Source: Isurus oxyrinchus
Lineage: Eukaryota
Direction: 5' to 3'
Assembly: GCA_026770705.1 (NCBI GenBank)
Contig: JANJGN010000210.1
Span: 682,001 to 746,000 of the forward strand
Length of the DNA: 64,000 nucleotides
Shown here: piece after piece, positions 1 to 64,000 of the stretch
How positions within the stretch are numbered: position 1 is the first letter of the stretch
Layout of the letters: the number at the start of each line of letters is the position of its first letter
Made by a program: the position numbers and the translations under genes
The notes under the pieces: model-generated
Seen by the model: the letters and a program-made list of their open reading frames with translations, nothing else
The model's database searches: none
What the model was told of the DNA's origin: nothing

Positions 1-848
1 GGCCGACCCCTTATGCTGAAACTTTGGCTCCCAGTTATAGACTTTCCAACCTGAGGAAACTCCCACCTAGAACCTTCCCTCTCAAGCTCCTTAAGGATAT
101 CATGTGTTCTCATGAGATCGCCCTCATTGCTGTAATTTCCAGGAAACACAGGCCCAGTCTACTCAATCCCTTCCCATAGGACATTCCCTTTACTTCAGGA
201 ATCAGTCTGATGAACATTTGTTCCAAAGGATGTACAACCTTCCCTAAGTAAGATACCAGACTTTACACAGCATTCCAAACTGAAGTCCTTCTCTCCATAA
301 ACATCGCCCACCACCCTTTGCTCGGATTATACTTTGAACAGCCCAGAGATCATCAAATCCTTCTCTCCCATTCGATGAATTATTTCTTGCTGGTTCTAAA
401 TGAACATTCTCTCAGTTTATATTTTTTTCCTTATGTCCCTGTTCTCCTTTATAAGATTAATGCATCATCCTCACTCTCTCACTGCACTTTGCGCTTTTAA
501 TTCACAGTAATCAGGGATACAGATAAATTACAGCAATCCCATCTCTCAAACATCGACATTCAATATAGAGAAGTGTCTGCAGTTCCAAACTTTCACATTT
601 CGATCTGAGGATGGAAAAGGAGGAAATGATTGGGTATATGAAGACAATTGAAAGAAATGGCGGGTAAATGACCCGACTGTCCGATCATACCCTGTTCCTA
701 AATTGAAGCCTGCAACGGAAAAGGTCCCTTAGAAATCGTTTTTTTTTTTTAGCTTCGATGTGATTGAAACGATGTTGATCACAATAATAAGCTGACTGTG
801 AGCAATATCCAGCACAGTCTGCAACATGCGGGCTTCAGAGTCACTTAT

Positions 849-893
849 CGCCTGTGACAGTCACCACCATCCTGGATCCATCTACATAATTAG
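849..893 (-). pseudogene. NAR-TCR J segment pseudogene (cassette 1)
   Basis: Minus strand reads NYVDGSRMVVTVTG, paralogous to YADGSGTEVTVTA at 60039-60080. The splice donor is mutated (GT>AT). The RSS has nonamer GGTTCTTGT (918-926) but a degenerate heptamer (894-900) and only a 17-nt spacer. Confidence 0.8.
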
Positions 894-1233
894 CACACCA
901 CTCTCGATCTCCCAGGTACAAGAACCATCGACAACTCAACCTGCCAGGAAATCATCATCGGGCAGTAGACACCTCACAATTATACAGCAGGTTTAAATGA
1001 ATAATCAATATTCAATGTTTCAAAGTCTCTATCTGTTCAAACTGTTCTTTCTGAGACCCTGAGCTCTGAGTAAATGGTCCCAGGAATGAGATATTCGCTT
1101 CATATAAACCGGGAAAAATATCAAAGAAAGATTACTGAATGGTGAAAATTAAAATGAAATGTAACCAGATTGCAACGATATTAACATCAACCCGACAATT
1201 CACTATCCGGGCCCGGAGAATTAATATTTACAA

Positions 1234-1292
1234 AGTATTTGCCCTACTCTCTCCCACTGTGACTGCCCGTGTAACAAGTTAGTATAAAATAC
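1234..1292 (-). pseudogene. Degenerate NAR-TCR D segment with 12/12 RSS (cassette 1)
   Basis: Plus strand AGTATTTGC-12nt-CACTGTG (1234-1261) is a good 12-RSS. The opposite RSS is degenerate (GCCCGTG-12nt-ATAAAATAC), leaving about 3 nt of D core. It lies between the V and J of the cassette. Confidence 0.55.
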
Positions 1293-1459
1293 CCACGGGT
1301 ACTAGGTGAGATGTGGGGACATTAAACAGCGGGGACTGCAGTTCCCGGTTCCAGCTGTTAGAACAGGATCACATCTGGTGTTAGGGGTTTGTAACTGGGA
1401 TCAGTTATTCCTAATCCCCATTCAGAAATGAGAAAATAAATTACTGAGTTAGAGACGTA

Positions 1460-3935
1460 TGCAATAAGGGTACAACTGTAATCATGGGTGACTTTAATCT
1501 ACATATTGATTGGGCAACCAAACTAGCAATAATACTGTGGAGGACGATTCCTGGAGTCTGTACGTGATGGTTGTTTAGGCCAATACGTTGAGGAGCCAAC
1601 TGGAGAGCAGGTTATCCGAGACTGGGTATTGTGCAATGAGAAAGGATTAATTAACAACCTTGTTGTGCAGGGTCCCTGGGGGAAGAGCTACAATAACATG
1701 ATAGAATTGTTCATTAAGGTGGAGAGTGAAGGACTTGAATCCGAAACTAGTGTCCTGGATCTAAATAAAGGGAACTGCAAGGTTATGAGGGGAGAGTTGG
1801 CAATGATGGATTAGGGAACCTTACGAAAAGAGCTGACAATGGATCGGCAATGGTTAATATTTAAGGAACGTATACAACAATTATTCATTCCCGTCTGGCG
1901 CAAACATAGTATGGGAAAGATGGTTCAACCATGGATTACAAAAGAAATTTGGGATAGTATTAGATCCAACGAGTAGACATAAAAAATTTCCAGAAAAAGC
2001 TTCAATCCTGAGAGTTGGAAGCAGTTTAGAATTCAGCAAAACGGGAAAAAAAGACTGATCAAGAAGGGGAAAATGGAGTATGAGAGTAAACTTGCAGGGA
2101 ACATAAAAACTGATTGTAAAAGCTTCCATAAATATGCGAAGAGAAAATGATTAGTAAACTAACACTCACAAGCGGGGGAAACTATAGTTGGGAACAAAGA
2201 AATGGCATAAAAATTAAAGAGATATTTTGGTTCTGCCTTCACAAAAGGCAACACAAGTAATTTCCCAGAAATGTTAGGGAACCAGTGAGAGCGAGGAATT
2301 GAAGGAAATTAGCATTAGTGAAAAAAATTGTGCTGGACAAATTAATGGGGTTAAAATCTGAAAAATCCCCAGGTCCTGATAATCCACATCCCAGATTTCT
2401 AAAGGAGGTGACGCTGGAAATATTGGATGCATAGGTGGTCACCTTCCAAAATTCTATAGACTCTGGAACAGTTCCTACATATTGGGGAGTGGCAAATGTA
2501 ACCCCATTATTTTAAAAAAGGAGGGAGAGCAAAAACAGATAATACAGAGCAGTTAGCCTAACATCAGTTGTGGGGAAAATGCTAGAGTCTGTTATAAAAG
2601 ACATGCTAACTGAACACTTGGAAAGCATCAATGGGATTAGACAAAGTCAGCATTGGTTTACGAAAGGGAAATCATGCTTAACTAATCTACTCGAGTTTTT
2701 TCAGGATATAACTAGTAGAATAGATAAGGGAGAACCACTAAATGTGGTGTATTTGGATTTCAAGAAGGCTTTAATAAGGTCCCACGTAAGAGTCTAGTGG
2801 ACAAAAGTAAAGCACATGGGATTGGAGGTAATATACTGGCTTGTATTGAGAATTGGTTGACAGACCAGAAACAGGCAGTGGGAATAATGGGTCTTTTTTC
2901 CAGGTGGCAGGCCGTGACTAGTGGTGTACCGCAGAGATCAGTGCTTGAGCCCCAGTTATTCACAACATATATAGATAATTTGGATGAGGAAACCAAATGC
3001 AATATTTCCAAGTTTGCTGACGACACAAAACTGGACGGGGCTGTGAGATGTGAGGAGCATGCAAGAGGGATTCAGGGCAATTGAGACAAGTTGTCTGTGT
3101 GTGTCGGCAGTCACATGGCAAGTGCAGTATAACGTGGATAAATATAAAGTTACGCTTTGGTGTGAAAAACAGAAAGTCAGAGCATTATATAAATGGTGAT
3201 AAATTGGGAAATATGGGTGTACGAAGGAGTTTGGGTGTCGTTGTACACCAGCCAATGAAACTAAACAGGCAGGTGCAGCAATTAGGAAGGCAAATGGTAT
3301 GTTGGCCTTCATTTAAAGTGGATTTGATTTCAGAAGTATGGATGTTTTACTGTAGTTGCAAAGGGCCTTGGTGAAAACACACCAGGAGCATTGCGTGCGG
3401 ATTTGGTCTCTCTACGCAAGAAAAGATATATTTGCCGTAGAGGGAGAGCAGCGAATGTTCACGAGGCTGATACTGGGCATAGCAGGACTGTCGTATGAGG
3501 AGAGATTGGTTCAACTGGGCCTGCATTCACTAGAGTTTAGAAGAATGAGAGGGGATCTGATTGAAACACATATAATTCTAACAGCGCTAGACAGACTAGA
3601 TGCAGGAAGGATGTTTCCCCTGGTTGGGGAGTCCAGAACCAGGGGCCACCGTTTCAGAATACGTGGAAGGCCATTTAGGACCGAAATGAGGAAAATTCCT
3701 TCACTCAGAGGGTGGTCAACCTGTAGAATTCTCGACCAAAGAAGGCTATGGAGTCACTGAGTATATTCAAGAAAAAATCGACACATTTTTGGATATTAGT
3801 GGCATCAAGTGGTATGGACAGAAAGCGGGAATATGGTGTTTAGATCGAGGATCAACCATGATAATATTGAATGGCGGAACAAGATCGAAGGACCGAACGG
3901 CCTACTCCAGCTCCTATTTCTATGTTTCTATGTTC
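1460..3935 (+). mobile_element. CR1 LINE remnant, 5'-truncated (endonuclease tail + RT), inserted between NAR-TCR V and D
   Basis: ORF fragments KGKSCLTNLLEFF, VYLDFKKA, SGVPQRSVL, ISKFADDTKL, LEFRRMRGDLIE; 3' end with TTCTATGT microsatellite at about 3915-3935. Confidence 0.93.
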
Positions 3936-4153
3936 CTCTGTTTCACCAACACCAACCCCGGGGAAGCCTTCACCATCTACCTGGTAGTTTTAAAACTGAA
4001 GATGTTAACGGCAATAATCCAATCGCACTATAAACTAGACTGGGGGGTGGGGGGGGGGGGGGGGGGGCGCAGACGGTGTGAGGCGGAACTGTGGGCGTTT
4101 AACGGCAGATTAACTCCTCTTTTTTACCTGTTTTTATGATAATCTGCAGTGAG

Positions 4154-4657
4154 AATTTTTCTATCCCGGGAAGCCGAGGCCAGTCGCTGTGTAACGTAGT
4201 ACTGAGCTTTACAGTAATAGGTGGTAGTGCCTTCAACTCTCACATGCCAAATTTCCAACGAAAATGTCTTTTCTGTTTTATTCATTATTCATTCAATGTC
4301 CCCCTGCTGGAGATCCTCTCCCGCTCTGCCCCGGTCTGGGTTTGTCTGATGAAAAGCCCCGTTTGGAAAATATCCCAATAACCAGCATGGAAAACACAGG
4401 TGATGGTGAGAGACTGACACTACTTCCTGGTCACCGCTGCTGGGGTTTGTGCCACTGGCTGACTGAAATCTCCTGGAAATTAAACAGAGATAGTTTCATG
4501 GACCATCAGAGCCGAATCACAGAACCGAGTTAAACCCCCTGTCTGTAATTGGGATGGACCCGAGCAGCTTTATATGAAATCCACATAATGTCGGTTTGTG
4601 TGATCGGTACTCACGGGGTAAACAGACACACGGAGTGAAAACAAAGTGGATTCCCAT
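4154..4657 (-). pseudogene. NAR-TCR V segment pseudogene, unrearranged (leader exon 4657-4615, V exon 4472-4192, 22-23 spacer RSS 4191-4154)
   Basis: Leader MGIHFVFTPCVCLP followed by GTGAGT. V exon DFSQPVAQTPAAVTRK*CQSLTITCVFHAGYWDIFQTGLFIRQTQTGAERERISSRG(frameshift)MNKTEKTFSLEIWHVRVEGTTTYYCKAQYY is VNAR-type (short FR2-CDR2) with an extra FR1 Cys. Heptamer CACAGCG, nonamer AGAAAAATT. One stop and one frameshift. TATA-like TATAAA at about 4682-4687. Confidence 0.9.
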
Positions 4658-6019
4658 CGTTCTGCTGCCTGGAGCTGGGGGTTTATATGACTGGGAGTTC
4701 TAGACTGCAGCCCTGGACTGCACTGGGAGGCCGGACCTCAGAGCTGGACTGAAAGATTTTAGGCACGAAAATTAGGCCACGCCTGCCGTTTAAATAAATC
4801 AAGGGTTCAAAGGGGCGGAGCTGTTGCACTCAGTCTGTTGCTGCTTCGGAACTCACGACACTCGAATCCGGCCTCGTAACCCCACTGGGTGTCGCGTGAC
4901 ACGCAGTTTGGGATGCCCTGCTTAATGTGGGCTAATGCTGATTTGCAGAGGGCAGTGTCCGCGAGATCAGTGGTGGGCCGCACGGATACACGGTCTCTGG
5001 TTGTGTGTTGTGTGAATAACTCTCAGGCTGAATGAGGGAAGCTTACAGCTATCTCTTGCTTCATTGGAGCTGGATGTTAAATCCCCTTCCACATTTCTCT
5101 GTTGAACAGGGCGGTGTGAGATGGGCGTGGTTCTGTCAGTAGGTGCTGCTGCCCTCCTTCCCCCTGTAGTAAGGAGCTGGGTGGTGGTTCCATGTGTATT
5201 TACTGTGTGGTCTTATTTCCACTCATTGCAATACTGCAGGGAATTCATTAACACCCTGAAGGGGTTGACGGGATCTGGGTTAAATGCCTGACCTCAGTCC
5301 AGCAGCTGATGATCAGCTTGCAATATGATACAGCCCATTGACAACATCCAGGAAGATATATACAACATACGCGAAAAACAACACCCCTCTCTCATTTAAA
5401 CAAACGCTTCCCTTCTCTGTTTTGCATTTAAAATGATGATTCAATTCAGTGAGGATTGATTTCCAGTTCTGTAATATTCAGACTTATCATTAACAGTGAC
5501 AGAGTCTGCGAGTAAAGAATCCAGGACATGACAGAGTTCATGGGAAAGGGACTGTGCAATATTACAGGCAGACCTAGACATGTCAATAACGGAAAAAACG
5601 GGGAATTCCCGATAGCGTCTGGCCGCACAAAAAAGGCTGACTGTACGGCACACAAGCAAGGCAGACGGGAAGTCACACAGAACTAGTCGATATTCGATAT
5701 TCTTATTGACATTCCAGCAAACAGGGCGTCCGCAATGTCCAAATATTCACCCAAATACGTGACTCTCATCATAGTGCCCGTTGTTTACCATTTTGTGCTA
5801 ATATCCACCAGGTTCGTTATAAATTGGTTACTGTTTTATCTCTGGGCAAAACAACTGCTTATCTCACATTTTAAATACCCGTTTTTCTGCCGACCGATTT
5901 ACAGATCAGCATGGAACTTACCAGAGAAGTCACAGCTTTAGGCGCCATTTGCGCAGAAACTAAATCGTGAGATTAAACTTGCAATGAAGTTTGAGCCTCT
6001 GTTCGTGTTTCAACAGGTC

Positions 6020-6845
6020 CGGATTATAATTGTACTAATCCTGCCCTTGATTGTGGCACGAGGCTCTGCCTCTGTTAGTGTTTTGCCAGGTCTTGATTAT
6101 TATTTTCTGCCATTTGTCCTTGATAGATAGACATCGGTGTGACTCTGATAATATTTGGCTAGACCCTGTTTATTATTTCATTAGTCCCTGTCTCCTCGAT
6201 TACCACATTACTTTCTGCCTGTGCTTATGTTTCTACAGACCCTCACCATTATTTAATTAGTCTCTGGCTCCTTGATTATTACAGTAGGCTCTGTCTCATT
6301 TACTGTTTCACCAGGCCCTGATTATGATTGTTCTAGTCCACGACTTCTTGATTAATAAAATGGCCATCTATCCAAGTAATCATTGCACAAGATTCTACCT
6401 CTGGCTGTATAACAATTGACCCTGTCTCAATTGTTATTGCACTCGATCTTGTCTCTGTTTATATGACAGGAGTCCCTTTCTATGTCTATGTCGATATCTA
6501 TGCGGTTGTTTCCATTACGCTAGACCTTTTTTAAGTTAGTACTACTCCTCTAGACAATGTCATTGTTGATCTTTCTTACAGTTTATATTACAACATATCA
6601 TATCCCTGTTTATACTACACTCAATCCTGCGTCTGCCAACATTAAGCTAGACCATGTCCTTATTTAGATTGCAGCGGTTATTAAGTTATTACTGCATTGG
6701 GTGACGCATATATATCACATTGACCCTGTCTCATTTACTGCTGCATTCTTCTAAGCCATGTCCAGTAATGACTTGCCGAGATCACACAATTCATACTATT
6801 ATATTAGACCCCCTCTCGGTTGTCATTGCAGGAGGTCTTGTCTAT
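6020..6845 (+). repeat. Degenerate ~27-bp tandem repeat (ATTACACTAGACCCTGTCTCTGTTTAT-like)
   Basis: Recurring CTAGACCCTGTCTC / ATTGCACTAGG motifs at about 27-nt spacing. It resumes at 7540-7760 after the Penelope insert. Confidence 0.6.
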
Positions 6846-6874
6846 ATTCCTTTAAGACATCAAGTGTAATATTC

Positions 6875-7510
6875 CAAAACAAAAATAGCTGGAAAAACTC
6901 AGCAGGTCTGACAGCTTCTGCGGAGAGGAACACAGTTAACGTTTCGAGTCCGTATGACCCTTCATCAGAACTAAAGAAATATAGAAATGTGGTGAAATAT
7001 AAGCTGGTTGAAGGGGGTGGGTCAGGTACAGCTGGGTAGAGGCCAGTGATAGGAGGAGGAAAAGAAGAGATTGCCAAAGATGTCATAGACAAAAGGACAA
7101 AGGGGTGATGACGGTGGTGATATTATCTAAGGGATGTGCTAATGGGGACAATAAGGGTAGAAAGCAGGACAAGTTAGTGGCAGATGGCCCTAGTGGGGTG
7201 GGGTGGGGGGAAGGGATCGAAATGAGCTATAAGATGGAGATAAAACTATAGATCGAAATAAATTTAAAAATAGGTGGGAAAAGAAAAATATATTTAAAAA
7301 ATTATAAATTAATGGAAAAAGGCGTTCGGAAAGTGAGTGGGGATGGAGGACAGAGTTCATGATCTGAAATTTTTCAGCTCAATATTAAGTCCGGAATGCT
7401 GTAGATTGCCTAGTCGGAAGATGAAGTGCTGCTCCTCCAGTTTGCGTTGAGCTTCACTGGAACATTGCAGCAGGCCAAGGACGGACATGTGGTCTTGAGA
7501 GCAGGGTGGA
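6875..7510 (-). mobile_element. Penelope-like element 3' end (GIY-YIG C-terminus plus tail)
   Basis: ORF 7357-7542 encodes LGLLQCSSEAQRKLEEQHFIFRLGNLQHSGLNIELKNFR, typical of Penelope/Poseidon C-termini. Tail copies also occur at 33240-33400, 52370-52520, 52878-52975 and 60955-61050. Confidence 0.75.
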
Positions 7511-8406
7511 GTGTAGAAAGTATAACGTTTCATTCGGGGCATGCCTGAGTTTACATTGCACTAGGCTCTTTCTTAATTGTTACCGAAACGAAATCATGTC
7601 TCTTTTTTATATTGCATTACACCTGCCACTGTTCACCTTCCAATCGGCTCTATCTCAGTTATTATCGCACTGGAACATGCATCTTTCTACTTTACATTAA
7701 CCGTATCTGCATTGCCTGTGCACTTGATTCTATATTTCGAATCTATTTTTCAGCTATTAATTCACCTGACAATGCTTCTGTTTATATTGCAGCAAACCAT
7801 TTGTCAACTGCATATCTATCAGAACTCTGTAGTTGGAGCCTCTTCTTATATTTGTGGTTTATCAAGAGAAACGAACAGTTCTGCAGTTTTCATATGGCCC
7901 AGAAGTTCTGTGTGATGGTCTCCATTTCAGAGGTCATCCCTTGTTAGCTAACTGTGGTTTCAAATAGCTCAGCTGTAAACCTATTAAAATAATTGGGTAA
8001 CATTAAAGCATTAAACACTAAACCATTTATTAATAAACAAAAACATGGACTAATCTGACAACTAAAAACACGAAATAATTGGCCACGTGGTAGAGATGGC
8101 AAGAGGAGGTTTTCTGTTGGAGATAGGACTTCAGCTCAGTATCTACCATCAGGGGCTCTGCTTTGTGGTGGCATAAAGGCATCGTTTTTGGAGAGGGGGA
8201 AACCACAGAATCTGTAGCCAGCAGCTCGCCTTTACGTGTAATGGGATCATCCACCTTCCCAATGCTACAAATGCAAGAAACAGGGAGTTAATCTGTTTGT
8301 TCACAGAACCGGGAGACTCTCACTTAGAATAAAGGAGGAATGCTTTCAAAGTGATGCAGTGCTAAATTCTAAAGCTCCCTGAATTTTTTTTAGTCTGCGA
8401 AAGAGG

Positions 8407-8596
8407 ACGCATGGACCAGCAAATGGCCTCTTCTTTGCCACTTGCTATCCCATTCTCGCTATTATTGGTGCCCCAGGTAAGTAATTGATCACAATTAAGT
8501 TATTTATTTTCTTGTAAGTGTCCATAAATTTTACACCTTCCCTTTCAGGATCGGGCTGACTTTTTGACTGAGTGTAAGAGAATCGAACCAGGTGGC

Positions 8597-8636
<40 letters not shown>

Positions 8637-10912
8637 TGCATTATATGATATTATACAGTGTTATGGTAAATTAATGTCAATTACTTGCAGTTCCATGCTC
8701 AATCATTACAAGCTTTTATTCAAAATAGTTTGCCGCACATTTATACAGATAGTTTATTTGATCACTGAAATATGTATTGAAAGTTATGACATTGCCTGAA
8801 CAATAATTTGTTATATTATTGAACATTAGATTATATTCTAATATAGTGAAATGCAACCTAGTGTTTTACTGTTGTGTGGAATTAAAACGTATCATGGTGT
8901 GGTCAAATTCATTTTCGTGTCCTGCTCTTATTAGAGTGTCAGAAAATAAATAAAACAATGCAATCATGATGTTATATCAATCGTAATGTAAAAATACATT
9001 TAGTTTTTACATGAGTGTGCAGCGTGACTTCTGGAAGGGTGTCACAATTACGACATAGCGAGTTCCTGCTGGCAGTCCCCATTGTTAATGTGTTACGGAA
9101 TTGATTATGGGAAAGTTTAAGAGAAATACGTCGTGATTGAAGATTTTTATTCTATTATATGTTTGGCTTGTGCTGGTAGGTTTCCTACAATTTGGATAAT
9201 TACATTTCTTAAACATTAGCTTGATGTGGCTGCCCCTGTCAAGGCCAAAATGCATTGTCCATCTCTAGTTTGCACTTGGGAAGGTGGAGTTGCGCTTGGT
9301 TCTTCAGCCATTGCAGTACTTATGGTCGGGATGCTTCACAAGAACTTGAACAAATTTGAACGACGTATTTGACCCAAAGTTTGATCAAAGAGTTAGGTTA
9401 TGAGGAACATCCTAGAGAAGGAAGGAGAGACAGAAAAGTTGAGAGCAGGAATTTCAGAGATGAGGGCCTCAGCGACTAAAAGCATTACCGAGGCTAAAGA
9501 ATGATAATTTCAGGGATACACACAAGATTAGAGGTACGCCGAGGCCTCAGATAGTTGCAGAATGTTACAGCGCAGGACGTGGCTATATTATGGGGGGGGG
9601 GGGAGTTTAAAACTCGAAGGCCGAGGTTATTGAAACCCAGACGATGCCGAATGGGGCCCAATGTAGATCAGCGAGCATAGGGTTAATGGACGGACGGGAT
9701 TTGGTATGAATGTGGGTATCGGCAGCTGTCTCAAATGAACTTAAATTGGATAACTAGCCCTGGGCTGACTAAGTGACGAGAGAGCTGAGATTGTGATGGG
9801 AACGGATTGCAATGCCTTCTGGATTGACACACATCTAATCCAGAATTGGATGTTTTACAATTACCAATGGCTTTTGAAGATTTGTGGTCTAGAGATGGCA
9901 AAGGAACGGATTAGGAGGGGATCAGTAACTGATTGGATAAGGCAGTAAATGGTGTTTGCAGTTCACTCGGTAACATCTCACTCTTTTTATCCCTCACGTT
10001 CATCTATCACCTAACATAGTGGTGATCATAATCCTATCCCGAAGACAGTGTGGACTCTCCCGGTGCATCACCTACTACCTGGTGGCAATAGCAGTAAGCG
10101 ATCTCCTGGTCATTATCACTGCCACCATCCTCAACCGGATCGGCCGGATCTACTTTCGTGACAGTGTCCTGTCGACCACCCCAGCAAGCGCAGTCAGGAT
10201 CATGCTGGTCTTTGCCATGCAAGATGGCTCAGTCTGGCTGACGGTTGCCTTCACCATCGCCCGTTTCGTGGCCATCTGCTGTCAGGGCCTAAAGACCAGA
10301 TACTGCACTGAGAAAACTGTGGTGCTGGTTATAGGAGTGGTCAGTACCCTGAGGTGCGTCAAGAACGTCCCTTTGTACTTCGTCTGCCAGCCCTTGTACA
10401 TCCTGGACGGGGTGCCCTGGTTCTGTGACCGCAAATCCACCTATTTCACTTTCCCCGCCTGGCAGACCTATGACTGGCTGGACCGCATCTTAACCCCATT
10501 TCTCCCTTTCTTCCTCAGCCTGCTGCTCAATGTCCTGACCGTAAGACACATCTTAGCGGCCAGCAGAGCCCGCAAGAGGCTCCGGGGCGCCGAGAGTCAC
10601 AGAGACCCCGAGATGGTCAGTCATAAGTGATCCATTATCCTGCTCTTTGCGATTGCACTCAGCTTCCTCCTCCCGTGGGCCACCTATGTTGGACATTTCC
10701 TCTACATGTGGATTACAAGTAAGGGCTGCTTCAACAGCATGAACTTCAATGACCCTCAGTATATCCTCCAGGAGACAGCCAACATGCTGCAGTTAGTCAG
10801 TTCCTGCAACAACGTCTTCATCTATGCGGTGGCCCAGAAGAAGTTCCGAGAGGAGCTGAGGAAGGTTTTGATGTGGCCGGTCACCACGTTCACTGGCTGG
10901 TTTAAACGGTAA
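8407..10912 (+). pseudogene. GPR139/GPR142-like class A GPCR pseudogene (exon 1 8407-8476, exon 2 ~10011-10912)
   Basis: Exon 1 (ACG)HGPANGLFFATCYPILAIIGAP then GTAAG. Exon 2 ANIVVIIILSRRQCGLSRCITYYLVAIAVSDLL...SVWLTVAFTIARFVAIC...SSCNNVFIYAVAQKKFREEL. The start ATG is ACG, the acceptor is damaged, and there is an in-frame TGA at 10628-10630. Confidence 0.88.
8600..8633. repeat. (TA)n microsatellite
   Basis: Direct TA run. Confidence 0.95.
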
Positions 10913-10949
10913 ACAAACGTTAAAACTTCCTCGCTTTATTTCACTTCCA

Positions 10950-11370
10950 TCAGAGTAGTTCAATGTGTAGCACGCTCTCTCTCTCCAGAATCAGAAAGTG
11001 CTGGGTTCTCGCTCCCGGATCTGTCAGATTTCAGGCCCATACTGCAGTGCCGATAGTCCCACTGTGTCCCTGAAGGAATACTGAGCTAAGACAATTGTTG
11101 CGTTTCTGGATGAGATGTTAAACCACTGTGAGTATCTGCTCTCTTAGATCGATGTAATGACCCACAGTCGGAATTTCAGAAATGAGCAGGAGGAGCTTTC
11201 CCCAGCTTCTTACAATAACTGCCCCTCATTTAAACCAGTTGAAACCAACTATCTGAGTACTTTTCAATTACATTTGTGAAATATTGCTCTGCACATTTGC
11301 TGAAGTATTTCCTTCATTACAATGGGAAAACACTTAATTGGCAGTAAAGCACTTTGGGAAAATCCTGTAG
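10950..11370 (+). mobile_element. tRNA-derived SINE remnant (DeuSINE/SacSINE-like)
   Basis: AGTAGTTCAATG...GAATCAGAAAG..GGGTTC head and GATGAGATGTTAAACC core. A related reversed copy lies at about 48940-49200, 3' of the second GPCR. Confidence 0.5.
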
Positions 11371-11479
11371 TCGTTCAAGGCTCTCTCTTCTTTCTTTTTT
11401 TCTTTCTTTATCTCATTCTTTCGTTCCCCTGCTTCACTGCGACTCTCTCCCCATCAACATTAATCTTTCCGCTTAAACA

Positions 11480-14400
11480 AATGTATTTGATGAAATGGGA
11501 TTTTTCCCCATATTATATTCCATTTGCCAGATCTTTGCCCACTCACTTAACCTCCATAAGCCTCCATAAGTCTTCTTTGCCACTTACGTTCTTACCGACA
11601 TCTGAGTCATCAGCAAATTTGGCAACCATCCCTTCAATCGCTTCATCCAAGTCATTCATATAAATTATAAACTGTTGAGGTCCCAGCAATGATCCCTGTG
11701 GCACACCATTCGTTACGTGCTGCCGACATGAAAAAGATCCATTTATGTTTACTCTTTGCTTCCTGTTAGACAGACAATCTTCTATCCATGCCAAAATGTT
11801 ATCCGCTACACCATGAGCTTTCATTTTCTGCGATAACCTTTGATGCGGCACTTTTTCAAATATCTTCTGGAAATCTAAGTACAGCACATCCACCGGTCCC
11901 TCTTGATCCACAGCCCACGTCACTTCCTCAAATAATTCCAATAAATTGGCTAAACACGATTTCCTTTTCACAAAACCATGTTGAATCTGCCTGATGAACT
12001 TGTTTATCCAAGAGCTCTGCTATAACTTCTTTAATAATAGTTTCTGACATTTTCCCGACGACAAATGTTAAGCTATTGGCCTGTGGTACCTCGCTTTCTG
12101 TCTCCCTCCCTTTTTGAATAATGGAGTTACATTTGCTATCTTGCAATTGAGTGGGACTTTCCCAGAATTTTGCGAGTTTGGAAAACTTCAACCAATGCAT
12201 CAATTATCTCACTAGGCACTTCTTTTAATACCCCAGGATGAAGTCCATCAGGATCCGGGCTCCTGTCAGCGCACAGCTCCAAGAATTTACTCAGTACCAC
12301 TTCTCTTGTGACTGTAATGTTCTTGACTACCTTCGCCACTTCCACTTCCTGGTTTATAGGTGCTTCTGCGATGTTACTTTTATCTTCTGTAGTGAAAACT
12401 AATGCAAAACACTAGTTTAATTCATCTGCCTTCTCCGTGATTTCCTTTATCAATTCTCCAGATTCACTTTCTATGGGACCAACGCTCACTTTGTTAACTC
12501 TTCTCTCTTTTAAATATTTATAAAACATGTTTTATACACTTTTTATAATAATTTTAAACACTGCTTTTATATTTCTGGCTCGCTTTCCCTCATACTCTAA
12601 TTTTCTCCTCCTTAGTAATATTTTAGTCATTCCTTGCTGTTTCTTGCATTTTGTCCAATCTTCTGGTCTCCCACCTATCTTGGCACAATTCTATGTTTTT
12701 TTTCTTTGAGTTTGATGCTATATTTAACCTTTCTAGTTAACCATGGATGGTGTGTCCGTCTCCTGGGATTTTTCCTACTCGTTTGAATGTATCTATTCTG
12801 TGCATTCTGAAATGCCCACTTAAATATTAGCCATTGCATCTCTATTGACCTATCGCTTAACCTAATTTGCCAATTCACTTTAGCTAGCTCAGCTTTCACG
12901 ACTTCGTAATTGACCTTATTTTAAGTTTAAAACTTCATCTCAGGTCCACTCCTCTCTCCCTCAACCCGCTTGTACAATTCAATTATATTTTGGTGGCTGC
13001 TACCTAGGGGTATCTTCACTATGAAGTCATTAATTACTCCCATTTTATTACTCATTACCAGTCCTAGTATAGCCTTCTATCGGATTGGCTCCAGAACATG
13101 CTCCTTTAAGAAATAATCCGAAAACATTCAATGTGCTCCTCAGCGAGCCAATCTTTGCCCATTTGACTTTTCCCATCTATATGTAAATTAAAACCTCCCA
13201 TGATTATCGGCGTGCCTTTCTGTCAATCTCCAAATATTTATGTCATTATGGTCAACTCTACCAATTGGTTACTGTTAGGGGTCCTGTGCACAACTCCCAG
13301 AACTTCCTTAGTGCCTTCACCATTTCTCATCTATACCCAAACCGTTTCCACACCCTGGATTCCTGAACTTAAGTCCTCATTATTTATTGTGCTAATACCA
13401 TCATTAATTAACAGAGTGAGCACTCCACCTTTTCCACGCTTCCCGTCCTTCCTAAAAACCATGTACCCTTCAATATTCAGGTCCCAATCTATGTCTTCCT
13501 GCAGCCATGTCTCTATGATGGGTATTAAATCGTAATTATTTATGTCTATGTGCGCTCTCAGTTCATTTGTTTTATTTCGAATGCTACATGCATTCAGATA
13601 CAGAGCTTTTTTGTTTTATCCTTTTATTCTTCCTATAGCCTCTCGCTTCATCTGCTGATTTACTGTGAGATTTGTAGTGTCTATCCCTTCCTATTTTTCA
13701 TTTCCCATAATAATACCTTTCTCCTTTGTCCTGTCTCTGCTCCTTGACTTATCACCTTTTCCCAAATTTGATCCCTTGCTCCCACTATTTAAGTGAAACC
13801 ACTTTATACTTCCCTTGTTATGCGGCTCACAAGAGCACTGGACCCAGTAGTGTAGATCATTCCAATGGTGCAGATACCACTTTCCCCAGTACTGATGACA
13901 GTGCCCCATGAACCGAAACCCACTTATCCCACATCAGTCTGTGAACCGCGCACTCATCTCCCACATATGATTTGTCCTATGCCAATTTGCACGTGACTTA
14001 GGTAATAATCCAGAGTTTATGATCTTTGAGGTTCTGCTTCTTAAATTGGTGTCTACGTCCTCATGCTGACCATGCAGAAACTCCTTCTTTGTCCAGCCTA
14101 TGTCGTTGATACCTACATGGACCACGACGACTGGGCCATCCCCCTCCCGCTGCAAGTCCATCTCCAGGCCTGAGTATATGTCCCGCACCCTCGCACTGGG
14201 CAGGCAACAGAGCCACCTGGATTCACGTACGTTTCTGCAAAAAACGGTGTCAACTCCTCTTACTATACTATCCCATACTACCACTACATTCCTCCCACTT
14301 GAATGGCTTCCTGTACCATGGTGCCATGGCCAGTTAGCTCATCTACCCTTCAGCCCCCACTCTCATCCAAACAAGCTGAAAAATCCTCAAACCTGTTGGA

Positions 14401-14720
14401 CAATTGAAAGGGACGAGGCTCCTGCACTCCTGCCTTATAAGCCTCCTTACTTCCTCACTCACAGTCACACTGTCCTGCCTCTGACCACTGACCAAATCAG
14501 ATGAGCCTGTCCTAAAAGGTGTGTCTGCCTCCTGGTACAAAGAATCCCTCGCTGATGTGCGAGCTCACAAGCTCGAAGCTGATGCTATTCAAATTTCAAA
14601 TACTTATTGCAGACGTGTTTGCCCTGGATCATACTGGCATCAAGGAGCTCCCACATGCTGCAGCTGTGCCACATCTCCTTTCCTGGCATCCTTAATGTGT
14701 TCTAATTAACTATTAAATTA
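11480..14720 (-). mobile_element. CR1 LINE remnant with ORF1 SGNH-esterase and ORF2 RT fragments
   Basis: ORF1 VVWDSIVRGVD..CCLPSARVRD..VVVHVGINDI (13934-14284); RT KSCLANLLELFEE, LYLDFQK, GVPQGSLLGP, AKFADD (11543-11971). Confidence 0.93.
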
Positions 14721-15639
14721 TTTCACACAATTACATAATTTGTTTTTCTTTTTATATATTTGATCAACCTTACCACCAGTTGCTAGACTATTTTGAAATT
14801 TAGGAAATTTAGAAACCTTAGTCACTTGCCACATACTCACCAAAAAACTAGCTTCTTCTCCTGTGGTAGAGTACAACCACCTTCTGAAGGCAGAGATTGG
14901 TCGAAAGCAGAAAGTAAAAGAGCAAAGCTTTCCCTTCTTCCCCTAACTCCCTCAATTACCCAACTCCCAGCACCCTATTCTACATTGCAATTCTTGCAGT
15001 ACAGCACCTACAACAGTTGAATTCTCACTTAAACCAAATACTCACATAAACTCACTCAGCCTCTGTCTCACTCAGGCCGAAATCTCCACTCATTGATTTC
15101 TGAAGTTACTATGGCGGCATTTTGTTAAGAACAAGCAAGTGTAAGTAACTGGGTTGTTCTTTCAGAGGCCCAGAGGCCCATTCAAGTGGGAGGAATGTAG
15201 TGGTAGTATGGGATAGTATAGTCAGAGGAGTTGACACCGTTTTTTGCAGAAACGTACATGAATCCAGGTGGCTCTGTTGCCTGCCCAGTGCTAGGGTACA
15301 TGAGACATTTTGTTAAGAACAAGTAACTGTAAGTAGCTGAGTTGTTTTCTCAGAGGCCCAGAATACATGCTGCGTCCATTAGGTCTGCACCTTTGCTTTA
15401 TGGTTATAAACAGTGCTATTCGCAACTACAGGCCACACGACCAGTTTTTCTCGGTGGATAAAGAGCTTTTTGAGAAATGGTGCAACAAATGTATGCAGCG
15501 GGCGATTCTTTATTGCTTCCTTATCACTGAAAACCACCCATTTCCTCATCGTTGCTTGGGATGAAGGTCTTATCTTATTTAGAAGTCTTGAATAGTTTGG
15601 GTCAATGTCCAGTTGATTTTAGAAGATTGATAAGTAATT

Positions 15640-16060
15640 TAGACATGCATGATCCTGAGGTGGAGGGGGATGGGGCGGCAGTTGCGTCTTGACAGGATAG
15701 ATACAGGGGGGGATATTTCCACTTGTGGGAGTGACCAGAATTAGGTAACAGAGTTTAAGAATAACAGTGCTACATTTAAGACGGAAATGAAGAGATTTGT
15801 TTTTCTCTCAGTTGTTCCTTCGTTTGTAGAATTCTTTTCCCCAGGAAGCAGTGGAGGCTGGTCAATAAATTTATTCAAGGGTGAATTATGTTGCGCTAAT
15901 ACTAGCTAGATTTTTTTGTAGACAAGGGACTCAAGGGGCAGACGGAAAAGTGAAGTTGAGACCACAAGCAGATCAGCCATGAACGTATCGAATGGTGCAT
16001 CAGGCTCTAAGGGCTGAATGGCCTACTTCTGCTCCATGGTCTCATGGTCGTATTTTTATA
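15640..16060 (+). mobile_element. CR1 3'-end fragment
   Basis: GATCAGCCATGA..GGGCTGAATGGCCTACTTCTGCTCC tail, shared with other CR1 copies in the window. Confidence 0.7.
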
Positions 16061-16520
16061 TGTTTCACGAGAGAATGTGGATGGTTGTGAGAGGTTTGAA
16101 ACACAGAATGACAATGTCGTGATCTGGTGTATTATAAACAGCGACATGGGATGGCCGTGTGTGACAGGAACTAAACAATTGTCTGGTAAAACATGAACCG
16201 CGCCAAAATATGTTCTGACATGATCGCCGAACATGATCAAATCTCATGAAATGTGATGCGATTTAATGTAATATGGACAAGATCCAATAAATTAATAACA
16301 GAGACAGGGTCTAATCTAACATAAACGTGGACATTTTCCCCTTCAGAGAGAACTGAGACAGGGACTTGTATTACGTAACAGGTCCAAACTCAAATACAAT
16401 AATAATTGAAAACGGATTTTGTGTGACGTCAACAAAATCATTGCCTTGTTCAGTATGAAAAATGTAAAGATCTAGTGTGGCATTGCTAGGAACATGCATT
16501 TGCATATATTCAGAATGATG
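16060..16520 (-). repeat. Degenerate ~27-bp tandem repeat, reverse orientation
   Basis: GAGACAGGGTCTAAT / GAGACAGGGACTTGT motifs are the reverse complement of the 6020-6845 unit. Confidence 0.5.
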
Positions 16521-17698
16521 TGTTATGTGCTTTGCATGCACATGTGCTCCACAAACGAAATACGCAAACATGCACAGTACAGCATAGTACATGGTTTACA
16601 TACATACACACACGCACATGTAATTGGTAGGGCATAACACCACCCTGAATTAGTAAACTTTCACATTACACTTTTTGCCCTTAAATGTGCAACGTACGGT
16701 GCTGACAATTAGTACCACCCTTCAATCCTGCTTCCCCCTCGGAGTTACAAGGTTCATCCGAACTTTTCAACGAAATATTACGTCCTCAGGGTCTCAGGAA
16801 GCTTTAAGTCTGAACTTGTTTTCAAGCATAGTCGATATTGTAATGCAGGAAATATTAGTTCCACAGAGGGAAGCGGCAATGTGAAATTATTTGCCAGAAA
16901 GATTTGTCAATCTGAGTTTAATGGGAATAAAGGAATGGCGGGATTCAGGCACTTCTGCAAAATTTCAATTTGTGGCCAATAATAACAATGTCATTAAGTT
17001 ACAAAATTATCAGCATATCCCAGTATCTCTTTATGAAACATTGACGAACCAATTTGGATGAAAGAAAAATGCCCCTCCTTTTCTTCGGGCTATCAGGTAG
17101 CATTGGACCATGAAATACAATGATTCCCAGAGCTCATGTTTAATATTCCTTTGCCACAACACCTACATATTATGTACAAGCACTTGCGCTCAATGTACCA
17201 TTGCATGGAGTGAAGGGTCACGGAACATAGATATTTCCTGTAATCCCCATCTGTGAGCCGTGACACCGGTAAACTTATTCTGCAAGCTTTCGCCAAAGCT
17301 GAAGTGCTGGAGCGCCATCCAGTGGAACTTTGTATAAACGCAAAGCCTCTTAATTTCTACCCGAATATTGCTGCATGATTTTGCTGAATTATTATTACGT
17401 CAGATTATTATGTGTTGCTACTTTGATTTTATTTTTACTTTAACTGCTCTCTTTAGTGTTTTCCATTTGTTACAGTTGCTTTTTTGCATCAACTGTGAGA
17501 TTATTTCCGTTCTCGAGTGTGCTCAATACATTACTGCATGTTCATGGGCTTCACGTTAATAATTCCACCATTGATGAGGTTGGATGGAAATTTCGTAAAA
17601 ATGGAATCTTCCCACTCCCCTAATAATTAAAGGCGGCACAGATCCAAATTGGATAGGTCCATGAATCAAGGGTGATGATTATTTCGCCATTTATTTGT

Positions 17699-17810
17699 TT
17701 GTGTGTGTGTGTACGTTAGCGTGTGTGCATCTGAGTGTGTGTCTGTTTGTTTGTGTGCATCTGAGTGTGTGTGTGTGTGTGTGGGTGGGTGTGTGCGGGT
17801 GTGTGTGTAT
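17699..17810. repeat. (TG)n-rich microsatellite
   Basis: Direct reading. Confidence 0.9.
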
Positions 17811-18322
17811 GAATGCTACTCACCAGCCAAGCGTGTCAATCAGGGGCATCACAGTTTACTAAGCGAGAAATGCTTCCTCTACACTACCCTGTCAAACACT
17901 GTCAGGACAGGTACGGCACATTTATGACACAAAATAAATCTCCTTCTACACTTCCACTCCTAACCAGAGTCAATGCAGCACGGGTTGCATACGGAATGAA
18001 AGCTCCAAACAATTCCAGGCATATAGAACAGGGATGATCTGCAGGGTGAATCTCCATCCACATTGTATCATTAAAGGCTCCTCGTATAGCTACAGCAGAA
18101 TGAATGCAGAGAAATTCTGGTTCGATGAGCGCCGACTTTGCTAGAAATTGTGAAAGGAATGAACTTGTAACTTCTAAGTAAACATAATTAATATTTTTTT
18201 CTATCAGATTACAGAGATGGTGTAATTTACACATCTAAATTAGATTTCTAAAGATTTAAACGTGTGTGTCTCTCATTTATGAGCCCTGTGACTTGTTGCC
18301 TCCTCAGTCCCCATGCCTAGTA

Positions 18323-18602
18323 AGTTCTCACATAGACTCCTGATCTCTTAGTTTCACGGTGTCGCAATGCATTGTAACAGACCGCAGGCCTAACGGCTGA
18401 AGTATGTTAACAGTGAGAGTGGTGGTGCCTTTCTCGTGGTCCACAGAAACTTTGAAGCTTCCCTCAACTCTTCTATCTATACATGTGAAGACAGGATACT
18501 CGAGAACTTGATTGGAGATCTGCCAATGCCAGAATACGAGTTCTGGTCCGGAAGTTCTCCGATATATCGATATCTGAAATGTCTCTGAGTGAAAAGGAGC
18601 AG
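18323..18602 (-). pseudogene. TCR V (alpha/delta-type) pseudogene with 23-RSS
   Basis: Reads ELVFWHWQISNQVLEY...GSFKVSVDHEKGTTTLTVNILQP(frameshift)PAVCYNALR, then CACCGTG-23nt-GTGAGAACT. The acceptor TGGCAG immediately precedes the exon start at 18602. Confidence 0.7.
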
Positions 18603-19009
18603 CTGCCACAATAATAATAAAATTATCTTAATGATATATGGGAGCAGAATTAAATAAAGTGCTTCCAAATATCAGCTATATAAACTGATCTATCTATCGA
18701 TTCATCTATCAGTCTATCCGCCCGCCTTTCTGTCTGTATGACTTCTTGTTTATCTGTTTATTCTCTCCTCTCTGTCTAGATATCTGAGAGCCAGAGTTAG
18801 TTTTCCATCCATCTCTGTTTTCTATAGAATTTTACTGAATATGTTTCTCTACCCTGTATCTGTAATGGCAGCTATAGGATGTTGTAACTTTCTCCAGACG
18901 GAAGTTTAAACATGGGAAAGTAACATTTCTGAATATCACCAGCATTTCCAACGGTCCTGTGTTAGGGAAAGGCTAATGGTGCAACGGACACGGCAGTGAA
19001 CAAGACATT

Positions 19010-19305
19010 GTACGGCCAAATCCGCCGTTGTCTCAATTCGTCCCTATCGCACAGTGCTAAACTCTGACGCCCTGGGCCGCTGTCCCATCTGTAGACTATT
19101 GGAATTATTCACTCTGTCAAAGGGCAGTGTGCAGCGTCTTTAGTCGCATTCCCCTGGTAAATGGAGGCGGTAAATGTCGGAGTCCCTGTCAGTGTTTATA
19201 CCAGGCTACGGAATTGCCAAAAACAACCGAGCGCCGACAGTCCGCTTCAACCTGTTCCCCTTCGCAAGACACGACCTGCTCAGGGTGGGAGCTCTGACCC
19301 TCGCA
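19010..19305 (-). pseudogene. Highly decayed TCR V pseudogene
   Basis: Follows a polypyrimidine-CAG acceptor and reads HPEQVVSCEGEQVEADCRRSVVFGNSVAWYKH*...FDRVNNSNSLQM...V*HCAIG. The RSS is degenerate (…CCGT-ACAATGTCT). Confidence 0.6.
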
Positions 19306-21359
19306 CTGAAAGGATGTGAACAAAAGAAAAATCACTCACAAAACATATGGTATTATAACATTAGAAAAAAAAGCGTCTGATTAGATAAATAAACTGATAT
19401 AATATCAATAGCAACAGGGCTCCAATTGGAAACAGGTCTTTGCGGGGGTTTGTGTTCATGAAGATGAGGATGGACAAAAAGCAAATCAATCAGGGTCTGA
19501 TTTTCAGGCTGAGACTTGCTGCCGACCCCAGGACTTTCAACGGTGGGAAGGAAGAGGGGAGAGGTTTATATTCTCCTCGTGCAGTTGGAGACGGATGGGC
19601 GACATTCTCACCGGTTGGTCTGTTATAGGATGTTGTTACCTGACGTAATTCACGGTGCCACTGAGCGATTAGTGGCTTCTCAAACCAAACCACTTGAACT
19701 GTCACTGATCACGAATTTCTTTGCTTCTGGTGTATCAACGGGTTAAATTGTTTCATCAGGCTTGTTCTCTGTTGACTTTATAACTATGAAGAACCATTCA
19801 CCATCTTAGTATCGGAGTGTTTTACAGCACAAAGAGAGGCAATTAGGCCTACTATGTGCTAACTCTCTTAAAGAGTTATCCATTTATTCTTAATTACCTG
19901 TCTGGGGACTGCATATTTGTCTTTTTAAATTTCCTTTGACTATTCAAATATTTATCCACTTGTCTTTCAAAATTACTGATAGATGCTGTCTCCATCAAGG
20001 TTTTTCATGGGCCATCATATCTTCTAACAGTGCCCTGCTCAAAATACATAAATATTCTACCCTTTCCCTCTCCTTTACAATAACGATAAATGACGCCATC
20101 CAGTTACTCACTGAGCATCTAGTCGGATTCACTTCGTTTCTTATTAACCTTTTAAAACCTTCCTTGCTTGGGCACAGTCTGTCAGACTGCTTCTTAATAT
20201 TCCCTCCCCTGGTGAAAAGTTGCTCATGTATTTGGATTAACGTCTCTCACACTGCTACCCCCCCACCCGCACAATCACACCCCCCCCCCCGACGCCCCCC
20301 AACATCCCCCTCACCACCACCCCCCCCTCACCCCCCCCCCCCCCCCCCTTCCCCCCTCCTTGCGCTACCCCTGCTTCACTTTCTCAGACTGGTCCCAACT
20401 CTGACTAAGACGTTAACAGAAAACGAAAGAAGAGCCCTAAAACTGGTCCCACGTGTACCAAAGGCAAAAATTGCTGGAAAATCTCTGGTCAGATAGCATC
20501 TGTGGAGAGGAAGTTAAGTGTTTGAACTGTGTTCTCAACAAATAACGTGCAGTTTTGCGCTTGTCTCTAAGTGCTATACAATCCACATGTCTGTTTATAA
20601 TTTTGGATTATTTAGTTATTTTAGGCAATCAGCAGCTTTTTCCCCACTTTCAACACGAGTCCTGAATTCTTTCTCACCTTATCTCGTTTAAATTAATATT
20701 TACTTCTTTCTTCCTTCCCCCTACTTAACATTTCTTTTTCTATGAAACAAACAGACACGGAAATATTTAGTGGCACTTCGGACCATTTGCTCTTTTATTT
20801 TATTCATTGGATGTGGAGGTCGCTGGTTAGGCCAGCAGTTATTGCCCATCCCTAATTGCCCCTTGTTCAGAGGGCATTTAAGAGTCAACCACATTGCTGT
20901 GGGCCTTGAGTCACATGAAGGATCGCGTGCCCTAAATGAACCAGAGGGGTTTTTAATTCCTGACTAAAACCTGACTTTTATTGAATTCAAATTGCACCAA
21001 CGGCCACTGCGGGATAAGAACCCGGGTCCCAAAGCATTATCCTGGGTTTCTGGATTACTAGTCCAGCAACTATAACGCTACCTCTCCCCATCATGGCCCA
21101 TTTGAGCAGGGAATTCCGTAGAGAAGGGAACAACGCCTATGGAATGGTTAGCATTAACGTAATAAGGACACAAGTCAGATGAAGTTCTGAATGAAACGTA
21201 GAAAGCTGTAAACTCTTTTCAGTCAGGCAAATAAACTAAATTAACAAAATTGGGGACAGTTTTTTTAAAAAGCAGCCCCTTAAAGTGAAGCTGCAAAAAG
21301 AAAGACAAAATTTAAAGGAAATTTGCAAACATTAAGCCTAAATGTGATTAAGAGGTTCA

Positions 21360-23425
21360 ATTAAACACCCCAGTCACTACAGTGCCCACCGAGTATGGAA
21401 AGCGTCAGCAGTGCCGGCAGGCACTGCGTGCTCCCTCTCCAGGGACGCCTGGCACAAATACAGTGAAGGAAAACAGGCAAACAGTCGGGTTGGACGACCC
21501 CCTCGATCGGCCTCTGCCTGGACTGTGAATGGCCAACTTGGCTAGGCACAGGAGCAGGTTCATGAGGAGGTCCTCCTCCCTCCCGTCCCCTCCCCAGCTG
21601 GAAGCCTATAGATCAGGATCGTGGGACAGATGTACAAATAAAGCAGAAGCAAAAGGTTTTCAAGTAACTAAAAATGGGGTGCATTGTACAACAGCTCAAA
21701 TAGGCATCCACAGATTCCAAAAGGCCTCAAAAAGCAGAGGCATCTTGGGAGTCTGTGAACTGACACATCCTACGGTTGTGTGGGACTACTGCATATAACA
21801 CCATCCACCCCAGGTCTCGATGGAAAATGGAAGGATATCCCTGTAGAGGGCCTCCCACTGGGGGCCTTCGCCACTGGCTGGTAACAGGCAGCGGGCGAGG
21901 GCAAGGAACTAAATGGTGTGCAGCAAAAGCCGATGCAGGAAGCCCCACCATGCCGTGCTAAAGGTCACGGGGGTCATTTTTGCAAGGAGAGTCAACTTGT
22001 GGGGCATGGGCTCCAGGAGGAGAGTTCGAGGCTTGGGGCCAATGTGGAATTTGGTCCGAATAGGGGTACGCTGAGACGGAGGAGAACAGCGCACCTGCGC
22101 CGCCTGAAGACCCAGGAAAATGTCATGGCAGAGCATGGCCGTGCAAAGTTTTTGGGTGGCATTGGCCACGAGCCGGACGTCCACCAATGCACGCTGTATC
22201 AAATACTTGGGAATCATCTAGCCCACTCATCCACCACCCAACACGTCCCCAATCCTGGTCACCCTAGCATCCACAGCCCTCCTCTCCATCAGCCACTGAA
22301 AAGGGCGGAAGTACGGCTTCCTGAGCAGCGGACCTCTGACGATGGCCGCTACTCCTGACAGTGGAGAGCTGCATCGCAAGGCAACCATGTGCCAGGCATT
22401 GATCAGGTCCTGGTAAAAGGTGGGCGATGCCTGCAAGGAGCCACGAAGGCCCCTCCGGTCTACAAACAGGAGCTGCACGTCATAACTCAGGTCGTGCACC
22501 TACTGGAGGAAATACATCGCCAGGGCACACTGTTTGGGAGGGGACTTGACGTAAAGGTGTCACTGCAGGAAGCCTGACCGCCCTTCCTAAGTGGGAGACT
22601 CAGAAACTCAGCAGCTACCTAGTGCAGCAATTTGTTCCAGAAGAAGTCGACGAGAATTCTCTGCAGTTTTGTGACAAAATCAGGGAGAGGGGTCAAAGTG
22701 ACCAGCCAGCACGACAACATGGCGGCAAGCAGCTGGTTTATGACCAAAACTCGACCCCAGTAAGACAGCACTCGGAGCAGTCCTGTCCAGCGCCCCAGGC
22801 GAGTAGTGACTTTGGCCTCCAGCCCCTGGCAGTTCGCCAGCCACAATTCCTTAGCAGGGTAGAGGTGGACCCCAGGTCGAGGAGGCTGGCCCTGCTCCAG
22901 GTGAAAGGCCTGAGCTCCTCGGGTAGGACATCTATCTGCCACTGACCGACCAGGAGACCGGAACTGTTTCCCCAGTTGATCCTGGCAGAGGACACGGCAG
23001 AAAAGACCTCCTGGCACTCGCCCATCCTCCACAGGTCAGCCATGTTGGTAAAAATGAGGACACGTCAATGGTGTAAGCCTAGAGGACCGCCCCGAAGCCT
23101 GGTTCATGCAGGACTAATCCCGACAACCTCCTCCACAAGAGGCGCAAGAAAGGCTCCAGCGGACAGAATACAATTGGCCAGACAATGACGCACTGCTCTC
23201 CCAAAGCGAAGTGGTGCCTTCAGGGACCCGTTAATCTTAACTAAGCACTCTGCGGCAGCGCACAGAAGTCGGATCCGAGCGAAGAAATGCATCCCGAACA
23301 CGAATGCTCGCATAGTCCCGAATAAATAATCGTGATGCACACTGTCTAACATCTCCTGGTCAAGAGACAGAAAGGCACTCGACAGACCAGTCCTCGGGGG
23401 AAAGCGGATGATGTCCCAGACCAGA
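21360..23425 (-). mobile_element. Tx1/L1-clade non-LTR retrotransposon remnant (RT and C-terminal region)
   Basis: Fragments SLDQEMLDSVHHDYLF..., LRVLSYWGRVLVINQL, FVTKLQRILVDFFW, PTFYQDLINAW. Confidence 0.8.
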
Positions 23426-24599
23426 AAGCTGGTCCACGTGTTTGAGCTGTGTTCTCAACAATGACATGTGCAGCTTTATCCTTGTCTCTAAGTGCTGTAC
23501 AATCCACATGACTGTTTAGATTTTTTTAAGTTTATTTAAGGCAATCAGCAGCTTGTTCCTCACCTTCAGCATCTGAATCCTGAATTTGCTCTCCGCCTTT
23601 CTCGTTTAAGTTAATACTTGCTTCTTTGTTACTTTTACATTTCGTCTACGGTGCATTTTGTTTTGCATGAGGCAAACAGGCACGGAAACGTTTGGTGGCA
23701 CTTTAGACCATTAACTCGTATTTTTATTCATTCATAGGATGTGGGCGTCGCTGACTAGGCTAGTATTTATTGCTTATCCTTAATTGCCCCTTTTCAAACG
23801 GCATTTATGTTTCGATCACGTTGCTGTGTGTCTGCAGTCACATGTAGGCCAGACCGGTAAAGGACGGCAGATTTCCTTCCCTAAGAGACATTTTTTTCTT
23901 CTGACGCTTACTAATTGTCCTTTTTGTCCTCTGCCTATATACCCAACGGGGCAGACACGCCACCTACTGATGCATTCGGGTATATTTGATTTTTTGAATC
24001 TGTCAAACTGAGTTTCACTTCCTGAAATGTTCTATTTTTCAATTTATTTCACTTGTGGAGTGGCTATTTGCTTCGTGGAGCAATGAGCTGAACATGGTGA
24101 TAAATATTGTAGATATTGCATTTTGTTTATTTGAATTGCAGTGAGCGTAAATGATAAAAAAGTGATGTTTAATTGACAACCAAAAATATACATTCTCGGA
24201 ATTTGGCTGTCAATGGTAATTCTGGTCCTTATTGTCCATCTGTAAGTGAATCTTGCAACATCTGTTCCTCCCGTGTTGACACTTTAACAATGTTGCCCAT
24301 CATGTTTGGTGGGTCCAACTGAAATCATGTTCTATGTGGGCAGAGAATTCAGTCGAGAACTGAACAACACCAGTGGGATCCTTCTCATCGATCCAACAAG
24401 GGCACAAGTCAGAGGAAGCCCTGAAGGAAACGTAGAAAGTTGCAGTCAGACCATACTCCATGAGCACCGTCTTTAGTTCTCGCCACCAAGTAAGACTGAG
24501 GTCACTGAAACTTGGCGGGAATGCAGGGGTGATTCCTGATTCTTCAGATGGAACTGTTTGAGTTGAGAGGAAAAACGAAAACTATGTTTTCGGACTGTT

Positions 24600-24890
24600 A
24601 CCAGCTGATTGTTGGTCGCACAGAAAGTGAACAGTTGAACAGGTCTTCACTCTAACTTACAGAGTCCAAATCCAGGGAATTTCCTGCGTAATAACTAGGG
24701 GGATTGTAGGGGCGTTAGGATGCCTGGAAGGACAAACTAAGATGGGACAAACTGCTTCGTCATCCGTCAGTACCTTATGACTCTGAAATTGGTGTTCGGC
24801 ATCGAAAACAGGAAAATGACGAATGAGTCTCTGGTGATGATGTGAGCTAAACTGCGCTTCCACGGTTTCTGCAACTGGACTAATGTAAAA
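24600..24890 (-). pseudogene. Possible highly decayed V-set segment
   Basis: Mosaic of frames giving SMPNTNFRVIRY*R ... NSLDLDSVS*SED ... FCATNN. It lies just downstream of a CRE/CTCF cluster. No convincing RSS. Confidence 0.35.
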
Positions 24891-25015
24891 CGAAACGACA
24901 ACTATTGTGGTGTGATCTACTGTGGCTATCTGTCTGTGTACCCTTGCGTGCAAATATATGTTTATCTGTCTGCATCTGTTCCGATTTCCAATGTTGTAGG
25001 TGAGGCTTGTGCTCT

Positions 25016-25029
25016 CCAGCAGAGGGCGC
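25016..25029 (+). promoter_or_regulatory. CTCF consensus site
   Basis: CCAGCAGAGGGCGC matches the CTCF core and overlaps the perfect 16-bp palindrome CAGAGGGCGCCCTCTG (25020-25035). Confidence 0.6.
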
Positions 25030-25141
25030 CCTCTGATCTCTGGAACTCGGACTTGCGATCACAAAGTGAAGCTGCGAGGGAGCATGGACATTGATTGGGC
25101 ATGGGGGAGGGGAATGCGCATGCTTCAGAGCATTTGCCTTG

Positions 25142-25216
25142 TGACGTCAGCCTGTGAACATGTGAACGTCAGCTTTTTTGTCTCTACGACGTCACTCGGA
25201 GGTCAGTGTGACGTCA
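25142..25216. promoter_or_regulatory. CRE (TGACGTCA) cluster
   Basis: Perfect CREs at 25142-25149 and 25209-25216, with variants at about 25163 and 25187. CRE-type decamers are typical of TCR V promoters. Confidence 0.55.
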
Positions 25217-25586
25217 GCTGGTCTTGTTTGAAAGTTAGTTGTGCTTCCTCCGAGATGACAGGACTAAAGTAATTGTTAAAGCTTTAAAGCTTCTTTAAAT
25301 ATTCAGAAAGAAAGAAAGGATTAGTGAGGACAAATGTAGGTCTTTACAGTCCAAACCGGGAGAATTTAGAAGAGAAAACAAGGTCATGGCAGAGCAATTA
25401 AAGTTTTTCTACGGGGCGGAAATTGAGCTGTGTAACTCTTTCGAATACAAACACGTTTCCATCTGCTTCAGATGAAGTTACATTGTTTCATAGTTTGCCA
25501 TTGTGAGATTTGAACTCGGGCTAACAAGCCCAGTACCATAACCACTTGGCTATTTAGGCCAAGCCAATTGAACTGTTTATCTGAGG

Positions 25587-26032
25587 GTCTCAGAGCACAG
25601 TCATAAACGGCGACCTCTGGCAGCTCCACCCAGAAACTCCCAGCGGAACCGTGACCTCTGTTCTCAGCTTTTTTATAAGTCCCTTCTTCGTGAAATTGGC
25701 TCATAAGGCGACATATTGGACAATAAGCAACAGGTTGACTGGAGCCCGACCAGGAAACTGCCAGCACAAGAAAAGGTAATGGGCAATATCTGCTGTATTA
25801 AAATGACAAACCAGCATCACCTTCCTTCTCCTTCTCCTTCCCCCATTGTCCTGTCCAAATACTGTTTACACACAGAACACCCGCTGGAACTGTTGGCTGG
25901 AAGAAAACTTGAACATTTAGAAACATTCGTCCCTTAACCAAACCTGATCATTATTTTTTCATTCGGATTCCACATGTGCATTAACATCACAGTGAGCGCT
26001 AAAACCAGACAGAAATAAACAGAGAAACACAT
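25587..26032 (-). pseudogene. TCR V alpha/delta pseudogene (leader ~26032-25985, V exon ~25889-25587)
   Basis: Leader MCFSVYFCLVLALTV. V reads SSGCSVCKQYLDRTMGEGE..VMLVCHFNTADIAHYLFLCWQFPGRAPVNLLLIVQY..*ANFTKK..VELPEVAVYDCALRP with frameshifts and a stop. No recognisable RSS. Confidence 0.8.
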
Positions 26033-26285
26033 CCCTGTTCACAAGTCCCAACGTGAGGACCGACCACTTCTCTACTGTGGAAAAAACCTTAACAAGCACA
26101 GCAGCAAAATGAACTATTTCACCCTAAGACACACATAGGAATGGAGCTGTGTCAGCCCCATGCCATATCCTCTTCGGACAATATCACACCATCAGTGATT
26201 AGAGGGAACTGGCCTGGCCGCTGTGAGTCCACTCGGCCAGCATTCCCGCCGCTGGCACAGATGCACATTTATTCCTGGCTTATTT

Positions 26286-26299
26286 CCAGTAGGTGGCAG
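26286..26299 (+). promoter_or_regulatory. CTCF consensus site
   Basis: CCAGTAGGTGGCAG, about 250 bp upstream of the V leader at 26032. Confidence 0.55.
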
Positions 26300-26859
26300 T
26301 TGCATCAATGAAGTTGAAAAGCTCTCCAAATGTCACTGTTAAAGACGCGGAAAATTATATGAGTATTAAAATTGTTAACAGGGGGCGTGACAGTGAGTTT
26401 TAGTGGATTTAGGATTAAAGTCAATTTGCGCAGAGTCTGTTATTTTAGAATATGAATTAAGTCTTAGTTCTTGAACTTCTGCTTCCCTACGGAAGGGTTA
26501 CTTGTGGCACTGCCATCTGAGCTGAAAAAAAAATTGTAGTGGGAGCTCCGACAAAGTCGGCTCACTCGATTGATGTGTAATAGAACTTTAAATCTCGATC
26601 CCCACGTTGGATGGTAATGTTGCTTGTTTTAATTATGCTTTATTTTTGTTTAAAACATTGAAGAAAAGAATGGAATGCGCAGTCACAAAGTGAACACACA
26701 ATCAAGTTCTTCCACGCTCTGCCTAAGAGAAATGAAAGCTTTAGTCCTCTAATGTTCACTTTCTTCATAATCATATCTTCCTTTGAAGCTGAATGATGAC
26801 AGGGATGGACACTGGGGGTTGTTTGAATCAGCGGCGTAAATCAGAGTTCGACTCACGCA

Positions 26860-26880
26860 GACGCACACAGGCACCACCCC

Positions 26881-26911
<31 letters not shown>

Positions 26912-27138
26912 GGTCACAGACAGACACATGCATACAGACACACAAACACACACAGAGACACACACAAAGGCACATGCACACAAACGCGCATACACACAAA
27001 CGCTGACACATACAAATGCACACAGACACACGAACACACAGACGCACCCAAACACAAACAGACACACAAACAGACGCACATACACTCATACACACACACT
27101 GAGACACACACACAAATGCAGACACTCGCAAACACACA
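26860..27138. repeat. Poly-C plus degenerate (CA)n tract
   Basis: Direct reading. Confidence 0.9.
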
Positions 27139-27559
27139 TTGATCAATGTAGCTGAGGGAAATCGATTGGGTTACTTTATGGAATTATTGCAAATTGCTAT
27201 TGTGGGTAGGACTTGGATCTTGCCAGATAAATGAACAAAGACGGGCAGAAATGCAACCCTTATTCTTAATGATCATATGAACTGTAAAAATGCAGCATGG
27301 AACAATTGTACCTTGGAGTTACATGATGCTTCCATGAGATGACGGTGTTCACCTTGCTGGTTTCAGTGTGCACGGAGAACGTCATTCGGTTACTTTTTTG
27401 AATAAAACTGATTAAAGAAACGGATTCGGAAGTAAAAGCGTCATTTACAAATGGAATTCGTGTTTACTTTATAGTGATATTGTCAAATATTGAAGTATTG
27501 TCCGCGAGATATTGGAAATATATTCCATGAGACGTTCACCCAGTATCTACTTCCAGAAA

Positions 27560-28030
27560 TGTACAGCAGGGCCGGAGGCCATTGGCTGTTTGTTTACACG
27601 GCAGCCGGTAATTAGCAATCCAGCCTAAACTTACTTCTCAAGGTTTGATCAGTCGCCTTATAGGTTAAGACACTTGAAGGTGCATATCCTTTTTGTTAAA
27701 TATTATGAAATCTTCTGCCACTGATATCCTTTCCAGCTGTGAGTTACAGAAGCCCACTGCCCTCTAGGTGAGAAAAAATCTCCTCGTTTTCCCTTTTATA
27801 ACTCCCGCTTATTAACCAAAATCTATTCCCCCTTAGTTGCTGACCACACAGCCAAAGAGCTTAGATCATGGTATCCAATTTTTTCAAAGTACTCATTATT
27901 TGATACGCTTCCTTTGAGTCTCCCCTTAGCCTCCTCTTTTCCGATGAAAAGAAGGCAAGACTGTCCAATATTTCCTCATAACTAATACCCTTCAGTCTAG
28001 GAAAGACCCTTATAAATGTCCTCCTAGTAC
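27560..28030 (-). mobile_element. CR1 3' fragment
   Basis: GGAGGCCATT..CCCACTGCCCTCTAGGTGAGAAAAAATCTCCTC..AGCCTCCTCT, resembling the reversed CR1 tail. Confidence 0.5.
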
Positions 28031-28779
28031 AATCACATTAATATTTTTACAAAATATCCCATTCTGTTCAAACCTGTTCGTCAATCCTTATTTCAGTCAG
28101 ATGGATGAGGTATCGCATTGTTGTGTTCAAATCCCTTCGGGGCCATTGTATGTCTGTATCTCCTGAAAATGGGCTGTGAATAGTTCTAATGAGAAGTGAG
28201 CAGGTTATTCAACGGGAGAAGCGAGCACTGATGCTGAAGCAACATTAACAATTTCCCTTCACTGTCCCAGATCCCCAGATTGCAGCAGTTTAGACAATTC
28301 AGATTCTCTTGTAGCTGTAGACACAATGGCTTCGAATTACTGCCCAAGCGTCCTGCGATCTGTTTCTTCCAGACACTTGCATTCATCATTTAAAGACGGG
28401 TAGTTCACACTGGGGGGCTGATGGCACTGAGCTGGCTGTATTCAGTATGAGAAGTGAGAAAGAACAAAAGTACAACTCAGGGACGAGCAGATTCTCCCTC
28501 CTAAATGGTCCTCACGAATTTTTTTAACTGGCCGAGAAAGTCTCCCAATGCATTGTCGGGTGACAGAATGAATCTAATTCTAGAGTTGTTTGCATCGAGT
28601 CTCTTTCTCATTCGCACCAAAATAATTTACAGCTAAATGTGCATCGATAATCTCCACCGGATAATAGCAATTGTTTGCATATCTATTTATAGGTCGATGT
28701 ATTTGTGTATTTTTGTGTGTTTGTCTATGTATGAGTATGAAAATGTGTATATATCATGTCTATGTGTATCGCGAGGCTT

Positions 28780-29780
28780 GGTGAATTTTGCTGCAAAGAC
28801 TTGATATACAAGAATTTTCAGCAAAACCATGCAATTATTTCATGATCATATCACTGCAATAATCTTGAGTGGCAGAGTTAAAAAAGACACATTGGAAATC
28901 CGGACTCGGCTCAAGCAAAGCTGTGTGATAGCGCCCTTGCTGTTTACAATCTGCCTGACAGTGTCTATTCACCTAAACAAAGATCAACGGCCCTCTGGTG
29001 GCAGTGTTAAGCACCGCTTCTGTGGAAAACTGTAACTCAGTCACCTCCGCACCAAAATTAAACTGACCATCACATTATCAACAGTTTGAAGAGAACTGCG
29101 GTGTCATTGCGCACTGTGCGGTGCGCTTACAAACCATTCTTGATTTCTTCAATTCTGCAAACAGGAGATTCAGCCTGCACTTGAAATTTTCCAAAACAAA
29201 ACTCAAATTTCAACTCAAATCTGGCCAGTCAAGTATTCTACCTGCCATAAATGTTGAAGGAGAGAATGTGGAATAAGTGGCAGCCAGCTCTCTCAAAAGG
29301 CCACCACTGACGAGGAGATTCAACACCAGCTTTGCCTTCTGAAAACTACGACAGTGAGTGTTCACAAAAAAGACCTCCGCAAGACAACAGTGGTCCGAAT
29401 GTACAGAGCAGTTGCCATCAACAGGCTCCCGTACCGCAGTGAGAACTGGGCCGGTTATCAATGAAGCCTAACAGCTCAAGAGGATTTCCATCAGCAATGA
29501 CTCGCCACGCCATTTGGTTTCATGGTAGGACCACTGAACAAACAGTTGTGTCCTTCTTGGAGTCAGCTCCATAAGCATTCATGAAAGACTTGTGCAAAAT
29601 CAGTTACAGTGGTCTGGACACTGTGTCAGGATGGGCTAAAAGCGTCTCCCCCACCAGGTTCCTTTCTCTCAACTTTCCAATGGCCAACACCCCAGAGGAG
29701 GGCAAATAAAGCATCTCAAGGGCACCCTGAAGATTTCCTTGAAGTGCGGGGTAGATCTCGCACTGTACACCCAGGGATGA
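28780..29780 (+). mobile_element. RTE-clade LINE RT remnant
   Basis: QLFHDHITA...LKQSCVIAPLLFTI, followed by degenerate NFSKTK, KTTVVRMYRAV and QLQWSGH motifs typical of RTE. Confidence 0.7.
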
Positions 29781-29939
29781 GCAAACTTCCTTGCCCGGGG
29801 GCCACATCTGGGTATGGAAATCGTTTGTGGACCGTAAATGCTGCTGAACAATTAAAACAAATATTGATTTTGGTACAAATAAACATTATACATTTGCGAT
29901 TAGAATTGTTAAACCATCACAGAATTTATAGAATTATTC

Positions 29940-30280
29940 AAAATCACAAGAGTCTGGAAAGGGTATATTGGGAGAAACTCCTCCCATTTGTGGAAGGATC
30001 GATAACCAAAGGAGACAGCTCTAAGATATTTGGCAGAAAAAGCAACGGCGACATTAGGAAAAACTTTTCCATGCAGCGAATGATTAGGATCTGGAATGCA
30101 GGTTGATCGGGACTTTCAAAAGGGAACTGGGTCGTTATCTGTAAAAGATTTTAAAAAAAGACACAGTTTACAGGGAAAAGACTATGAATAGGATTGGATG
30201 AATTTATCCTCCGGGGGCCAGCAAAAGCGCAAAGGACCTAACGATCTTCTTCTGTGCTCTTCTGACTCTATGAGTCTATT
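29940..30280 (+). mobile_element. CR1 3' fragment
   Basis: KLLPFVEGSITKGDSSKI..IRKNFSMQRMIRIWNA followed by a TCTATGA tail. Confidence 0.7.
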
Positions 30281-30454
30281 ACGATGCATTGCAATAATTT
30301 AACCAAACAGCCGCTTCTCAAACTCTCTTGACTTCATGTAAACAGCATAGTTGGTCACCCTCATTACTAAGACATCAACGTATGGTTTCGGACTTGTTCT
30401 GGAAATACACAATAAGTAATTGCGATGCTGGTGATTTAGTTGGATCTGTAGAGT

Positions 30455-30730
30455 GTTTTGCTGCATTTCAGCAAAGAAAAGGTTTGTGTGCGCACATCGG
30501 TGGAGCCTAACATAACAGGGATTTTCTTTGCCACCTTGAAGATAATTGGGAGCGCAGGTTCTCTCAAGGAAGCAGAAAATCTGTCAAATTATTCTGGATT
30601 GTTGTTTTCCATGAAAGTTTTATCTTTATGCTGGAAAAGCTTCAGGTTGTCAGCCTTCTCTGTCACATTCTTCTGCCCTCCAGAAAGTTTGCAGTGTTAT
30701 GACAATAATGTGATTATGGGAAATTTATCT
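30455..30730 (-). pseudogene. Possible decayed TCR V pseudogene
   Basis: HCKLSGG..LKLFQHKDKTFMENNNPE*FDRFSASLRE, then TGTGCG-CACACAA-22nt-GCAAAACAC resembling a degenerate RSS. Confidence 0.4.
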
Positions 30731-31292
30731 CTTACTTTGCCCTTATGACAGGATGTTAAGGAAACTGGCCGACAGCCACAAAAGTTTAAACAAATCAAAG
30801 AACAAAGTCAGAAATTAAGGTAGAAAATCCTAGTCAGGCATCTATCTGCATTACAGCCAACACAGCTTCTGATGTTCTGATCTAATCAACTATTTTATCT
30901 GCATCCCATCTGAAAGGTGCATCTCCGGAACTGCAGTAATCCCTCAGTTCTGCACTGCAGAATTAGCCTGATTCACTGGGACTTGAAGCCAGAATCGCCT
31001 GATTTAGAGGCAACAGCGCCACCAAGTGACTCACCGTTGTCGCGGGGCAAGTAGAATATAAGTTTGGGTAACTTGGATTATTCATGGTTAATTTTTTACC
31101 ATTTAGGAAACAGCGGTGTATAAACAGGAAATAGAGGAGGAGTTAGGTTTCTGAAGGGGAAGATGGTGAACCCCAGCCTGACACTGGGTTCCAGCCAGTT
31201 TAAAAAGTGAACGGTTCAGTTTGAAATTAACAATCAGGAAGCGGTGTCGGGGAGTCTTTACAAGGCTGGAGAAACTTCTACCGAAAAAGCAA

Positions 31293-31761
31293 ATGATGGT
31301 GCTCTTCCTGTACCTCTGTTTGTTTCTAGTTAGCTTTACTTGTGAGTGCTGATCATTTATTGATCGTAGAGTCATTAATATTTTAAATATTCTGGTTTAC
31401 TTTGTTGCATTTTAAAATGTCTCTTTTCACCGAGATTTGCTCCTTTATAATTTGCTCGTAGGTATCCGGGCCAGCATTGTGCTAACCCAACCGGATTCCA
31501 TCTCCAAAAACATTGGTGACTCTCTCCAACTGTCTTGTGCGGTGAGTGGGTACAATATCAACCAACATCATATGCACTGGATTAGAGAGGTCGCCGGGGG
31601 AGGGTTGGAATCCATACTCGCTTATAGGAAAGGGTACAACACCTCTTACGCGCCTGGAGTTCAAAGTCGAATCACTTTTTCAACTGAATCTTCCACAACC
31701 TATGTTGAGTTGAATAATTTGAAAACCGAGGACACGGCCATCTATTACTGTGCGAGGCAGT
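31293..31761 (+). CDS. IGHV: Intact IgH-type VH gene segment (leader exon 31293-31341, V exon 31462-31761); IgW-like by eye
   Basis: Leader MMVLFLYLCLFLVSFT with a phase-1 GTGAGT..TAG intron. V reads CIRASIVLTQPDSISKNIGDSLQLSCAVSGYNINQHHMHWIREVAGGGLESILAYRKGYNTSYAPGVQSRITFSTESSTTYVELNNLKTEDTAIYYCARQS, open, with both Cys and the conserved Trp. Confidence 0.95.
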
Positions 31762-31800
31762 CACGGTGAGAGAAACCAAGGCTGGACCCAGGAAAAAACA
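31762..31800 (+). other. 23-spacer RSS of VH
   Basis: CACGGTG-23nt-GAAAAAACA. Confidence 0.88.
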
Positions 31801-32133
31801 GAACGAGGGGGAATCTAAACGCTCCAGGCAGAACACCTCGTTCAGAAACAATGTTCGTAATACAGTCTGACTCTGAACCTCGAGTTACCCCTTAACTAAT
31901 GAATTTCAGCAAAACAATTGTTTGCTTTCTCATGTGTATTATGTTTAGCAAAAATGTTTGGAGACCCAGGGGCTAACGTTTCAACAATATGCTATTGAAG
32001 GATTTTAGAAGGACTGGCGATACATTCCTATCAGTTGGAATGAATCTATCCTGAACACTTCTCATCGTTGACAGTAAAGCAAACGCTCGTGAAATGGAGT
32101 CTGAAAGTCAGGATTTGATCAGAAAGGGAATGC

Positions 32134-32208
32134 AGTATTTGTGCGGGCGTGTGTCACTGTGATACTATGGGGTGGGGTATCACATTACTAACTGTCAATA
32201 CAAAAAAC
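32134..32208 (+). other. IgH-type D segment (core 32162-32180) with 12/12 RSS
   Basis: AGTATTTGT-12-CACTGTG | ATACTATGGGGTGGGGTAT | CACATTA-12-ACAAAAAAC. Confidence 0.9.
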
Positions 32209-32536
32209 CCGACAGAACTTATAGGCTCAGTCTGGATCACTGACTGCGAGTATGAGTTCGCTATACATGTGGTGAAGCAGTGTTGATATTGTAATCCAGA
32301 ACTGAAACTCTCGCCGGGTTTAAGAGAGAGAGAGAGAGAACTGCTAGATAATTATTCAGGAATCAGTTGGTGATTGGAAGAAGCATTCAATTTGGGCAAT
32401 CAAATGAGGAAAGACTGATGTATAAACATGAAAATTAATTAAATTGTACCTTTGTTATGCTTTAGAAATCTATTGTTAGTTGTGCGATGTTACTTTCTAA
32501 AAGAATGGCCTCTTTCCTCAATTTTATGCAGGACCC

Positions 32537-32629
32537 ATTTATTGTGTGGCCCATTGCAGGGAATGTAACACAGTGGTACTGATAGCCTTGACTACTGGGG
32601 ACAAGGTACCAAAGTTACAGTGACGGCAG
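32537..32629 (+). other. IGHJ: JH segment (32576-32629) with 23-RSS and intact donor
   Basis: ATTTATTGT-23-CACAGTG, then TDSLDYWGQGTKVTVTA (WGxG motif) and G|GTAAG. Confidence 0.95.
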
Positions 32630-34059
32630 GTAAGAAACATGCACTATCTTAATAAATAGGTTATATTCCTGTCTTTATCTTAAATTATGTTTTTTTTTAA
32701 TTAATTACTTTGGCCATCCATTATGATTAGTGGGCTCTTTAAGTTTGAATGCAATGTTACTTGTGATTGTGCTCAAGGTGCTGTTAGAATAAAGCGACTG
32801 TTCCAGAGTAGGTGCCGGTCTGGGGTTGAACCTCTCACTAAACTGTTGATGTTATACGGACAGAATCTGACAACAGTAAACAAATGAGTTCTGTGACAGT
32901 CTATGTCTCTGGCCCTTTTCATGATATATTGATATTCTTTGAGATGATGTGATACCGTAGTATTGTGACAGAGTTGAACATTCGCGAATCTTCGCTGTGA
33001 AACACAGAACTATTTCAAATAGACCATTGCTAAGTCCGTCATTTGAAATACACTCCGAGAGCAGATCTGTTTTATGTCATGTTATTATGTTTTACAATGT
33101 GGATAATTTACCGCGAGCATCTAGTGAGAAAAGAATATTAGAATCACAGATCATTTCAATGTGATTTTATTGAAGAAAGAAAAGCATTTGCCAGTTGTGC
33201 GTAACTTTTGGAACGATACACGATATATTCATAAAAAAGCAAAATACTGTGGATGCTGGAAATCTGAACTAAAAACAGAAAATGCAGGAACAACTCAGCA
33301 CGTTTGGCAGCATCTATGGAGAATGAAACAAAGTTAACGTTTCGAGATCGTATGGCTCTTCTTCAGAGTTCTGACTCGAAACATTAACACTGTTTCTCAC
33401 TCAATTTGTTAATATTGATTAAGTTTATATTGGAAGCCCTAAATTGAACAGAGTGATGGAGTGTAGTGTGATAGCCTCTAAAACACAAAAGTTATCAGAC
33501 ACAAACAGTTGCAAATTTCACATTTGTTCATCTTATTAAAATACAGCAAACATTTACAAATTTCGGAGGTGATTTAGAGAACGATTTAAATTCGTTTTTT
33601 CCTAATATGTGAAATACGCCCTGAGAATAGACGGAGTTTATGCTATATCATTTTGTTCAAAAACATGTAATGTTTATAAGGGTGCAAGCAGATAGTAAGA
33701 CTGCTCATTTTAAATCAATGAAGTTGAATTTGCTTCAAGTAAAATAACATTAACCAAATGTATTCATATATTGAGTGGACACTAAATTTTTAATATTGAT
33801 AAAGTATCCTGTTAACCTAACTTGAACGGTAAAATCTCGCGAATTACCAGGCAGGAGCAGGATTGAAATTGATATTAACTAATACCTTTATAATACAGGA
33901 TACATGAACGAATGGATATTATCTTGCACGAATATTATCTGACAATAATTCGAACTTTTTATCGCATCAAACATAAACAACCTTCTACAATTTCATTGTA
34001 AACTGGCCAGGATTACCATGAGTGCAAATTCTGAAGGGTTGCAGAGAATATTTAATGAT

Positions 34060-36250
34060 ATGACAGAGCCCTGGAATAATAGAGTCACTGTGGGCAGGAA
34101 GGCATTCGGGGCATCGAGTGCATGCTGGACGTCTGTAGAACAAACCAGTTAGTCACACTCCAATGCTGTACCCTCATAGCCCTGGAAGTTTTGACTTCCC
34201 TGTCGTGTCAATCTAATTTCCTTTCTCAAATCATTGATAGTGTCCACCATTGCCACCATATTTGGCAACGAGTCATACCATGCGCTTCACAAAAGTCTCT
34301 TCCTCACACTGCCAGTACCTTTTTGTCAAAAACTTTACAACACGTGTCCCAAAACTCTTGAACTATTAATTAATGAAAACACCTTTTCTTTGCCTATTTC
34401 TGTGACACTTTTTATATTTTTGCACATTTTATCAAATCTCCCCTTACTCTCCTTTCCTCCAAGGACAACACAGCTTCTCCAATATAACATTGTAGCTGAA
34501 TTTCCTTAAGCCTAGAAGCATTCTGGTAAATCCCCTCTGCATCCTTTCAAGGACAGCCACAGCTTTCCTAAAGTGTGGTTACCAGAACTGGATGCAAAAC
34601 TCAATTTTCTACCTCACCAGTGATTTATTAAGGATCAGCATAATTTTCCTGATTTTGTACTCAATTCCTTTATTTATGACGCCCAAGATCCAAATGCATT
34701 GCTAAATGATCTCTCAATATGCCCAGCCACATTCAAAGGTCGATGCATATGGACCTCAGGTCCCTCTCCCATCGTGCATTCTTTAGAACGGTACCTTTAA
34801 ATCTATATTGCCCCTCCCAGGCTCTACTGCGAAAATGCATCACCTCTCAATTCTGTGTTAAATTCCATCAGAACTTGTTTACCCCTCTGCTAGCCCATCT
34901 AGTTTCTGTTGCAGCCGCTCGTATCACACTCATTGTTTGTGACACCTCAAGCCTTGGTATCATCCACATATTTTGAAACTTCATTCCGCGTTCCAATGTC
35001 CAAGGCATAGAATCTCAATTTATTGCATTTGATCTGCTTTTTACTTGATCAATTTTGCTGATATGCATTATGCACCCTCTATTTTGTTTAATCACATTTA
35101 CTATCTCCCCCTCCATCCAAGGAGCAATGACTTTGGGTTCTCCTACGTTTTGCTCTTATTGGAATGTAACAAGGTTGCACCGAAAATATCTTGTCCTTAA
35201 AATCATCCGTTGTTCCGTTACTGCTTTTTTTCTCAGTCTTTGGTTCTATTTTCACTAAATCCCCTCACATTACATTAAATTTAGTCCTCTTCCAATTTAG
35301 AAGTTTTACTTTAGATTGTTACTTGCTGTTCTGTATTACTAGTCAGAACCATATGACACGATGATCACTTCTATTCATGTGTTTTCCACAGACATTTAGC
35401 CCATGTAATCCACGTTATTCCCCAACCCAAACTCCAGTAATTCCTCCTTCCTGGTTGGGCCGGAAGCAGACTGGATAAGGAATTCGCCCTGAACACATTT
35501 CCTAAATTCCTCCCACTCCTTATCCTTCCCTAAAACATTATTTCAATCGACATTTGGGTAATCAGAAAGTCCCAAAATAACACAAGTATTTGCATCTCTG
35601 TGATTTCCCTACAGATTCGCTCTCCTTTTTTCTTTCTCTCTCACTCCTGCCTCTCTTTCACTCTTTCTCCCCACCACCCCGCCCCCACCCCCACCCCCCA
35701 CCCCCACTCTCTCCCACTCATCCCTCTCTCTTTCTCTCTCTTTCGGACTCTCCATTTGGCCAATACAATACCCTTCACAGCGTGGTCAACCGTTTTCCAC
35801 TTCTCAGCTCGAATCAAATTGATTCTTCTCTTGTCGCCTCAAGGACATCGTCTCCTTCCAACACTGTAATGTCTTTCCCAGTCAACACCGCAACCCCACC
35901 TCCTCTTCGCCCTCCCCTGTCTTCGTGCTTACCATTTCTAAGCCGGATTTCCCTCATAGTTACTACATCATTGTCCAAACGGATATTTGTGATTGCAACT
36001 CACCAACTTTATTCACCAGACTCTTTGCTCTCACATACCCACATTTCAAACCTATCTTTGGATTGCCCGTCAACCATTTTAGTCCATTCTATCTGATATG
36101 ATGCTATTTCATTCTCTATTAATATCCAACAGTCTACCTCAATTTATGTATTTTATTAACCTGTTCTCCTAAGATATGTTGATGTCCACCCGCCCTCCAC
36201 CCCCGAAAATTTAGTTCAAAACATCTCCAGCAACTCTAGTGAATGTTTTT
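34060..36250 (-). mobile_element. Degraded CR1 LINE
   Basis: Reversed CR1 tail and RT-like text (CCAGAACTGGATGCAAAACTC, CCAAGATCC..GCATTGCT). Confidence 0.6.
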
Positions 36251-38410
36251 CTTCATTCTTTCATGTGGGCGGCGCTAGCTAGACCACCATTAATTGCCTA
36301 TTCGTATTGGCCTTAAGAACCTGGTTATTAGTTGTCTCCTTGAACCGCTGCAGTCCATGTGGCCTAGATGCTCAAGCAGTGCTGTGAGAAAGACAGTTCC
36401 AAGGTTTTAACTTGGTGCCAGTGAAGGAATAGTGGTGTAGTACCAAGTCGGGATATGTGTGCCGTTTGCAGGGTAATTTGCAGGTGATGGTGTTCACATG
36501 CATTTGCTGCCCATGTCCTTCTAGGTGGCACAGGTCACTTGTTTGGAAGGTACTGTCGAAGGAGCCTTAGTGAGTTGCTGCTGTGCATAATTTAGATGAT
36601 ATACGCTGCTGCCACCATGCATTAGTGGTGGAGCGAGTGACTGCTAAAGGTAGTGGATAGAGGGCAGGGGTCGCAGTCAAGCGGGCTGCTTTTTCCTGGA
36701 CGGTGTCGAGCTTCTTGAGTGTTTTATGGGCTGTACTCGCCCAGGCGAGTGGACAGCTTGCCATCACACTCCTGACTTATGTCTTGTAGATGGTGGACAG
36801 GATTTGTACAATCAGATATTAAGTACCTCGCTACCGAATTCCCAGCCTCTGAACTGCCTTTGTCGCCAAAGCACTGCTATGCATTGTCCACTTCTGTTTT
36901 GGGGAAATGACTATCCCAAAGATGTTGATAGTGGAGGATTCAGCGGTGATAATGCCATTGAATGTCAAGGGGAGATGTTTGGATAAGCTTTTGTTGGATA
37001 TGTTCGTTGCTTGGCAATTGTGTGGCGAGAATGGTATTTGTCACTTATAAGATCAAGCCAGAATGTTGTTCTTGTCTTGCTGCAGCAGTTGGACATGTAC
37101 ATGCTGCAGTGTCTGAGGAGTCACGGGTGGTGTTGAACATTGTGCAATCATCAGCAAACATCCCCACCTTATAATAGAGGGCGGCTCATTGATGATGCAG
37201 CTGAAGATAGTTGGGCCTAGGCCACTACCCCGAGGAACTCCTGCAGTGATGTCCTGCGACTGAGATGGATGACCTTCAAAAGCAATCATCTTCATTTGTG
37301 CTAGGCATAGCTCCAGTCAGTGGAAAGTTTTCTCCTGATTCCCATTGACTCCACTTTTGCTACGGCTCCCTGATGACCTAGTCAGTCAAAAGCTGCCTTG
37401 TCGTCAAGAGCCGTCATTCTCACTTCACATCTTCCTTTCTGCTATTTTGTCCTTGTTTGAACTAAAGCTGTAATAAGGCCAGGAGCTGAGTGGCCATGAA
37501 GGACCTCAAACTGAGCGCCAATGAACAGGTTATTGCTGAGTTACTGACGCTTGATAGCACTGTCAATGACACTTTCCAACAGTCTGCTAATGATCGAGAG
37601 CAGACTGATGGTTCAGTAATTGACCTGGTTGGATTTGTCCTGCTTTTTCCGCACAAGACACACTGGGAAATGTTCCACATTGCCGGATAGATGTCACTTG
37701 TAACTGTGCTGGAACGGCTCGGCTAGCGGTCTGGCTCATCCTGGAGCACTGCTTTTGCAGTATGCAGTGCCTTCAGCCGTTTCTTGATATCACTTGTTTT
37801 GAATCGAATTGGCTGAAGACTGGCATCTGTTATGCTGGATACCTCAGGACCAGGCCGAGATGGATTACCCACTCGGCACTTCTGGAGTAAGGTTGTTGTA
37901 AATGCTTCAGCCTTGCATTTTGCACTGATGTGTTGGGCTGCTCCATCATTGAGGATGGGGATATTTGTGGAGCCTCCTCCCCATATTCATTGTTGAATTG
38001 TCTATCGCCAGTCACGGCTGGAAGTAGCAGGATTGAAGAGCTTAGAGCTGATCCATTGGTTGTGGGATTGCTTAGCTTTATCTATAGCATATTGATTCCG
38101 CTCATTGACACACAAGTAGTCCTGTGTTGTAGCTTCACCAGGGTGACGCCTTATTTTTAGGTATGCCTGGTGCTACTCTTGGATTGCCCTCCTGCACTCT
38201 TCATTGAACGAGGGTTTATGCCCCAGTTTGAAGGTAATGGTGGAGTGAGAGATGTACCAGGCCATGAGGTTACAAATTGTGATTGTGTACATTTGTGCTG
38301 CTTCTGATGGCCCAGTGCCTCAAGGTTGCACAGTCTGAGTTGCTTGATCTGTTTGCAATCTATCCCAATGAGAGCGGTGGTAGTGGCACACAACACGGTG
38401 GAGGTGTCTT
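36250..38410 (-). mobile_element. CR1-related LINE remnant (second family)
   Basis: ORF 37053-37295 ITAGVPRGSGLGPTIFSCIIN and ORF 36567-36767 TLKKLDTVQEKAARL. Same family as 52600-53410. Confidence 0.8.
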
Positions 38411-38559
38411 CAATGTGAACACGTGTGTATTAAGTTAAAACGTGAATTAATTGAGAAAACATTTCCCTTGGAAGGCGTCCGAGTTTATAACCTGTGACTC
38501 CAGATTTTAATGCATTAACTTTCTGTTATTTCCCTTGATAGTTTTAGAGGTTACATTTT

Positions 38560-38930
38560 TGAAATTATTTCATGCAAGGTGGGTATCACTGGCAAGGCCA
38601 GCATTTGCTGCCCACCCCAAATTGCCTTGGATTGAATTGTGTCCCCTACTATTTCAGATGGCAGTTAAGAGTCACCCACATTTCTGTGGGTCTGGAGTCA
38701 CATGTAGACAAGACCAGATCAGGATGGCAGATTCGCTTCCCTAACGGATATTAATAAACCAGATGGCTCTTTATGACAATCGATGGTAGTTTCATGGTCA
38801 CCATGACTGAGGCTAGCTTTTAATAGTTGAATTAATTCCACCATCGCCGTGGTGGGATTTGAATCTTTGTTCCCAGTGTATTACCATGGGCCTCTGGATT
38901 ACTAGTCCAGTGCCACTAAACCCCCGTCTC
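38560..38930 (-). mobile_element. tRNA-derived SINE (HE1-like), reversed
   Basis: GGTGGGATTTGAA..CTGGATTACTAGTCCAG head. Similar copies lie at 20800-21090, 23730-23890, 54790-54920 and 59640-59990. Confidence 0.65.
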
Positions 38931-39408
38931 ATCCTAAAATTGTTTAATTACTGAAATATTTAATTACATTATGATAAGCCAGTGGGCAATCTGCTTACAA
39001 TGTAAAGGTTTCCTAATTTGCTAACTTCTTCCACCTCAGAAAGCCCCTCTTCCAGACAGTAATCCCGCTGGCTGTGAATTACCGGATACAATTCTTTTTT
39101 ATAGAAACCAGATCTTACTCGGTTTGCAGTATTATCTAAAGGGAAGGAAACGTTATTCGACGTCGAAGGGAGGTTTTTAAATGAACAGCAGCTTAATTTA
39201 AGTGCTTGCAAACTTAATATTGTCGGAAATTTACCATTACTCAATTAAGATAAATTACCTTGTTTAATTTGACAAACAATAGAGATTTATCTGCCGAGAG
39301 CCAGATTGTTGCACCGTTGGTATCTGTTTCTGTGTGTCTGCTCTGTGTGCGGATCAGGAATCCACCCGGCTGGTTATAAACCTCTTAGCTCATTCTCGTG
39401 TATTTCAG

Positions 39409-39730
39409 ATAGTGCAGTTCGACACATTGATTCAAGAAGGTTGTATTTCATAGAAAGGTTAAAGCTTGACATAAAGCTTAAGAAGGCGCCTCACAAGCAA
39501 GATCAGTAATCTAGTGTCTGATAGATAGAAGGAACAACTTAGAAGCACTACATAAAAGGCATGGAAGAATCTCTAATCTGTTCAGAACCAATGCTGTTTC
39601 TGACCCACCGTCCCTTGGTGGGCCAGCTTAATGGAAAGCATTAAAGACTAGGGGGAGCTTAATGATCTCCAGCCAATCTTTTCTAAAGTTGACATTACAG
39701 CGTATGAGAGAACATTGTTATTTGGGCGTT
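39409..39730 (+). pseudogene. Putative decayed Ig C1-set (CH-like) exon
   Basis: Acceptor TATTTCAG. Mosaic of frames giving SVI*CLID..AWKN..DPPSL..NGK..KTRGSLMISSQSF..HYSV, in the B-, C-, E- and F-strand order of a C1 domain. Confidence 0.4.
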
Positions 39731-40049
39731 ACCCTGTCATCTGTCTTGTGTATCGAGGCAAACGCAGTGTTCAAGCAATGTTAATGTGCATCGACGTAAT
39801 AAGGTTGAAGACCTCGAGTCAGCAATATAATATAAATGGTTTCATCTCTCGTAAGAAATAACCAAACGTTAATGAGTTTAAACTTCCATCAAAGACTGTC
39901 ATTTTTAAATGAAGAGATTTATCTTGAATATCAGATAATTACTTCATAAGATTTGCCTGACCCTGAGCTCAATTTCAGAACAAAATTATTCAGCAAGTAC
40001 CTGTAAAGTCCCAGAAAGCAGCGCCTGTTAATCGTGGATATTATTCCAG

Positions 40050-40460
40050 CAATTTAAATGGACAGCATGGTGTTTCACTCAGTATCTAACACAGTAACCC
40101 ATGTTACATCTGCCCTGAGATTTTGGAGGGAACATTACTCTGTATTTAACGTGTGCTACACAAGACCTGGGGAATGTTCAATGGTACAGTGTAAAGGGAT
40201 CCTTGTTCTATTTATAGCCTGTGTTGCGCCTTACCGAGGAATGTTTGATGCAGACAGATTGATGGGACTTTATTCTCCGTATAATCAGTGCTTTACCTGT
40301 CCAAGGCGAGGTTGCTGGGATGGGATTTTACTCTGTATGTAACTGGCAATGTACCTGCACTGAGAATTTTAAATGGAACATTTGAGAGGGAATATTACTC
40401 TGCATCCAATCCGTGCCTGTACCTGCCCTGCGAATGCTGTACGAGGATCTTTACTTTATG
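40050..40460 (+). repeat. Degenerate ~55-68-bp tandem repeat (about 7 copies)
   Basis: ACTCTGTATCTAAC-like anchors at about 40077, 40137, 40205, 40272, 40330, 40397 and 40452. Confidence 0.7.
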
Positions 40461-40464
40461 CAGT

Positions 40465-40586
40465 GGCAGCTTCTTTCGATACTTAACCTATTCTTTACAA
40501 AGACATGAGTACTGACAGTTTGGTGTATTATTACTCTCTCTGAGACTCACAGTGATGTGGAGCAATCTCACCACCGTGCAAAAACT
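40465..40586 (+). pseudogene. 3' stub of a TCR V segment with well-preserved 23-RSS
   Basis: AASFDT*..DMSTDSLVYYYS(L)R resembles the end of 55887-56192. RSS CACAGTG(40548)-23-GCAAAAACT. The 5' part is replaced by the tandem repeat. Confidence 0.75.
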
Positions 40587-40956
40587 ACCTCTGGACTGTC
40601 GCTGGGAGCTCCTGTCCCTTTGGGGTTGTATAGAATTGCGGGCAGATGTCGCCTCAATGTGCAGCCCGCTTTCAGGCGCTGAAACATACATCTAGAGGAA
40701 GCCAGCTTAACCTCGGATCAAACTGTCACCCAACTGTTTTGAGAAGTGGTTGTGAAAACAAACTGCAGAATCCTATCATACCGATAGGTCGAGCACAGCT
40801 TCAGTCTTCTGATCAGTTGTTTATTCGCTTAATATTTCATATCAGCTGGGAGAGCGAGGCCGCTGGCACTCAAGCGTCACTCAAAGCACGCCACTGGGCA
40901 CAAGGCTAATGAGTCTAAAGCTGCCTGAAGCTCAGGGACACACAGAGACAGCAGAC

Positions 40957-43590
40957 TGACGTCACATAGAAACATAGAAACTAGGAGCAGGAGTAGGCCA
41001 TTTGGCACTTCGAGCCTCCTCCGCCATTCAATATGATCATGTCTGATCCTTTATCTCAAAGCCATATTCCTGCTTTCTCTCCAAACCTGATATCCAAAAA
41101 TGTATCAAATTCTTTGTTTTTCAAATATACTCAGTGGCCCGGCCTCCACAGTCTTTTTTGGTAGAGAATTCGACAGGTTGAACACCCTCTGGGTGAAGAA
41201 ATATTTCCTCATCTCGGTCCTAAATGGCCTGCCCCTCATCCGGAGACAGTGGCCCCTGGTTCTAGACGCCTGAACCAGGGGAAATAGCCTCCCTGCATAC
41301 AGTCTGTCTAGCTATGTTAGAATTTTTATACGTTTAAATCAGATACCCTCTCAATCTTGTAACCTCCATTGAATACAGACCAGGTTAAACAAATCTCTCC
41401 TCCAACTACTGTCCTGCCTTCCCCAGTATCAGCTTAGTGAATCTTCGCTGCACTCCTTTGAGGTGAAGTATATCCTTTCTTAAGTAGGGAGACCAAAACT
41501 GCACGCAGTACTCCAGGTGTGATCTCACCAAGGCCTTGTATAACTGTCGTAAGACATCCCCACTTCTGAACTCAAATCCTCTTGCAATAAATGCCAACAT
41601 ACCATTTGCCTTCCTAATTGCTTGCTGCACCTGCCTGCTTACTTTCATTAACTGGTGTGCAAGAGCACCCAGATCCCTTTCTACATCCGCATCTCCCGAT
41701 ATATCACCATTTTAGTAATACTCTGCCTTTCTGTTTTTCACACTGAAGTGTATAACTTCACATTTATCCACGTTATACTGCATCTGCAATGTGTTTGCCC
41801 ACACACACGCAACTTGTCTAAATCTCCCTGAAGCCTCCTTGCATCCTCCTCACAACTCAGAGCCCTGCCCAGATTTGTGCCGTCAGCAAACTTAGAAATA
41901 TTGCATTTGGTTGCCTCATCCAAGTTATTTAGATATATCGTGAATAGCTGGGGCCCAAGAACTGATCCCTGCGGTACACCACTAGTGCGGCACACCATTA
42001 GTCACCTCTTGCCACCTGGAAAAAGGCCCATTTATTCCCAATCTCCGTTTCTGGTCTGTCAACCAATTCTCAATCCAGGCCAGTATATTATCCCGAATCC
42101 CATGTACTTAAATTTTGCAGACTAGCATCTTATGTGGGACCTTATGACAAGTTATCTTGAATTACAAATACACCACATCCACTGGTTCTCCCTTAACTAT
42201 TCTACAAGTTGCGTCCTCAAAAACTCCAGTAGATTAGTTAAGCACGATTTCACTTTCATAAATCCATGCTGACTTTATCTAATTCGTTAGTGCTTTCCAG
42301 ATGTTCTGTTACCACATATTTTCTAATAGATTCTAGATTTTCTCCACTATTGATGTGCGGCTAATTAGCCTGTAATTCTCTGTCTTTTCCCTCTCTCCTT
42401 TTTTAAATAGTGGGGTTACATTTGCCACCCTCCAATCTGTAAGAAATGCTTCAGTGTCTACAGAATTTTGGAAGTTGCCCACCAATGCATCCAGCATTTC
42501 CAGGGCCAATTCCTTTAGTTCTCCGGGGTGATATTATCTAGCCCTGGGGATTTTTCAGCCTTTAACCCCATTCATTTCTCACGCACAACATTTTTACTAA
42601 TACTACTTTTCTTCAATTCCTCCATCTCACTGGACCCTTGTTTCCCTAACATTTCTGGGAAATTAGTTGTATTCTCTTTTGTAAAAGCTTTTACAGTCAG
42701 TTGTTATGTTCCCTGCAAGTTTACTCTCATGCTCCATTTTTCCCTTCTTGGTCAACCTTTTTCTCCACTTTTGCTGAATTCTAAACTGCTCCCAATCCTC
42801 AAGCTTTCTGCTTTTTATGACAAATATATATGTCTCTTCTTTGGATCCTTCATTTGTCTTGTAAGCCATGGTTGAACTACAGTTATCATTTTGCGACAGA
42901 GAGGAATGAATAATTGTTATAATTCATGCATACGCTCCTTAAATATTAGCAATTGCCTATCCACTGTCAACACTTTCAGTTAGGTTCCTCAATCCATCCT
43001 TGCCAACTCGAACCTCGTACTCACACAGTTCCCTTTATTTAGATTCAGGACCCTAGTTTAGGATTCAACTTCTTCACTCTCCATCATACTGAGCAATTCC
43101 ATCATTTTATGGCCGCTCTTCCCCCAGAGACCCCACACAGCAAGATTGTTAATTAATCCTTTCTCATTGCACAATGCCCAGTCTAGGAAAGCCTGCTCTC
43201 TAGTTGGTTCCTGAACGTATTAATCGAAAAACCAGCACGTACATACTCCAGGAAACGCTCCTCCACAGTATTATTACTAGTTTGGCTTGTCAAATCTATA
43301 TACAGATTAAAGTCACCCATGATTACAGCTGCACCCTTATTTCATTTTCTCTAATTTCCTGATTAATGCATTCTCTTACAATCCCATTACTGTTTAGGGG
43401 CCTATAGACAACCCCCGCCAACGTTTTCGGAGGCTTGGTGTTTCTTATCTCTACATAGGGACTGCAGACTGACGTCAAACGGACTGGTGACTGACGTCAC
43501 AAGAATGCCACCGACTGACGTCACAGAGGAAGCGGGCTTCGGTCAAGCGGACTTCAGACTGATGTCACATAGACTGCTGACTGATGACAC
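40957..43590. promoter_or_regulatory. Array of GACTGACGTCA (CRE) motifs split by a CR1 insertion
   Basis: TGACGTCA at 40957, 43470, 43492 and 43516; TGATGTCA at 43560; TGATGACA at 43583. Confidence 0.6.
40969..43452 (-). mobile_element. CR1 LINE remnant
   Basis: Begins with the reversed (CATAGAAA) tail. ORFs include SGVPQGSVLGP, ISKFADG and YKALVRSHLEYCVQFWSPY. Confidence 0.93.
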
Positions 43591-43789
43591 ACAGGCAACA
43601 AATTGCACTGCTAGCATCAGGGGTCATGGGAGTGAGTAGGCTGGGGATTGTGACGGTAATGGGAAAGATAAGGACAATCGAGCAGAAAGAGTAGTTATGC
43701 AGATCGGAATGAAAAGGGATGCATACACAGAGATAACAGAAATAAACATAATGTTTCTGATAAAATAAAACAACAAATTCTGGAAGAGA

Positions 43790-44092
43790 ATCATTGCAGA
43801 AATTGAATGAAAGAAAGATCTGAGCAAGACTAATGGGGGCTCCTGTGGGTGCATCCATTCAATGTTTCCATTGCCTCAATGGTGAAATGTTTGGTCAATG
43901 GTGTTGCTCAGCTGAGTAAGGCCTGCTCCATAGATCAGCATTATGCCTGTTCTAAATGTTTACTAAGGGTTCTGCTGACTATTTCCTCATTAGGAAGGTC
44001 GCTGCTGCTGTGAAGTCAGGGTAACGGAATTGGCATTGTTCTGTGGAACACAAGTGGACAATGAGGGACTGAATGTGCTCAGTGTGACTGAG
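43790..44092 (+). pseudogene. Putative decayed Ig C1-set (CH-like) exon
   Basis: CIHSMFPLP..MVKCLVNG..GSADYFLIRKV..KSG*RNWHCSVEHK, ending at AG|GTAAAG. Matches the C..FYP..WxxNG..Y..C.VxH pattern with frameshifts. Confidence 0.55.
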
Positions 44093-44639
44093 GTAAAGTG
44101 ATGTAGACTGATATAGAACTAAAGGTACTAACACTGACTGAGGCTCAAGGACATAAAGACACAGGTTTCAGCAGGAAAACTGCTTGGACATTTGGGGGTT
44201 GTAATGGGAAGGAGGAAGATAGGGAGAAGCAAGCAGAACCGATGTGGAAAATTAGCCGAAAGAGAGGAATAATGAGACAGGTAAAAGGGAAACAAAAAGC
44301 AGGTTGAAATAAAATAAAGTTTTGAAACTGGCACATGGAAGAGATTGAATGAAAGGAAATATGAACAATATTTCTGAGTAGGTAAGTGAGACACGCCCTG
44401 GTGTATTAGCTCATTGCCAGTCTGCATTTAAAGAGTCGAACTCTGTTTATATTACAAGAGGCCCTATCACAGTTATTACTGCATTAGGACATGTCCGTGT
44501 TTATATTTCACTAGGTCCTGTAAATTTAACCGAAGTAGGGAAATACTAAGTTAAGGCTGAAAGTGAAGGGTTTATGAGTGTGTGTAAATATGTCTTTGAA
44601 GTTACAATGTTAAGAAAGAACCTAAAGAGTGTTCGTGGT

Positions 44640-45230
44640 CCTTGTCTTTATTTTTTAAATAGAAGCATCGCGTACAAAGGCAAGGGAGTGCTGCTCGCCA
44701 TCACAGAATACTCATTAGGCACCAAACGTTTTGTTAAATATTCGGCATTACATTTTAAAGAAGAGAGAAAGGCCTTTCAGATGGATCAGAAGAGATTCAT
44801 TAGATTGATACCAAAGATGAAATAATTGACTTCTGCGGAGAGATCAAAGAAATGTTGATCTTCTTGCAGCTTTGGGGTTTAAGTGGTAATATGACAGTAA
44901 TGCTCAAATACATGAAGTCATTTGGGACAGAGGGTGGAAAACCGAACAGACACATTGAAAGCAATTTGCAACAGCACCAAAATCGGCACAAGAGAAAGCG
45001 ATGACCAGGAATGCTCTGTCTCAAAAGGCGGAGCAAGCCGACTCAATAGGATTGTTTAAAAGTCAATTGGATAAATCAATGATGTGCAAACATTTGCATG
45101 ATTAAAAGAGAATTGCACGAGAACTGAACCGATTTTTTTAGCTCTTTCAACAATCTGGCACACATGATGAGCTGAAAGGCCTTTCATGTGTTGTATTATG
45201 TGCTGCACTATTTTCTGATTCTATGATGAG
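44640..45230 (+). mobile_element. CR1 3' fragment
   Basis: SIAYKGK..QKRFIRLIPKMK followed by a TTCTATGA tail. Confidence 0.65.
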
Positions 45231-45239
45231 ACGATCAAC

Positions 45240-46300
45240 TCTTTAAATTACCTTAAGCCTCTTTGCATTTGTTACTGCACTCGCTCTTTCTCAGTTAATA
45301 TGATGCTAGTCCCTGTCTCAGTTATTATGAAACAATACCATGACCACGCTGTTAAATTGCATTAGAAACCGTATCTGCTTAATTAAGCTGCACAAAATTC
45401 TGCTTATTCCACATGAGACTATGTATCTACTTATATTACATAAGCTTCCGTCTCAATTATGACTGCAGTAAACCACAGCACTGAATTTGCTGCACGGGAC
45501 CATGTCCATTTTTTATTATATAATGCAACTTCTTCTGTTACATTAGACTCTGTTTTTATTTATATTAAACTCGACCATTTATTTGACTGTGCCATTTTTG
45601 ACCATGTCTCTCTTTATATTAGACTAGACCACGTCGCTGTTTATATTACACTATAACCTGTTTGTTTATATTACACTCGACCCCGCTTCTGTTTCTATTA
45701 AACTATATTCCACCTCTTGTCTGTATTACACTAGGCTTTATCCCTGTTTGTAATATGCAAGGCCCTCTCTCTCTTAAATTGCACTAAACCCTGTCTTTGT
45801 TTATGTTGAACTGGACCACGTCTCTGTTAGTATTATACTAAACCCTATAACTGTTTGTATTATACTAGGTCAAGTCTCAGTTTATATTCCAGCAAGCTTA
45901 GTTGTTTTTGCATCTGTCTATATGCTTTTATATTAACCTACACCCTACCGTGGTTATTACTGCAGCAGGACTTGTCTCAGTTTGCAGGACTTTCGTTCAT
46001 GTTTCAGTTAACCTGACACTGGGACACGCTACGTCTCTTTCTTTTATATTTCACTTGATCTTGCATCCATTTTTATTATATACGACATTGTTTTTATTCA
46101 TAATAAACTGGAAAATGCGTTTGTTCATATCCCATGAATGTCTTAGCCATTACTAGACGAGACACTGCCTCTGTTTAAATCATAACGCTGGAATTTCTGA
46201 TTTTCATTTAATAACAGGCCCTGCTGCTGCTTGGCTGTATCAGTTTATATCACTCGAGGCAATTTCTCATGTGTAACTGGACTAGGCTATGCCTCTGCTG
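45240..46300 (+). repeat. Degenerate ~27-bp tandem repeat
   Basis: TTTATATTACACTAGACCCTGTCTCTG-like units, clearest at 45600-45900. Confidence 0.75.
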
Positions 46301-48660
46301 GCCCATCGAGTCTGCTCCGACAGTCAACAAGATTATGGCTGATCTGATAATCATCAACTCCAATGTCCTGCTTATTCCTCACAACTCTTGATTTCTTGAC
46401 AGGTTAAAGATCTCTCCACCTCAGCTTTGAACATATCTAACGGCCCAGCCTCTACAGGCTTCTGTGGTGATTAAGTCCACAGATTCGCTACCCTCTGAGA
46501 GAAGAAATTGCTCCTCATCTCTGTCTCAAATGGCGACTCCTTACTCTGAGATTGTGACCGCTGGTCCTGGTCTCCCACAATGGGAAACAACCTCTCAGCA
46601 TCTACCCTGTCAAAGCCCCCTCAGGATCTTACATGTTTCAATAAGGTCGCCTCTCGTTCTTCTAAACTCCAATGAGTACAGGCCCAATCTACTCAACCTC
46701 TCCTCATAAGAAAATCCCTCCATCCCCGGGATCAACCTAGTGAGCCTTCTTTGGACTGACTCAAAAGCCAATATATCTTTCGTCAGATAAGGGAACCAAA
46801 ACTATTCACAATGTTCCAGGTATGGTCTAATTAGTGCCTTGTATAATTTAAGCAAGACTTCCCTGTTTTTATACTCCATTCCTTTGAAATGAATTCAAAT
46901 ATTCCATTTGCCTTCCCTATTACCTGCTGAACTTGAATGCTAGCTTTTTGTGATTTGTGCACGAAAGCCACCAGAACCCACTGTGCTGCAGCTTTCAGCG
47001 GTCTTTCTCCATTTAAATAATATTCAGCTCCTCTATTCTTCCTGTCAAAGTGCATAACCTGACATTTTCCCACATTATATTCCATCTGCCAAGTCTTTGC
47101 CCACTCACTTAACCTGTCGCTATCCATTTGTAGACTCTTTGTGTCACCTCACCACCTGCCTTCCCACCTATTTCTGTGCCATCCACAAACCTGGCGATAG
47201 TACATTCACTTCCTCCTCCAAACCATTAATATATATTGTAAATAATAGTGGCCACAGCACTGATCCCTCTGGCACTCCACTAGTTACAGTTTGCCATCAA
47301 CAAAATGCGCCTCTTATTCCAAAGCTGTCTTCTATTAGTTAGTCAATCTCTATCCATGCTAACATACTACCCACAATCCCATGGGCTCTTAACTTATTAA
47401 GTAACCTTATGCGTGGTACCTTAAGAAAATCCAAATATATTACACCTGCTGGTTGTCCTTTATCTATCCTGCTTGTTACCTCTTCAAAGAATTCTAATAA
47501 ATTTGTCAGGCATGATTTCCCTTTCATGAAGCCTTGCTAACTCAGCTTGATTATGCACCTTTAAATCCTCTGAGCATCACTTATGATAGACTTTAACATT
47601 TCCCCAATGGTGAATGTTAAGCTAACTGGCCTGTGGTTAAATGTTTATTGTCTCCCTCCCTTTTTGAACAAGGGCGTTACATTGACAGTTTTCCAATCCT
47701 CTGGGACTTCTCTGGGATCTAAGGATTTTTGGGAGATCAAAGGATTCTTGGAAGACCAGTGCGTCCACTATCTCTGCAGCTATTTCATTTAATATCCTAG
47801 GATGCAACTCATCACATTCAGGGGGGCAACAGCATTTCGGCCCATTAGTTTCCTTAGCACTTTTCTCTGGTGATAATGATTGTATTTATTTCCTCCCCCC
47901 TCCCCGCCATTTTGCCCTTGATAATTTCATACCTTTGGAATGTTATTAGTGCCTTTTACCGTGAAGACTGATGCAAAGTATTTATTAAACTCCTCTGCCA
48001 TTCCCTGGCTCCCCATTATAATTTCCAGAGCCTCATTCTCTAACGGGCCTAGTTTCACTTTGGCCTTTTCCTATTTCAAGTTCCTCTCCAGCCCTGAGGA
48101 GATGTCCTTAACCCTGGCACCTCGCAGACAACACAGCCTTCGGGACTCACGCTCACGGATGCAGAGAACAGCATCTATCCCCCTAATTAAACTGTTTCCT
48201 ACCACTGCATTCAATTTTTTCCCACCATTTTAATGTTTCCCTCTACCACGGTGCCGTGGCCAGTTCCCCCATCCTCCCTGCAGCCCCTGCTCTCGTCCAC
48301 ACAGCTTGTAAGAGCCTCGTGACTCTTGAACAATTGCAGGGGCCGAGGTTCCTCGAACGCTACCCCCTGGGTCCACACAGCTGCCTCACCTGCAGTCACA
48401 AACTCCTGTCCTTGATCACAGACCAGATTGGAATTACCTAATCTCATGTGGTGTGACCAACTCCCAGAGTAAAGTGTCCAGTTAGCTCTCCCCCTCTCTG
48501 ATGTGGCACAATTTCTGCAGCTTGGATTCCAGCTCCTCAACTTGGATTCGAAATTCCTGGAACTCTCGAACATTTAATACAGATGTGCTCGCTTTGAATC
48601 AATTTGGTGTCCAGCAGCTCCCACATGCTGCAGCAGCAGCAGCACATTACCTGCCCTGCG
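46300..48660 (-). mobile_element. CR1 LINE remnant (ORF1 fragments + RT, internally deleted)
   Basis: KGKSCLTNLLEFFEEV and LSEWAKTWQMEYNVGKC. ORF1-like text at 48080-48650 parallels 14150-14700. Confidence 0.9.
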
Positions 48661-48799
48661 ATCAATATTGTATTTTATTTAATTTATTAAACAATTACTC
48701 TGGTATCCCCGCTCTTTTCACTTGAAGAATCCCCCGCTCTTTACATTCTTTTGGAATTAATTTTGTGGGGTGGAGTGCTGCTGAGAATGAAAAATGAAA

Positions 48800-48858
48800 G
48801 ATAGAAAGAAAGGAAGGAAAAGGGAAGGAGGGGAGGAGGGAAGGAGGGGAGGAAGAAA

Positions 48859-48900
<42 letters not shown>

Positions 48901-48903
48901 AAC
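48800..48903. repeat. Purine-rich / (GAAA)n microsatellite
   Basis: Direct reading. Confidence 0.9.
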
Positions 48904-49295
48904 AATTCACAAACAACAATGGGATAAAATAGTTTTTTGTGGGGTTAATTGAGTGATAAATATTGGGAAAACCTCTCTGGGTTCTCTCTATGATCGTAAC
49001 CAGGGGATGATTTGTGTTCCATCTCAGAGGACAGTCGTGGATTCAGTTCAGAGTTTGATCAGGGAAGACATCACCTCCGGCAGTGTAGCACTCCTTCAGT
49101 ACAGGAAAGTCTGGGCGCTCAGCACTGGGGATGGGCCTTGCACCTCTGGAGTGTGGGGCTTGAGCCTTGGACTTTCCGATTCGGCTACGAGAGATAAAGT
49201 GGCACACACCAAAACACTCTAATGGAGAGGAAAGAATATGAGACGGAGACAGAAGATGAACCTTAAAGGGAGGATACAAATATTTTATTGCTCTT

Positions 49296-51927
49296 TCACC
49301 AATTAAATGAAGCAGTGAAGGTGGCGGAAGGGCACTTCAGCATATTCTTCAACTGCTCTCCGAACTTGGTCTGGGTCACTGCATAGATGAAAACATTGGT
49401 GCAGGAGCTGAGAAGCTGGAGCATGTTGGTTGTCTCTTGAAGGATGAATTGCGGGTCATTGAAATCCAGGCCAGTGAAATATGCCTCACCTGTAATCTGC
49501 ACGTAGATGAAATGTCCGACATAGGTGACCCACAGGAGGAGAAAGTTGAGGGAGATGACGAAGAGCAGGACAATGGACCTTTTACAGTTGTCCATCTCTG
49601 GATCTCTGTGACTCTCAACTCCCCAGAGCCTCCTGCGAGCTCTGCTGGCCGCTAAAATGTGCCTTACGGTCAGTGCATTGAGCAGCAGAATGAGGAGGAA
49701 CGGGAGGAAGGGGGTTAAGATGCGGTCAAGCCAGTCATAGACCTGCCAGATGGGCAATGTGTAATAGGTGGACTTGATGTTGCAGAACTAGGGCACCCCG
49801 TCCAGAATATACAAGGGCTGGTAGCTGAAGTAGAAAGGGACGCTCTTGACACAGCTCAGGGCACTGACCAGTCCTATAACCAGTGACGCAGTTTTCTCAC
49901 TGCAGTATCTGGCCTTCAGGCTCTGACAGCAGATGGCCACGAAACGGTCGATGGTGAAGGTGACCATCAGCCAGACTGAGCCATCTCGTGTGGCATGGAC
50001 GAGCATGGTGCTGACAGCGCACCCTGGGGTGGTGAAGAGGACACTCTCATGAAAGTAGATGCCACTGATCCAGTTGAATGTGACAGCGGTGATGGTGACC
50101 AGGAAATCTGTCACCACTATCACCACCAGGTAATAGGAGATGCATTGGGAGAGCCCGCACCGGCCACGGGATAAGATTATGATCGCCACCATGTTGACTG
50201 TGAGGGAGGAAAAGAGAGATATGTTACCGAGCTAAATCCAAACACCAGCTGCTACCTCATGCAACTTGTTAATAAAAAACCGTCCTCACCCGTGCCTGTG
50301 CCACCTCCTGACTCCAACCATTCCAAAGCCGTAACTGCTTGTTTGGCATCCAATTCTGGATAAGTGCATATTTGATACAATTAAACATTTGAGAATCAGA
50401 AGACATTGCCTTCAATCCCCACTAAAAACTCTGTTCTCTCACCACTGAGTCCATCCACCGAGACTTGAGGCCCTTTACAATCTTGGCGACCTGTTTGAGC
50501 CAGAGCTGCACTTCCAAACGTCCTCCGCCCTATGATGATCATCTTGCACCAAGACTGGTCACTTCCACATTTCTAATATCGACCACAATATCACACGTCT
50601 CAAAACTTGCCTTCGGTTAGCAGCTGCTCAAGGTTTCCCATACATTTGTAACATCTAGATGCCAACAATTGGAATAGTCTCTTGGCGTTCTCCCACTTTA
50701 GGTCATCAGTGATTTTAAACTCATCTGAAGCACTTGGTGGGGATATTCCTATTCACAGGAAGTCCCAATCATCCACCAGCCCTATGTTCGCCCACTTACA
50801 TTGGCTCCCAGCCTGGCAACACCTTGAATTTAGTATCCTCATCCTTGCTTTCAAATCCACCCATAGCCTCGTCATTACTTACTCCAGTAACCCTCTAAAA
50901 TCGTTTTGCTCACAGCCAATATCTATAATCTTGTGTACCCCAGAAATTAAATGTTCCACTGGCGGCGAAGTTGCCTTTTGCTGCCGTGGCCTTAATGTCT
51001 GGATATCCCTCCCTCAAATCCTTCGCCTTTCTTTCTTTCTACCAGACGATTCTCAAATCCTACTCATTCGATGAAGCTTTTGGTTATCGGTCCTCATTTC
51101 TCCTTATGTAGTTGATATCAAATTTTGTTTGTTAAATCTGCTGCGAAGCACCTTACCTCACCACACGGTCTACAGTGGTTGAAGTAAAAGCTCAACTCTA
51201 ATTTCTCAAGTGGAAACGAGCGATGGGCAATAAATTTTGACCTTGCCAACGACAGTAATAAATAAATATTATATTCTACTGCATAATAATAAATGAAAAA
51301 TACTACTTCCTTCCAGAGGTGGCACTGCTGATTCCTGCAATTAATGAGTGTACATTTGATATCACAATGCATCTAATGTAATTATTGCACTGTAAAGAAT
51401 CAGTGTAAATCATTGTAATAAAATAAATGCACGACAATGATGTTTAATACTCTGTGATACGCCATTGCTCCATACAATGTTAAAAACGCTATAATGCATT
51501 TTATTACATTGGAATGAAAGCTAATGTTTAACAATGTAACGTAATACTGTCCATACATTTTCATACATTATACTTCATAATTCAGCAACCCAACGGACGC
51601 TGTTTCTATAAACTTGCACCATAGATCATTAAATAATATCTTGCGCTGTTACATCATGCAAGTGGAATTCATAAACTATAAGTCACCGTAATGCAGTACA
51701 ATATCATATACTGCACCTCTATACAGGAATACAGTTCACGTTCCTTAAACTCAAACAGCGCTGAATATTAAAAAAAAGCCCCTTCCCGAAATCTAAGGCA
51801 CAAGTGTTCTGGCGACTTAAAAGAAAGTAAATAATTAATTTGGAGTCTATAACTTACCCGGGACACTAATAACAGCGAGAACAGGATAGTAAATAGCATA
51901 GACAGGTCCATTCGCTGGCCCGTGCAT
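49296..51927 (-). pseudogene. GPR139/GPR142-like GPCR with a single nonsense codon (exon 1 51927-51858, exon 2 50197-49296)
   Basis: MHGPANGPVYAIYYPVLAVISVP|VNMVAIIILSRGRCGLS..DGSVWLMVTFTIDRFVAIC..DGVP*FCNIK..SSCTNVFIYAVTQTKF. Canonical GT/AG. A TAG at 49788-49790 replaces the Trp seen in the paralog. Confidence 0.9.
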
Positions 51928-52324
51928 CTCCTTTCACAAACTAAGGGAATTCTGCAAGCTGTGAACCTTAGCTCTGAGACGCTTTCAACTTATACTGGCT
52001 GAAACTCTCAAAGGGACAATTAGGTTAGAACATGCACCTTAGTTACAGTTCAGTGAACAAACAGAAGGACTCACGGTTTCATGCCTTCCATTTGTAACAC
52101 CGGCCAAGTGGATGGTTCCATATCTTTTTGGGCGAGCTGCTGGTTGCCAATTCTGCGGCACAACTACCTCTCCTTCCCGCCAAACCATTTCTTGGAGTCC
52201 TCATTAAGCAGCCAATAATTATAGATATGGTCCATAGACCCGATCTCTAAGCTAAAACTGTTTCTTCCCATCTCTACTATGTTCCCAAATAGTTTGTGTT
52301 TTTAAGAGTCAGGTTAGATCGTCC

Positions 52325-52363
<39 letters not shown>
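52325..52363. repeat. Poly-C run within a Penelope tail fragment
   Basis: Direct reading. Confidence 0.85.
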
Positions 52364-52364
<1 letters not shown>

Positions 52365-52599
52365 ACACACCTTAAACCAGCTTATATTTCAACTCTTTCC
52401 TGGACTCGAAATCAAGTTCTGTCGAAGGGTCATGAGGACTCGAAACGTCCACTCTTTTCTCCTCCGCCGATGCTGCCAGACCTACTGAGTTTTTCCAGGT
52501 AATTCTGTTTTTGTTTTAGATCGTGTGTTTGATTGATTGGTAAGTATTTTGGTTCTTAATCATTTAGTGCAATCAAATCATTAAATTGACTTATCGCTG

Positions 52600-53410
52600 A
52601 ACAATTTTAGAGAGACTGCCCTTGATATCAAGGCAGCATTTGCCCGAGTGTGGCAACAAGGAGCCCAAGCAAATCTGCAATCAGTGGGCATCAGGGGAAA
52701 AAGTCTCCGAAGGTTGGAGTCATACTTAGCACAAAGGAAGGTGGTTATGGCTGTTGCAGGTAAGTCATCACAGCTCCAGGACAGTACTGCAGGTGTTCCT
52801 CAGGGTAGTGGCCTAGGCCCAACCATCTTCAGCTGCTTCATAAATTACCTTCCTTTCATCATAAGGTAAGAAGTGGGGTTCTGTTGAAGGGTCATGAGGA
52901 CTCGAAACATCAACTCTTTTCTTCTCCGCCGATGCTGCCAAACCTGCTGAGTTTTTCCAGGTAATTCTGTTTTTGAAGTGGGGATATTGGCTGATGATTG
53001 CACCATGTTCAGCATCATTCGTGACTCCTCAGATACTGGAGCAGTCCATGTCCAAATGCAGTAATGCCTGGACAATATCCAGGCTTGGGCTGACAAGTGG
53101 CAAATAACAGGCAATGACAATCTCCAACAAGAGAGAATCCAACCATCATCTCCTTGATGTTCAATATCATTACTATCACTGAATCCCCACTATCAACATC
53201 CTGGGGGGCTACTATTGATCAAAAACTGAGCTGAACTAGCCATACAAATACAGTGGCAACAAGAGCAGGTCAGAGGCTAGGACTTGTGCGATGAGTAACT
53301 CACCTCTGGACTCCCCAAAGCTTGTACACCAACTAAAAGGCACAAGTCAGGAGTGTGGTGGAACACTCTCCTCTTGCCTGGATGAATGCAGCTCCCACAA
53401 CACTCAAAAA
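52600..53410 (+). mobile_element. CR1-related LINE RT fragment (interrupted by a Penelope tail)
   Basis: ALDIKAAF..GVPQGSGLGPTIFSCFIN..ADDC. Confidence 0.8.
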
Positions 53411-53869
53411 GGATAGGTGGGATGCAGATTTCAGGTTAATATCAGATCATCCATGATCTTATTAAATGGTGCGACATGCTCGAGGAACTGAATGGCCTAC
53501 TCCTGCTCCTTTTTGTACTCTCGTATCTTCGAATGGTCCAGTGCAGTCATAACTGAGATAAGGTCATCAGGTCAAGGGCAGTGATCACTGAAACAGGGTA
53601 AAGTGGCCATCTCACATTTTAAAGTTGCTCTGCCATTCAGTAATATCGTGGCTGATTTCCAAATTCAACGTCACATTCCCGCACTCTCCCCATATCCCCT
53701 GATCCTTTTAGTATCCAAAAGCCTATCGAATATTGTCTTGCATACACACATGAACACCCACCGCTCTCTGAGTTACAGAATACCACAGATTCACAACAAT
53801 AGTTCTACTGCAGATCCTTTTTCCTTCTCCGTTCTAATGGATGACTCTTTATTCTGAAGCTGTGATCCC

Positions 53870-54660
53870 GAGTCAAGTGGCAAGTAAATGCAGAAAAGTA
53901 TGATCTGATTCATCTTAGTACTAAAAGTGAAAAGAAGCAATATGAAATTAAGGGTTCAGTTGCAAAGGGGATGTAGGAGTAGAGGAGCCTTTGGGTCTAT
54001 GTGCATAAATAATTGAATAGCGCAGGGCAGATTGAGAAAACGATTACTAAATATACAGCATGCCAGTCTTTATAAATAGGGTACAAAGGATGCAAACAAG
54101 GGAATTATGACAAATCTGTGCAAAAGACTTGGCCTCAGCTGGAGTATTATGTGTCGTTTTGGCCATCGCACTTTCGGGTGGAAGTGAAGGCATGAGAGCT
54201 GGTGCAGAAAAGGCTCATGGGAATGATTCCAATGAAAATTAATGTAAGTTACGTGGATGGTTGGTCTCTGTGGAGAGGGGAACATTAAGTGGAGATTTGA
54301 TAGACATGTTAGGGATGTGCAAAATGATGTGGGAAATGAACAACATATATAGGGAAGGATTGAGAATGAAAGGGCTGTGATACAAGGCGATTGGCAAAAG
54401 ATGCAACGGCGACATGATGGAAATCTTTTCCCATGGACTGAGTAATTCACATCTGAAATGCACATCCTGAGTGTGTGGTGGCAGCAAGTCCAATCGTGGT
54501 TTTCAATAGGGAATCAAATAATAACCTGAAGAGCAAAGCATTGCGGAGCCACAGAGAGAAGACGGATAGTGGGACTGGGAGAGCTGCATTTGAAATGGGC
54601 TAGCACGGACATTACGGGGTGAATGACCTCTATCTGAGATATAATCATGCGACGATTCAG
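53870..54660 (+). mobile_element. Degraded CR1 3' half
   Basis: Degenerate RPQLEY..FWP..QKR..GDLI text. Confidence 0.6.
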
Positions 54661-55663
54661 TGATTTAATAATTCTATACATTTTCTACTTGAGAAACAAA
54701 AAATCCTTAAATAGGAAGGAGGTGAGAAAATGGAAGAACTGAAGGAATGTCTTTAACAGAATAAATGGACAGGAAACACGAAATTTACTCTTTGATGGCA
54801 TGTGGGCGTCACTAGCAAGGCCAGCGTTTGTTGCCTATCTCTAATTGCCCTTGAATTGAGTGGCGTGCTGGGCCATTTGCGAGGGAGGTTAAGGGTCAAC
54901 CATATTGCAGTGGCTCTGCCCAGCCATTGATTCAATGGTGGAATTGGCCAATCATGGTGCTGTGACTGATGGAAAGTGTTGGGAGGTCGTCGATTCCAAG
55001 GGGCAAACTTCCATCATCTTTGTGAAAAGTGCATTCAACAATGTTTCTGGGTCGTAACCTCTACATAAATGCAGTCGGTTATTAAGATAGAACGGCCTAA
55101 TTTTAAGAGGGATCACTGTTGAGGTACGCATGTTCTCACCCACTGCAGCGCCCGTGAACACAAAGGGACCTTTCCCAGCTGCGGTAATTGTGGGAGATGC
55201 TGACCTCCATGGAAAGATCATGGGTGGATTGAATCCAAACCCAAACTACCCTCAGCTTGGAATTGCCCGGTCTCTTGCTTGTTCCCTGGAGCGGATGAAA
55301 TCTCTCAGCCGTTTGTAGCCCGAATGCTGGAAATCACAGGAGATGATGAATGTTTATCAAGTCAAACGAGGAAACACGGATTCAACAGCAAAAGGGAAAG
55401 AAACTAATTTGCTGTTATCTGAGGTAAAAGGCGGCGATAAATTCACCCTAGATTACAAATCGGTACATTATGAATTTTTCCAGGAAAAGGGAGATGAGAA
55501 TATGGAATAATTTCATGAACCATGTTTGAAGGCGAATTGGACAGGAGATGATATCAAGAATTATAAGGAGCGAGAAGGAAATGCAGATTTAATGAGCTTA
55601 ATCATTTCATTCTGTACTGTAAAATTGTAAGAGCCACTGAAAATATATTCATGAGCAATATTT

Positions 55664-55886
55664 GTACTTTGTACAAGTTTCCATGCATTGTGTATCTCCA
55701 TGTGTCTGCAATCCCACAATGTTCAGGATTTTGTACAGCGCCCTCCGTGCTCTGTATCACTGCGTCTGTAATCCCACCATGTTCAGGATTTTGCACAACT
55801 CTCTCCGTGCTCTGTATCACTGTGTGTCTGTAATCCCACCATGTTCAGGTTTTTGTACGGCTCTCTCCGTGTTCTGCATCACTGTG
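55664..55886 (-). repeat. Tandem ~60-62-bp repeat, each unit carrying a 23-RSS
   Basis: RSS1 CACAGTG-23-ACAAAAACC (55886-55848); RSS2 CACAGTG-23-GCAAAATCC (55824-55786); RSS3 CGCAGTG-23-ACAAAATCC (55764-55726); degenerate fourth copy at about 55704-55664. Confidence 0.9.
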
Positions 55887-56192
55887 CTGTGGGCCGACTC
55901 AGTGCACAGTAATACACAGCGGAGTCGCTCAGTTGTAGTTTGAAGATATTTAACCGGCTGATTTTCTCGGCAGAATCGATAGAAGCAGAAATTCTCTCCC
56001 CGGCAGCATTTTCTTTATTCTCCTCTCCTGAAGTGTGTCTCTGAAGCAGATATTCTGGAGCCTGTCCTGGGGACTGACGGTACCAGTGTACTGTGTACTG
56101 ACAGATACCTGAATATTCACAGCTTAAAGTAACGGTGTCACCAGCAGCAGAGGTTTGTAAAGGCGGATTCTGGAATATCAGGAGACTGGAAC
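55887..56192 (-). CDS. TRDV: Intact leaderless supporting TCR V-delta segment of NAR-TCR (STCRDV-type)
   Basis: Phase-1 acceptor CCTTCAG, then GSSLLIFQNPPLQTSAAGDTVTLSCEYSGICQYTVHWYRQSPGQAPEYLLQRHTSGEENKENAAGERISASIDSAEKISRLNIFKLQLSDSAVYYCALSRPT. Non-canonical CDR1 Cys, perfect 23-RSS. No leader exon seen upstream; the nearest donor is the NAR J at 60038. Confidence 0.93.
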
Positions 56193-57971
56193 CTGAAGGG
56201 TGAAAAATGAACATTTTGTGTTTGTTTAGCTACTGCTGACATGGGAGATTTGTCAATCGCGCGAACAACTTTGTGTTTTTTATCTTGATTTGAAGCCTGT
56301 TCGAACGCTGCTCATTGTTACTGAAATATGATCAACTGGGGAATGAGGTGATATTTTCTCTTCCATAGCGAATTCCTCCGATCAGGGCTTCCCTATCTGA
56401 ATGGGTTTGGGGAACAGATTCAATAGTAACTTTCAAACGGGTGATGTATCTGTTCTGAAGCAGAAAAAATGCAGGGATATGGGGAATATGCATGAGTGGT
56501 GGAAACGATTGGATTACACTTTTAAAGGGACAGCACCTACACGATGGGCCGGATGTCATCTTTCCACGCTGCATGGTTCAATGATGTATATTAGATTTGA
56601 TTTGATTTTCCCCGCTGAGAGACAAACCCGAGGGAACTTCTTATTAACAGTGAAACAGTCAGTTTCGAAAAACTATTTGTCTGACAGTGACCCAGATATA
56701 ACGCATCAATGCGCACAGCAAACTCCAACAGAATGCGATTGCAATTCGTCAGCACCAATCGGGTCAAACAGATAGTGAATATCGATGGTGAAATGTCAAC
56801 CATTAGCTTCAGTTTCACACTTCTCAGGAGTTTCCATCTGCCTTTGGGTCTATTAGTTTATTTTTTTCGATCAATCTATGTTTCCACATTTCTCTTCAAA
56901 TTAAAATATTTACAGTTAGTTTCAGTTTATTTCTACATTTACTTTGCACTGTTTGTACGTCTTGCAATCGTGAGAACTTGTCCTAAACTCTCTTAGTAGT
57001 CGGTTGGGTTCAACCTGTTCAGTTTCCGCAGTGGTTTTACTGTTACTCACTGGGAACTGCCTCTTCCGGCTCTCTGACAATTTCAATTCCTTCCGCCCAT
57101 TGACTGATTCTTTCCGCTTTCTCTGGGCGGAGTTTTCTCTAAATTTTTCATTGTACTCAATCTGCAGGAGAGGGATCGGCCATTTGGCACAGTGATTTAT
57201 GCTGTGGGTATACTCCACAGCAGTCTCCCCAACCCGAAACCGAATTGACCATTTCCATCCGTATTTCTTTCTCCCTCCTGTATTTTCAGCCTTCCCATAA
57301 ATCCATCAATAATGTCTGCTCCAACCACTCAGTGTGGCATCAAGTTCCACATTCTGACGGTTTTAGTGTACATTTTTCTTCTTAATGTCTTTGTTCTGTT
57401 AGTGACGACCTGATACTAATGTCCTACTGATCTAGGCTCATCCATAGGCACGCACTCTATTAAACCCGTTCATAATTTTAAAGATTTCTCTGAATTCTCT
57501 TTCTGGTTCTCTGTTTTCCAAAGTTAAGTGACCCAGACTTTTCAATCATTCCAGAGAGATGTGTATTTTTGCTGATTCCTTTTCCCAGCAATTTAAGTAA
57601 TCAATGCAAAGAATCTTACAAATAGAAGCAGGGATGGCCATGGCAACTTACAGACCTGTTCCGACGCCAATAATAACGTGGATGATCTTCGATGTAAGCA
57701 TCACATTCCCATATTCCTAGATTATTTTAATAATCAAAAATCTATGGAACACTGCCTTGAATACACTCGTCCACTGAGTATCCACAGCTCTCTGAGCTAT
57801 AGAATGCAACAGGTTCACAACAATAGCCTGGGGAAACATCCAGTCGTATCTGCCATGTGAGCCGTTGAGAATATGATAATGAGATCACCTCACATTCCTC
57901 TAAACTACTCTTATGAAAGTACAATGAGTTTAAAAATATTTTTCTCGTTTATTGTGCAGTGTGTTAATGGG

Positions 57972-58842
57972 TGTAAGTATAGTTGGTTCTGTCTGTGATT
58001 TTATTGCATTTTGAGTCAAGTGCACGGCAAGTCTGAAATTATCAAAGGAAGCTACATGTGGAAATATACTTGAAATTCTAAGATGTAAATGTGGATGCTG
58101 GCTCAGCATTTAAGGTGTGAAGGAACGTTGTGTTTCAAAGTGGTGTTAGACTGTTTACAATTAACCAGATAAACAAGGCTAAGGAGTCAGATTTAATTTG
58201 TTCTGAGGGGTGCTGACAATATTGGCAACATGAAAGTTTTTATGTTATGAGGAAGATACAGTTTCAAAGACATGTGGAACAATAAAAGTTACATGTTAAA
58301 GAGAGAGAAACATACATACAGGAGAATGAAAGGCTATGTGAGGAGAGGGCCATGTCAGATCTAACAGGCATCCGTGAAACAACATTCATGCAGCCTCCAG
58401 CCATTTTTGCATATGTCTGCTATGTAAAGATAGTAAAGTTGGGGAAGCCATTTGGAATTCCACTGTCAAGTGTGTGCTCTGTTAACTTGCTGTTTCTGTT
58501 TGAAATCGAAAATCTATTTGGACTGTTGCCTTAAAGGGATGTATAACTGGGAGTCAAGTTAATTCAGAATTTTAGGTGTTGTTATAATAGTAAATAACTT
58601 GTCTCTTATGTATGTGTTTGAAATATTTTATTTTGTTAATAAATATTATAATTTAATTTCTCAAGAGTCTTTAAAGGTCTTGCTGGTCTCATTAATTCAG
58701 AATCAGTGCACACATCTTCCAGTGATAAATATAGATTGCAAAACTGTTGTGACAGAGCGATGAGGTTTCCTTTGTGGATTTGGTCCGCCTGGTACACATC
58801 ACCTGCCACGTGATTACATGACTGGGGGCTGTTTGCGGGATA
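57972..58842 (+). mobile_element. LTR (TGTAA...TTACA) followed by a tRNA-Pro-like PBS; truncated LTR retroelement in the J-to-V-delta intron
   Basis: 5-bp terminal inverted repeats at 57972 and 58814-58818; AATAAA at about 58638; TGGGGGCTGTTTGCGGGAT at about 58823 resembles the PBS(Pro) TGGGGGCTCGTCCGGGAT. Confidence 0.55.
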
Positions 58843-60038
58843 CTGGAAGTTGCTTGATTGGTTTGGAGTTGATCAATCTGAAGCCTACCAGAAGAAAATT
58901 TAATCCAGGAGTTACTGTGAGGGGTTTTTAAGTGACGAGAGTGCAAAACTTGTTGCATCCATGGCACACACCATCTGCACGTCATAACACGAGGCAATGC
59001 GGGCTGTCACGGCTTCACCTTCTTCTCATAGGATAAACCATTTAACTCAGGAAGCTGCCTGACGAAACTTTGTTCACTTCCTTCAAGGCATGTAGATGTT
59101 TTCTCAATTATGAATATAAAACTTTACACAGCATCCAGACTGGAGTCCAGTGCAGTCCTTCCCACAAACAATACTTCTCTCAATTGTTTTGTAATACCGA
59201 GGGGTACTGATTCATCAGCTGAGGTGGCGGTTTGTGCATAGGTGGCAACCAGCCGGAGGTTTCCTTCCTATCATTGGCCTGATGCCATGAGACGTCCTGC
59301 CATGGAAGTTAATGTTGAAGGCTCCAAGGACAACTGCTTGCTGACTGTATATCACCTCGCTACCACCTCTGGGTCTATCATGCTGGTGGCCCAGGTCATA
59401 CACAGGGATAGTGATGGTGCTGGATAAGACATTGTCTCTAAGTTATGATTCCATGAGTTTGATTCTGCCAGGTTGTTGCCTGACAAATATGTGGGAAAGC
59501 TCTCCCAGTTTTAGCACATACCTCCAGATGTTAGTAAGGAGGACACTGCAGGATGGACACGCCTAGGTTTACCATTGTCATTTCCGAAGCCTAGGTCGAT
59601 TACAGGTGACATGAAGGTGGTGTGGTTCATGGTTTATCCTTTTTTTAGACTTAGTAGCCATTTGATTCAAATAAGTGACTTGCTTGGCCATCATTTCACA
59701 AAGCACTGAAGGGTAAACCACAATTCTTTGTGTCTGAAGTTTTATGTAGGTTAGACCAGGTAAGAACAGCAAATTTCCTTTGATTAAGTAGACTAGGGTG
59801 CTGGGCGGCTTGCAACAATCGGCAACAGTTTCATGATCACCATACTAACAACAGCTTTTAAATCCTGGTGTTTGAATTCCACCAGCTGCTGCAGTGAGGT
59901 TTGAACCAGGGTTAACACACAGAGGATTGACAGGGTGTCTGGGTTATTAGTCTAATGACATTACCACGAGGCCACCCTTCCCCATGGCGATTATTTGCCT
60001 GGATACTTTGCAACACGTCACGGTTTGGAGTCACTTAC

Positions 60039-60383
60039 CAGCTGTGACAGTCACCTCTGTCCCAGAACCGTCTGCATAACCATCTTTCCAAATGGAACCA
60101 CATCCATATTTATACTGAGCTTTACAGTAATAGGTGGCTATGTCTTCAACTCTCACATCCCGAATTTCCAGAGAAAAAATATTTTCTGCTTTATTCATCG
60201 ACACAACAAATCTACCCCCACTGGAGATCCGCTCCCGCTCAGTCCCAGTCTGGGTTTGTCTGAAGAAATGTCTGTCCTATAAACGATGAGAATTACCATG
60301 GAAAATGCAGGTGATGGTGAGAGACTGACACTCCTTCCTGGTCACCGCTGCCGGGGTCTGTACCACTGACTGATTGAAAGAGC
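60039..60383 (-). pseudogene. Pre-joined (RSS-less) NAR-TCR V-D-J exon
   Basis: GSFNQSVVQTPAAVTRKECQSLTITCIFHGNSHRL*DRHFFRQTQTGTERERISSGGRFVVSMNKAENIFSLEIRDVRVEDIATYYCKAQYKYGCGSIWKDGYADGSGTEVTVTA|G GTAAGT in one frame. TAG at 60277-60279. The leader donor is mutated and the leader truncated at about 60525-60545. Confidence 0.92.
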
Positions 60384-61409
60384 CTGGCAATTAAACAGAG
60401 AGAGTTTAATGGACCATCAAAGCCAAAACCCAGAACGGGGCTAAAACCCCACACAGTGTCTGCAATTGGGATGGATTCGGGCAGCTTTATATAAGATTTA
60501 CACAATGTCAGTTTGTTTGATCGGTATTCAGGGGGTAAACAGGGGCTGCTCTTGGAGACTGGGGCTCAGAGCTGGACTGAAATACTTTAGAGCGTAGAGT
60601 TCCTTTGCAGAGGGCTGTGTCCCGCGGAGCATTGACAGGCCACATGGTTCCCATCTCTCTGGTAGTGTGTTGTGTGAATAAGTGACAGAGTTAAAAACGG
60701 AACCTGCAGTTTCATGTTGCTTCCTTGGGCCTGTGAGCCTGATGTGAAGTCCCCTCTCCCATTTGTCTGATATTCAGTGCCCTGCGTAATGGGGCAAGGG
60801 AGGTGGAGCTGTTTCTTAGTGAAGTCTGCCACCTTCATTCTCCCACAGTAATGAGCCTGCAGGTCGGTCCATATGTGTTTGGCAAATGGTATTTTATGAG
60901 AGTGGGATGTGAGATAATCCCTCCTTCCCCAATATTATTCTAACTGTCATGAAAAAACAGAAAATGCTGGAAAGAGCTCGGCAGATCTGGCAGCATCTGT
61001 GAAGAGTGAAACAGAATTAACGTTTCGAGTTTGTATGACTCTTCTTCAGAGTTACCTGTGCTGGAAATTATGAAACATCTCCCTGAACTGGCTGGTGGGC
61101 CTTCAGTTGAAAGTCCGTGCCAAGGGAAGGAGCCTTACACCTGCCTTAGTCCAGCATCTGAGTATCAGATTACAATGTGAGACAGTCCAGTGACTTTGCC
61201 AATATTCAGGCGGAAGAACAGAAACACCACAAAGAATAAACTCTCCACTTCATTGAAACAAATGCTTGCTGCACACCTTCCCCTGTGACTTGCACTTAAA
61301 ATGATGTTTCCAGAAAGCAGTGTTTCTTTCCAGGTCTGGACTATTCAGAGTTTCAGTTGTAGTGTTAGAACATGAAGTCACACTCAGAGGGACAGTTGAA
61401 ATGGGGGTG

Positions 61410-61650
61410 GGCACCGTGTTTGGAACTTATTTAAAATATCACACTCACTACCTTGGTGAGATCTGTTAGCTGTGTTTGAACTGTCCTGAATCTAACAACA
61501 CGTTCTGTTGAAGTGAACCTTGTGAATCAGCCGCGGTCAAATGCTCCTGGAAACTGACGGGGACAAGGACATGGAGCTGCTCAGTAATCCAGGCAGGCAT
61601 GCAAAGGACATATACATCATCTGATTCATTGAAAACTAAAATAAAAACCT
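61410..61650 (-). pseudogene. Possible highly decayed V remnant
   Basis: NESDDVYVLC..SM(S)..RQFPGA..LLDSGQF, with CACGGTG at 61418-61412. Too short for a full V. Confidence 0.3.
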
Positions 61651-62029
61651 GACAAGGCCTTTTTGCTCCATCCACAAGTTTTGCACGTTAAATTTTGCCC
61701 AATTCCCCTCTGAATTTGAATGCTACTGGCGCGAAACAGTGCAGAACAGCGCATGACATAATCATGTTTTGCCTCAGAGCTACCACAAATACAACTTGTA
61801 TTTTAAAGCACATTTATTACAATGAAAGGTCCCTTCAGCAGGTAATGACAGTGATCTTCATGAAGCATGAATCCTGAGAGGCCGATGTGGCCAATCACCT
61901 GAGTCATCGTCTGCAATGTGGGACACGGATACATTTTGGCATCATAATTACCAACACTCAGATTGTAGCAGTCTAACTTTAAGAGGCCATGATTCTTTAA
62001 AAGGAGAAATATTATCTGAATGTATTTCA

Positions 62030-63760
62030 ATCAGCATTTGTTTGGAAAAAAAACATAATTTCTTCTTTCAATAGGTTTAATTTTTCTCCAATTCCATTTA
62101 TTTTGATATATTTACATTTAGTTTCATTTTATTTCTCCATTTCCTTTGTGCAGTTTGTGCTTCTTGCATGGAAACAGAGCTATCGTGGGAACTTGCCCCA
62201 AAGTCTCTCAGTTGTCTGTTGGGTTCAGTCTGTTCCGTTTCCGCAGTGGTTTTACTGTTATTCACTGGCAACTGCATCTTCCCCCTCTCTGACAATTTCA
62301 AATTTGTTCCGTCCATTTACTGATTGACTGGTTGAAGTTTTATCAAAGTTTTACTTTACACAGTATCTGCCAGAAGAGGAATATTCCATTCTGTACAAAT
62401 GATTTATGCTTGTGTATTTACTGCAGACCAGCCTCCATCCGCCCGAAATCTAATTGACCATTTCCAGTCAGCTCCCTGAGTCAGTCTGTTCCGTTCTCCC
62501 TCCTTTATTTTCAAGTCTTCCCATAAATGTATCAAACCTCACTGCCCCAACCACTCCCTACGGCAGCAAGTTCCACATTCTGACCTGCCTGTTTTTACAC
62601 TTCTTCTTCTTAATGTCATTATTTGTTCTGTTAGTGACTGTCTTATTCTAATGGCTCTAGGCTCACCCCCAAATAAGCAGCTTTTCCACAAGTACCCCAA
62701 TGAACCCGTTCATAATTTAAACGATTTCCATGAATTCTCCTTTTCTTTCCCTGCTCTCCAGAGACAAGAGGCCCGGCCTGTTCAACCTCTCCACAGAGAT
62801 GCAGATTATTCCTGATTTATTTTCTCAGGAGTGTAACAGATCAAAGCAGTTAATGTAACAGATAGAAGCAGGAGCGGCCATATTACCTTTCAAACCTTTT
62901 CTGCCATTCAATAATATCCTAACTCATCTCCTCGCTCAACATCACTTTGCCGCAATGTCCCCATATCCCTTGATTCTCTTAGCATCCTGAAATCCATTGT
63001 ACACTTCCTTTAATACACCCAACCACTGAGCATCCACAGCTCTCTGAGGAAGAGAATGTCAGAGATTCACAACAATGGCTTCACTGAAGAAATTTCTCTT
63101 CTTCTCATTCCTCATGGTCGAGTCCTTATTCTGAAACTGTGACCCCTAGTTATAAGCTCATCAGCCTGGGGAGACACCCACTGGCAATCTATCATGTCCT
63201 GAATATTAGGTGTTCTAATGAAATTACATCTCATTCATCTAAGCTCTCGGGAACATAGGCCCAGACGATTCAATCTCTTCTTTACGACAATCCCTTTATC
63301 TCAGGGATCAGCCTGATGAACGTTTGCTGCACGCCTTCCAAGGCATGTAGATCCTTCCTTAAGTAAGGAGACCAAAACTTTACACAGCATTTCAGACTGG
63401 AGCCCATTTCAGTCCTTCCTTCCATAGACCTCACCAACCCCCCTGTGCTCAGATTGTACTTTGAATGGGCCAGAGATCCTCCAATCCTCTCCTTTTCGAT
63501 GAATTATTTATTGCTGCTTCTAAATGAACATTCCCCCCATTTACAACTTACAATTGTTTCCTTATGTTCCCTGTTCTCCTTTATAAGATTAATGCATCAT
63601 CCTCACTTTCTCACTGCACTGTGTTGTTCCACACACAGTAATCAGGGATACAGATAAATTACAGCAATCACATCTCTCAAACATCTACATTCAATATAGA
63701 GAAGTATCTGCAGTTCCAAACCTTCATATTTCAGTCTGAGGGCGGAAAAGTAGGAAATTG
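62030..63760 (-). repeat. Paralogous copy of the NAR-TCR J-to-supporting-V intron
   Basis: 62080-63100 resembles 56900-57850, and 63360-63750 resembles 240-620. This implies another NAR-TCR J just beyond the window end. Confidence 0.8.
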
Positions 63761-64000
63761 TTTGGTTATATGAAAGAAATGGCGGGGACAATGTCGTTAA
63801 TTTCAGTCACTGATTGTCCAATAATAAAATTCTATCTGGGCCCACATCAGGATCTCTTATATCTGAAGCCCGTTTTGTCACTCTCCCGTTTTTCTCCCGG
63901 GTGAGGTATTGAACTGGCCGCAGTTGTTTGAGTTTATTCACCAGGTGCCTCATTCACATTGCGCGGCTCGGACTGCAATCTGCTGACCAGGAGAGAGCTC

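Follow-up and report, generated by a model that had tools for sequence, protein, structure and literature searches.

The elasmobranch IgM minicluster has the order VH-D1-D2-JH-Cmu (passages of PMC5192425, PMC2193156 and PMC2435157), and in thymocytes of the nurse shark RAG commonly yields V-DD-J as an intermediate, according to the relevant part of PMC2435157. Partly germline-joined shark IgH clusters are also established, as sections of PMC5192425 and PMC2193156 document. Excerpts of PMC5931798, PMC12227049 and PMC3457774 further establish that IgM or IgW V segments of sharks are joined to TCR-delta D-J-C, and portions of PMC3457774 and PMC5278385 describe tetrapod VH-delta (frog, bird, platypus), in which the TCR alpha/delta region has taken in an antibody V. 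Parts of PMC12227049 report VH segments in linkage with shark TCR alpha/delta, and also describe an antigen receptor complex with TCR V exons between IgH clusters.

The window analysed here is a stretch of 64,000 nucleotides (C210:682,001-746,000) in an assembly of 4.98 Gb. Around it, IgM miniclusters, NAR-TCR cassettes and TCR V genes are intermixed, and the region fits the complex described in those parts of PMC12227049. A first, sequence-only reading of this DNA had placed an inverted VH-D-JH cassette in a TCR delta/NAR-TCR region. NAR-TCR and TCR V sequences are indeed present, but the setting is not purely of that kind: a complete IgM cluster begins 82 kb downstream of the cassette on C210. 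The cassette itself comprises the following features.

31053..31292, plus strand: promoter and 5' UTR, homologous to those of hybrid clusters with IgW V and IgM C; TATA-like TTTAAAAA; in 10/10 copies
31293..31341, plus strand: leader exon MMVLFLYLCLFLVSFT with a phase-1 GT donor; open in 10/10 copies
31462..31761, plus strand: VH exon, IgW-type, open; WIRE/GLES in FR2; Pfam V-set E 2e-10
31762..31800, plus strand: V 23-RSS, CACGGTG-23-GAAAAAACA; nonamer weak
32134..32161, minus strand: D 5' 12-RSS; flank of IgM D1 type
32162..32180, plus strand: single D, likely an inherited D1-D2 fusion; its start resembles D1 of L133
32181..32208, plus strand: D 3' 12-RSS, CACATTA; flank of IgM D2 type
32537..32575, minus strand: J 23-RSS, IgM type
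32576..32629, plus strand: JH, IgM-type, WGQG, DSLDYWGQGTKVTVTA; GT donor at 32630

We found the leader, V, D and J to be open alongside GT/AG splice sites. The layout of the signal sequences (23>, <12-D-12>, <23) occurred in 0 of 200 shuffled windows, scored against the RSS consensus. The sequence-only reading had described an open leader, VH, D (12/12) and JH with plausible RSSs, and all are present as described; it had also seen one D only, and one D is what we found, with two-D IgM clusters serving as the comparison. The light-chain-interface substitutions that it had pointed out are both there: the FR2 signature (WIREVAGGGLES) carries WIRE and GLES, whereas WxxQ and GLEW are kept by the shark IgM and IgW V regions compared. 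We take these changes to fall at the light-chain-facing positions Q39 and W47 (Q39E, W47S).

Ten of 40 DNA matches are copies of the cassette at 96-100% identity. C26 carries five of them; the other five, which probably represent the second haplotype, are spread over four small contigs, C210 among them. The copies are segmental duplicates, 87-99% identical over the 20 kb compared, and the locus thus has the recent-duplicate status that the sequence-only reading had named as telling against it. Two further units, of 12 in all, keep the downstream breakpoint described below without the part corresponding to window 7,978-39,202, which includes the cassette. Contigs from other species (four runs, three organisms) cover the cassette at ~92-99%, and the single D is spanned in three runs, by contigs of three species. 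An assembly artefact or a somatic rearrangement was rejected on the strength of the ten copies and the presence in three other species. One contig of run X2 (window 31751-32593) joins a V end to a J with 33 other letters between them, at lower depth, and probably stems from a fully germline-joined IgM paralogue of organism B, not from the cassette. Run X7, one of five putative RNA runs of the same species, gave a single 55-nt match that continues into IgW-paralogue sequence, which speaks neither for nor against expression.

The V segment resembles those of IgW. It is 64% identical to horn shark IgW V W26 (P83907), and it is identical at 54-60/95 positions to IgW V of the genome, at 51-53/95 to IgW-type V on IgM C and at 44/95 to canonical IgM V. 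The phylogeny that had been proposed as a check (34 rows, 95 columns) places it inside the starred shark IgW-type V clade with support of 96/97, away from the positional TAILV candidate. With that Ig-like V upstream of D-delta, a TAILV candidate by position only, the cassette V shares 34-36/95 identical residues, and a tree constraining it to group with this candidate by position was 36 lnL worse (p-AU 0.066). The cassette V is probably not a TAILV. A word-limited protein database search, weak evidence in itself, returned no close annotated orthologue; the PDB matches are generic VH.

The promoter and leader gave a local alignment score of 151.5 with the C146 hybrid cluster (shuffle maximum 58), against 52.5 with canonical IgM and 50 with IgW. 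The J and its flank are of IgM type, and the D and J flanks lie nearer to IgM than to IgW. Measured against an IgW cluster, the cassette has an IgW-type V and lacks an IgW promoter/leader, D, J and multi-domain C. Measured against an IgM minicluster, it has the V 23-RSS and the JH 23-RSS with donor, in one orientation within ~2 kb, together with an IgM-type J and J-C intron, and lacks two D segments and a Cmu within 20 kb after J. The lineage is old, since at synonymous sites its V lies 0.6-1.0 from the closest V of IgW and of hybrid type. Hybrid clusters, which carry an IgW-type V on IgM D1-D2-J-Cmu1-4, form a large family in this genome (~35 V matches, on C20, C38, C42, C49, C100, C146 and other contigs, for example C146:231,711-245,153); their C exons were checked in five clusters, one of which has stops. 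C88 (for example 662-687 kb and 947-975 kb) holds five IgW V matches, and the two IgW clusters examined there have three D and 8-10 C exons, the latter showing internal duplications.

The single D is likely an inherited germline D1-D2 fusion, because it combines a D1-type 5' flank with a D2-type 3' flank. The flank comparison drew on 20 IgH loci, which comprised 7 distinct two-D clusters that were parsed, 3 duplicates and 10 unparsed loci; in 7/7 parsed clusters the 5' flank of the cassette D scored higher against D1 than D2, and the 3' flank higher against D2 than D1. The V-to-J distance is ~0.84 kb in the cassette. Among 35 other IgH loci measured (2 unparsed, some clusters counted twice), 33 have 1.22-1.25 kb, and the shortfall amounts to about one D1-D2 interval. 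The inner D1-D2 segment is gone. A germline RAG join is the likely cause of the fusion, with ordinary deletion, as at C20:77.086 Mb, as the alternative; the coding end of D2 has changed too much for the join to be proven. Elsewhere in the genome, a broken hybrid IgM pseudo-cluster shows a clean germline D1-D2 join with the D1 5' and D2 3' RSS intact (C20:76,722,190-76,722,213), and a hybrid IgM cluster at C20:77,086,012-77,086,850 has lost D1 by ordinary deletion and has degenerate D2 RSSs.

No functional C lies within 20 kb of J in any of the ten copies. This agrees with the sequence-only reading, which had seen no functional constant region; the finding that it had named as telling against it, functional C exons spliced to the cassette J, did not appear within that distance. 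We searched with 19 C exons of the same genome as protein, as DNA and with one HMM, and these IgM, IgW, IgNAR-like and C-delta queries gave no credible match in the window or within 20 kb of J in the ten copies. In intact IgM clusters of the genome, Cmu1 lies ~5.5-11 kb after J. The decayed C-like exons reported downstream were not confirmed: tblastn, blastn, HMM and motif scan showed no decayed C exons after J, and the actual content is IgM intron remnant and TCR V tail. A very long J-C intron, suggested by C1-set exons 95-105 kb downstream, was likewise rejected, as in the copy examined these exons are part of a separate, complete V-D1-D2-J-Cmu cluster, and every one of the ten copies is followed by such a canonical IgM V at 79-93 kb. 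The features between J and the breakpoint are as follows.

33608..33679, plus strand: IgM J-Cmu intron remnant; own copies aside, matches the C210 IgM J-C intron only
39323..39534, plus strand: IgM J-Cmu intron remnant; own copies aside, 6/6 matches are IgM J-C introns, 68-72%
39921..40029, plus strand: last IgM J-Cmu intron remnant before the breakpoint; own copies aside, 6/6 matches are IgM J-C introns
40126..40436, no strand assigned: decayed satellite of 69-bp period at the junction; staggered 66-72% matches to a tandem array in IgW introns
40480..40586, plus strand: 3' tail of a broken TCR alpha/delta V of a conventional leadered family, with its 23-RSS; likely marks the breakpoint that removed Cmu

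The comparison of the intron remnants covered 1.2 Mb of DNA from the genome, with their own copies set aside. The three remnants are collinear, in order, with IgM J-Cmu introns, and the counterpart of the last one in the C146 cluster lies ~1.7 kb before Cmu1. The TCR V tail consists of the last ~70 nt of a V, contains a stop, and is 72-77% identical to intact GDSVTQ-family TCR V loci across V end, RSS and 3' flank. The junction of IgM intron and TCR V tail is common to the 12 duplicate units. From this junction, we infer that the IgM intron was likely fused to a TCR V gene, by deletion or translocation, at a point ~1.7 kb before Cmu1; the sole bound on its date is that the loss of C is older than the 8-12% divergence among units. 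Together, these comparisons of sequence make it very probable that the cassette represents the 5' half of a minicluster of IgM type, kin to the hybrid family, that lost its Cmu by fusing into a TCR V.

C-delta matched at two places, C26:29.90 Mb (minus strand) and C242, and had no match on the window's contig, C210. Each C-delta is preceded by one D found (12/23) and 11 or more J, and D-delta carries a 5' 12-RSS that is compatible with the 23-RSS of the cassette V. The five C26 copies lie on the plus strand, opposite C-delta, on the V side of D-delta and 1.2-8.8 Mb away from it; joining of V to D-delta would therefore be an inversion. The cassette had been called inverted, and so it is relative to the NAR-TCR segments of the window and to C-delta on C26, but it shares its orientation with the TCR V remnant 8 kb downstream. 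This orientation is not peculiar, since NAR-TCR cassettes, including those near D-delta, lie both ways. The TCR-delta D-J-C blocks at C26:29.90-29.93 Mb and C242:590-619 kb are 84-92% identical in DNA around C-delta and may be either two loci or very divergent alleles; in both, an Ig-like V, the positional TAILV candidate, lies ~5 kb upstream of D.

The window also contains two NAR-TCR features.

55887..56205, minus strand: NAR-TCR supporting V-delta, open, with tandem 23-RSS repeats
60034..60390, minus strand: NAR-TCR V(D)J exon, already joined in the germ line and interrupted by a stop

The first of these shares 98% identity with a protein of Carcharodon carcharias and 79-88% with proteins of Cetorhinus, which points to a lamnid shark as the likely source of the DNA. 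Supporting V-delta segments have a 23-RSS that is repeated in tandem 3 to 7 times in a 62-bp unit (window 55701-55886, minus strand, and C210:668.9-669.3 kb). NAR-TCR sequences at C210:746.3-747.1 kb and 839.5-840.2 kb are apparently V-D joined, and one at C26:29,979,513-29,979,869 is fully joined and open. A decayed NAR-TCR V with a D-like RSS pair (window 4199-4600, minus strand, and 1255-1261) is paralogous to the cassette at 60 kb, and two broken receptor-like ORFs, at window 9974-10909 (plus) and 49299-50231 (minus), are 77% alike in DNA.

We propose, with a probability of roughly one half, that RAG can still use the cassette V, devoid of a constant region within 20 kb, to supply TCR-delta with a V of antibody type through trans-rearrangement. 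In the germ line, D1 and D2 would have fused in an IgM-type minicluster with an IgW-type V, and a deletion would have taken Cmu and fused the IgM intron with a TCR V gene. The step proposed for thymocytes is a join of the V 23-RSS to the D-delta 12-RSS by inversion over 1.2-8.8 Mb, and its product, VH-Ddelta-Jdelta-Cdelta, would pair with TCR-gamma. With such a partner, Q39 and W47 would no longer be tied to a light chain. The D and J of the cassette, present because they were inherited from the IgM minicluster, would be passengers, and V-D-J joining within the cassette a dead end. V-only use by inversion to D-delta was one of two uses that the sequence-only reading had offered: it is mechanically possible (23-RSS/12-RSS), and the open frame in all copies lends it weak support. 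Against a V donor stand the weak V nonamer, the inversion over megabases, the lack of a C-delta match on C210, the frameshift in organism B and the deletion of the cassette in 2/12 units.

Those last two points would be expected if the cassette were a neutral relic: a decapitated IgM cluster without a role, multiplied only by riding in large duplicates with functional IgM and NAR-TCR cassettes. We regard this, the main rival, as possible but less likely than a V donor. A canonical IgM V lies 79-93 kb downstream on the same strand in 10/10 copies, consistent with co-duplication, and both runs of organism B show the +1 frameshift in V at full contig depth; the V frame of organisms A and C, however, is open over the covered part. 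Against a relic, leader and V carry zero stops or frameshifts in 10/10 copies, where ~3.4 disabling events were expected from intron and flank rates with repeat-tract indels dropped (P 0.033; 4.4 expected and P 0.013 with these kept). A relic's frame would still be open through the slow change of shark DNA. Recent dN/dS is near 1, as a relic would have it: the V codon variants among the ten copies are 20 amino-acid-changing and 6 silent, the rate of variable sites is 0.09 in V and 0.09 in introns, and the window compared with L010 gives 1.08. Such values do not discriminate neutrality, because functional IgW paralogue pairs give 0.56-1.79. Across species, the dN/dS proposed as a check came to 0.55 (13 N / 7 S), below 1 but with P 0.15; on the cassette V branch it is 0.37 at dS 0.43, a value that favours a V donor but may reflect time before the loss of C. 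The long V stem in the tree and the loss of Q39 and W47 fit relaxation, and the intron remnants are no more decayed than intact IgM families are among themselves (0.67-0.73 versus 0.66-0.71), so that C loss may be fairly recent. The RSS and D columns, in turn, weigh against a relic, varying less than non-coding columns (8/153 versus 336/2805, P 0.005, over a baseline inflated by far-upstream flank).

Two further explanations would keep the rearranged VDJ itself in use. In B cells, the whole V-D-J might rearrange in place and obtain C by inter-cluster switching in the J-C intron or by a ~93-kb splice to Cmu1, which we consider improbable. None of the RSSs has been lost, the J donor and ~7 kb of intron from IgM are likewise retained, the downstream IgM V is on its strand in all ten copies, and isotype switching between shark clusters is described in parts of the review PMC5192425. 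Yet a complete V-D-D-J and many other segments intervene, J varies at 4/54 sites with an indel in one copy and no separate constraint evident, and RSS spacers are off by one in 4/10 copies (a 22-nt V spacer in one, a 13-nt D spacer in two and a 24-nt J spacer in one), the 24-nt J spacer recurring in organisms A and B. The light-chain face, moreover, carries Q39E and W47S, where the compared shark IgM and IgW V keep Q and W. The suggestion of the sequence-only reading that the whole VDJ is kept thus fares poorly, as D and J are without demonstrated constraint and their RSS spacers drift. A double-V receptor like NAR-TCR or TCR-mu, with the VH-D-J exon spliced to a downstream supporting V-delta, is most unlikely. 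NAR-TCR cassettes flank the site, and 8 kb downstream the strand of the VH holds a V tail whose 23-RSS is good, but that tail is ~70 nt of a conventional leadered family, has a stop and sits behind a satellite, and the intact supporting V-delta segments, both those of the window and those near the most divergent copy, are on the opposite strand. A NAR-TCR-type double-V cassette was rejected, as no intact leaderless supporting V-delta follows the VDJ on the same strand.

A bolder form of the V-donor reading, which we hold to be a long shot, is that the locus is a VH-delta in the making: a hybrid cluster decapitated into a TCR V array, its light-chain face remodelled for TCR-gamma, amplified to about five copies per haplotype and serving as a dedicated T-cell V of an ancient HHMHW lineage of frogs, tortoises and lizards. 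The cassette V has a VH motif, GYxIxxHHMHW or similar, in common with horn shark IgW W26 and with V regions of sturgeon, frog, tortoise and lizard (motif proteins P0138, P0157, P0211, P0213, P0104, P0168 and P0083), and the HHMHW tetrapod-type rows (n=5) form a starred clade. The cassette V and the tetrapod HHMHW VH group together at 92/97 in one tree and stand apart in another; a constraint to HHMHW monophyly was 7 lnL better than the free search (p-AU 0.64). The lizard member argues against a TCR-delta-only lineage, because squamates are without gamma-delta T cells according to parts of PMC12698447.

In several related sharks one can still read the donor's promoter, D, J and intron, together with a breakpoint that falls within a TCR V gene. 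As the cassette V lacks its own constant region, a transcript with it would have to be a product of trans-rearrangement or inter-cluster switching, and it is thus a clean marker for both; if silent, the cassette would be an ordinary orphan of birth-and-death among the antigen-receptor genes of sharks. Deiss reportedly described in 2019 a defective IgH cluster within TCR-delta of the nurse shark, in which case the arrangement would be known in kind. The combination of hybrid V, fused D, readable TCR V breakpoint and tenfold amplification did not appear in the literature searched, which lay outside the key papers and supplements; table S1 of PMC12227049 gives white shark coordinates that may bear on novelty.

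Compared with the IgM minicluster as described in the passages cited at the outset, the cassette shares the single V, the 23/12/12/23 RSS logic and the IgM-type J and J-C intron, and its spacing fits a V-DD-J product; it differs in its IgW-type V, fused single D, missing Cmu and fusion to a TCR V remnant. Horn shark W26, the closest named sequence, has HHM and YRKxYNT in common with the cassette V, but W26 is an annotated IgW chain that keeps WVKQ/GLEW, whereas the cassette has WIRE/GLES. With Ig-TCR-delta trans-rearrangement (excerpts of PMC5931798, PMC12227049 and PMC3457774) the cassette shares an IgW-type V, a 23-RSS, a TCR-delta-linked complex and the match to the D-delta 12-RSS; unlike the known donors, it has no constant region and for that reason cannot make its own antibody. 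Like TAILV, its V is Ig-like, lies in the TCR-delta V region (five C26 copies), has an RSS compatible with D-delta and lacks its own constant region, but it comes with a D and a J and falls among the V of IgW. As in tetrapod VH-delta (portions of PMC3457774 and PMC5278385), an antibody V has come to lie in a TCR alpha/delta region; in contrast to VH-delta, the cassette keeps IgH D, J and intron, lies inverted and megabases from D-delta, and its use with C-delta is putative. From its sequence, we conclude that the cassette is neither a complete IgM or IgW cluster nor a NAR-TCR-type cassette, and that, if it acts at all, it would act like a VH-delta.

Follow-up and report, generated by a model that had tools for sequence, protein, structure and literature searches.

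To our knowledge, an RSS is normally present once per gene end. The locus analysed here raises the question of why one V segment should be followed by a row of RSSs, and whether the additional copies have a role in V(D)J joining. The window, i.e., the whole stretch of 64,000 nucleotides that was analysed (C210:682001-746000 of the 5.0-Gb genome G000), carries the array on its minus strand (Table 1). The repeat unit consists of a heptamer, a spacer of 23, a nonamer, and a 23-bp linker, so that the 3' flank belongs to the unit. TRF gave the array a period of 62 (or 60), 3.0 copies, 87% matches, and a score of 281, the highest among the 33 TRF rows for the window. The first-pass annotation had described a 60-62-bp tandem repeat with two CACAGTG copies followed by a 23 spacer, a third copy reading CGCAGTG, and a decayed fourth. 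The period, the three 23-RSS units, and the coordinates agree with this description; the heptamer and spacer of RSS2 are as claimed, and the imperfect nonamer of RSS2 is an added detail. The units of the array diverge from one another by 13%. RSS1 is the sole exact-consensus 23-RSS within the window (shuffled controls, 0/100). RSS2 combines the CAC start, near-consensus nonamer, and 23±1 spacer of a functional 23-RSS, and RSS3 and unit 4 do not. Inside the array no RSS match was found on the plus strand, and every unit faces one direction. Linker 1 was considered as a D segment between RSS1 and RSS2 and was ruled out, since it has no opposite-facing 5' RSS.

Table 1. Features of the RSS array and its cassette in the window (window positions), and the cassettes that share one germline VDJ junction.
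Feature	Position or loci	Strand	Description
RSS1, array unit 1	55886-55848	-	23-RSS of the supporting V-delta, heptamer and nonamer both consensus, spacer of 23
In-frame TGA	55881-55879	-	Made by heptamer positions 6-7 and spacer position 1; V reads ...YYCALSRPTAQ*
Linker 1	55825-55847	-	23 bp, 3' flank inside the repeat unit
RSS2	55824-55786	-	CACAGTG / 23 / GCAAAATCC; perfect heptamer, nonamer with 2 mismatches
Linker 2	55765-55785	-	21 bp; CA slippage
RSS3	55764-55726	-	CGCAGTG (CAC lost) / 23 / ACAAAATCC; nonamer with 1 mismatch
Linker 3	55703-55725	-	23 bp
Decayed unit 4	55702-55664	-	Shared with 10 further fetched cassettes of its flank type, in which it forms the terminal flank
Supporting TCR V-delta exon	55887-56192	-	Open frame, splice acceptor, no leader, CDR1 cysteine
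Germline-joined NAR-TCR V-D-J exon	60039-60383	-	Intact splice donor; a-b loop Cys present, canonical Trp absent; TAG stop at 60277-60279
NAR leader exon remnant	60531-60542	-	ATG, donor, and most of the exon all gone, compared with intact paralogue L042
VDJ-joined NAR clade, one shared junction	L031-L035, L037, L055, L057, L060		Leaders broken in 9/9; NAR exon of the window is of the same kind

The V segment in front of the array belongs to an NAR-TCR cassette, a layout that reportedly goes back to Criscitiello 2006. Its splice acceptor (56193/56192) lies immediately before the V exon, its CDR1 cysteine is within CEYSGICQY, and it sits 3.8 kb downstream of an NAR V exon. The best PDB matches of the latter were VNAR domains (E 1e-21), and it has its own J and the motifs KECQS and RHFFRQ, with the a-b loop Cys and without the WYRK Trp. 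A leaderless supporting V, a CDR1 Cys, and an NAR V upstream are the hallmarks of NAR-TCR in the sections of PMC1845163 consulted, in agreement with the supporting V-delta identity assigned by the first-pass annotation. The layout known from cartilaginous fish, in which a leaderless supporting V-delta comes after NAR V-D-J (PMC1845163, PMC5931798, and PMC3457774, each in excerpt), is found here with the same hallmark residues. The excerpts of these sources do not mention repeated RSSs, whereas here most supporting V have 2-10 head-to-tail 23-RSSs, and the NAR exon of the window further differs in being germline-joined and dead. The nearest named protein was a Carcharodon model (98%), which points to a shark. 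The cassette lacks the working leader and open NAR V frame of a functional one. On its sequence it is a pseudogene, predicted to be unable to make an NAR-TCR chain because the NAR exon holds a TAG and the leader is mostly deleted. It has two copies on C26 that are 99.6% identical over 9.9 kb; both are oriented as the C exon there, at 3.2 and 6.5 Mb from it.

Multi-unit pieces were present in contigs from 4/4 DNA runs (organisms A and B, four studies), with joints that return by 60 or 122-124 bases. The unit had about three times the read depth of the V exon, a ratio that was set aside because depth is no copy number. Translation extends into the RSS in 12 of 63 homologous proteins and past the first unit in 9, and all nine go on into the second; in seven, this continuation scored 36-68 compared with shuffled maxima of 19-39, and two show only its first residues. 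The read-through gene models are from Hemiscyllium (5), Rhincodon, Stegostoma, and Pristiophorus, together with P0043 (about five units), the DNA-level RSS units of these other sharks being deduced from protein translation. Most carpet-shark models imply a second heptamer without CAC, and about 30 models from other sharks end at the heptamer TGA. Carpet sharks and sawsharks fall into the two lineages that are separated by the deepest split among sharks. Because both have the unit, a single origin of the unit and of its edge, at an early stage of shark evolution, is likely. In P0043, the V frame stays open over residues 116-219, across about five largely intact RSS units. A protein search with this translated array found only P0043 itself (1 match among 253 candidates), and a near-length protein search retrieved one unnamed protein and no protein named NAR-TCR. 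Where a locus is highly duplicated, a short tandem repeat might arise in assembly, and with two 99.6% identical copies on C26, haplotypes or false duplications may account for some of the paralogues. However, the units are 13% divergent, the arrays differ over dozens of loci, multi-unit contigs come from every run, and gene models of other species translate the unit. The repeat is not an artefact: that explanation is refuted for the existence of the array and bears on the exact gene count only.

The V query gave 150 scored matches in the genome, 104 of them with an identity of at least 54%. Of these 104 cassettes, 65 were fetched, comprising all 54 on C26 and all 11 on C242, and the 39 matches on smaller contigs were excluded on the assumption that they are probably alternate copies. 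An NAR V was present upstream, within the fetched stretch, for 62/65. Two to ten units were found in 44 cassettes, one in 19, and none in 2, with partial terminal units uncounted (units:cassettes, 0:2, 1:19, 2:14, 3:11, 4:6, 5:7, 6:1, 7:1, 8:3, 10:1). These 44 cassettes and the models of other sharks answer the earlier question of whether the array recurs in other supporting V-delta genes and species, and it is not unique to this copy. Behind conventional V, for which 15/46 hits were fetched, no second unit was found (0/15) by a finder that was modelled on the spacer of the supporting-V family. A spacer-free pattern (exact nonamer, N5..30, exact heptamer, N22..24, RCAAAA), which would miss arrays of weaker RSSs elsewhere, gave 78 matches genome-wide, 78/78 with the linker of the supporting-V family, and the reversed-pattern control gave 0. 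By this exact-pattern genome search, head-to-tail RSS arrays are restricted to the NAR-TCR supporting V family. In five near-identical cassettes (L021-L025, about 1415-1780), a deletion has removed the supporting V from CDR1 up to a point within the first spacer, and the leftover array, with intact inner RSSs, is followed by a GATA microsatellite.

The consequences of joining at an extra RSS depend on what lies downstream. A TCR C exon is located at C26:29.90 Mb and another at C242:617 kb, each preceded by one D (12/23), 11 J identified by motif, and one more J identified by its RSS. The D came from the region fetched upstream of C, and a strict D-segment pattern search gave 0 matches. We infer from the D segment that the D-J-C unit is delta. 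The loci L113-L118 (C26:29.90-29.93 Mb) and L122-L125 (C242:590-619 kb) both hold one D, about 12 J, and a single TCR C, and their J and C sequences are markedly different; the D-J-C unit on C242 may be a divergent haplotype or a second locus. Cassettes on C26 lie up to 10 Mb from C.

The first-pass annotation had stated that a joint at RSS2 would keep RSS1 and its in-frame stop. Of the 33 intact V with at least two units, 31 meet a stop in the V frame within RSS1 or the linker, and for these the statement is correct. It had also stated that the retained V-RSS1 could be joined later, and this is geometrically possible: because one D and at least 11 J with a 12-RSS exist, V-RSS1 could join a later J after the wasted first joint. 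The second-chance rearrangement that it proposed has the events in the wrong order. Once RSS1 has been joined, the whole array is gone, so that no extra RSS is left to make good a failed RSS1 joint; from this geometry, the use of an extra RSS is predicted to amount to a detour and to offer no second chance. Because the C26 twins of the window's cassette have the orientation of C, the outer units would be the first that a scanning RAG encounters. In mouse Igk, linear scanning is dominated by the strong RSSs that are met first (PMC13190342, in excerpt), and in mouse and human an inner RSS is, as a rare event, left in the coding joint after outer-RSS use (PMC6857471, in excerpt).

Selection was assessed by parsimony, with 43 unique sequences for first units and 94 for extra units (62 of these internal), and with trees from 62 columns, which are weak. 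The 16 signal sites were compared with 46 spacer and linker sites, for a neutral share of 0.26. RSS1 had 15 signal and 108 spacer/linker changes (share 0.12, p=0.0002), all extras had 69 and 238 (0.225, p=0.10), and internal extras had 49 and 153 (0.24, p=0.34); the share differed between RSS1 and internal extras (p=0.009). The CAC share was 0.070 in extras and 0.061 in internal extras, compared with a neutral value of 0.061. Changes per site in RSS1 were 0.67 for CAC and 2.35 for both spacer and linker. The corresponding values were 6.0, 4.3, and 6.0 in extras and 3.3, 3.0, and 3.7 in internal extras, with 3.0 for the nonamer in the latter. Judged by these counts, purifying selection on RSS1 is clear. 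For the extra units, the 16-site test gave no sign of it, either on CAC or on the signal as a whole, and a weak residue may remain. With 13 signal sites, all extras were deficient in changes (p=0.006), a deficit expected in part because the units were picked for RSS likeness and inherit the conservation of RSS1.

The condition of the units is in line with this difference. CAC is lost in 24/123 extras and 3/63 first units, and a perfect RSS is found in 30/123 and 48/63, respectively; under a loose rule, 81/123 extras would be cleavable. Perfect extras make up 3/33 in intact and 27/90 in broken cassettes (p=0.018, the cassettes not being independent), and their rarity in intact cassettes points to some selection against them. 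With integrity scored by strict J detection, which missed some J, the mean copy number was 2.7 in 19 apparently intact and 3.0 in 44 broken cassettes (p=0.76), and arrays were present in 16/19 and 28/44, respectively (p=0.14). Intact cassettes with a single RSS are L045, L048, and L090. The longest arrays (mean 5.2) belong to the nine VDJ-joined cassettes, and the link of germline-joined NAR exons with long arrays (p=0.002) is not evidence, since the nine share one junction and one clade. Arrays also survive behind five V copies that have lost most of the exon. Copy number changes quickly: it differs in 5/64 paralogue pairs at an identity of at least 97% and in 7/10 pairs at 95-97%, and pairs that are 98-99% identical can be up to three units apart. 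Linker lengths are mostly 21-24, and a 50-bp unit variant was found in three distant V clades. This shared variant and the unequal close paralogues are expected of slippage and exchange between loci.

Taken together, the array is best read as an old, family-specific 62-bp RSS minisatellite that is anchored by the selected RSS1 and persists near neutrality, likely without being selected for; we give this reading a probability of about 0.62. The unit comprises the 23-RSS of the NAR-TCR supporting V-delta and 23 bp of 3' flank. RSS1, pinned by selection, would serve as the master copy, while new units would continually be created by slippage and by unequal exchange, both inside single arrays and from one paralogous array to another, and would then decay at about the background rate. 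Intact extra units are predicted to be cut by RAG part of the time, and the resulting joints would nearly always be non-productive, yet V-RSS1 would still be able to join a downstream J. The cost of such joints would be small but might suffice for mild purging in working cassettes. The array resembles minisatellites and VNTRs in its head-to-tail 62-bp units (10-100 bp class), the 1-10 copies among paralogues, variant units, 123-bp higher-order repeats, rapid copy-number change, and variant exchange between loci. It differs in that the shark unit is a complete recombinase target and that the first unit is held by selection. Several observations speak against the near-neutral reading. Persistence in distant sharks with a recognisable linker, and in one family only, is long for a neutral minisatellite, and the 13-site deficit, the fewer perfect extras in intact cassettes, the many cleavable-looking extras, and the frequency of arrays in intact cassettes point the same way.

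A selected function is the main competitor. As a RAG lure and stepping stone, several RSSs would raise the capture of a cassette megabases away from D-J, the outer joint being made first and the V-RSS1 joint afterwards. The restriction of arrays to the supporting V, whose second rearrangement must be completed, their age in sharks, and the distances of up to 10 Mb on C26 would suit such a role, as would the J that V-RSS1 can still reach, the dominance of first-met strong RSSs in mouse Igk (PMC13190342, in excerpt), and the proportion of intact cassettes with arrays. However, CAC and the signal sites of the extras show no purifying selection, copy number is unlinked to integrity, perfect extras are fewer in intact cassettes, and single-RSS cassettes can be intact. 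We consider this role unlikely, and selection for the decoy or recruiter proposed in the first-pass annotation is not supported, on the same grounds, the window's cassette being itself a pseudogene. It is far less probable that the extras act as alternative cut sites, each unit adding about 20 residues to the supporting domain's CDR3. The frame is open through RSS1 in L092, L093, and the carpet-shark models, and over about five units in P0043. However, it is closed in the other 31 of the 33 intact V, the next heptamers are damaged in both open ones, and about 30 models of other sharks end at the heptamer TGA; the read-through models are a selected subset, and one unit frame is stop-free by chance.

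The origin of the repeat is a related matter. A 12-nt linker deletion abuts the heptamer without microhomology, and a 7-nt deletion abuts it with one added base; deletions of this kind, with or without an added base, resemble open-and-shut joints. The left edge of the unit is exactly the heptamer edge, with V ends and linker ends differing up to that base, and RAG cuts at this edge (PMC2118463, in excerpt). Germline RAG activity at the locus is implied by the joined NAR exons in 20/65 cassettes, 9 VDJ-joined and 11 VD-joined, the latter not by itself a sign of breakage since some VD-joined NAR ends can be trimmed. A duplication started by RAG is plausible. That a germline nick or break at the heptamer edge both began the duplication and still drives gains and losses is improbable: the events are few and counted after the fact (three of the five indels of at least 4 nt touch the edge), the junction, a CA repeat, is itself liable to plain slippage, the genome pattern search found arrays in no other RSS family, and no signal joints or target-site duplications occur among the arrays listed. 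A RAG-made origin can coexist with the near-neutral minisatellite reading. Its combination with the stepping-stone role, i.e., a RAG-seeded array kept since before the main shark lineages split, through which a distant cassette reaches D-J by a non-productive outer-RSS joint and then an RSS1-to-later-J joint, appears doubtful.

A gene family with up to ten tandem RSSs across sharks has no earlier report that we found. In agreement with the first-pass annotation, which knew of no standard description, a limited literature search including excerpts of PMC12227049, PMC6795676, PMC3457774, PMC3149040, and PMC5931798 gave no description of RSS arrays, so novelty is provisional; the 'multiple RSS' passages in the excerpts of PMC9248892 and 10.64898/2026.09.05.749481 concern other matters. 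Two known processes are similar in part. In cryptic or alternative RSS use, as covered in the excerpt of PMC6857471, an outer-RSS cut leaves the inner RSS in the coding joint, an event that the array would allow. There, however, the outer sites are either chance or dissimilar sequences and use is rare, whereas the shark ones are family-wide tandem copies of the gene's own RSS. Secondary V-to-J rearrangement, as covered in the excerpt of PMC13190342, is similar in that several J allow serial joints and strong first-met RSSs are used first; editing swaps in an upstream V, whereas in sharks the same V would be re-used via its inner RSS. Even if neutral, the arrays provide a built-in ruler, with joints spread over units of graded quality and position. 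This spread would tell linear RAG scanning from D-J, in which outer units come first, from diffusion capture, and would also show how much non-productive joining a T cell tolerates. For annotation, RSS counts overstate gene counts at the NAR-TCR supporting V. If units were made by germline RAG or used for two-step joining, the arrays would represent a new route of V(D)J assembly.

The germline-joined NAR clade, of which we found no mention in the excerpts of the NAR-TCR literature examined, extends beyond this genome: the Carcharodon models P0002 and P0003 have the same VDJ junction, one with an intact-looking leader. In marsupial TCR-mu it is the supporting V that is pre-joined, and the shark cassette is the mirror case, with the NAR V pre-joined.

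Other parts of the window and its surroundings also contain receptor-like sequences. Outside the window, about 13 kb beyond its start, is a supporting V (L015) whose array has 7 units. A second, broken NAR V with a leader occupies 4190-4657 (-), and a D-type 12-RSS lies 3 kb downstream of it at 1234-1261 (-). An orphan 23-RSS at 40500-40586 (+) follows a short remnant like a V 3' end (TDSLVYYYSL), with no V frame upstream. An apparent heptamer pair at 11060/11124, without a nonamer or V, was attributed to chance, and a 27-bp tandem repeat (10.8 copies, 63% matches) spans 45600-45888. The stretch at 10300-10900 is coding-like and, by eye, presumably resembles a seven-transmembrane receptor. Inside the NAR-TCR region and in the opposite orientation, 31296-32630 (+) holds an IgH-like leader, an open V, a D with 12/12 RSS, and a J (DYWGQG), a cluster that we presume may be TAILV-like or an IgH cluster.
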